Source of the DNA: a bacterium | Lineage (GTDB): Bacteria > Patescibacteriota > Minisyncoccia > Phycocordibacterales > PALSA-1337 | DNA length: 27,710 bases | Assembly: GCA_037127615.1 (NCBI GenBank) | Contig: JBAXYC010000001.1 | Coordinates: 1-27,710, forward strand | Direction of reading: 5' to 3' | Part shown: piece by piece, positions 1 to 27,710 of the stretch | Layout of the letters: the number at the start of each line of letters is the position of its first letter | Position numbering within the stretch: position 1 is the stretch's first letter | Notes under the pieces: model-generated | Database searches by the model: none | The model's input: only the letters and a program-made list of their open reading frames with translations | What the model was told of the DNA's origin: nothing | Program-made: the position numbers and the translations under genes

Positions 1-179
1 CAATAGCTCAGTCTCGCGACCATGATGCTCGCCCAGAAAAAAAGAGTATTTTCAATTCCCTACCTACTCAAAATGAACCTGCACCTGCGAAAGAAATAAA
101 AGAAGAAAAGAAAATAGATACTGATGACGATGACTGGGGTGCTATTCCTGCCTTTCTCCGACGCTCAAAAATTAAGTAA
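1..179 (+). CDS. ftsZ: Cell division protein FtsZ, C-terminal tail (partial; 5' end outside window)
   Basis: The frame starting at nt 3 is open and ends ...DTDDDDWGAIPAFLRRSKIK* (TAA 177-179). An acidic linker followed by IPAFLR is the conserved FtsZ C-terminal peptide. Confidence 0.85.
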   Translation, partial: IAQSRDHDARPEKKSIFNSLPTQNEPAPAKEIKEEKKIDTDDDDWGAIPAFLRRSKIK

Positions 180-197
180 ATCTGTTACAATAAATAA

Positions 198-1139
198 ATG
201 ATGTACGATCTCGCAATCATCGGCGGCGGACCTGCAGGAGTAGCTGCGGGTGTGTACGCGTCTCGCAAGCGTCTCAAAACCGTTCTTATTACAAAAGATT
301 TCGGTGGCCAGAGTATCGACTCGCTCGGTATTGAAAACTGGATTGGTACGGTAAATATCCCTGGCGCACAGCTTGCCAAAGATCTCGAAATGCACCTTCG
401 GGCGTATGCTACTGATGCGAAAACTGGCAAGGTCATCGTCGATATAAAAACCGGCGAGCTTTGTCAGCTCATCACAAAAACTGCTGCAGGATTTTCTATA
501 ACAACAAATAAAGGCTCATACGAAGCACGCACCGTCCTCATGACAGCTGGTAGTCACCGCCGCAAGCTCGCTATTCCTGGGGCAGACACATTCGAACACA
601 AAGGCCTTACGTACTGCGCGTCATGTGACGGCCCTCTTTTTACAGGACAGGATGTCGTAGTGGTCGGAGGTGGTAATGCCGGCTTCGAAAGTGCAGCTCA
701 ACTCCTCGCGTACTGCAAGACAGTCACCCTACTGAACCGTAGCGCAAACCTCCGCGCTGATCCGAGCACGATCGCATCAGTCACGGCAGCACCAAACATG
801 AAAGTCGTGCTCAATGCTGTGCCAAAAGAAATAAAGGGTGATAAATTTGTAAATGCGATTGTCTACACTGTTGACGGAAAAGATATGGAGCTCCCTGTAG
901 CTGGTATTTTTGTTGAGATCGGTGCATTACCTACTACCGAGTTTGCTAAAGGCCTCGTCACTCTCGATGACTATGATCGCGTCATTGTCGATCCTCGCAC
1001 ACAGCGTACATCTGTCGACGGTATATGGGCAGCCGGTGACTGCACTGACGGACTTTATCACCAGAACAACATCGCTGCTGGCGACTCCGTAAAGGCGCTT
1101 GAGGATATCTATATTTGGATAAAGAAAAACACGAAATAA
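198..1139 (+). CDS. trxB: Thioredoxin-disulfide reductase
   Basis: FAD motif GGGPAG, redox CASC (YCASCDGPLF), NADPH motif GGGNAG and C-terminal GIWAAGD. Confidence 0.92.
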   Translation: MMYDLAIIGGGPAGVAAGVYASRKRLKTVLITKDFGGQSIDSLGIENWIGTVNIPGAQLAKDLEMHLRAYATDAKTGKVIVDIKTGELCQLITKTAAGFSITTNKGSYEARTVLMTAGSHRRKLAIPGADTFEHKGLTYCASCDGPLFTGQDVVVVGGGNAGFESAAQLLAYCKTVTLLNRSANLRADPSTIASVTAAPNMKVVLNAVPKEIKGDKFVNAIVYTVDGKDMELPVAGIFVEIGALPTTEFAKGLVTLDDYDRVIVDPRTQRTSVDGIWAAGDCTDGLYHQNNIAAGDSVKALEDIYIWIKKNTK

Positions 1140-1140
1140 T

Positions 1141-1761
1141 CTATCTGCCGCTACATTTTCCCCACAAGCCAAGCTTTGCTTTTTGTGCAATCAACTGATC
1201 AGCCTTAAACTCTTTTTGGTATTTATACGGTTCACGAGAAAATGTATATTCGCGAGCAAAACCGTTTTGGATCATGTATTCATTATATAAACTTCCGTCT
1301 AGTAGACGAACATACGCTAACACACGGCCATATTTTTCATAATCACCTTTTAAAGGATCTCGCTCAACATACACACTGGTACTAGCGAGAAGCTCTTTTG
1401 CCTTTGCAGACGCCTCGGGACCATAACACTGTACTGGCTTTCGTGGATCGACCGTCTCAGGTGTATCCATACCGATGAGGCGTACCGTGACATCATGACC
1501 TGCTGCTTCAGCGGGATCTGGAACGTGCGCGACAATCGTATCACCATCGACTATATGTACCACTGGATACAACACACCACCCTGAACAAGCTCAGCGTAT
1601 TGCCATTTGCTTTGTGGCCAAAATGCACCTGCTGTCTTGTGCGGCGGACTACTCATTTGCAATAAAAAGTACGCGACACACGCCATTGCCGCAACTAACA
1701 ATATAACCATAATAATAAATCTACTACGCCCGACTCGAACAATTATTTTTTTGATATTCAT
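1141..1761 (-). CDS. Membrane-anchored thermonuclease (SNase-like)
   Basis: N-terminal hydrophobic helix, then VDGDTI, VRLIGMDTPE, KYGRVLAYV and terminal KLGLWG motifs. Confidence 0.9.
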   Translation of the reverse strand: MNIKKIIVRVGRSRFIIMVILLVAAMACVAYFLLQMSSPPHKTAGAFWPQSKWQYAELVQGGVLYPVVHIVDGDTIVAHVPDPAEAAGHDVTVRLIGMDTPETVDPRKPVQCYGPEASAKAKELLASTSVYVERDPLKGDYEKYGRVLAYVRLLDGSLYNEYMIQNGFAREYTFSREPYKYQKEFKADQLIAQKAKLGLWGKCSGR

Positions 1762-1899
1762 ATGCCCACATCATAAAATAACAGTGATAAAGTTTTCGTA
1801 AAGATTTGTTAAAATTTTGATAAAATCAAGAGTTCAGCAACAAAAAGCCATTTTTGGCAAAAGCACCTAAAAACCCCATATTGTAAGCCATGCATTTGA

Positions 1900-1928
1900 T
1901 TGACAGGTACGACTAAAAGTGCTATAAT
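1900..1928 (+). promoter_or_regulatory. Consensus sigma70 promoter for the alpha/beta hydrolase gene
   Basis: TTGACA (1900-1905), a 17-nt spacer ending in TGn, then TATAAT (1923-1928). Confidence 0.85.
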
Positions 1929-2018
1929 ACCAGCAGTGGATTGCAACAGAATCCTTGTCAATTTAATTAACAGTCAAAAAAATCGAGCTTTAAAAAGCTC
2001 ACAACTAAAAAGGCCAAC

Positions 2019-2765
2019 ATGATAACAGTCATCTGTATGGATGGCCTTGGTGGCCGTCCGGAAGTAACGTTCGCAAGTCTCAAAAAGGCTCTCGAACTTG
2101 AAGGACATAAAGTTGTTCTCGTCAACGTTGAAGGAATTCAAACCGACGGAGATCGTGAACAACGTGTGCTCAACGCATTCTACGTCGAAAAAGCACTCGG
2201 AGAAAATGAACAAAAAGAAGATCGAAAAATCTTTCTCCTTGGACACTCAGCGGGTGGCGGGGCTGTTCGAAAAGCCGCGGAAAGACTGAGTGGTGACAAA
2301 GCCCTGAGTGGCATAATCGTCGGATCTCAGTCAATGCCACGTTTCGTGCCATTCATGACACGACAGCTCTTCATGAGTATGCTCGGCCAGTTCCACAACC
2401 TAGTGTTGGGGCGTCCGATAAATACCACAGCTGCTCAATACAAACGCTTGATTGAGCCCATGCCTGAGACCCAAAAACGGGTAGCGATACAGGAGCGTCA
2501 AACGATAGCTGGCCGCGAAGCGCGTAAACTCGCCTTCTATCCGGACAGTCTAAAGGACTATGCTTGTCCAACTCTCTACATCTGGGGGTCAAAAGATCAA
2601 TGGATCTCGGCAAGTGCACACCGGAAATTGTATTTGATGCTCAAAAAGTGTAACGCATCAACAACCACAGCACTTGAGGTTGAGGACTCAGGTCACGACA
2701 CCTTAGCTTCTAAAAAAGGCGGCTGGGTGATCGAAAAAATTATAGATTGGGTAGCTAAACAGTAG
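2019..2765 (+). CDS. Alpha/beta hydrolase
   Basis: Nucleophile elbow GHSAGG, acid motif GSKDQW and C-terminal SGH. Confidence 0.85.
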   Translation: MITVICMDGLGGRPEVTFASLKKALELEGHKVVLVNVEGIQTDGDREQRVLNAFYVEKALGENEQKEDRKIFLLGHSAGGGAVRKAAERLSGDKALSGIIVGSQSMPRFVPFMTRQLFMSMLGQFHNLVLGRPINTTAAQYKRLIEPMPETQKRVAIQERQTIAGREARKLAFYPDSLKDYACPTLYIWGSKDQWISASAHRKLYLMLKKCNASTTTALEVEDSGHDTLASKKGGWVIEKIIDWVAKQ

Positions 2766-2801
2766 AAGCCGCATGGACATTGTTCGTGTGGCTTCTTTTT
2801 T
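2764..2801 (+). terminator. Intrinsic terminator
   Basis: AGAAGCC (2764-2770) pairs with GGCTTCT (2790-2796), the stem extends inward with G-U pairs, and a T-run follows. Confidence 0.75.
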
Positions 2802-2820
2802 ATTTAAATAAGCCTCCCCT

Positions 2821-3591
2821 CTACCACCTCCACGGCATATATTGTTGCCACCATGGGTATGTGACGGGATACGGCGTATAGACGGGCTGCGGCTGGTAGA
2901 GTACATTTACATAGAGGCGCGCGCAGGTGCCGCCATATTGGCAAATACTGATACTTGTTGAGCCGGGGTTATTTGCGTGGATATAGATGAGATTTCCATT
3001 CACGCTGACGTTTGCGATAAATGGGTTTGAATTACTAGAAATATAATAGCCTCCATTATAGCCATAGTTGTTGTCATAATATGTATTACTAGAAATAGTC
3101 ACCGTGCTGTTTTGGCCGACAGGAAGATTGAGACTGGTCTGACTGAGATAAATCTGAGGTGGTATATAGTACTGATACGGAGGCGTGTACACGGGTGGTG
3201 TTGGATACGTGATGATCGGGTACGGATTTTGATATGAATAGTACGATGGCCATGCGACCGGCGGCGAATTTACACCATACGCAAATGAAACGACGACGAA
3301 TGAGCCGCCGGGGATACCATACTGCGTCGTAGGAACTGTCGTCGTAAAATAGCCGCTACCGTCAGTCGTGCCGATCACCGAGACGAAAATCATTTGATTG
3401 TACTGGTTGTAGTAATAGAGCTGGATTGGAGCGAATGCAGGTCCAGCCACTGAGATCTGAACTGAACCAGTATTGAGCGGCGCCAGCGTCAACATTGGAT
3501 TGGCAGACGCGTGGACATGAGAAATTGCCGCCATCCCAAAAAGGGACAGAAATGCCAAAAACATTACGTATTGTCGGGCTTTTTTTATCAT
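2821..3591 (-). CDS. Secreted Tyr/Pro-rich protein with an Ig-like repeat unit
   Basis: Signal peptide ending HVHA. The segment LSQTSLNLPVGQNSTVTI...SISICQYGGTCARLYVNV resembles an Ig-like unit; the rest is low-complexity Y/P-rich sequence. Confidence 0.65.
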   Translation of the reverse strand: MIKKARQYVMFLAFLSLFGMAAISHVHASANPMLTLAPLNTGSVQISVAGPAFAPIQLYYYNQYNQMIFVSVIGTTDGSGYFTTTVPTTQYGIPGGSFVVVSFAYGVNSPPVAWPSYYSYQNPYPIITYPTPPVYTPPYQYYIPPQIYLSQTSLNLPVGQNSTVTISSNTYYDNNYGYNGGYYISSNSNPFIANVSVNGNLIYIHANNPGSTSISICQYGGTCARLYVNVLYQPQPVYTPYPVTYPWWQQYMPWRW

Positions 3592-3762
3592 ATAATTGTG
3601 AGAATTAGACTACCTTTCCCTATTTTCCCCTATTATATCCCCGGGTAGATTTTTAGCAACAACTAAAACAGTTGGGCAATTGCCAGCGCAATACGACGCT
3701 ATGATACTAGATATTACACCAAATTGGAGATTTTATTTCACTATCAAACGATGCAACGATAG

Positions 3763-4527
3763 CTATTTTTCAATAAGATACACCATCATTCGACTATCAA
3801 AAATATAGCTGCCTCCAGTGAGATGTTTGCCCACTGATGTTTCATTGAGTTTCATATATTCTATTTTTTGTGCCTCATCAAGTAAATTGAACGTCGAGTG
3901 CGATTGAATATACCCAAGTATCTCCTCTTTTGAATACGTGTCCGCAAAATCAAACTCTTCATCATCTACCTTAGTAAACCCTACCCTTAAAAAAATAGCG
4001 TCACTTAATTTTTCTTTATTTGCACTAGGTATATCTGTAATAAATTTCTTTAAATTCTCATATGCAAAGCTTGGCAAATAATTTTTTGATTTACCATTTC
4101 CATTTTTCCAAAAGACGCAAAGCTTTCCATTTGGCTTTAGGACCCTGTATATCTCCTTTCCTGCACGGTCATAATCAAACCAATGATAGGCAGACGCGAC
4201 CGTAACCAAATCAAAAGAACTATCATCAAATGGTAGCTTCTCCCCCGAAGCAACAACAAAAGTCGTATTCATTACGGCCCTTTCCCGAGCTGCCTCGACC
4301 ATACTTTCTTCTCTATCTGTACCTACAACACTGTCATAGTATTGTGCTAAATGATTCGTCGCTATACCCGTGCCACACCCAAGATCGAGCACCTTTGCTG
4401 ACGCATCTGGACAAAACCCTTGTATCAAATCATAGGTTTTTTCAGGATAATCACGTCTATATTTTTTATAGGCATGTATAACATTCGAGAAGTTATTTCG
4501 CACACGTGGTTGATGTATTTCTTTCAT
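3763..4527 (-). CDS. Class I SAM-dependent methyltransferase (Methyltransf_11-like)
   Basis: VLDLGCGTG, LPFDDSSFDLVT, AYHWFD and RVLKPNG motifs. Confidence 0.9.
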   Translation of the reverse strand: MKEIHQPRVRNNFSNVIHAYKKYRRDYPEKTYDLIQGFCPDASAKVLDLGCGTGIATNHLAQYYDSVVGTDREESMVEAARERAVMNTTFVVASGEKLPFDDSSFDLVTVASAYHWFDYDRAGKEIYRVLKPNGKLCVFWKNGNGKSKNYLPSFAYENLKKFITDIPSANKEKLSDAIFLRVGFTKVDDEEFDFADTYSKEEILGYIQSHSTFNLLDEAQKIEYMKLNETSVGKHLTGGSYIFDSRMMVYLIEK

Positions 4528-4554
4528 AGAATATACTACACTGTTTTGTCGATG

Positions 4555-4626
4555 TGACCCTACAGAGAGTCGAACTCTGCTTAACGGATTGAAAACCCGC
4601 TGTCCTAACCGATAGACGATAGGGCC
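4555..4626 (-). tRNA. tRNA-Glu (TTC)
   Basis: Reverse complement folds as a cloverleaf with acceptor GGCCCTA/TAGGGTC, anticodon loop TT-TTC-AA and T-loop TTCGACT. CCA is not encoded. Confidence 0.9.
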
Positions 4627-4730
4627 AAACTGCGCTATTACCTAGGAAAGACTAGGAGGATACCGCGTGCACACTATATCATTTTTTGCGAAAATGGCAA
4701 AAAGTGGTAAGGTAATGTGGCAGCAACACT

Positions 4731-4817
4731 GGAAAGGTGGCAGAGTGGTCGAATGTACTTGTTTCGAAAACAAGCAGGGGCGCAAGCTCCTCGGGGGTTC
4801 GAATCCCCCCCTTTCCG
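4731..4817 (+). tRNA. tRNA-Ser (CGA)
   Basis: Acceptor GGAAAGG/CCTTTCC, anticodon arm CTTGT-TTCGAAA-ACAAG, long variable arm, T-arm GGGGG-TTCGAAT-CCCCC and G discriminator. Confidence 0.93.
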
Positions 4818-4890
4818 CATTGACAACTTAGTATCGGTGTGTCCTTATTGCTCTAGAGCAAAGTGCGACCCACATGCCTTACTTAGTTTC

Positions 4891-4922
4891 CAAAACAACA
4901 CCGTTATTACGGTGTTGTTTTG
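4891..4922. terminator. Perfect 14-bp hairpin, probable bidirectional terminator after tRNA-Ser
   Basis: CAAAACAACACCGT-tatt-ACGGTGTTGTTTTG. Confidence 0.8.
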
Positions 4923-4940
4923 TATTTGTATAATTATGTA

Positions 4941-5627
4941 ATGAATCTTGATATTGCGGTTAAAACAATTAATTCACTTCTAGAAAAAGAACAACCTAAA
5001 ACATTTAGTAGTTCATGGGTCTCTGCTCACTCTCCCTCTGTATACCAGTTCATCCGTACAAACTTTAGAACTGAAAATAATCACGTGGATTGGGATAGGT
5101 TCACATACGGACTTGAGAGAAAATATCTCAAACGCTGGACTCATTACAAACGCAAACCTGCTAAATCGTACGAGAATCAAGTTGAAGTCGATCTCATACT
5201 TACAAAGTACCACGACAAAATATATACGTTTGTTGCACCTGTGGATGATACAGACCGAGAAATCCGTAATCGTATAATAATTGCTTTCGTCCGTATTGCA
5301 CAGAAAGGCAATACTCTTGCTCAGCAAGAGTTGGTCAAATGGATGAGGTACATTGTCGATGACTGGATTGAAAAATATTACCCCTTATTCAAATGGAAAG
5401 GATATGGAGAAGACATTGATGAAAAAATACGAGGATGTATACGTGGATACAAATACACAGGCTCATTTGTTGGCTATCTATTCAAAACTCTTCAATATTC
5501 AGCACGAGGTATGAGATACCTTCAAGCGTGGTCGCTTGATGATCCTGTCGGTGAAGATGGTGCAACTAAGGTGGATTTCGTCACGCAGGATATGGAGACT
5601 GGAGAGGTTAAGTTATTCGGTCGCTAG
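4941..5627 (+). CDS. Hypothetical protein with a sigma-70 region 1.2/2/3-like C-terminal half and no region 4
   Basis: Start moved to ATG 4941 because TATAAT lies at 4929-4934. AQKGNTLAQQELV and SLDDPVGEDGATKVDFV resemble sigma-factor segments. Confidence 0.6.
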   Translation: MNLDIAVKTINSLLEKEQPKTFSSSWVSAHSPSVYQFIRTNFRTENNHVDWDRFTYGLERKYLKRWTHYKRKPAKSYENQVEVDLILTKYHDKIYTFVAPVDDTDREIRNRIIIAFVRIAQKGNTLAQQELVKWMRYIVDDWIEKYYPLFKWKGYGEDIDEKIRGCIRGYKYTGSFVGYLFKTLQYSARGMRYLQAWSLDDPVGEDGATKVDFVTQDMETGEVKLFGR

Positions 5628-5630
5628 CCT

Positions 5631-6983
5631 CTATTCCTCCTTCAGCAGTGTCAACGTCTTATCCTTGTACACAATCCTCGATCGCAGATTCGCCAGTAGC
5701 TCTCGTTTCTCATTTACCGTGCCTTCCTTCAGAATATACTTCGCATAGTTACGTATATCCATATCGTTTCTCGCTGTAGCTTTATCTTTGGTACCGAGTA
5801 CTGATCTCTGGAATATATTGAATCTCGCAATTTCGTCTTCCAGTCTCTGTCTCATGCCCAATTCATTCAAATTCACCTGATCTAGTATTTTTAGTAGCTC
5901 AGTTATTAAATCTTCCTCTCGAATATATTTGTTCTTGCAGTTTCGGTCTCTTGCTCGTGAGCAGGAGTAGTAGATGTATCTGTTTGATCCACCACCCTTG
6001 AGTTGTTTCCATTTTTCTTCCGCTGATATGCCTGATCCGCAGTATCCACAAGTGAACAGCTTGGTGAAGGAGAATTCTTTTGTCTCTCGCACGATCTGGT
6101 CTCGTTTCAGATGTGCTTGAGCTTTTTCATATAGCTCTTGGGTTACTATTGGCGTATGCTTGCCTTGATACCAGTTGCCACTCTCTCGTGGATACTCGAA
6201 TGGTCCGTAATATATTGGGTTGTCTAATATTTTGTATATACCACTTAATGTCAGTGGCTTATTGCCCCTCGTGTGGAAGTTCAACTCAAACTTGAGCCAG
6301 TTGTACACCTTTCTTCCGCTCCATTGCTCGTATGCCACTTTCTCGAATATCTTCTTTATCGTCGGTGCTCGCAGTGGATCTATCGCTATCTGACACTTCT
6401 TGTCCATCAGTTTTTGATTCAGGTATCCGAGTGGTGCCACCCCAGGCCAGAGTCCCATCTCCACCCTAGTTCGTAGTCCTCGCTTTACATTGATACCTCG
6501 ATTGTCGTTCTCAAGCTTCGCCTGACTGCCTAATATCATGAGCATGAACTTCTCATTCGGGTTGTTGGTGAATCTCTGTCCGAATGTGCGTATCTCGACC
6601 AGATGCTTCTGATCCATCAAGTCCACGATTCTTCCAAGGTCACCTGCGTTTCTCGATATGCGGTCTGGTGCCCATGTCAGTATTCCATTGAACTTGCCAC
6701 TCCGTATCTCTTCGATTATCTCGTTGAAGATGGGACGTTGCCCAGTATCCTTCGCAGAGTGGCTTTCTCTCTTGATTTCCGCTATCTCAAGCCCCTCACG
6801 TTCCGCCAACTGGATCATCTCCTTGATCTGACTGTCGATTGAAAGGACTTGTCTTTCCTCTGACTCTGTCGACTTTCTCGCATAGAGGCAGTATTTCATC
6901 TTTATGGGGACCACTACTTTGGCCGTAGTCCCTAATGGCGCTTGTGTTGTTGCGTTTGTCATACAACACAAAGAATGACGCAA
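5631..6983 (-). CDS. Large serine recombinase (resolvase, recombinase and zinc-ribbon domains)
   Basis: Catalytic YARKST, ESHSAK, PDRISRN, APLGYLN, zinc ribbon CGYCG...YYSC...C, and a coiled-coil tail. The true start may be the downstream MTNA or MKYC. Confidence 0.92.
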   Translation of the reverse strand: MRHSLCCMTNATTQAPLGTTAKVVVPIKMKYCLYARKSTESEERQVLSIDSQIKEMIQLAEREGLEIAEIKRESHSAKDTGQRPIFNEIIEEIRSGKFNGILTWAPDRISRNAGDLGRIVDLMDQKHLVEIRTFGQRFTNNPNEKFMLMILGSQAKLENDNRGINVKRGLRTRVEMGLWPGVAPLGYLNQKLMDKKCQIAIDPLRAPTIKKIFEKVAYEQWSGRKVYNWLKFELNFHTRGNKPLTLSGIYKILDNPIYYGPFEYPRESGNWYQGKHTPIVTQELYEKAQAHLKRDQIVRETKEFSFTKLFTCGYCGSGISAEEKWKQLKGGGSNRYIYYSCSRARDRNCKNKYIREEDLITELLKILDQVNLNELGMRQRLEDEIARFNIFQRSVLGTKDKATARNDMDIRNYAKYILKEGTVNEKRELLANLRSRIVYKDKTLTLLKEE

Positions 6984-7220
6984 TACCCCTCAGGAGTCCA
7001 GAGCGCCCTGAGTGGTAGATGTTGGTAACTTTAATCATTGAAAACATCGAATTAAAAAGTTTAATATAATTTCTCGGTTGTGTTGACAAACTCTATATAT
7101 AATGTTTATATGTAGAATAGTACAGATCCTTAAAAATGGTGGTTAAAAGTAGCCTTAAAGGCACAAACGGTTTGCGTTTTTAAGGCTACTCATAACCTCA
7201 AAAAAAGAAAGGATAATATA

Positions 7221-7676
7221 ATGATTATTACACTAAAAAAACAACACGACTTGAAAGAACTTATCGAAATCGGATGTCAGGTCAAGTATTCTCTGGATCA
7301 TTGTCGTTTTCCTGTGGGCAAGATTGAAGTCCCGACGGAAATTCACCTACTTCCCATTCCGGATGATTGGGATTGTGATAATACAGGTTGGGCACCATCT
7401 GGTTTCGAATCACTTCAATTATCGGCACTTATTGCTGTCGGAATTGAATATCCTGAACTCCAAAAACAGTTTACTATTACTGCTACTGGAGCCGTCGATG
7501 ACTGTTCAACTGTCTCATTTCCGGGGTATGCATACCTTGGGGTTGATGATACGGGAAGACCAGTCATCGGTATTGATGGTATCGGCTTCGTCCCATTTTG
7601 TTTGCGAAACAGTAAGGGCTGCGAATTTAAGCTCTTCGGGCTTTTTCGCAAAATCGAGCATGATTGTGGTCTCTGA
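7221..7676 (+). CDS. Hypothetical protein (island cargo)
   Basis: 151-aa ORF preceded by AAGGA and followed by a terminator; no motif recognised. Confidence 0.6.
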   Translation: MIITLKKQHDLKELIEIGCQVKYSLDHCRFPVGKIEVPTEIHLLPIPDDWDCDNTGWAPSGFESLQLSALIAVGIEYPELQKQFTITATGAVDDCSTVSFPGYAYLGVDDTGRPVIGIDGIGFVPFCLRNSKGCEFKLFGLFRKIEHDCGL

Positions 7677-7704
7677 TAGTAAGTTTCTAGATCACCCCTT
7701 TTAC

Positions 7705-7736
7705 ACACCGCATGGTTCGCCCAGCGGTGTTTTTTT
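7705..7736 (+). terminator. Intrinsic terminator
   Basis: ACACCGC (7705-7711) pairs with GCGGTGT (7724-7730), with an inner TGG/CCA stem and a following T-run. Confidence 0.75.
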
Positions 7737-7775
7737 AGTTTGAAATAAATATTTTTTTATGGTATTTTTATATTC

Positions 7776-8720
7776 ATGGAAAAAGAAACTATACCTACTC
7801 CACCATTATCAGATGTGCCAACAGAACCAAAGGCCGAAGAACACAAAGAAAAAGCTGGCTTCGATGTTCGTATTGTTGATTTCAAACTCGTACACAATCA
7901 GAAACAAGAAGACTTCGATGCTTTTGTGAACATAATTGACCCACAGGACGGCCAAGTAATTCTTGACGGTATGGACGGTTATGGAGCTGCAGCAAAAGAG
8001 ATTTTGACTACTGCTTCACAAAAAGGTGTCAAACCAGAGATATACACTCTTGATGAAAGTGCTGTGCAAGTAGAAAAAGCGAAGAAAAATGTGCCAGATA
8101 TTGATGAGAAACATATCATCAAGGCAGACATGAGGGAAACACCATTTAGTAATAACTTTTTTGATACGGTAGTTATAAAAATGGGTATTCATGAAGTTCC
8201 AAAAGAAGAACAGCAAAAAATCGTAAATGAGGTATACAGAATTTTGAAAGAAAATGGCAAGTTCGTAACTTGGGATTTGTCTCTATCAGACCGAGAGACT
8301 CAAGTTATTTTTCAAGACATTATAAGAAAAAAGGACGAGTTAGCAGGTTTCGATAAGCTCGTAGAGAGTCGTTATTTTCCTCGACGAGATGAGCTTCTTG
8401 CTCTCTTTGAAAAAGCAGGTTTTCAAAATGTTTCTGTGGCACACAAAATTGACGCAAAGCTCTCTTTGCGAGTTCGAGAGTCAGAGCTTGTATCAAAAGA
8501 AAGAAGTCAAATTATGAAAGAAAGAGGTGTTGTAACACCAGAAGAAGAAACGCAACTTGCCGAGCTTGGGAAGAAGAAATGTGATGAGCTTGTTGTTTTT
8601 GCAAAGACTTATATGAAAGACGTACCAGATGAAGTAAAAAAGAGGATGAATTATATTGAAACTGAAAACGATATACGATTTGAACCTAACAAAGAAGTCA
8701 TCGTCGGTTACAAAAAATAA
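7776..8720 (+). CDS. Class I SAM-dependent methyltransferase (UbiE-like fold, island cargo)
   Basis: ILDGMDGYG motif I variant, ADMRETPFSNNFFDTVV, and YRILKENG. Confidence 0.8.
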   Translation: MEKETIPTPPLSDVPTEPKAEEHKEKAGFDVRIVDFKLVHNQKQEDFDAFVNIIDPQDGQVILDGMDGYGAAAKEILTTASQKGVKPEIYTLDESAVQVEKAKKNVPDIDEKHIIKADMRETPFSNNFFDTVVIKMGIHEVPKEEQQKIVNEVYRILKENGKFVTWDLSLSDRETQVIFQDIIRKKDELAGFDKLVESRYFPRRDELLALFEKAGFQNVSVAHKIDAKLSLRVRESELVSKERSQIMKERGVVTPEEETQLAELGKKKCDELVVFAKTYMKDVPDEVKKRMNYIETENDIRFEPNKEVIVGYKK

Positions 8721-8734
8721 TTTTTAGTAAGTTT

Positions 8735-10837
8735 CTATATCCCAATCTCTGGGTATCGCATTTCCTCCTCTTCCTCAATCGGATAATTGTTGTTTCTTTT
8801 CTCGTATACGAACGTCATTGCGATAGCATCAGGAATTGAAATATCAACACCATCTTCTCGCAATGTCTCTTTGTCGATAATCTGCATATTGTTGTCACGC
8901 TCTTTCCATGTAATATAGAGAAGATCATCAAAGCGTGGTCGGTTGAATAGTTTACCACCGCCTCGAAGCCACTTCGCTAACTTTCCAAAACTGGCTGCGT
9001 ACAAATCTTCATAGTGTCCATCGTTACTAAACATATATTTTCTCGTAACATCAAGCCCGTATCTCTGGCGATTCTCATATTTGTCGAGAATGAATTTACC
9101 TTCAGCATATTTTCTTACAAGCTTGCATAGCTCAACTCCGTTACCGCTATCATCTATGAATATATTCTGATCTGAAAGTGGCACTTCATATTTCTGTGCC
9201 AGTTCAACTACTTTTCTTGCCACTACATCTGGATCAGTTACCATCTCGTAATACAAAAGTTCTGCTCCATTTTCAGTTCGAAGTACGATGGTCGAGTGAG
9301 TTCTTCGTGTATCTGCTAGTATAACTCCGAGCATGCCTTCTCCACGAAGAGAAATCTTTTCATGATAGCTGTCATTGAGCAACTTCTCATCAAAGAGAGG
9401 AAAATATCCCTTGTTGATTCTCGAGTCTTGCTCAATGACACTGAGTACCAATATACCCAGAGCATCACAGAGGTCATCGTGTGTTTCACTTCCGAATCCA
9501 AGGAGTTGAGTGATTAATTTCTCAGCACCTTTTCGTGGAAATACCACTGTGCCAGATTGAATGTGATTTGACACTAGTGATAGCCTCGCTCGTTTGTCTG
9601 ATCCACCAGTCTTCCATTCCTTGGCAGGATATCCATCAGAGCGTAATTGATCAACGATGGCTTTTTGGTATGCAACCGACTCAATCCACATAGATACAGG
9701 AACTCTGTTACCGAGAGTGGTAGAGAGTATTTTTACCCTTGATATGGTTTCAGTGAAGTCTAGTTGTTCATTTATGGGATTTGGTAATACATATATCTTT
9801 AAATTCTTCTTTCTTCCATAAATATTTCCTAATACTATGGCAGTCGAGTCGTTATCACTTTTCTGTCCGATAGCAGGATCTACTCCCATACCTGCATAGC
9901 GGAGATTGTCATTCGTTGGTAGCTCATCGTAATACTGTATCCATTCTTGACGTATTAGCTGGGCGTCATCAGAAACAATATTGAGCATGTACTCACGCTC
10001 CCATGCTTGGAGGCTTGGTACTGATTTTCGCAGGGTATCGATATCGCTCTGTAGGGGAAACTTCTCAGACCACATGGCAGTATCGTCAGCTTTGAGAAAT
10101 GGATACTTTTTGGTGACTCCATTCATTCGACCCTCGATGATTGCAGTTTTGAGCTTTGTGATTAATGAATCGTGATGAAGCGCAGTTCCAATGACCACAA
10201 GTCTCGTATCCTTGTCTCCAAGGGGTATTACGTCACCTGTAAGCCACTTGAACATCTTGTTACGGCTTTCCTGGGTCTTTACGATATCCAAGTCTTCTAG
10301 GTCGTCACAGATTATTAAGTCTGGTCTGTGAGCACCATGCTTGATACCACGAATTGAGCTTTCAATTGATGCTACGGTAATTCGTGCTCCATATTTTGGA
10401 AGCACAATACTTGTTACTCTCCATTCATCATCTGGTTCCTCGAATGGTCCTAGGTCTGAACGCAAAAGTCCGTTTGATTCCAACTCTATTTTTATATTCG
10501 CTAGATACTGCCTTGCCTGAGATTCAGTCTTTGCAATCATGAGGACAAACTTCTTTTGCTGGACTCCCAGTATCGACCAGATGGCATATGAAGTACCCAT
10601 GATCGTAGTTTTTCCCGATCCTCGAAAGGCTTCGATCACTACTGTTTTATCTTTCTCGTCTTCAGTGACTTCAAACAACTCTTCCTGAAATCGTGCCGTC
10701 TTGTATTTTACATAGTGAGCAAAGTACACATGGAAAAACCAGTGATGACAGGCTTTGGTCAGCTCACGTCGAATACGCTGATCTTTGACGATCAGATCAA
10801 TCTTTTCTTTTTGCATTTCAATATCATGATCATGCAT
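8735..10837 (-). CDS. terL: Phage terminase large subunit with an extra C-terminal domain
   Basis: Walker A FRGSGKTT, Walker B LIICDDLE, nuclease motifs GVDPA...DSTAIV, IESVAYQ and HDDLCDAL, then about 220 additional residues. Confidence 0.85.
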   Translation of the reverse strand: MHDHDIEMQKEKIDLIVKDQRIRRELTKACHHWFFHVYFAHYVKYKTARFQEELFEVTEDEKDKTVVIEAFRGSGKTTIMGTSYAIWSILGVQQKKFVLMIAKTESQARQYLANIKIELESNGLLRSDLGPFEEPDDEWRVTSIVLPKYGARITVASIESSIRGIKHGAHRPDLIICDDLEDLDIVKTQESRNKMFKWLTGDVIPLGDKDTRLVVIGTALHHDSLITKLKTAIIEGRMNGVTKKYPFLKADDTAMWSEKFPLQSDIDTLRKSVPSLQAWEREYMLNIVSDDAQLIRQEWIQYYDELPTNDNLRYAGMGVDPAIGQKSDNDSTAIVLGNIYGRKKNLKIYVLPNPINEQLDFTETISRVKILSTTLGNRVPVSMWIESVAYQKAIVDQLRSDGYPAKEWKTGGSDKRARLSLVSNHIQSGTVVFPRKGAEKLITQLLGFGSETHDDLCDALGILVLSVIEQDSRINKGYFPLFDEKLLNDSYHEKISLRGEGMLGVILADTRRTHSTIVLRTENGAELLYYEMVTDPDVVARKVVELAQKYEVPLSDQNIFIDDSGNGVELCKLVRKYAEGKFILDKYENRQRYGLDVTRKYMFSNDGHYEDLYAASFGKLAKWLRGGGKLFNRPRFDDLLYITWKERDNNMQIIDKETLREDGVDISIPDAIAMTFVYEKRNNNYPIEEEEEMRYPEIGI

Positions 10838-11228
10838 GTTTTTCCTTTATACCTAATGCCTCTCTCACCAACGCTTCCTGCTCGGGAGTCATAGGATCTT
10901 CAGCTTCGATTTTTGTTCTCACCTCAAGTTTGTTTCCATATTTCGGATGGTGCTGGCGGAGCCACAATTGCACAGCAGAGAAATTCTTTTCTTTGATGAG
11001 AGTGATGAGCTGTGACTCACTCAAATCATTGATCATTTCTTCACCCTCGTTCATAGCTTCTTCTGACTCTTTTTTGAATTTTGAATCTTCACGGCACCAT
11101 CTGTAATATGTGGTGCGACCAATATTCGCTCGCTCACAGGCAATCTGCACGATGGGAACTTTGCGAAGCTGTTCGAGAAGCACTTTTTGCTCCACAGTCT
11201 GCCTTCTTTTTGTTGATGGTTTTTTCAT
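10830..11228 (-). CDS. Putative terminase small subunit (HTH protein)
   Basis: HTH IVQIACERANIGRTTYYRW, helical middle and SAVQLWLRQHHPKYG. It lies directly upstream of terL and overlaps it by 8 nt. Confidence 0.7.
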   Translation of the reverse strand: MKKPSTKRRQTVEQKVLLEQLRKVPIVQIACERANIGRTTYYRWCREDSKFKKESEEAMNEGEEMINDLSESQLITLIKEKNFSAVQLWLRQHHPKYGNKLEVRTKIEAEDPMTPEQEALVREALGIKEKHA

Positions 11229-11983
11229 AGCTGTACCGCTTTAATGCCTGTTAATTTCTCAAATCTATCTATCGTCGTCTGTACGTACTCGGGATCGTAT
11301 TCAATGCCAATACATTTTCTCTTTGTCTGTTCACAAGCAATGAGGCAGGTACCTGATCCCATGAAGCCGTCAAATACCGTATTGCCAATCCTCGTGCTAT
11401 TGAGGATCAAATGTCGGATGAGAGGTACTGGTTTAGTTGTGGGGTGGAGAGGGCTCTTGTTTGGTTTCGGATACACGATGACGCTCTTGTCTTTTGATTT
11501 TAGGAATTCGTGCGTGCCATGCCATCCGTATGCGATGAGTTCGTGCATTGGGGCATAGTCCATTCGTCCAATGACCGCATGAGTCTTTACCCACACAATG
11601 AGTTGGGCGAATTTGCATCCTGCTTGTTTCACACCTTCACGCAAGGCAAATATCATCTTGTCAGAGTTGAAGATATACATTGCATTTTTCTTTTCAAGAT
11701 GTGGAATGACAGCATCGAGCCAGTCTTTAGTGAAAGATATATATTCCTCATCACTTTGAATGTGGTCGTTTTCGATTACCTTGTCTTTCTTCAGGCTTTG
11801 GAAGTTTCTTTTTGATTCGGTGACAGCAATTCCATACGGTGGATCAACTATCACCGCCTTTATCTTCTGCCTACCGACCACCTTCGCTACAAACTCTTTG
11901 TCTCTACTGTCACCACATCCGAGTATGTGGTCACCAAGTTTCCAAATGGTTCCTGCCTTAATTGAGTTTTGTGATTTTTCCAT
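11225..11983 (-). CDS. N6-adenine/N4-cytosine DNA methyltransferase, beta class
   Basis: Motif IV DPPY precedes HPTTKP and motif I FDGFMGSGT. Start placed at ATG 11983 (MEKSQ) to avoid a long overlap with the upstream gene. Confidence 0.9.
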   Translation of the reverse strand: MEKSQNSIKAGTIWKLGDHILGCGDSRDKEFVAKVVGRQKIKAVIVDPPYGIAVTESKRNFQSLKKDKVIENDHIQSDEEYISFTKDWLDAVIPHLEKKNAMYIFNSDKMIFALREGVKQAGCKFAQLIVWVKTHAVIGRMDYAPMHELIAYGWHGTHEFLKSKDKSVIVYPKPNKSPLHPTTKPVPLIRHLILNSTRIGNTVFDGFMGSGTCLIACEQTKRKCIGIEYDPEYVQTTIDRFEKLTGIKAVQL

Positions 11984-13244
11984 TTGGATTGAGTTGTTTA
12001 AATCTGTTAATGATGAGTTGGCAAAAAATGGGTTCCATCTCACAGAGGTACGCTGTGCGTTTCAATTGCTCGCATGCAGACATGATGCTTCCAGACCCAG
12101 CCGTTAGGTCGAGGACGATGTCGTTTGGGCGAGTGCATCTTCGTAATGCTTTCTCGTGAAGTGTTGGAGGTTTTTGCGTTGGATGTTTGTAGTCTTGTGA
12201 CGGAAGTCTTTTGACTAACCAAATATTCAGCATGTCCAAAATGTCATCACTAAGACGATTACCCGTCGTCGCTTCTTTGTTGAGAACCTCGTTTAGATTT
12301 TTCACCTTATCAGAAAGATATGGCGAACCGACCGTCCCGTACACACAGTATTCAGTCACCTTGTTGAAGGCGACATTCGGCGTGGGCGATGCATTGTCTT
12401 TGATCCAAATACAGAGTCGCTTGAAATCGATACCTAATTCTTTGTATATTCCTTGAAGCAAATATACGTATCGTTCATCGCACCAGAACATGATGTGGGC
12501 ATCCTTCTTGGAGACCTTGAGCGCATTCTGAATCAATGTCTTTAGGAATGTGTGATATTCACTTTCAGATTTGCTGTCATTGGTCGTTCCTCCATACTTT
12601 GCTTTGTTACCAACACCCTTGTCGTACGAAAGACCGATATTAAACGGCGGATCATCATTGACCATATCGGCTTGTTTTCCGTCCATGAGTTTCTTTACTG
12701 CCTCGGGATCAAGCGAACTTCCGCAAATTAATCTGTGTCTGCCAATCTGGAAAATGTCGCCAGTTTTAATATCAGTTTCCTTGATCTTCTCTAACTCCTT
12801 TTCTTCATCGAAGTTGTCATCCGTCACTTCAAGTGAATCATCAAAAATATTTGTGAGATCAGTCGAATCAAACCCACTTGTTAAAAGGGTATCGATATCG
12901 AAGTCACTTGCCAGTATCTCCCAGTCCCATGATCCACCCGATCTATTCGAGGTGAGCAAGTACTGTTTGAACTCACTTTGCGTGAGCTTTCTGTTAGGCG
13001 TTCGCACTTCAATTAATTCTTCTCCTCGACCAAGGAGCTGGAGCGCTTTGATGCGCTGATGTCCTGCGCATATCTTTCCATCGAGATTGATGGCAGGCAG
13101 TTCAGCAAGATTGAACTTCTTCAAACTTTCTTTTAAATCTTCCATCTGCTTCTCGGTGATCTTACGAGGGTTTTTCTCATATGGGAGCAGATCGTTCACT
13201 CGGCGCTTTTCGGTGCGCCAGACCAATGCTTGTAGTTTTGACAT
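11958..13244 (-). CDS. ParB/sulfiredoxin-like domain fused to a beta-class DNA methyltransferase
   Basis: N-terminal LLPYEKNPR...ICAGHQRIKAL, then DPPF, HPTQKP and LDLTAGSGS. Confidence 0.85.
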   Translation of the reverse strand: MSKLQALVWRTEKRRVNDLLPYEKNPRKITEKQMEDLKESLKKFNLAELPAINLDGKICAGHQRIKALQLLGRGEELIEVRTPNRKLTQSEFKQYLLTSNRSGGSWDWEILASDFDIDTLLTSGFDSTDLTNIFDDSLEVTDDNFDEEKELEKIKETDIKTGDIFQIGRHRLICGSSLDPEAVKKLMDGKQADMVNDDPPFNIGLSYDKGVGNKAKYGGTTNDSKSESEYHTFLKTLIQNALKVSKKDAHIMFWCDERYVYLLQGIYKELGIDFKRLCIWIKDNASPTPNVAFNKVTEYCVYGTVGSPYLSDKVKNLNEVLNKEATTGNRLSDDILDMLNIWLVKRLPSQDYKHPTQKPPTLHEKALRRCTRPNDIVLDLTAGSGSIMSACEQLKRTAYLCEMEPIFCQLIINRFKQLNPNGKITKLN

Positions 13245-13281
13245 GGTTAATGTTGTTAACTGTTAATAATTTCCTTTGCAT

Positions 13282-13319
13282 AACAAAAACCAGCATACGT
13301 GGATATGCTGGTTTTTGTT
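13282..13319. terminator. Perfect 16-bp hairpin, terminator-like on both strands
   Basis: AACAAAAACCAGCATA-cgtgga-TATGCTGGTTTTTGTT. Confidence 0.75.
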
Positions 13320-13445
13320 GTTGCATTACTTTTTTTCTTTGGCTCTAAAAATTTCACTTGAACAACAAAAATCGCATAACACACGCATATATGTATGATT
13401 TTGTTAATCCAGTGAAATCTTCAAGCTCCTCCTATTCGTTTATTT

Positions 13446-13690
13446 AAACTCCACGGTTAGGAAACTTACAGTCGGGAGACCCTGCGACGGCTTCAGAGGT
13501 TTGAGAGAAGTATCTGCCCACCCTTACGAGTGGCGAGAGGTGCTGTCATATCCTTCCATCCTCAGAATCGGCAACGATGGATGACTACGCCTTGGATCGC
13601 ACCCAAGGCAAGGAGTTTGACTAGCTGTTCAAAATACATTGAACGCTCTCTTGTATTTGTTTTGAAAAGGACGGGCTTGCGATTGCAAGT
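13446..13690. ncRNA. Candidate structured non-coding RNA (family unassigned)
   Basis: Closing stem AAACTCC/GGAGTTT encloses several hairpins, four of them with GNRA or UNCG-type loops. No credible ORF covers the region. Confidence 0.4.
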
Positions 13691-14295
13691 TGAGTTAATT
13701 GTAGCGCTGTCACAGGCAGTGTCAAGAAAAAGTTTCGCAGAAAACTCATGTGGCACACCACTTTGGCACAGTGTGCTGTTCCAGTATCTCGAATATATCC
13801 TTGTGGTGCTTGGTGGAGGATACCTGATCTTTCTCCAATCTCACTTTTTGGAACAGTGCCTTTTTGTGTGCCAAGTTGTGCCATTTGTAAATCCAAGACC
13901 CGACCTTCGTGCCTCATTTCTCGTTTTCAAAATGTGCTAGAATACCCTTGTGGTGCCTCACTCGTGGGGTACTTAACTCACATACACCGCCCGTGAGTGA
14001 GCGTAGCGAACGAACAAGGAAAAGGAGCGGTGTGCCTGCGCACACCGCGTGGGGATTCGAAAGACTTTTCTGTGTCGCGCCTGGGCGAGACCAGAAAAGT
14101 ACCTGCCGATGTAGTCGGCGAATCCCCCCCTTTTTTTCTTCCGTCAACACGAGTTAGCCCGACCACCTCTAGGTAGTCTGGCTCTCGAGATACGTCATTT
14201 TGAAAAATGAGAAGAAGTAAAAGAGAATGACCGCTTAACACCGACAACGTGTTTTATGGTATAGTATTTTCGCAACTGAATATGTAGGATTAAGA

Positions 14296-14826
14296 ATGAT
14301 TACTAAGATAGAAATTAATATGCAACCATACCAACAAACTTACAGAGTATTTACATTTATATGGGGGTTCCTGATTTTTTGGAATTTATTTATAGCCGTA
14401 GGAGCTTTACTTGGTGGGGCGGTATCTCACACACCACAAGTTATAGAGTACGCGCTTCTGATCTGGTTCACTGTCAGCATCGTCGGAACGATTTTATTAT
14501 TCCTAACTGTTAAAGGGGCTCCTATTATTAAAGAATTCAAAACAAAATTATTTGTGATTATAATTATGGTCTGTGCTTCTTTTTTTCCAACTCTTCCATC
14601 ACTATTTCACGCTCAAATTTCAGATTATATAGTCTCGTGGGAAGCGGCACACTGTATTCAAAGTGGCGAACATACTGTAGGGGGTCAATCTTATAGCATT
14701 CCTGAGTATATTTATACATGCGATAACGGAGACAAGGTATACAAAAGTAGTGATACAAATGTTACAAAAAGATTCTGGGATGGAGGAATACAATCGGCAC
14801 ATTACCCTTACAGCTTATTCTATTAG
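14296..14826 (+). CDS. Hypothetical membrane protein
   Basis: About three hydrophobic helices followed by a small domain with two Cys. The start could be ATG 14320. Confidence 0.65.
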   Translation: MITKIEINMQPYQQTYRVFTFIWGFLIFWNLFIAVGALLGGAVSHTPQVIEYALLIWFTVSIVGTILLFLTVKGAPIIKEFKTKLFVIIIMVCASFFPTLPSLFHAQISDYIVSWEAAHCIQSGEHTVGGQSYSIPEYIYTCDNGDKVYKSSDTNVTKRFWDGGIQSAHYPYSLFY

Positions 14827-14867
14827 GAGATATTTCCAATATCGTCTTAGTCCAAACAAAAAAACGG

Positions 14868-15734
14868 ATGCTCCAATCAATCCACAACCGCATCCTTGCA
14901 CATGAACGCCCAAAACGAAAAGCAATTTCGAGTAGATTTCCTATATTAGTCACCCCCGCAGTCTTTACGAAAAGAATGCTGCGCACCATAAAAAATAAGA
15001 CGACACTAAAAAAACTCAGACAAAAAGATTTTCTCCCATGCGTCATTGCTCGCCACTCGAGCCTGCTCTATAGAAAGCTCGGCGACAGCGACGCCGAGCT
15101 CCAGGTAAATAAAGTGACGAACCTGAGGATTGCTCTCCAGCCGCTCAACGGCATCGTTATCGAGCCAGGACAAACATTTTCACTCTGGGATATTGTTGGT
15201 AAAATAAGCACAAAACGCGGCTTCGTCGAAGGAATGCTCCTTTCAAATGGCGCTGTGTCAAAAGGTGTCGGTGGTGGTCTTTGTCAACTTTCAAACTTTC
15301 TATTTTGGATCCTGCTCCATGCGGACGTCGAGATCATCGAGCGCCACCACCATTCTGTAGACGTCTTTCCAGACTCAGGCCGCACCCTCCCATTTGGTAG
15401 CGGCGCCACTATTTTTGACAACTACCTTGATCTTAAAATCAAAAACATTTCTTCCCACCCACTTCAAATAAAACTCTGGCTCACCGACAGCTGTCTCAAA
15501 GGCCAGCTCCTTTCCGACGCCCCCGCTGAAAAAAAATTCCACATCGTCGAAAAAAACCATTGCTTCATAAAAAGAAACGGCAAGTATTTTCGTTACAACG
15601 AGCTGCATCGTGAGGTCCTCAAAAATGGCGAGAAGCTCGATGAAGAAAAAATCCTCGTCAACTTTGTTCCTGTCGTTTACCCTGTCACTGACGAGTATCT
15701 TCAGAAGCATAACCACCACGTAATCTTACTCTAA
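14868..15734 (+). CDS. VanW-domain protein
   Basis: NLRIA...NGIVIEPGQTFS, GVGGGLCQLS, ERHHHS and GATI...DLKIKN match the VanW/YoaR family pattern. Confidence 0.88.
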   Translation: MLQSIHNRILAHERPKRKAISSRFPILVTPAVFTKRMLRTIKNKTTLKKLRQKDFLPCVIARHSSLLYRKLGDSDAELQVNKVTNLRIALQPLNGIVIEPGQTFSLWDIVGKISTKRGFVEGMLLSNGAVSKGVGGGLCQLSNFLFWILLHADVEIIERHHHSVDVFPDSGRTLPFGSGATIFDNYLDLKIKNISSHPLQIKLWLTDSCLKGQLLSDAPAEKKFHIVEKNHCFIKRNGKYFRYNELHREVLKNGEKLDEEKILVNFVPVVYPVTDEYLQKHNHHVILL

Positions 15735-15737
15735 AAA

Positions 15738-17267
15738 CTAGCGAAAATGATTCAGCGTATAGTCAACAAGCAGCCCAGCGTCCTTTTTTTCATCCGGTGA
15801 CTTGAGTACGATGGTCACAATCGGTCGCTTTGTCTGACCGACTGGAAATTCAAATACAGAAAGATTTGACTCCCCTGCTTCAGTTGTCTTACCGTTCTTT
15901 CCACCAAAAAAATATTCATCGCTAACAAAGTCATTAAAATTAGCCAAATTTGTAAAGCCGCTTGCGCCATATGCGCTGTCTTTTATTTTTCCGGATGTGA
16001 TATTAAACACAAAACTACGATTATTATAAATATATTTTGCGAGCATAAAAAGATCCTCAGCAGTCGACACATTTTCCACCGCAGCACCTGAAGGGTCTAC
16101 AAAATGACTATGCGTCATACCGATCGACGCGGCCTTATCATTCATTTTTTTTATAAAATCATCGCGACCATAGTACCGAGCTATGGTTTCTGCGGCTTCA
16201 TTTGATGACTCCATCATGAGGGGAAATAGCAGCTGGTATATCGTATAGCGCTGCCCCACCTGAAGCCGCGCTTTCGATGTGTATACAATAGCCTCTTTTG
16301 ACACCGTTGCGGTCGAGTCGAGATTGATATACTCGGTTGCAACCAACGCTGTGATCAATTTTGTAATTGACGCAATCGGTACAACCTCAGTTGAATTCTT
16401 ATTGATAAAAACATGATCATTCTGAAGATCAGCTGACAGGTATATCGGCGCGGATATCGCCACAGCATTATCTGCATAAGTAAAACTATCTGGCGCAAAA
16501 CTTTGTTCGAAGACGAGCACAGGGGTTCCCGCATCTACGGCATCGTACACTTTTTTTGCATCATCCGTATCCAGACGAATACAGCCACCAGTATATTCCT
16601 TTGATGTGAGTGAACCGTCTGGATAATATGTACGACCATGAATAAAAAAGTTTCCCTGAAAATTCATACTCCACGGCATCCAGACGTGTCCCATTCCTGA
16701 GAAATGCGCTTTTTCCTTGCTACTTATTTTATACAAACCAGCCGGCGTCTCCCACCATGAGCCGGGGCGGCCTTTTGTGACGATCGGCACTTCGAGGAAA
16801 AGTGCACCTGCTTTATACACTTGGATCTTCATGGCCGATAAATTTGCTTCAAGAAAATCTGCTTTGCTGTCAATAAACTGCTGCTTTGTTTTGCCAAAAA
16901 AATCCGGGTTTGAGAGTGCGGGCTGTTCACCATACGAAAACTGCGCTTGCTGAATCGGAAGATTGACTGGCAAACTGATCGTGTAGCTAAGCGTTTTATT
17001 TCCGTACAGATATGAATAGCCGCCGATGCCAAGGATCGCAACAATAAGAATAATAATCGCCGTGACTGCCGGCACTTCCGAGTGCATCGCTTTCCATAAT
17101 GAAAAATGCCGCGACTTTCCAGCGCTGGCTTGCGAGCTATAGTAAAAAGCTTCCTTAATGTCATCGGCTGTCCACCCATCCATAACAAGCTCATTTTCAA
17201 TGGCGGCTTTTTCCATGCCTGCCTGCAGTCGCGCGGTCACGTGATTGACGAGCTGTTTGTGATACAT
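15738..17267 (-). CDS. Membrane-anchored L,D-transpeptidase (YkuD) fused to a D-Ala-D-Ala carboxypeptidase (peptidase S11)
   Basis: TM helix; YkuD motif FFIHG...TGGCIRL; S11 motifs SITK, SSN and KNG (variant of KTG). Start placed at ATG 17267. Confidence 0.85.
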   Translation of the reverse strand: MYHKQLVNHVTARLQAGMEKAAIENELVMDGWTADDIKEAFYYSSQASAGKSRHFSLWKAMHSEVPAVTAIIILIVAILGIGGYSYLYGNKTLSYTISLPVNLPIQQAQFSYGEQPALSNPDFFGKTKQQFIDSKADFLEANLSAMKIQVYKAGALFLEVPIVTKGRPGSWWETPAGLYKISSKEKAHFSGMGHVWMPWSMNFQGNFFIHGRTYYPDGSLTSKEYTGGCIRLDTDDAKKVYDAVDAGTPVLVFEQSFAPDSFTYADNAVAISAPIYLSADLQNDHVFINKNSTEVVPIASITKLITALVATEYINLDSTATVSKEAIVYTSKARLQVGQRYTIYQLLFPLMMESSNEAAETIARYYGRDDFIKKMNDKAASIGMTHSHFVDPSGAAVENVSTAEDLFMLAKYIYNNRSFVFNITSGKIKDSAYGASGFTNLANFNDFVSDEYFFGGKNGKTTEAGESNLSVFEFPVGQTKRPIVTIVLKSPDEKKDAGLLVDYTLNHFR

Positions 17268-17332
17268 AAGTATGATAATCATAGCACGACGCTGCTGGCA
17301 CAGGTTTTAACACGGTGGATAGTTAAATAAAA

Positions 17333-17368
17333 AAATGCCGTGCTCCACTTGTGTGGTGCACGGCATTT
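17333..17368 (-). terminator. Intrinsic terminator of the receiver-domain gene
   Basis: AAATGCCGTGC/GCACGGCATTT stem with an inner CCAC/GTGG stem. A T-run follows on the minus strand. Confidence 0.75.
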
Positions 17369-17386
17369 ACTGTAAGCTTCAGCGCA

Positions 17387-17785
17387 TTATCGCATCGTGG
17401 CGGGAAATTCCCTCACGCGGAGCAACTTCTTGAAGAGTGCCACTGCGACCTTATTTTCAAACGGTTTCCGAAGAAACGCGTCGACGCCGAGGTTGCCGAG
17501 GACTTCTTCCTCGGTGACCATGTCCAACCCGGACATGACCACTGTTTTTGTGAACGATGATCTCTTCTTCGCAAAGAGTGCGAGGGCAAGGCCATCATTC
17601 ACTGCCACTAGATTCAACTCGGTGACGACAAGGTGAAACCATCCGTTTTCAAAAGCGGCTTGAGCAGTGACAGCACTGTCGCAAATCGTGATGTCACAAT
17701 TTGAATCGACACCTTCGTGCAGGAGCTCTTGAAGCAGGATTGCAGTGGTAGCCGCCTTTGCAACAAGCATAATGTTTTTTCTCAT
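17387..17785 (-). CDS. Stand-alone response-regulator receiver domain, degenerate
   Basis: CheY-like pattern FHLVVTELNL...VVMSG...AFLRKPF. Start placed at ATG 17785. Confidence 0.75.
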   Translation of the reverse strand: MRKNIMLVAKAATTAILLQELLHEGVDSNCDITICDSAVTAQAAFENGWFHLVVTELNLVAVNDGLALALFAKKRSSFTKTVVMSGLDMVTEEEVLGNLGVDAFLRKPFENKVAVALFKKLLRVREFPATMR

Positions 17786-17942
17786 AATTTTATTCAATTT
17801 TCAAGTTTCAGTCGGTTATCTGTATAGATGGAGCTGGGCGGAATGCCGTGTATCCATCTGGGTGTATATTAGCACAAAAAATAGCTCTTGTAAAGGGCTG
17901 GGGAAACGCCCTTGTAGAGCCCTACAATAGGCCTCGTAGCCG

Positions 17943-17971
17943 TTGCAAAATAGCCAAAATCGGTATATTCT
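17943..17971 (+). promoter_or_regulatory. Probable sigma70 promoter for the repeat array and tRNA-Val
   Basis: TTGCAA, 17-nt spacer, TATTCT. Confidence 0.5.
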
Positions 17972-17986
17972 AAATAAACAAAATAT

Positions 17987-18101
17987 GCGCGGTTAGGTGT
18001 TTTGGTAGTTAAGTCAAAGTCATTTGCGCGGTTAGGTGTTTTGGTAGTTAAATCGAGTTATATGCGCGGTTAGGTGTTTTGGTAGTTAAATCAAGTTATA
18101 T
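17987..18101 (+). repeat. Three tandem 38-39 nt units that mimic the tRNA-Val 5' end
   Basis: GCGCGGTTAG+GTGTTTTGGTAGTTAA+12-13 nt, starting at 17987, 18026 and 18064. The tRNA itself starts with GCGCGGTTAG at 18102. Confidence 0.95.
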
Positions 18102-18173
18102 GCGCGGTTAGCTCAGTTGGTAGAGCATCCCCTTGACGTGGGGAGGGTCAGAGGTTCGAATCCTCTATCGCGC
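18102..18173 (+). tRNA. tRNA-Val (GAC)
   Basis: Acceptor GCGCGGT/ATCGCGC, D-arm GCTC-AGTTGGTA-GAGC, anticodon loop TT-GAC-GT and T-arm AGAGG/CCTCT. The anticodon stem is imperfect. Confidence 0.88.
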
Positions 18174-18227
18174 ACAACAAAAAAAAGGTATTATTATGGT
18201 ATAAAAATAACCAATAATACAACTATA

Positions 18228-21200
18228 ATGAACAACAAAATAATCACGCGAGGACTTGCAGCAACTTCCCTCTTTTTATTTTTATTCATCTATAGTTTTG
18301 CTTTGCCGCAGCAGGCTCACGCGCAAATCCCCTGTTACACATACACGCCTTCCACTGCAGCTACTGTTTCTGTCAGCCTTCTGACGAGCAGCGGCGCATC
18401 ACAGACAATAACAATTCCAAATCAAAACCCACCTTCCGTCCTACAAACCATATCATTTGATGCACCAAACTATCTGTGCGCAATGTTTTACAACCTCCAG
18501 TATCCGCAACTTCTTTTTGCAAACTTTTTAACGTCGGCAGGAGTAATACCATTTAAAGGATCGCCTTTTGCCCTCAATCTCCCGTATTCATATACGGATG
18601 GTATTGGCTACAACTATGGCTGGTTTGAATACATGGATTACGAGGGTCTCCCTGATATGGGCTACTCCGCCGCTACTGAAAATGCTGTTATCGATATGAT
18701 TGATAAGTCTCACCAGTTTTCAATCAATGCCGGAAACGGTTTAGGAACAGGAAACGGCTATGGAACATCAGTAGGTTTTTCTGGAAATGATATTGCGATA
18801 TATCCAGCCTACGGGCCCCTCACCATGACTGCCCCTGCCACAAACTGTGTCGCTCTCAGCGGTACCGGCCCTCGAAAAATTGTTTTCTTGCGTGGCGCAT
18901 CATCGGGCATGAGCGTCAGCGACTTTGTTGCACAAGCAAACAAAGTTATCACGAGTGGATTTAAAACGATTGAACCACTCAAATCAAATTTCGATCAGTT
19001 CTCATTTTATCTTGATCTAAAAAACTATACCGAAACAAGTTACCCTGAAGTGGTAACGTCGACAGGTGGCGTTTTCTTTACACAAGCCGCGACACAATCA
19101 CTGATGAATCAAAACAGCTGTTCCGGAGCCACCGGCGTTGCAGACCAGTATTTCTTTTACGCGGGTGCGACCTCTGGGTTTGAGCGTGGCATGAGTATCA
19201 ACAAGGGCCATTTCTCTGGTTTCAACATATCTCAATCTACTGACCCACTCGTTGCAATCCATGAAATGGGACACGCATATGCAGGCCTACAAGATGAGTA
19301 TGCTATTCCCGGCTCAACATACGCTCCAAGCGGCGCACTCGCTCCAGCAGAAAACTGTTCAACAAAACCATCAAAGGATTTTCGTGATCGTCCAAATAAC
19401 AAATGGTATGGGGCGCCAAAAATACAGGGTTGTGGGTACCTCGGATCTGGACCACTGCCGCTTATCGATAGCACATATTATCGACCAAGTAATTCAAGTC
19501 TAATGAACTTGGTTGGTTCATATGGAAATGACAATCACTTCAATGTTATCAGCTGTGGATACATGCTCGCTGCGATCAAGCACCAGGATATCAGTACTCC
19601 GGCTATCGCTGAGACAAATGCCCTTAGCAACTGGCCAACATGTCTCAGTATGGCGTCTGCAGGAACTGTGGTCGCTGATGGTATTCCCGCTTCCGCTTCA
19701 ACTCCTGTCGCCTCAAACTTTACCCCTGCAGGAAATGGTGGAACCATAACGGGATCAGGATTCACCACCACTGGAAATGAGATCATGCTTACTCCGGTAA
19801 CCGGCACCGCACAGGCTCCAGTCACTACTCAATCTGCAAATGTGTTTTCAATATTTGATGTATTTAAAAATTTATTTAATAAAATCATCCCTGAAGCACA
19901 TGGCCAGACTACCACTACGTCATACCAGATCGATGACGTACCAAGCATCGATGGCACATCTCTCAACTTTACCGTGCCCACAAGTACTCCAGATGGTACA
20001 TACAAGATATCTGTCGCTGCATTAAATAGTCCATGGACAGCAACTTCATACACTATCGTTGTCAGTGGAAATGGTGCTGGGAATCCTGGTACAGGCACAG
20101 GTACTGGCACGGGCACCGGTACTGGCACTGGTGGCACAACGACAGGCGCAGCCTATCCCGCTTCAAAACCAGCAGCCGCAGTCTACTCGTGTACAAGCGG
20201 CTACACTCTCCAATCAAACAATACATGCTTCAAACCCGCTGTTACTACAAATACACCCGCAAGCAGCTATGGTGCATCACTCGGCTGTCAGTCTGGATAT
20301 TCATACAACGCTTCAATGAATGTCTGTCAGGGAACATACAATGGTCTTCCGATAAATGCCGCGGCTCAATACACATGTCCTTCTGGTGGCACATTGTCAG
20401 GTTCAACATGTAATGTACCTGCGTCATCTGTCACTACAGCAGCAAGTACCGTCACTGCTACCGCAAAGTATTCGTGCTCAACCGGCTACACACTAGCGAC
20501 TGCGACTTGTACCATAAATGGTCCAACAAACCTCACTGCCAATTCAAGTAAAAATGGTCAGGTTACTCTCACGTGGAGCAATAACAGTGTGCCAAATGGA
20601 TACAATACATGCGTCGAGCGTGCACTTGGTACAACGGGAGCCTTTAGTTGTATGACTGCGCTTATGCCCCCTACTGGATCAACAATCCTGCCAACAACAT
20701 ATGTTGATGCTGGCCTCCCTCCATATACCAAATATCAATATCGCGTACGTATGGCACTCATGTCGACACTCGGCACACTCGCTGGCTCATATTCAAGTCC
20801 ATATTCAAATACGGTAACTGCTACAACAGCCCAGACCCCAACAGCTCCGACCGTAACAGCGACTGCACAGTCAACATCTGGCATCAATCTCACCTGGACA
20901 ACTACTGAAAATAACATCTCTGGATACGGTGTATACCTTATTTCAGGGACAGTAAAAACATTTATTGCGACAACTACTGTAAAAAATTATGCGGTTTCAG
21001 GACTTTCAGCTGGAACACAATATTGTTACGGTGTTATTTCCTCAGTTAATCCATTAAATAATTCCGCGATGAGTAAAAGCGCGTGTGCCACAACGGTCGC
21101 TACACCCGTTGCCACATCAACACCTCCTGTTACGCCACCAGCAACAACTACTCCACCAGTGGTTACTCCACCTCCCGCTACGACGACTCCTCCGGTCACA

Positions 21201-21968
21201 ACTCCACCGACTGCGACTACCATCCCAGCCACCATCACCTACACATGTATATCAGGTCAGACGCTCAATGCTTCGAATCGTTGCGCGCGCACAGGATCAT
21301 CCTTCACCACTGCACCAACAGCACACTATTCGTGTCCAACAAACTACACGCTCAATACCGCCACACGAACATGTACAAAAAATGTGACTGCTACGGTGAC
21401 GACAACAGTATTCCCTGCAGTTACCGCGCCGACACCGACTGCAACAGAGGTGGCCACACCTACTGTAACGGCGACAACTACACAGGTAACTCCGCCGATA
21501 CTCACAACACCATCACCTACACCTACCACCACATCCGTTCCTGCAACAGTAGCTTACACATGTTCGGCTGACTACACACTCACTGGCACTACATGTAGCA
21601 AAACAACCCAAAACACTACCGGTACAGCAGCAAGCCTGACGACCACGTGTCCAAGTGGTTCAACGCTTCGCACCTCAGCATCTGGCGCGACCTCATGTGT
21701 TTCCACGGCGTCACACTCAATCACCCCCCCAACAAACACCTACTCTTGCCCAGCTGGCGCTACACTAAACACAACAACTCACACGTGTTACGGCTCGACC
21801 ACAACGTCTATCCCTGCGACAGCAACATATACATGTCCATCAGGCTACACGCTCGACACAATAACAAACAGCTGTACTGCCCCGATCTCGATGAGGACAT
21901 CGACATCTACTACGACCGCGAGCGTGTGGGACTCTATCACTGATTGGTTTAGTAATCTATTCAAATAG
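18228..21968 (+). CDS. Large secreted/surface protein: M64-like zinc metallopeptidase, Ig/IPT-like and FN3 domains, Cys-rich and Thr/Pro-rich repeats
   Basis: Start at ATG 18228 (the ORF-track extension runs through tRNA-Val). Signal peptide ...AHAQ; HEMGHAYAGLQDEY; GT repeats; Y[ST]CPSGYTL-x-C repeats; FN3-like W...Y.YRV segments. Confidence 0.8.
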   Translation: MNNKIITRGLAATSLFLFLFIYSFALPQQAHAQIPCYTYTPSTAATVSVSLLTSSGASQTITIPNQNPPSVLQTISFDAPNYLCAMFYNLQYPQLLFANFLTSAGVIPFKGSPFALNLPYSYTDGIGYNYGWFEYMDYEGLPDMGYSAATENAVIDMIDKSHQFSINAGNGLGTGNGYGTSVGFSGNDIAIYPAYGPLTMTAPATNCVALSGTGPRKIVFLRGASSGMSVSDFVAQANKVITSGFKTIEPLKSNFDQFSFYLDLKNYTETSYPEVVTSTGGVFFTQAATQSLMNQNSCSGATGVADQYFFYAGATSGFERGMSINKGHFSGFNISQSTDPLVAIHEMGHAYAGLQDEYAIPGSTYAPSGALAPAENCSTKPSKDFRDRPNNKWYGAPKIQGCGYLGSGPLPLIDSTYYRPSNSSLMNLVGSYGNDNHFNVISCGYMLAAIKHQDISTPAIAETNALSNWPTCLSMASAGTVVADGIPASASTPVASNFTPAGNGGTITGSGFTTTGNEIMLTPVTGTAQAPVTTQSANVFSIFDVFKNLFNKIIPEAHGQTTTTSYQIDDVPSIDGTSLNFTVPTSTPDGTYKISVAALNSPWTATSYTIVVSGNGAGNPGTGTGTGTGTGTGTGGTTTGAAYPASKPAAAVYSCTSGYTLQSNNTCFKPAVTTNTPASSYGASLGCQSGYSYNASMNVCQGTYNGLPINAAAQYTCPSGGTLSGSTCNVPASSVTTAASTVTATAKYSCSTGYTLATATCTINGPTNLTANSSKNGQVTLTWSNNSVPNGYNTCVERALGTTGAFSCMTALMPPTGSTILPTTYVDAGLPPYTKYQYRVRMALMSTLGTLAGSYSSPYSNTVTATTAQTPTAPTVTATAQSTSGINLTWTTTENNISGYGVYLISGTVKTFIATTTVKNYAVSGLSAGTQYCYGVISSVNPLNNSAMSKSACATTVATPVATSTPPVTPPATTTPPVVTPPPATTTPPVTTPPTATTIPATITYTCISGQTLNASNRCARTGSSFTTAPTAHYSCPTNYTLNTATRTCTKNVTATVTTTVFPAVTAPTPTATEVATPTVTATTTQVTPPILTTPSPTPTTTSVPATVAYTCSADYTLTGTTCSKTTQNTTGTAASLTTTCPSGSTLRTSASGATSCVSTASHSITPPTNTYSCPAGATLNTTTHTCYGSTTTSIPATATYTCPSGYTLDTITNSCTAPISMRTSTSTTTASVWDSITDWFSNLFK

Positions 21969-22013
21969 GATCTCGCCAGTTTTCTTTTATCGTAATGCGT
22001 GTATGATAACGTA

Positions 22014-23276
22014 GTGATTACTCTTGCTATAGAAACAAGTTGCGACGAAACGGCCGTATGCCTCCTCGAAAGCACTAGGGCACCAGAAAATCCATCTCAC
22101 GAGGGCGCATATTCTCTTTTGCACTATGCGATACGTGGAAATAGTGTTCTCTCACAGATCGAGTTTCACCGACAATACGGCGGCGTATTTCCCGCAATGG
22201 CAAAACGTGAGCACTCAAAAAATCTTGTGCCCCTTCTCGAAGAGATGATCAAAAATTCTGGTGTATCGATGCTCGCGTATACAGCACAAGACCCTGTGCA
22301 GCAGCTTGATTTTTTAAAAGAAAAAGAGCCAGAGCTTCTCGAGAATTTACTAAAATCAACACTCCTCCACGAGAAACCTATCATTAACAAAATAGCCGTC
22401 ACACGAGGTCCAGGACTAGAACCAGCGCTATGGGTAGGAGTCAACTGTGCGCAGGCACTTGGAAAAATCTGGGATATACCGGTTGTTGGCGTCAACCATA
22501 TGGAGGGACACATCGTGGGATCTTTACTCGCCTCAAGCGAAGTCGCACCCTTTCAACCCCTTCGTCCTATTGCCTTTCCAGCACTCGCTCTTCTTATCTC
22601 CGGAGGACACACTGAACTTGTTCTTGTAAAAAAAATCGGCGACTATAGCGTTATCGGCCGCACAAAAGATGATGCCGTTGGAGAGGCATTCGACAAAGTC
22701 GCTCGTATGCTCGATCTCCCCTACCCAGGAGGTATCGAGATCAGTAGCCTTGCTGCACAAACTCGCGCGACCGAAATTAACAAGAAAAATAACCCCGATA
22801 AAATCAAAATCACCTTGCCTCGACCGATGATCAATTCACACGATCTTGATTTTTCATTTTCAGGAATAAAAACTGCGGTGTTGTACACACTACAAGGAGA
22901 TAAAAGTGGAAAAACAAATACAATGGAAACCATAGACGAGCAGACACGTGGTGAAATCGCTCGCGAGTTTGAGGATGCCGTGACTGATGTGCTCATCGCA
23001 AAGACCAAACGTGCACTCGATCAATATATCGACGAATCTACACCCATCGCTAGCCTTATCATCGGTGGCGGCGTCAGCGCAAACGCTCATATACGTATGT
23101 CTTTTAAAAAACTCGTAGCAGAGTATTCGATCCCGCTCTACCTTCCACCCGCTGGTGTATCTGGGGATAACGCTCTCATGATCGCTCTCGCTGGTGCGCT
23201 TTGTGACGATGCAACAAACACTGATGCCTCTGCTACACCTACTATCCTTCGTGCTCACGGCAACCTCTCTTTATAG
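22014..23276 (+). CDS. tsaD: tRNA N6-threonylcarbamoyltransferase TsaD
   Basis: LAIETSCDETA, GPGLEPAL, NHMEGH, LLISGGHT, DDAVGEAFDK, GGGVSAN and DNALMI. GTG 22014 is the preferred start. Confidence 0.96.
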   Translation: MITLAIETSCDETAVCLLESTRAPENPSHEGAYSLLHYAIRGNSVLSQIEFHRQYGGVFPAMAKREHSKNLVPLLEEMIKNSGVSMLAYTAQDPVQQLDFLKEKEPELLENLLKSTLLHEKPIINKIAVTRGPGLEPALWVGVNCAQALGKIWDIPVVGVNHMEGHIVGSLLASSEVAPFQPLRPIAFPALALLISGGHTELVLVKKIGDYSVIGRTKDDAVGEAFDKVARMLDLPYPGGIEISSLAAQTRATEINKKNNPDKIKITLPRPMINSHDLDFSFSGIKTAVLYTLQGDKSGKTNTMETIDEQTRGEIAREFEDAVTDVLIAKTKRALDQYIDESTPIASLIIGGGVSANAHIRMSFKKLVAEYSIPLYLPPAGVSGDNALMIALAGALCDDATNTDASATPTILRAHGNLSL

Positions 23277-23306
23277 AGGACACACGCGCTGTGATATAAT
23301 ATCTAA

Positions 23307-24035
23307 ATGGATCTCGACACAACCCAATTTTGCTACGGAATACTCTCTGGTATGCTGCCGCCTTTTTTGTGGCTTTGGTTTTGGCTCAAAGAGGATCATC
23401 TCCATCCAGAGCCGCGTAGTCGAGTGGCGTGGTGTTTCTTTTTTGGAATGGTTGCCGTGCTCATAGCACTACCTCTCCAGTATGTTGCGAGCCGTTTTTT
23501 CTTTGATGATTTCCACCGTTACATCGTTTGGGCATTTATTGAAGAAGTGCTCAAATTTGGTGCTGTGTATGTGGTTATTTTTCGAAATAATCTCATGGAT
23601 GAGCCTATCGACTCGATGATATACATGCTCACTGCGGCACTTGGGTTTGCCGCACTCGAAAATACATTTTTTATGCTTGGTGTTATTAAAAATGGTGACA
23701 TTGTCTCTGCGGTGATCACTGGAAACCTCAGATTTATGGGGGCTATCCTTCTCCATGTTGTTTGCTCATCAGTTATCGGCTTTCTTCTCGCGCTTGCATA
23801 CTACCACCGCATGGCCACAAAAGTTATTGCGATTATTGCTGGTATCGCGATCGCCGGCACATTGCATGCAACATTTAATTTAGCTATAATTAACGGCGCG
23901 ACATTCAATACACTACGTGCATTCGGTTGGGTTTGGGGTGGCGTCGTGCTTTTGGTCATTCTTTTTGAAGAAGTAAAAGCAATCAAACCAAAACAGCCAA
24001 AACAAGTTGCAAATCAGATTAATTCATTAACATAA
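23307..24035 (+). CDS. PrsW-family intramembrane metalloprotease
   Basis: EEVLK (EExxK), FAALEN, HVVCS and LHATFN motifs within multiple TM helices. Confidence 0.9.
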   Translation: MDLDTTQFCYGILSGMLPPFLWLWFWLKEDHLHPEPRSRVAWCFFFGMVAVLIALPLQYVASRFFFDDFHRYIVWAFIEEVLKFGAVYVVIFRNNLMDEPIDSMIYMLTAALGFAALENTFFMLGVIKNGDIVSAVITGNLRFMGAILLHVVCSSVIGFLLALAYYHRMATKVIAIIAGIAIAGTLHATFNLAIINGATFNTLRAFGWVWGGVVLLVILFEEVKAIKPKQPKQVANQINSLT

Positions 24036-24040
24036 TTTAT

Positions 24041-24505
24041 ATGGCAAAAGAAAAAAAATCTTTTTTTGAGCGATTGACAGGTACCGTACGACTCGATGAG
24101 AAGGACGTTGCTGAAAAAGGCTCGCATCTCCACGAAATCGACGACGCAAAAGATGCGTGGGCAGAGGAGGAAAAAGATGCCGAGCTCACTGTCGATGTCT
24201 CTCAGACTCCTGATGAGATCATCCTCAAGGCAATGGTCGCTGGCGTGCACCCAGACGACCTCGAGGTAGATATTACTCGTGACATGGTCACGATCAAGGG
24301 CCACCGTGAGGAAGAGCGCGCTGGAAAGGACGAGGACTTCTTTGTCCAGGAGCTCTACTGGGGCTCATTCTCACGCTCAATTACCCTTCCTGAGGAGATC
24401 GATGTTGATGGTGCTGAAGCCATTGAAAAGCACGGCCTTCTCATTCTCAAACTTCCCCGCATCGACAAGGGACGAAAAACTAAGCTCAAGATAAAGACAG
24501 TCTAG
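24041..24505 (+). CDS. Small heat-shock protein (Hsp20/alpha-crystallin)
   Basis: VDVSQTPDEI, VTIKG, WGSFSRSITLP and HGLLILKLP. Confidence 0.93.
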   Translation: MAKEKKSFFERLTGTVRLDEKDVAEKGSHLHEIDDAKDAWAEEEKDAELTVDVSQTPDEIILKAMVAGVHPDDLEVDITRDMVTIKGHREEERAGKDEDFFVQELYWGSFSRSITLPEEIDVDGAEAIEKHGLLILKLPRIDKGRKTKLKIKTV

Positions 24506-24510
24506 TAAAA

Positions 24511-24545
24511 TAAAAAACGTCACACTCAATGCGTGACGTTTTTTA
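24511..24545. terminator. Bidirectional terminator between hsp20 and tRNA-Phe
   Basis: 13-bp perfect stem TAAAAAACGTCAC/GTGACGTTTTTTA between convergent genes. Confidence 0.85.
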
Positions 24546-24551
24546 TTTATA

Positions 24552-24627
24552 TGGTGCCAAGAACCAGATTCGAACTGGTGACCCTTCCCTCTTCAGGGGA
24601 ATGCTCTACCAACTGAGCTATCTTGGC
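24552..24627 (-). tRNA. tRNA-Phe (GAA)
   Basis: 76-nt cloverleaf with acceptor GCCAAGA/TCTTGGC, anticodon arm TTCCC-CTGAAGA-GGGAA and encoded CCA. Confidence 0.95.
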
Positions 24628-24704
24628 GAAGACTCTGATTTAACTACCAAAACACCTATCTTGGCGAATACTTTAACTTAACTACCAAAACACCTATCTT
24701 TAGC
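24628..24704 (-). repeat. Two tandem ~38 nt units that mimic the tRNA-Phe 5' end
   Basis: Minus strand reads GCTAAAGATAG+GTGTTTTGGTAGTTAA+GTTAAAGTATTC, then GCCAAGATAG+GTGTTTTGGTAGTTAA+ATCAGAGTCTTC, then the tRNA (GCCAAGATAG...). Confidence 0.95.
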
Positions 24705-24717
24705 GCGGTATTTTAAT

Positions 24718-25002
24718 TTATTTATTCTGCAATGTCTGAACTACTGCCCGTAGCTCTGAAACACTTGTTGACGCAGATGGAACGGTTGGCACATTGCCGC
24801 CGCCGAGCTCTGTCGAAAGCCAATTTACATATGGCTGAATAATATAGTATGCCCCGAACGAAAGACCGATAATAAGGAGCCAATACGCGACTTGAAAAAT
24901 ATGGCCGTTTCGAGCGCGGCGGTTCATTTTTACAAGTAGTGCATTGTTGTCGAGGGAAACCTTTAGCGTCCGCTCGAGTAGGTTCTTTTCTTCAGGGGTC
25001 AT
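24718..25002 (-). CDS. Small single-pass membrane hypothetical protein
   Basis: Start MTPEEK at ATG 25002 (the ORF-track extension overlaps tRNA-Arg). One TM helix, AYWLLIIGLSFGAYYII. Confidence 0.7.
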   Translation of the reverse strand: MTPEEKNLLERTLKVSLDNNALLVKMNRRARNGHIFQVAYWLLIIGLSFGAYYIIQPYVNWLSTELGGGNVPTVPSASTSVSELRAVVQTLQNK

Positions 25003-25062
25003 ACGGGCATTAGTGTAGCAGAAAGTGGGCAAAAAATAAAGGTTCTGGAGCTTTCTAGTACC

Positions 25063-25137
25063 TGGTGCCACCAGCAGGAATCGAACCTGCATCTAGAGCT
25101 TAGGAGTCCCTTGTTCTATCCATTGAACTATGGCGGC
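25063..25137 (-). tRNA. tRNA-Arg (CCT)
   Basis: Acceptor GCCGCCA/TGGTGGC, anticodon loop CT-CCT-AA, T-arm GCAGG/CCTGC and encoded CCA. A31-G39 is mismatched. Confidence 0.88.
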
Positions 25138-25772
25138 GTTGATTCCAACTTAATATAATCAATCATACTAATCACTGACTTGAAATACGCTGCAGCTCTT
25201 ACTATTCGTACTCGACACATTCCATATATTAGCCTCTTATTATCACCTCCCTTCAGAATTTCATAACCAACCAGCTGTTTTTGGTCAATATTCAGAAAAT
25301 TTGTCCAAAAAAATATAGTTTTTTGAATATCCATTCCTGCAAATATCCGTAGACCAAGCCTTATTTCACTTTTCGGTACCCCCAATGTATACAGCCCCTT
25401 AAGAAAAGATCTAATAAGATAAGGGTCTCCGTTGATTAAGTTAAATTCCCCTTTTGACCCTTCGCCCCAATAGATAGCAGCGAGAACAAGTAGTCTATCT
25501 CGATCAGAAATCTCACCTAACGTACTAGCGACCCGCTCCTTTGCTTCAAGCCATTTTTTTCTTGCCCGCTCTTTGCTGCCTCCTTGTTTTACCCTCAGGG
25601 CATCTCGAAACTTTGGTAACACCTCAACTTCTTTAATATATTTAAACACTGTTCCTGATGCACGTCCAGTGATTTTTTTGATTTCAGGCAAAGAATGCCC
25701 AGTCTTCCTTAAACTGACTATTCGCCTTATTTCTGTTTTGGTAAGAGATTTCTTTGATGGAGTAAAAAGTAT
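25128..25772 (-). CDS. HTH plus degenerate LAGLIDADG-like protein overlapping the tRNA-Arg 5' end
   Basis: AAIYWGEGSK helix, NGDPYLIRSFL and YGMCRVRI. The frame stays open upstream of TTG 25691 through an HTH (EIRRIVSLRKTGHSLPEIKKITGRASGTVFKY) to ATA 25772. The start codon is uncertain. Confidence 0.65.
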   Translation of the reverse strand: MLFTPSKKSLTKTEIRRIVSLRKTGHSLPEIKKITGRASGTVFKYIKEVEVLPKFRDALRVKQGGSKERARKKWLEAKERVASTLGEISDRDRLLVLAAIYWGEGSKGEFNLINGDPYLIRSFLKGLYTLGVPKSEIRLGLRIFAGMDIQKTIFFWTNFLNIDQKQLVGYEILKGGDNKRLIYGMCRVRIVRAAAYFKSVISMIDYIKLESTPP

Positions 25773-26008
25773 TACTTAATCCCGAGCTCTGCAGCAATCT
25801 TTTCTTGGTCAAAACCGACAGTAATATCGTCTCCTACGATGATGACTGGCACGCCCATCTGGCCTGTCTTGTCGATCATTTCCTTGCGCCTCTCCATATC
25901 TGAGGCGACATTGTATTCAGTAAAAGCGACATTGTTTGCAGTAAAAAAATCTTTTGCAGCTTTGCAATAAGTACAAGTTGGTGTTGAATATATTGTTACA
26001 TTTTTCAT
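25772..26008 (-). CDS. Glutaredoxin / NrdH-like redoxin
   Basis: IYSTPTCTYC, GQMGVPVI and VGFD. Start is ATG 26008 or 26017. Confidence 0.92.
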   Translation of the reverse strand: MKNVTIYSTPTCTYCKAAKDFFTANNVAFTEYNVASDMERRKEMIDKTGQMGVPVIIVGDDITVGFDQEKIAAELGIK

Positions 26009-26063
26009 AGTGCGCATATTGTAACATATGTATAAAAATTGGAAACCAAAAGTAGAAAAAACT

Positions 26064-26088
26064 AACCCCGCTACACTCGTGCGGGGTT
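26064..26088 (-). terminator. Probable intrinsic terminator
   Basis: AACCCCGC/GCGGGGTT stem, followed on the minus strand by AGTTTTTTCT. Confidence 0.6.
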
Positions 26089-26106
26089 GGCTGCGTTTAG
26101 AACGCT

Positions 26107-26298
26107 CTAATCGTCTTGAGGACAGGAACCGCGGGTCATCCCGTGATCACCCTTCCACTTAAGGATTCGGAGATACACCGGCTCAGGCGATGGCTTGGTT
26201 TTTGAGGCGTCACTTGTTGTCCTGCCTTCAACTGCATCTTTGGCAGCCGCAAAACCAGTTTGGGCAGTCTGGTCACTGCATTTCTTTTTTGAGTTCAT
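26107..26298 (-). CDS. Small hypothetical protein
   Basis: 63-aa ORF with an ATG start that ends just before a terminator-like hairpin; no motif recognised. Confidence 0.4.
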   Translation of the reverse strand: MNSKKKCSDQTAQTGFAAAKDAVEGRTTSDASKTKPSPEPVYLRILKWKGDHGMTRGSCPQDD

Positions 26299-26396
26299 AA
26301 AACAGTTTCGTTTGGTTGCGATTGGTTTATTGAAATAACTCTACACTGACCTGTATTGTATCATGTTTAAGCCCAACTTGTCAAATGAGGCCGGAA

Positions 26397-26771
26397 CTAG
26401 AAAAAATGAGTAACCCAGGCCCAGAAACCAGAGGTTGAAGTGGCGACGGGGGTTGAATCGCTTGCAGAATTGTCCACAATGACCGCTATCTGCTCGCCAG
26501 GCTTCACCACACGAAACTTATGACGAATATCTGCTTCTACTCCCTGCTGCGTCTGCAGCGCAGCGACAGACGCAGCGAGATCCTGCTGAGTTGCAGTCAC
26601 TTTTGTGAGCTCAGTTCTCGCTTGATCGAGATAATTGCGGCTTGCCGACTCTTTTTCATATACATTCCACGCTCCACGCACGAGTACCACAGCAACAACC
26701 GCGAGCGCGATCAGACTGATCGGTGAATAGAGGATTTTTCTGAGTTTTCGTTTTTGCTGGAATTCGAGCAT
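26397..26771 (-). CDS. Septum formation initiator family (FtsB/DivIC-like)
   Basis: Basic N-terminus, TM helix, coiled coil and VEADIRHKFRVVKPGEQIAVIV. Start placed at ATG 26771. Confidence 0.75.
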   Translation of the reverse strand: MLEFQQKRKLRKILYSPISLIALAVVAVVLVRGAWNVYEKESASRNYLDQARTELTKVTATQQDLAASVAALQTQQGVEADIRHKFRVVKPGEQIAVIVDNSASDSTPVATSTSGFWAWVTHFF

Positions 26772-26812
26772 ATCATATAGTATACTACAGGCACTCAATT
26801 TAATTTACATAT

Positions 26813-26926
26813 ATGTTATTTAACCCAAAACACAAGAAGCTTCTTAATGGCATTTTTATGGTCGTCGGTATCCTCATCATCCTTAGTATGGTGATCCTTT
26901 ACTTCCCTTCACTAGGTACAAAATAG
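26813..26926 (+). CDS. 37-aa small membrane protein (below the ORF-track cutoff)
   Basis: MLFNPKHKKLLNGIFMVVGILIILSMVILYFPSLGTK*: a basic N-terminus plus one TM helix, filling the gap before lepA. Confidence 0.55.
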   Translation: MLFNPKHKKLLNGIFMVVGILIILSMVILYFPSLGTK

Positions 26927-26940
26927 TCGCCGTTTGGTCA

Positions 26941-27710
26941 CTAGTCCGCACGCATCATCTTTAGAAAGACATCCTGCGGGATATTTACTGAGCCACGGCC
27001 AAGCTCTTTCATTTTTTTCTTACCTTCTTTTTGCTTTTCCCAGAGCTTCATTTTGCGTGTACGATCACCACCATACATGTGCTGAGTGACATTTTTTTGC
27101 ATACCCGCAAGCGTTTCGGACGAAATAATACGCCCCATTGCTTTCGCCTGGATCTTCACAGTAAACATCTGACGCGGAAGGATCTTGTGGAGCTTTTCAG
27201 TAACTTGCTTTGCCTCCTCTTCGGCACGGCGGCGAGCAACGACGCGTGCAAACGCAATAACCGGCTCGTCGGCGACGAGAATGTCCATGCGTACAACATC
27301 AGCAACCCGCATCTCACCAATTTCGTATGAAATAGAGGCAAAACCAGACGAAAGACTTTTTACTTCATCAAAAAAATTTCGCATGAGCTCGCGAAGCGGC
27401 ATCATGAGGGTGACCGATGTGCGGTTCTCTCCAAAATTTTCAGTCGCGAGAACTTCCCCTTCATGCTCAAACAGGCTTTGCATAAGAATGCCAAGATATT
27501 GCGGTGGAGTGATGATTTTCATTTTAACAAGCGGCTCACGGATCTCGACAATGTCATGATCGTCTGGAAAAAGTGATGGTGAGTACACGATCTGTTCTTT
27601 GCCATTTTTAAGCTTTGCGACATATGTGATCGACGGTGTGGTAACAACAAGATTCAGACTAAACTCACGTCGAAGGCGCTCGCTAATGATCTAGAGATGG
27701 AGCATGCAAA
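26941..27710 (-). CDS. lepA: Elongation factor 4 (LepA), C-terminal part (partial)
   Basis: ERLRREFSLNLVVTTPSITY, YGGDRTRKMKLWEKQKEGKKKMK and VNIPQDVF. One in-frame TAG lies near the window edge (27691-27693). Confidence 0.95.

Follow-up and report, generated by a model that had tools for sequence, protein, structure and literature searches.

The closest published kind of sequence to the array described here is the tRNA-linked repeat (TLR) of Escherichia coli, which lies downstream of a tRNA or rRNA and ends in the last 18-19 nt of that preceding RNA (PMC8144298). TLRs in tRNA operons are without known function (PMC8144298), an example being the 178-bp repeats of tyrT (Egan and Landy 1978, as reviewed in PMC8144298). 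Our units resemble TLRs in that both are non-coding and sit in a tRNA or rRNA transcription unit beside the gene, where co-transcription and processing are plausible; in that both form small tandem sets, with 1-5 copies per locus for TLRs and 3, 2, 2 and 3 at the four tRNAs of this genome; and in that every repeat reproduces exactly a short stretch from the end of the mature RNA beside it. They differ in that TLRs copy the 3' end, whereas our units copy nt 1-10 or 1-12 of the downstream tRNA and lie upstream of the gene; that the units add a conserved, stemless D-loop and are confined to one D-arm class; and that they have a non-tRNA part common to several loci and belong to an order of the CPR, not to the enterobacteria. 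The units mirror TLRs (5' end, upstream) but lack their defining features.

Partial tRNA genes can also remain from integrating genetic elements (PMC9897764). Such att-type fragments are like our units in being incomplete tRNA genes that repeat part of a complete gene in the same orientation, but they flank kilobase-sized elements with integrases and usually hold the 3' part of the gene, whereas our units are tandem, hold the 5' part, have ~28 nt between the repeats here (13-60 nt in relatives) and are accompanied by no mobile genes. The units thus lack what defines this kind as well. CRISPR arrays share with the units a regular period and an alternation of constant and variable parts, and in both the newest units may join at one end. 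Here, however, the variable part consists of 12 nt and the beginning of the local tRNA, the tails of 12-13 nt are related to one another and are not unique spacers, and the last “repeat” is the tRNA gene itself; no cas genes or domains were found among the array neighbours scanned in the window (the whole stretch of 27,710 nt analysed here). The initial annotation of this DNA knew of no named element of this kind, and our search of the literature on tRNA-linked repeats, CPR tRNA leaders and partial tRNA genes agrees, as it returned no description of 5' leader mimics.

In the window, three units lie head to tail and directly adjoin tRNA-Val(GAC), the last one ending at tRNA position -1 (17987-18101). 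All three are composed of GCGCGGTTAG, then GTGTTTTGGTAGTTAA, then a tail of 12-13 nt. The features of the locus are:

17943 to 17971, forward strand: promoter-like site TTGCAA-N17-TATTCT, weight matrix score 7.8, the best in 17850-18110 and a weak match
17987 to 18025, forward strand: Val unit 1, 39 nt, tRNA-Val nt 1-10 followed by GTGTTTTGGTAGTTAA and GTCAAAGTCATTT
18026 to 18063, forward strand: Val unit 2, 38 nt, with the tail ATCGAGTTATAT
18064 to 18101, forward strand: Val unit 3, 38 nt, with the tail ATCAAGTTATAT, ending at tRNA position -1
18102 to 18175, forward strand: tRNA-Val(GAC), intact and without an encoded CCA (ARAGORN; Rfam RF00005, 67.5 bits)

The annotation's description of three 38-39 nt units (39, 38 and 38 nt), each made of the local tRNA nt 1-10 and a common part of ~28 nt within the leader, with tails that vary from unit to unit, is borne out by the sequence and by TRF, which gives a period of 38, 3.4 copies, 92% matches and a score of 221. 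It was also right to place TTGGTAG at tRNA positions 16-22 and to regard the D-stem as lost, the partners at positions 13, 24 and 25 being replaced. Two doubts that it raised can be laid to rest. The first was an assembly artefact, which the Val array is not, because independent lake metagenome contigs reproduce it gaplessly: one (X2 record 4, from a lake-water run) spans 17876-18082 with zero differences, and one from another lake-water run (X3 record 11) is gapless across 17889-18167. No polymorphism in unit number was seen at the array in these contigs, which are weak evidence for copy number. The second was a core scattered over the genome with no association to tRNAs. The 16-nt core has five exact occurrences in the window, against 0.29 expected even with three mismatches permitted, and by genome-wide search its copies in the 747-kb assembly lie exclusively in tRNA-linked arrays.

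There are four such arrays in the genome, with three units at Val, two at Phe, two at Thr and three at Ile, each carrying the 5' end of its own tRNA. The second one in the window starts ~15 nt past the stop of a 90-aa ORF:

24666 to 24704, reverse strand: distal tRNA-Phe unit, with a decayed acceptor copy GCTAAAGATAG, the identical core and the tail GTTAAAGTATTC
24628 to 24665, reverse strand: proximal tRNA-Phe unit, GCCAAGATAG followed by the identical core and ATCAGAGTCTTC
24552 to 24627, reverse strand: tRNA-Phe(GAA), intact (ARAGORN)

Two units stand ahead of tRNA-Thr(GGT) on contig 63, and three 38-nt units stand upstream of tRNA-Ile(UAU) on contig 13 (7843-7917, reverse strand), a tRNA whose anticodon is rare in bacteria. 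In the Ile array, the longer D-loop TTGGYTAG is found in unit and tRNA alike, without a change in the period of 38. The distal Phe unit and Ile units 2 and 3 hold acceptor copies that no longer match their own tRNAs. The Thr-UGU, Thr-CGU, Lys, Val-UAC and Ala tRNAs of the genome have the same D-arm and are without units. On contig 125, a copy of tRNA-Ser nt 1-22 (one mismatch), divergent thereafter, lies 111 nt upstream of tRNA-Ser(GCU) (150-242, reverse strand) and is a 5' leader copy of another D-arm class.

The anatomy of the units was drawn from 212 units at 146 tRNAs, collected via the core; sets chosen independently of it (all tRNAs of the genome and of a near-complete relative, 30 tRNA-Phe loci and 48 tRNA-Val-GAC loci) have the same core. 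A unit is the local tRNA nt 1-10 or 1-12, a stemless family D-loop (GTYTTGGTAG, usually with RTA) and a spacer that ends like a pre-tRNA leader (ATAT, followed by the G of the next start). By position, nt 1-7 track the local tRNA and nt 8-12 are TAGCT; nt 13-15 are GTT or GTC instead of CAG, more rarely GAC, AAC or TAC, with position 13 never C and position 15 always a pyrimidine; nt 16-22 are TTGGTAG, position 16 being T even if the unit's own tRNA has C16; and nt 23-25 are mostly R-T-A instead of A-G-C, with a variable remainder. The bases replaced at 13-15 have all changed by transversion (CAG to GTY, or else to GAC or AAC), and none of more than 200 units retains CAG there. The bases before units favour A-4, T-3, A-2 and T-1, unit periods cluster at 35-44 and 64-81 nt, and the spacing from unit to tRNA runs from 35 to >100 nt. 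Units at Met and Ile-UAU, tRNAs with longer D-loops, follow their own loop length yet retain GTT, and in relatives the initiator tRNA-Met has leader units of 104-106 nt (L124 and L165) in which the entire D-arm is kept.

The core is the best preserved part of the unit. Across two complete tRNA sets, ~10/288 core positions differ, as against ~18/168 acceptor positions, and units with three or four acceptor mismatches still have a perfect core. Between close species (L032 and L044), none of 21 core positions differs, compared with ~7/40 (~17%) in the spacer, core and tail being unchanged, and between genera the spacers cannot be aligned. Half-decayed cores were hardly seen in the core-independent locus sets. 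This pattern of conservation points to constraint on, or homogenisation of, nt 8-22.

No conserved fold was found within units (-0.165 kcal/nt, about the same as the -0.144 with a shuffled spacer), consistent pairing of the kind made by terminal inverted repeats or a foldable palindrome is absent, and no covariance model of Rfam 15 matched at E<=1 besides tRNA. The replaced part is unstructured and U-rich, its GG being retained. In cloverleaf scoring (ARAGORN and Rfam RF00005), the true tRNA alone scores and the units do not. Several other candidates were tried and rejected: a conserved hairpin, as TTGGT-ACCAA pairing occurs in a few loci and is not general; a derivation of 72-nt units from decayed whole tRNA genes, there being no similarity past nt 26 (mean z -0.19); complementarity between core and RNase P RNA, which does not exceed that of shuffled sequence; and pairing of leader with trailer, of which there is none. 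At one relative's locus (L215, genome G096), 67 nt ahead of tRNA-Phe, the place of GTTTTGG is taken by a GC palindrome, TCCGCCAGCTGGCGGA, with TAGGTAGGTAACA after it.

The annotation had proposed a search for the core in this genome and its relatives, and this yielded, beside the four arrays here, many tRNA-linked loci across the order. The core, TAGCTGTYTTGGTAG, is present in 88 of 164 genomes of the family and in 47 of 151 genomes sampled from the order (Taylor-/Nomurabacteria-type Paceibacteria); the search pattern was TAGCTGTTTTGGTAG with at most one mismatch, and the reversed pattern, used as a control, was rarely matched. Outside the order the core is almost absent, with three single exact matches in the ~284 rest-of-phylum genomes of a 301-genome phylum sample. 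Nearly all matches lie 35-150 nt ahead of a tRNA of one D-arm class. In species-representative genomes, the pattern of core, 18-48 nt and TAGCTCAG occurs at more than 100 loci, nearly all of them labelled Nomura-, Taylor- or Zambryskiibacteria, Paceibacterota or Parcubacteria, and one same-genus contig is a public “Candidatus Taylorbacteria” record. Matches in MAGs labelled “Prevotellaceae” and “Proteobacteria” were rejected as chance matches. A “Nanoarchaeia” match was also set aside: its architecture is real, but its tRNA content resembles what stands ahead of tRNA-Lys(CTT) in relatives, so the contig is probably mis-binned.

The carrier tRNAs are Val, Phe, Thr, Lys, Ile, Met, Ala and Asn, with single units assigned to Asp and Arg, and the main carriers have the D-arm TAGCTCAGYTGGTAGAGC in common. 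Within this class, presence is patchy and all or none. A near-complete relative has units at eight of ~12 eligible tRNAs; among loci picked by the tRNA alone, units occur at ~10 of 30 tRNA-Phe loci of one genus and at 6 of 48 tRNA-Val-GAC loci of the family; and the set of carriers changes from genome to genome. In the same genus, neither of the two genomes with a tRNA-Val-GAC match (G001 and G003) has units there, and their regions upstream of this tRNA have no homology to the window. Five MAG contigs (G073:C2, G104:C70, G125:C47, G167:C2 and G107:C115) start or stop exactly at the 5' end of tRNA-Val-GAC, which suggests that unresolved leader arrays break the assemblies of several relatives at this gene.

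Where do the units stand with respect to transcription? When sites are ranked with a simple sigma70 weight matrix, the top promoter-like match precedes the most distal unit in 53 of 61 loci and falls within the array in the other 8. The end of the -10 lies 8-31 nt from nt 1 of the distal unit, the same geometry as at unit-free tRNAs, where the best site is found 5-25 nt before +1. The site at 17943-17971 has the geometry of its relatives, and a start from it would fall ~8-12 nt before unit 1. The “probable promoter” of the annotation is therefore present as a site, though with a weak match to consensus, and it is absent from a stricter promoter scan; the rRNA promoters of relatives are canonical (TTGACT-17-TAGAAT). 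The arrays are, most likely, 5' leader of the pre-tRNA, a placement read from sequence. Being located between promoter and tRNA, the units should be part of the leader that RNase P removes, and since the genome encodes both RNase P RNA (contig 2, 13237-13627) and rnpA, removal of the leader at +1 is expected; the units would then be transcribed and discarded. The single RNA run with part of the window covers 17522-17848, and the array lies outside that interval. A boxA-type antitermination site was considered and rejected, as the rRNA leaders of relatives carry TGTTT(A/T)TTGAAAA, which is unlike the core.

The units also bear traces of how they arose. Over 10 nt, the bases before a distal unit resemble the bases before the next start (0.435, against 0.343+-0.012 when permuted), and for 64-82-nt units this similarity is 0.55; the duplicated segment therefore extends into the leader, as tandem duplication predicts. 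Tail similarity (nt 23-32) is higher when different tRNAs within one genome are compared (0.44) than when the same tRNA is compared across genomes (0.35), with a baseline of 0.34 (permutation p~0.001), and 30 pairs of spacers from tRNAs for different amino acids are homologous at a score of at least 14, where 2 are expected; in one such pair, Lys-TTT and Val-TAC, 23 of 29 positions are identical. With a non-tRNA part common to different tRNAs, the units form one family of common descent, which moves from one tRNA gene to another or is homogenised among them, its first 10-12 nt being local.

The same holds within our genome, and it bears on the annotation's suggestion of iterated target-site duplications from an insert of ~28 nt. 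In favour of that suggestion, a 28-nt part is common to the Val, Phe and Thr arrays; the G11 of the Val and Phe units does not come from the local tRNA; and the distal Val and distal Phe units are mutual closest relatives, the similarity of Val unit 1 to Phe unit 1 (0.93) exceeding its similarity to the other two Val units. A common internal sequence between locus-specific flanking duplications, one trait expected of an insertion sequence or MITE, is seen for Val, Phe and Thr and in some other genomes. Against it, the “insert” varies from 13 to ~60 nt among relatives, leader bases are co-duplicated, and inverted ends, a transposase and a viral counterpart are all lacking, so that tandem duplication with copying between loci fits at least as well as cut-and-paste.

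Here, we propose that the Val array is one locus of an order-wide, self-propagating, non-coding family of “pseudo-5'-end” repeats housed in the discarded leader of tRNAs, a reading on which we are evenly divided between belief and doubt. A segment of the leader with the first ~22-28 nt of the gene would duplicate beside the gene, and repetition of this event would build arrays. The family-specific part would then be copied or homogenised between tRNA genes via the TAGCT and TTGGTAG blocks, by gene conversion or by microhomology-guided template switching. Units could be lost cleanly through recombination between the direct repeats of nt 1-12, which would explain the all-or-none pattern. They would be tolerated in the meantime, as transcription would start upstream of the most distal unit and RNase P would cut the leader at the true +1; a unit could not form a rival tRNA core, because it is without the D-stem and the 8-14 and 15-48 tertiary pairs. 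The units would thus be self-propagating passengers in pre-tRNA sequence that is thrown away, and would do nothing for the host. Both the mechanism of copying and this absence of function are what we infer from the arrangement of the units.

Several observations sit badly with passenger repeats. Positions 8-22 are kept far better than acceptor copies and spacers, even in old copies, which looks like purifying selection. As no unit among more than 200 keeps CAG, a recent duplicate of the tRNA itself is nowhere seen, and the units at Ile-UAU and Met, having their own loop length yet GTT, need either conversion or convergent selection. We know of no enzyme or mechanism for copying such units between loci. 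Their retention across the order, despite easy loss, calls for some benefit or continual regain. The leader copies at initiator tRNAs, in which the D-arm is kept, show that disabling the D-arm is no general rule.

A broader and tentative alternative, which we think possible but rather unlikely, leaves the choice between two kinds of system: the units are either a protein-less, homology-guided insertion element or a lineage-specific leader motif read by a factor that binds D-loops, and in either case a new system associated with tRNA genes. As an insertion element, they would be specialised on bases 1-12 of tRNA genes and would copy themselves from one gene to another through template switches in TAGCT and TTGGTAG, with new units added beside the gene and the arrays recording successive waves.

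The second of these, taken by itself, is the main rival to the passenger reading, though also unlikely in our judgement. The core (UAGCUGUYUUGGUAG with RUA) would be a functional cis-acting motif of the leader, a single-stranded D-loop look-alike bound by a trans-acting factor, which could be an enzyme of tRNA processing or modification, the holoenzyme of RNase P or some other RNA-binding protein; it would tune the maturation or stability of single-copy tRNA genes, with unit number as the dose. Retention across the order, with the core kept while the flanks decay, is among the best arguments for such a motif. A further strong argument is the replacement at 13-15, which is not random and involves transversions alone; position 16 stays T even in units whose tRNA has C16; the motif is found in tRNA leaders only; and genome-specific tail variants are common to different tRNAs, as if co-evolving with a binding partner. 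However, no partner was found, nor any complementarity to RNase P RNA or to the trailer. The motif must be dispensable, since it is patchy within the genus and absent in both same-genus genomes with tRNA-Val-GAC, and neither its spacing to the tRNA (35 to >100 nt) nor the identity of its carriers from genome to genome is constant.

Another proposal of the annotation, that the units are decoy 5' acceptor strands, we regard as improbable; here nt 1-7 of a unit would pair with the 3' strand of the tRNA and so control its folding or the RNase P cleavage site. It is feasible in silico, as the MFE fold of the precursor in the window pairs unit 1 with the 3' strand. In addition, 101 of 169 distinct units (60%) have an acceptor copy that shows no difference from the tRNA and tracks it between genomes (for Phe, GCCAAGA, GCCGAGA, GCCGAGG and GCCAAGG), and changes of the pair-keeping kind, C>T (38), are in slight excess over pair-breaking G>A (20). 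But the acceptor is not the conserved part: the remaining 68 of 169 copies (40%) have decayed, mostly by C>T and G>A, with nt 8-22 intact; the pairing with nt 66-72 is disrupted by 77 of 126 changes in the acceptor; a perfect core persists where three or four acceptor positions are mismatched; and the distal Phe unit of the window and Ile units 2 and 3 have lost the match to their own tRNAs. The pattern of conservation thus argues against an acceptor decoy as the selected feature.

Less probable still, and in our view very doubtful, is that the units are scars of mobile elements of the integrase or homing-endonuclease type, which inserted at tRNA genes and brought a replacement 5' end, leaving att-like repeats. 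The core does resemble the D-arm as an attP core resembles attB, and such elements typically show direct repeats of a tRNA end on both sides of foreign sequence (PMC9897764). Nevertheless, merely 13-60 nt separate the repeats, no locus was seen with unit and tRNA kilobases apart, and core plus tail is absent from viral contigs, bar two chance matches inside coding sequence. Nor is there an integrase or nuclease near either array of the window, where the neighbours are housekeeping genes. One reading frame in the window had been a candidate for such an element:

25128 to 25772, reverse strand: ORF of ~210 aa whose stop is the TAG at nt 8-10 of tRNA-Arg(CCU); an ATG start is not evident

As a LAGLIDADG homing endonuclease this ORF was rejected, as it has no Pfam, PHROG or PDB match and no recognisable nuclease domain. 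Its homologues, at least 175 of them at ~207-225 aa, make up a family in the CPR; a few have an N-terminal HTH hit in Pfam, and several of the loci have glutaredoxin upstream and HSP20 downstream. In all four loci with DNA, tRNA-Arg lies directly 3' of the homologue, and the position of the stop codon varies in or before the tRNA. Given the lack of a nuclease match, the recurring neighbours, the fixed adjacency to tRNA-Arg and the varying stop, the ORF is a conserved syntenic gene, not a demonstrable endonuclease, and no mobile element at “the same junction”.

That every unit has its own promoter, boosting transcription of the tRNA, is scarcely credible: AT-rich, TATAT-like ends do precede each unit and the 72-75-nt units could hold a promoter, but 38-nt units are too short for a -35/-10 pair, the Phe and Thr tails are without a -10, the best site falls inside the array in just 8 of the 61 loci, and nothing like the canonical TTGACT-17-TAGAAT is conserved in the units. 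A search for -35 and -10 hexamers at 16-18 nt spacing likewise did not find them in each unit.

The leaders of tRNAs are usually regarded as short and featureless. In this order of the CPR they hold a conserved, tRNA-derived and unfoldable module in a third to half of genomes, at single-copy essential tRNA genes. If the module is selfish, then the part of the transcript discarded by RNase P is a niche for non-coding repeats, and sequence can move between tRNA genes with no transposase; if it is functional, it adds a further layer of control over tRNA maturation in minimal-genome organisms with reduced RNase P. In practice, the arrays can mislead the annotation of tRNAs and may break MAG assemblies at tRNA genes, and they provide a lineage marker for the order.

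A 1246-aa protein with an fn3 domain (18228-21968, forward strand) starts ~55 nt past tRNA-Val and is followed by tsaD (21999-23276); in two same-genus relatives, from which the fn3 gene is missing, the sequence past tRNA-Val looks TsaD-like by eye. On the other side of the array, at 15738-17282 on the reverse strand, a single 514-aa protein combines a YkuD L,D-transpeptidase domain with a Peptidase_S11 D,D-carboxypeptidase domain (Pfam).

Follow-up and report, generated by a model that had tools for sequence, protein, structure and literature searches.

Tandem repeats mimicking the tRNA 5' end upstream of tRNA-Phe belong to a putative leader-repeat family distributed across an order of Patescibacteria

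In the plastids of Brassicaceae, tandem partial copies of trnF(GAA) lie directly upstream of the functional gene, with their number shifting by unequal exchange, and these pseudogene arrays are regarded as neutral. In the tyrT operon of E. coli, the 178-bp repeats (rtT RNA) each contain a piece of the tRNA and are co-transcribed with it. Repeat duplication by Cas1-Cas2 at CRISPR arrays and target-site duplication by casposons both reflect staggered integration that duplicates the target, with units being added at one polar end. In the leaders of stable-RNA operons, the rrn boxA, i.e., the NusB/NusE antitermination site, is a short, U-rich, single-stranded box. Finally, fragments of tRNA genes border integrated prophages and genomic islands, where they flank kilobases of mobile DNA that includes an integrase and usually correspond to the 3' part of the gene (PMC9897764).

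The units described here resemble such prophage- and island-associated fragments in being partial copies with a sharp junction to foreign sequence and with an intact tRNA gene adjoining, yet differ in lying 12-60 nt from the gene, in corresponding to its 5' end, in being tandem and in containing a conserved box. Nor does a mobile element with an integrase, as expected between attL and attR, separate fragment from tRNA, with the copies before tRNA-Phe being separated by 12-nt tails only. Whereas the Brassicaceae arrays involve a single tRNA and no shared rewritten box, one box recurs here at at least 11 tRNA species across an order. The tyrT repeats lie downstream of the gene, copy the tRNA 3' end and are confined to one operon, whereas the present units lie upstream, copy the 5' end and have no Rfam match; over the region containing the Val array (17850-18250), a search at E values up to 10 matched the tRNA alone. 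As compared with CRISPR arrays and casposons, the inserted part is here constant while the duplicated part is locus-specific and up to 50 nt long, and no cas context was seen. As for boxA, the version found in the order's own rrn leaders (TGTTCTTTGAAAT or TGTACTTTGAAAT) only loosely resembles the TGTYTTGG of the units, given that two 1-nt gaps are needed for alignment and that the units are not preceded by a boxB hairpin. In two rRNA loci of relatives (L312 in genome G589 and L311 in G768), a leader hairpin followed by a canonical boxA was noted. In G589, the sequence beyond the matched part of the 16S gene includes an ORF that has a LAGLIDADG motif (GFIDGEGSF) and that probably codes for an intronic endonuclease.

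Unit arrays at the tRNA-Phe and tRNA-Val loci

In the window, namely the whole 27,710-nt stretch of DNA that was analysed, two 38-nt units lie directly 5' of tRNA-Phe(GAA), each comprising the tRNA's own nt 1-10, a 16-nt core and a 12-nt tail (Table 1). The original prediction, made from the sequence and a list of its ORFs, had described two minus-strand units with a 38-nt period, beginning with the tRNA-Phe 5' end and continuing with the core seen before tRNA-Val(GAC), and this description was confirmed. The TAAAAT that had been taken as a -10 box (24715-24710) also proved real, being the -10 element of the sole sigma-70-like site found by a consensus scan of 24450-24800. The promoter-like site before the Val array resembles that lying 10 nt before the unit-free tRNA-Val of a congener (G003).

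Table 1. Features of the tRNA-Phe and tRNA-Val loci and their positions in the window
Feature	Position	Strand	Details
Phe unit 1 (distal)	24666..24704	-	acceptor copy GCTAAAGATAG (24704-24694), degenerate; core GTGTTTTGGTAGTTAA (24693-24678); tail GTTAAAGTATTC (24677-24666)
Phe unit 2 (proximal)	24628..24665	-	GCCAAGATAG (24665-24656), exact tRNA-Phe nt 1-10 (10/10); core GTGTTTTGGTAGTTAA (24655-24640); tail ATCAGAGTCTTC (24639-24628)
tRNA-Phe(GAA), gene that the Phe units abut	24552..24627	-	
Promoter-like site CAGACA-17-TAAAAT	24710..24738	-	ends 5-6 nt before Phe unit 1
Val array, three units (39, 38 and 38 nt)	17987..18101	+	tRNA-Val nt 1-10 GCGCGGTTAG; core identical to that of the Phe units
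tRNA-Val(GAC)	18102..18175	+	
tRNA-Val promoter-like site TTGCAA-17-TATTCT	17943..17971	+	15 nt before Val unit 1; from our own scoring, unlisted by the stricter scan

Five exact copies of the core GTGTTTTGGTAGTTAA are present in the window, three before tRNA-Val and two before tRNA-Phe, as compared with 0.29 expected, and none of 100 shuffles reached this number. As originally noted, the two tRNAs share a D-arm, TAGCTCAGTTGGTAGAGCAT. The tails of the two arrays had likewise been proposed to run in parallel, and in this respect the distal tails (Val unit 1 and Phe unit 1) do agree at 10/13 positions, as compared with 8-9/13 within arrays, although these numbers are small. Since contigs from an independent lake-water sequencing run span both the Val and the Phe arrays with 0-3 differences, an assembly artefact is ruled out for both. 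Among four sequencing runs compared with the window, the RNA run did not cover the arrays and the DNA contigs contained no variant in unit number, neither of which speaks for or against any reading of the units. Directly after tRNA-Phe (24500-24545, minus strand), a hairpin (ACGTCAC...GTGACGT) followed by a T-run appears terminator-like by eye; it was not listed by the consensus scan.

The assembly (747 kb, 88% complete, 34 tRNAs) contains two further arrays, namely two units before tRNA-Thr(GGT) on contig C63 and three before tRNA-Ile(TAT) on contig C13, bringing the total to four. When the first 30 nt of each tRNA were locally aligned with that gene's own flanks, these four arrays, together with a copy near tRNA-Ser(GCT), stood apart from all remaining tRNAs and from the downstream controls. 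Two weak matches on contig C89 proved to belong to a coding repeat. The tRNA-Ser(GCT) copy is of a second, differently built kind, consisting of a 21-nt copy of the tRNA-Ser 5' end, with one mismatch, followed by unrelated sequence and located ~111 nt upstream of the gene (positions 150-242, minus strand, of contig C125 in this genome, G000).

The Thr-TGT, Thr-CGT, Lys-TTT and Val-TAC genes of the same genome have no units despite carrying an identical D-arm. Having this D-arm is, therefore, not enough to trigger units. Moreover, the box ignores D-loop variants specific to individual tRNAs (C16, A16 and C20). As such, the proposal that recognition of the D-arm triggers unit formation was not upheld.

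Anatomy and distribution of the unit family

In total, 103 units were collected across genomes. In general, a unit comprises nt 1-10/12 of the cognate tRNA, a box (TAG-CTGTYTTGG-TAG-n-TA) and a variable tail. Relative to the tRNA, nt 1-12 and 16-22 are kept, C13 is replaced by G, A14 by T and G15 by Y, and positions 24-25 read TA; the box is a copy of the D-arm in which all four D-stem pairs are broken and the loop, TTGGTAG, is still in register. In the Phe and Val units, the box reads TAGGTGTTTTGGTAGTTA and thereby differs by a C11-to-G change that is private to them. Units occur as 1-4 tandem copies (one in 34 arrays, two in 15, three in nine and four in three), always on the strand of the tRNA and always 5' of it, with orientation and side being strict in all 58 arrays. 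Unit lengths are bimodal (38-42 and 72-76 nt), with a modal spacing of 38 nt. In long units, nt 1-12 are duplicated along with 25-38 nt of the leader, and the duplicated stretch spans 10 to ~50 nt overall. No ORF lies between unit and tRNA in any of the 58 arrays and, in the collected units, no terminal inverted repeats were detected and the right end is not conserved.

The acceptor copy is identical to the cognate tRNA at 7/7 positions in 63 of 86 units, with a mean of 6.4 matches, as compared with 2.8 for non-cognate tRNAs. Pairing of this copy with the tRNA 3' strand was considered and rejected, as mismatches do not preserve pairing (14 of 42 do so vs. 9.3 expected, an excess that comes mostly from one array) and minimum-energy folds were uninformative. 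The identity is, instead, read as a by-product of duplication and homogenisation between direct repeats (leader plus nt 1-12). The possibility that units are decayed 5' halves of tRNAs or decayed whole tRNAs was also discarded, since tails are unrelated to their own tRNA beyond nt 26, the exception being L074; moreover, tails are no closer to their own tRNA than to other tRNAs, whereas the tails of retro-copies would be expected to derive from tRNA nt 27 onward. Hairpins within units that were spotted by eye (GUYUUGG/CCAAGAU and GCUGU/ACAGC) were likewise abandoned, given that foreign tails gave the same duplex energies as the tail belonging to the unit, and no consistent hairpin or other structure was seen across units. 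Complementarity of the box to RNase P RNA was no better than that of shuffles. No T-box-like covariation with the discriminator was found, with tRNA-Thr(GGT) having a T discriminator and its units keeping TGGT.

The core was found in 29 of 101 genomes of the family, beside Val, Thr, Lys, Ala and Phe tRNAs. Of 401 genomes sampled from the order, 66, from at least 30 families, contain the exact 15-mer TAGCTGTYTTGGTAG, with ~170 matches as compared with two for a reversed control. At all 40 of the 15-mer places that were retrieved, as well as in 20 more regions, a tRNA follows immediately on the same strand. Across the order, the element precedes at least 11 tRNA species, with units having been seen before Lys-CTT/TTT, Val-GAC/TAC, Thr-TGT/GGT/CGT, Ile-TAT/GAT, Met and Phe tRNAs, as well as before some intron-bearing genes. 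In a 400-genome sample of the phylum, matches outside the order fall inside ORFs, with no tRNA nearby. Among the matches listed in a scan of genomes of all species, tRNA linkage was seen in Patescibacteria only, the rest being mostly chance matches in large genomes; the tRNA-linked matches listed bear titles such as Nomurabacteria, Taylorbacteria, Parcubacteria and Paceibacterota, together with seven MAGs labelled Saccharibacteria.

The Phe units thus belong to an order-wide leader-repeat family of the Paceibacteria/Parcubacteria type that mimics the tRNA 5' end and that is defined here. No description of the element was found in the literature, and it appears to be a conserved, lineage-wide and undescribed element rather than debris of decay. 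At the same time, the element is dispensable, since its presence is patchy across the order and tRNAs with the same D-arm lack units in the present genome.

Two side observations concern relatives. Several loci (L009, L018, L027, L174 and L190) contain a long insertion in the anticodon loop of tRNA-Thr(GGT), and units are also found upstream of such split genes. In locus L100 (G589:C1:425050-425350), one unit-like head (GCGCGTGTAG) with the box lies 144 nt upstream of a tRNA-like start (GCGCGTGTAGCTCAGG) that was not called as a tRNA; this locus is found ~2 kb beyond a 16S gene and could correspond to an intron-split tRNA or to the start of another stable RNA.

Conservation, turnover and copying between loci

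Positions outside the search pattern are still conserved, with T24 being found in 78% and A25 in 79% of cases, while position 23 and those from 26 onward are free. Positions 8-22, together with T24 and A25, are fixed even as tails diverge completely, also within a genus. For example, in four genomes of one genus with units before Lys-TTT, the five copies of the 31-nt unit head differ at one base, whereas their tails defy alignment and the copy number is one or two. That the head is kept in this way among members of a genus is an argument for selection. Furthermore, the box shows no changes in L101, L103 and L111, in which the acceptor copy has decayed. Conversely, in L124 and L129 the box is rewritten beside a 38-nt leader copy with no differences, so that the rewrite does not represent gradual decay. 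That the units are not products of independent decay, as originally argued, is also supported by the occurrence of the same rewrite (C13G, A14T and G15Y, with T24/A25) at at least 11 tRNA species and in at least 30 families, and by the C11-to-G change common to the Val and Phe arrays.

Two findings that would have spoken against the original prediction, namely that one locus arose from wholesale duplication of the other or that unit number is invariant and empty alleles do not exist, were not obtained. Neither the Val nor the Phe locus duplicates the other, and copy number ranges from 0 to 4. In congeners G003 and G016, units are lacking at Val-GAC as well as at Phe-GAA, with the orthologous upstream ORF of G016 ending 1 nt short of tRNA-Phe. 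Each of these congeners does carry a unit at Thr-TGT, where the present genome has none.

All five Val and Phe units read TAGGTG rather than TAGCTG, reflecting the C11-to-G change, a variant found in none of 100 other genomes of the family and absent from the Thr and Ile units of the same genome. The shared sequence begins with the altered base, directly behind the locus-specific part, and the two loci lie 6.5 kb apart. Ordinary gene conversion would have just 3 nt of homology on the C11 side. Tails are more alike across different tRNAs within a genome (9-15% of pairs with at least 67% identity) than between genomes (1-2%), with a permutation p of ~0.06. Together, the shared C11-to-G change and the likeness of the tails support the original view of the Val and Phe arrays as non-independent and suggest that some copying between loci has occurred. 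Purely local duplication explains neither observation. Distal units are usually the most diverged.

Possible function and origin of the units

Promoter-like sites precede 26% of distal units, as compared with 8% of shuffles, and no sigma-70 promoter was found inside short units at any of 58 short-unit junctions; some long units (54-80 nt) carry a promoter-like site of their own. As before tRNAs, N(-1) before distal units is T or C, and RNase P RNA is present. Because they lie between promoter and tRNA, the units should be leader RNA, presumably forming the leader of the pre-tRNA transcript, from which RNase P would release them. On balance, we consider it probable that they represent a selected, co-transcribed element of the pre-tRNA leader that is amplified and homogenised locally and in which the box serves as a recognition site. 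The selected part would be the box and not the acceptor copy, with the box most likely acting as a single-stranded recognition site for a protein or an RNA involved in tRNA transcription or maturation. Arrays would grow, shrink and vanish by slippage or unequal exchange between direct repeats (leader plus nt 1-12), a process that would also keep the acceptor copy identical to the neighbouring tRNA, while occasional copying between loci would spread variants.

The original prediction had sought an enzyme that co-occurs with units, and phylogenetic profiling offered no such association for either candidate considered. A reverse transcriptase (RVT_1) is encoded in 26 of 66 unit-bearing genomes, as compared with 167 of 401 overall, and is missing from several complete genomes that are rich in units. 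The second candidate, a 187-aa ORF of the window (25128-25691, minus strand), overlaps tRNA-Arg(CCT) (25063-25137) and ends in the TAG of tRNA-Arg nt 8-10. In the predicted protein, a helical N-terminal part is followed by a LAGLIDADG-type fold that spans residues 60-185 (I-DmoI, Z 7.3; WhiA, Z 7.0); Foldseek and phmmer searches against the PDB returned nothing. All 13 of its closest homologues, from many families of the order, end between -44 and +25 nt from the +1 of tRNA-Arg(CCT), and more distant homologues abut tRNA-Ile(TAT), with up to five copies per genome. Homologues of this ORF occur in 137 of 401 genomes and overlap with the unit-bearing genomes in 22 cases vs. 22.5 expected (odds ratio, 0.96); no tRNA 5' copies were found upstream of or flanking the LAGLIDADG ORFs. 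No Y1 transposase and only one tyrosine recombinase were detected in this 88%-complete genome. Contig C6 of the same genome (C6:8-1018, L144) encodes a 336-aa reverse transcriptase that best matches group II intron RT/maturase models, below cut-off, with a rhodanese-domain gene downstream.

These results bear on the possibility that the units are selfish micro-insertions, whereby a trans-acting enzyme (an integrase, a transposase or a casposase-like protein) would insert an element starting with GTYTTGGTAG after tRNA nt 10-12 and duplicate the tRNA start as a target-site duplication, with repeated events building arrays in which the newest unit lies next to the tRNA. Such a scheme accommodates the abrupt passage from the locus-specific nt 1-10 to the shared sequence, a private C11-to-G change at precisely the first shared base of two loci that are both empty in congeners, a box that does not track local D-loop variants, tails that are more alike across tRNAs within a genome, distal units that are usually the most diverged and a patchy distribution. 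It is nonetheless unlikely, given the unconserved right end and the lack of terminal inverted repeats, such that the units do not look like MITEs or transposons, the repetition in long units of nt 1-12 together with 25-38 nt of leader, more than a target-site duplication would span, the lack of a matching enzyme among those listed above, and a head that is conserved in vertical descent within a genus. Quite unlikely, too, is a related version according to which an active copy mechanism installs a fixed box of ~15 nt, together with a tail, behind tRNA nt 1-10/12 while duplicating the tRNA start, in which case the units would be tRNA-5'-targeted micro-insertions of a new class, giving rise to polar arrays, and the C11-to-G change would be a fresh footprint.

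Were the box instead to act at the DNA level, as a duplex operator bound just downstream of the start site by a lineage-specific regulator of tRNA genes, with tandem copies allowing for cooperative binding, one could understand why sequence is conserved without RNA structure or covariation, why the element is promoter-proximal, and why positions 23-27 show genome- or genus-specific subtypes common to different tRNAs, as would be the case with one co-evolving trans factor. A DNA site would, however, not require the strict orientation and side seen in 58 of 58 arrays, a modal spacing of 38 nt does not correspond to an integral number of helical turns and no candidate regulator was identified, all of which renders this explanation very doubtful. 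Highly improbable is the view of the units as neutral, independently decaying debris, whether this debris stems from tandem duplication of part of the tRNA 5' region or represents the attL/attR scars of integrated elements. Partial tRNA copies beside tRNA genes are indeed common, with one of another type preceding tRNA-Ser(GCT) here, and copy number does vary. Still, the identical multi-base rewrite is too widely shared among tRNA species and families, the box is conserved where tails are scrambled, no integrated element lies between unit and tRNA, and it is the 5' end and not the 3' end that is copied.

Returning to the reading of the units as a selected leader element, should the box be functional, then one large lineage of ultra-small bacteria would have a dedicated, tRNA-derived signal in its pre-tRNA leaders. 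To our knowledge, no textbook pathway of tRNA transcription or processing predicts such a leader signal. Were the units instead installed by an enzyme, they would point to a new mechanism of sequence-specific insertion, directed at tRNA gene 5' ends. In practical terms, the units are easily mistaken for tRNA pseudogenes or assembly noise, and explain the frequent contig breaks at tRNA loci in these genomes. A functional box would, moreover, offer a handle on the control of tRNA supply in organisms with minimal regulatory repertoires.

Follow-up and report, generated by a model that had tools for sequence, protein, structure and literature searches.

A probably decaying member of a Patescibacteria-wide family of LAGLIDADG-like genes adjoining tRNA genes

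The open frame that runs into tRNA-Arg(CCU) in the window, the 27,710-nt stretch of Patescibacteria DNA analyzed here, is best explained as belonging to a family of free-standing genes of the homing endonuclease type that spans the phylum Patescibacteria, and as a copy that is probably decaying. We give this reading a probability of about 0.6, with cleavage, target and homing as its putative elements. Each protein of the family has a single LAGLIDADG nuclease domain and would therefore have to act as a dimer. Each branch is dedicated to one tRNA gene (here that of tRNA-Arg(CCU)), with the endonuclease-like gene seated in the 5' leader; in most loci it would have a promoter of its own and give a leaderless mRNA running straight into the tRNA. 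In genomes without the gene, the enzyme would recognize its cognate tRNA gene and cut this DNA within or close to the anticodon arm, and repair off the gene-bearing copy would install the gene together with a tRNA that can no longer be cut, because it is another allele or is interrupted by a group I intron.

The open frame and its junction with tRNA-Arg(CCU)

The features of the window that bear on this reading are as follows.

25775-25131, minus strand: open frame of 215 codons for a protein with a helix-turn-helix (HTH) and a single LAGLIDADG-like domain, Arg(CCU) clade
25130-25128, minus strand: TAG stop, equal to nt 8-10 of tRNA-Arg(CCU); gene and tRNA overlap by 10 nt
25137-25063, minus strand: tRNA-Arg(CCU), on which ARAGORN and Rfam agree
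25635..25739, minus strand: N-terminal three-helix HTH of the resolvase/Tc3/Hin type, residues ~13-47
25137..25514, minus strand: C-terminal LAGLIDADG-like domain, residues ~88-213
25452..25472, minus strand: YWGEGSK motif at the end of the LAGLIDADG-type helix
25463-25461, minus strand: codon of Glu105
25772..26017, minus strand: glutaredoxin-like gene, the conserved upstream neighbor of the slot
26045-26018, minus strand: sigma-70-like promoter, TTTCCA - 16 nt - TACAAT with TG
17983-18111: repeat units before tRNA-Val, each repeating tRNA nt 1-10 and then departing
24618-24700: repeat units before tRNA-Phe, each repeating tRNA nt 1-10 and then departing

The translation of the frame ends in ESTPP*, and its last codons, CCG CCA TAG, are nt 2-10 of the tRNA, the first ten bases of which are GCCGCCATAG. 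The preliminary description of this DNA had taken U8-A9-G10 of tRNA-Arg as the stop codon of the frame, and both the frame and the ARAGORN/Rfam coordinates agree with it. Its start at 25772 did not hold, as there is no start codon at that position and none before the TTG at 25691, which is the earliest ATG, GTG or TTG of the frame and lies inside the HTH. The homologs' N-terminus, MxKxxLT, aligns to TPSKKSLT in the window, where ACT (25763-25761) stands at the position of their ATG, 8 nt past the stop of the glutaredoxin-like gene. The closest homolog of the window protein, P0002, is 64% identical to it. The window copy is without the ~60- to 90-nt promoter region and without the start codon, and therefore it is most likely no longer expressed as a full-length protein; it is a 5'-truncated and probably dead member of the family, and its stop within the tRNA is a by-product of a junction with zero spacer.

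The window tRNA is uninterrupted and is the sole tRNA-Arg(CCU) found by ARAGORN in the assembly. Its anticodon arm is of the AGGGA/CTCCTAA allele, not of the CC-G-TCCT allele. The only sigma-70-like promoter found on the minus strand upstream of this tRNA is that of the glutaredoxin gene at 26045-26018, and no terminator was found between this promoter and the tRNA. Judged from the sequence, the glutaredoxin gene, the open frame and the tRNA probably form a single transcript, and the tRNA is probably made from a transcript of ~1 kb.

Across the family, 64 of 160 loci have a -10-like box that begins 12 to 13 nt ahead of the ATG, and a Shine-Dalgarno motif is present in only 6 of the 160. This implies that the mRNA is leaderless and extends into the tRNA. 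With a stop codon located within the tRNA, cleavage by RNase P would strip the mRNA of its stop. As a check on whether the gene depends on its own tRNA, cognate-codon use was compared, and the genes show no enrichment (AGG, 15.8 versus 12.2 per 1000, with other clades deviating either way).

A protein family tied to tRNA genes

Homologs of the window protein fall into 79 clusters of the 90% database and 959 representatives of the 50% library at E <= 0.001. All of them are unnamed, and the few that carry a source label come from Patescibacteria. An AlphaFold (AF2) model built from 22 homologs reached a pLDDT of 91.6. In a search of 48,161 PDB chains that was independent of Foldseek, the top match of this model was I-DmoI (Z 7.5, rmsd 2.5 Å, 83 aligned residues), spanning model residues 88-213. 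WhiA came second, followed by I-Vdi141I, E-DreI, I-Tsp061I, I-CeuI, I-MsoI and I-CreI, with about a dozen LAGLIDADG entries in the top 50. In the same search, model residues 6-51 matched the HTH domains of resolvase, Tc3 and Hin. The model has an extra helix between its third and fourth strands. The structural Z-scores are moderate, all of them below 8.

A profile of 68 members, drawn from 21 tRNA-specific branches, matches I-DmoI at E 9.4e-6 and aligns the family motif LYWGEGxK with the second LAGLIDADG motif of I-DmoI. Counted along this alignment, Glu105 falls on Glu117 of I-DmoI and Lys108 on Lys120, the active-site residues of that enzyme. Tyr102, Glu105, Gly106, Trp157 and Gly185 are invariant in 68/68 members. 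Other searches returned less: Foldseek gave no significant match in the PDB (best IspF, E 0.02), a single-sequence search of the PDB with the window protein gave no match, and searches of Pfam, NCBIfam and PHROGs with the window protein gave nothing or only pieces of the HTH. With the 68 members, no Pfam LAGLIDADG model was among the 25 families listed, and the matches at E <= 0.01 were to HTH families only. The structure search and the profile bear out the earlier recognition of an HTH plus a LAGLIDADG-like domain, and the predicted fold and alignment place the family among divergent single-domain LAGLIDADG proteins with an N-terminal HTH and a retained catalytic Glu. We found no published description of this Patescibacteria-wide family, which is also without a Pfam or NCBIfam model; in the literature searched, endonucleases of the CPR turned up only in rRNA introns.

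A scan in which each species was represented by one genome brought up at least 483 proteins related to the Arg type, and among the best 80 loci, which were examined, tRNA-Arg(CCU) lies directly downstream on the same strand in 79, the exception being cut by a contig end. From a sample of 401 genomes covering the phylum, 100 hits were fetched with their loci, and a co-oriented tRNA abuts 90 of them, or 95 once intron-split tRNAs are counted. Adjacency of the homologs to tRNA genes, on which the preliminary description had let its proposal depend, is thus general (79/80 and 95/100). The distance from the end of the conserved protein core to nt 1 of the tRNA has a median of -4 nt and an interquartile range of -7 to +3 nt (165 loci). 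The window genome (747 kb) has 34 tRNAs found, and a long frame runs into the 5' end of three of these, Arg(CCU), Arg(UCG) and Gln(UUG); the three overlapping frames are exactly the three family hits of the genome. The abutment of gene and tRNA is far beyond chance.

At least 21 kinds of tRNA adjoin family genes, the commonest being Gly GCC, Gly UCC, Ile UAU, Trp, Met, Gln UUG, Arg CCU, Val GAC and Lys CUU. Mapped onto a tree built from 168 proteins, the 21 tRNA labels require 20 changes, the minimum possible, and the Arg(CCU) clade (84 rows) forms one branch with a support of 100. Clades linked to Val(GAC), Phe(GAA) and Thr(GGU) exist in other genomes. Each branch pairs with a single tRNA.

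The exact position of the stop codon is far less constrained than the junction itself. Among 78 Arg-linked homologs, 14 have their stop at nt 8 of the tRNA, 12 at nt 36/37 and 15 at nt 43/44, about 25 have it 1 to 8 nt upstream of the tRNA, and a few have it at other internal positions; all three frames are used, and the stops range overall from nt -64 to +49. TAG at nt 8-10 is carried by about half of the 34 tRNAs in the window genome. Since the stop positions vary in all three frames, the TAG at nt 8-10 is simply where one of these frames first reaches a stop. The TAG junction is incidental; the junction of gene and tRNA is conserved. The shared TAG junction that had been proposed for the gene and the repeat arrays is therefore dropped.

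The family is widespread and patchy. An Arg-biased profile gave a hit in 91 of the 401 phylum genomes, with up to 7 copies per genome, and a broad profile gave a hit in 30 of 61 genomes of the window's order, with 1 to 6 copies each. The slot between the glutaredoxin gene and tRNA-Arg is conserved in this order, where 17 tRNA-Arg(CCU) loci were recovered: 14 slots are empty, 2 hold decayed remnants (51 aa, E 1e-16; 90 aa, E 4.5e-39) and 1, that of the window, holds a full frame. In one empty site (L192), 88 nt with a hairpin and a -10 box separate the stop of the glutaredoxin gene from a tRNA 96% identical to that of the window; in another locus (L197), the stop of the glutaredoxin gene stands at position -1 of tRNA-Arg. 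Elsewhere, 32 Arg-clade loci share the glutaredoxin neighbor, with a spacer of ~55 to 120 nt before the gene. All three copies in the window genome are damaged: the window copy is without start codon and spacer, the Gln copy has a TAA at codon 8, and the Arg(UCG) copy has LYSGKVSG in place of the catalytic motif and has lost the catalytic Glu. Such apparent invasion, decay and loss is what one would predict for a selfish endonuclease gene rather than a host factor. An occupied slot in distantly related taxa is also compatible with ancient vertical descent followed by many losses, and the identity of the gene does not track that of the neighboring glutaredoxin, a comparison that does not decide between vertical and horizontal descent. 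A tblastn search of phage records found no copies of the family.

Clues to the target and competing explanations

Three kinds of evidence bear on what the protein may recognize. One is a relic of the tRNA itself. A significant copy of the tRNA 5' half is present within 100 nt before the gene in 15 of 80 Arg loci (~1 expected), always at about -85 to -50 relative to the gene. It consists of tRNA-Arg nt 1-36 and ends in CCGTCCT, with the -35 hexamer beginning at the last T. Fainter traces (GGATAGA ... GTCCT, then TTG or TAG) can be made out at many further loci, and one locus (L071) has two partial tRNA 5' copies in tandem upstream of the gene. Clear half-tRNA relics are limited to the Arg clade. 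They can stand alone, as in L231, where a relic of nt 1-46 of another allele lies 45 nt before an intact tRNA-Arg without a gene. A relic of the 3' half downstream of the tRNA occurs in 3 of 84 loci and is hence no general feature, and duplications of tRNA nt 1-12 near gene starts are not enriched beyond the nt 1-36 relics and real neighboring tRNAs.

The relics differ from the adjoining functional tRNA in the anticodon stem and at nt 32, but their sequence is that of an existing allele, which we term type B and which has CC-G-TCCT at nt 30-36. Type B is found in none of 84 gene-linked tRNAs, compared with 5 of 14 empty sites in the order, and in ~62 of 150 tRNA-Arg(CCU) genes in the phylum sample by a hand count of the listed rows; its depletion at gene-linked tRNAs has a Fisher p of 3e-15, uncorrected for relatedness. 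Within the GTDB family f40, the occupied genome that fitted the search pattern (G209) is non-B, and the empty genomes comprise six of type B and three with other alleles. None of nine empty sites with a non-B allele carries a gene remnant, so that loss after invasion is not documented there. A target wholly inside the tRNA means that a gene-bearing genome with an intact tRNA needs protection by its allele, and the support for this is a correlation that relatedness could inflate.

The third clue is intronic. Among the 100 loci of the phylum sample, at least 4 gene-adjacent tRNAs carry a group I intron (205 to 260 nt) in the anticodon loop above the Rfam threshold, and two more contain inserts of group I intron size; the intron-bearing gene-linked tRNAs include Phe, Thr and Trp loci. 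Introns of tRNA-Leu(CAA) and tRNA-Lys(UUU) occur without an adjoining family gene. Rfam detected no intron in the window, and in relatives the introns sit in the neighboring tRNA, not around the gene. The relics, the allele pattern and the introns together suggest that the enzymes recognize the tRNA gene at its anticodon arm, and that occupied genomes are protected by an altered stem or by an intron. The anticodon arm is a natural inverted repeat and suits a dimer.

It is possible, and we offer it tentatively, that these events amount to a self-healing insertion into essential tRNA genes. The dimer would cut the pseudo-palindromic anticodon arm of one allele, and the gene would enter at nt 36/37 with a fresh tRNA 5' part and without an intron, the displaced 5' half becoming promoter and operator. 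Immunity would be conferred by an altered anticodon stem or by an ORF-less group I intron whose spread the enzyme aids, and the 38-nt arrays would be by-products of repair or decoys.

A different reading would make the protein a domesticated, tRNA-gene-specific DNA-binding factor, each paralog of which binds its own tRNA gene or the promoter region and regulates transcription of the operon of gene and tRNA, with the LAGLIDADG domain as a DNA-binding scaffold, as it is in WhiA, and the half-tRNA as its operator. Strict specificity of one clade for one tRNA, the predicted co-transcription of gene and tRNA from one promoter, and the second rank of WhiA among the structural matches would all suit a regulator, as would the occupation of the slot across many lineages; the half-tRNA relic, kept exactly at the -35 box across deep divergence, also suggests a function. 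Yet the catalytic Glu and Lys are retained in 68/68 sampled members, unlike in domesticated proteins of the WhiA type, no member was detected in roughly half of the genomes sampled from the order and roughly three quarters of those sampled from the phylum, and the same slot holds remnants and empty sites. The tRNAs also work without the gene in most genomes, and the absence of cognate-codon enrichment speaks against a regulatory link to the tRNA, all of which leaves a regulator unlikely. At the other extreme, genome compaction could place an ordinary hypothetical gene beside a tRNA, and unrelated genes do abut tRNAs, as the glutaredoxin gene of L197 does; adjacency in ~95 to 99% of 180 sampled homologs, next to 21 kinds of tRNA whose identity maps perfectly onto the protein tree, rules this reading out.

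The preliminary description had proposed an autonomous element with an enzyme working on the 5' ends of tRNAs, at the nt 10/11 junction, with the 38-nt arrays as its non-autonomous relatives or scars. Dispensability and behavior of the autonomous type are seen in the family, so that this part of the proposal stands, but nothing points to action on the 5' ends as such; the clues to the target favor the anticodon loop. The units before tRNA-Val and tRNA-Phe do diverge from their tRNAs right after TAG, as had been noted, and TAG at nt 8-10 is thus the point at which the window stop and the array units both leave the tRNA. Some family genes have partial 5' copies of a tRNA upstream; these copies, including the tandem pair of L071, the genome with a relic beside an intact tRNA-Arg and no gene, and the existence elsewhere of clades for Val(GAC), Phe(GAA) and Thr(GGU) would also agree with action at 5' ends. 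Against it stand the wide range of stop positions (nt -64 to +49, in all three frames) and copies of tRNA nt 1-10 that, the nt 1-36 relics apart, are not enriched upstream of the genes. The 16-nt core of the arrays is absent from the 180 family loci outside the window genome, save for a weak two-mismatch match in L060, and it forms arrays in 2 of 61 order genomes (the window genome and one other) as against 30 of 61 with the family. In the window genome, the arrays are at Val, Phe and Thr tRNAs, and the genes are at Arg, Arg and Gln tRNAs. Action at the 5' ends is accordingly improbable, and the arrays are not upheld as relatives or scars of the gene: no link in sequence or position was found between the 38-nt arrays and the gene, and their kinship is conceptual only, in that both involve partial copies of tRNA 5' ends in the leader. 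A looser relationship may exist, given the partial 5' copies that some relatives have ahead of the gene.

Relation to known systems and significance

A family of homing endonuclease type shares with I-DmoI and I-CreI the core fold and the helix motif ending in the catalytic Glu followed by Lys. I-CreI is a homodimer of single-domain subunits, and the family proteins likewise have one domain. Unlike these enzymes, the family is not encoded in introns or inteins, adds an N-terminal HTH and sits in tRNA leaders; identity as a group I intron-encoded endonuclease was rejected since the gene is not inside an intron. WhiA (DUF199) resembles the family in combining LAGLIDADG-derived domains with an HTH. 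However, WhiA is a conserved single-copy regulator whose HTH is C-terminal and whose two LAGLIDADG domains lack the catalytic acidic residues, whereas the family is patchy and multi-copy and has one domain, an N-terminal HTH and an invariant Glu. Membership in WhiA was rejected by the domain count, the position of the HTH and the conserved Glu.

Elements that integrate into tRNA genes rely on tyrosine integrases and restore the gene with a duplicated segment, which is the 3' part of the tRNA. The Arg clade is similar to them in that a partial and an intact tRNA flank the inserted DNA, with the break in the anticodon loop. It differs in that the 5' half (nt 1-36) is duplicated, the insert is a single gene of ~0.7 kb, and there is no integrase. 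The family is not an integrase element. Collaborative or trans homing offers another comparison: T4 mobE/I-TevIII and cyanophage F-CphI are reportedly free-standing endonucleases that serve neighboring ORF-less group I introns. The family gene beside an intron-bearing tRNA-Phe, -Thr or -Trp resembles this arrangement, but the phage cases concern protein-coding genes and nucleases of the HNH or Endo VII type, and most tRNAs linked to the family are intron-free.

The nearest lifestyle is that of T4 SegB, a free-standing GIY-YIG homing endonuclease gene in the T4 tRNA cluster (PMC2330249). The recognition site of SegB includes a conserved tRNA stem-loop motif, and the gene spreads itself and neighboring tRNA genes (PMC2330249). 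Both are free-standing endonucleases among tRNA genes; SegB differs from the family in its GIY-YIG fold, in being a phage gene, and in being a single gene without a tRNA-specific radiation that is not arranged head to tail with one tRNA. Identity as a Seg/Mob-type phage endonuclease was rejected, as the fold is LAGLIDADG-like and not GIY-YIG or HNH and tblastn gave no match in phage records; the mode may be alike.

For annotation, the family matters already, as its members are routinely labeled "hypothetical" and their ends are mis-called because the stop is often inside the tRNA. If the proteins are active enzymes, Patescibacteria would harbor nucleases that have radiated into at least 21 lineages, every one adapted to another tRNA gene, and these would be a natural library of compact DNA recognition modules, programmable by evolution, for very conserved sequences. 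Active members would also be a plausible mobility partner for bacterial tRNA group I introns that have no endonuclease of their own, and their activity would explain the turnover of alleles in tRNA anticodon stems. Such a selfish gene would live in an essential single-copy RNA gene without an intron, riding in its leader and rebuilding or replacing the tRNA.

Paralogs within the genome and the neighboring glutaredoxin-like gene

The assembly that contains the window encodes two paralogs of the window gene, on contigs C116 and C55, each overlapping the start of a different tRNA:

C116:944-1660 (L082), paralog overlapping tRNA-Gln(UUG), stop at tRNA nt 13, TAA at codon 8
L083:1285-2166 (contig C55), paralog overlapping tRNA-Arg(UCG), stop at tRNA nt 8

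The paralog at tRNA-Arg(UCG) has a longer N-terminus and carries LYSGKVSG in place of the catalytic Glu motif.

Upstream of the window copy, the promoter of the glutaredoxin-like gene (26018-26045, minus strand) has an extended -10 box that abuts the gene's first ATG with no gap; therefore, translation probably starts at the second ATG (MKNV...), on a leaderless mRNA.

Taxonomic labels of contigs with the gene-tRNA cassette

The Patescibacteria-type gene-tRNA cassette also occurs on contigs recorded as Nanoarchaeota, Woesearchaeota, Bdellovibrionales, or Gammaproteobacteria (loci L006, L022, L020, L052, L053, L071, L074, and L077). These outside-phylum labels are probably due to mis-binning or automatic mislabeling; alternatively, the cassette may truly have spread outside the phylum.

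Partial tRNA copies, array cores, and tRNA-Arg(CCU) alleles

Two of the loci with partial copies of tRNA-Arg are as follows:

L231 (G276:C23:17471-18569), truncated tRNA-Arg(CCU), nt 1 to ~46, from a different allele, ~115 to 45 nt upstream of the intact tRNA-Arg(CCU)
L071:1406-1498, two partial tRNA-Arg 5' copies in tandem ahead of the gene's promoter, the first covering nt 1-21 of the local tRNA without a mismatch and the second spanning nt 1-36

The L231 locus has no endonuclease gene, and its truncated copy may be a scar left when one allele replaced another or when the gene was lost. The tandem copies at L071 are reminiscent of the tRNA-start repeat arrays in the window. In another genome of the order, the 16-nt array core, in its C-variant, is present three times near tRNA-Val(UAC) (L205, G424:C18:4986-5112), with a period of 56 nt and hence a unit longer than the 38 nt of the window's genome.

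Across the phylum, anticodon-arm alleles of tRNA-Arg(CCU) differ sharply inside single GTDB families, with G32 and a C-rich 5' strand in one form versus C32 or U32 and a G-rich 5' strand in the other. Such turnover of the anticodon arm is unusual for a tRNA stem.

Group I introns in tRNAs adjoining family genes

Group I introns of 205 to 260 nt interrupt the anticodon loops of tRNA-Phe, tRNA-Thr, tRNA-Trp, and one unnamed tRNA, all lying immediately 3' of family genes. The intron-bearing tRNA loci are as follows, together with L120 and L121:

L099:1111-1430
L137:1140-1399
L140:84-361
L161:101-389

Four of these introns exceed the Rfam gathering threshold of RF00028. This arrangement, in which a family gene adjoins a tRNA with a group I intron, is similar in layout to collaborative homing.
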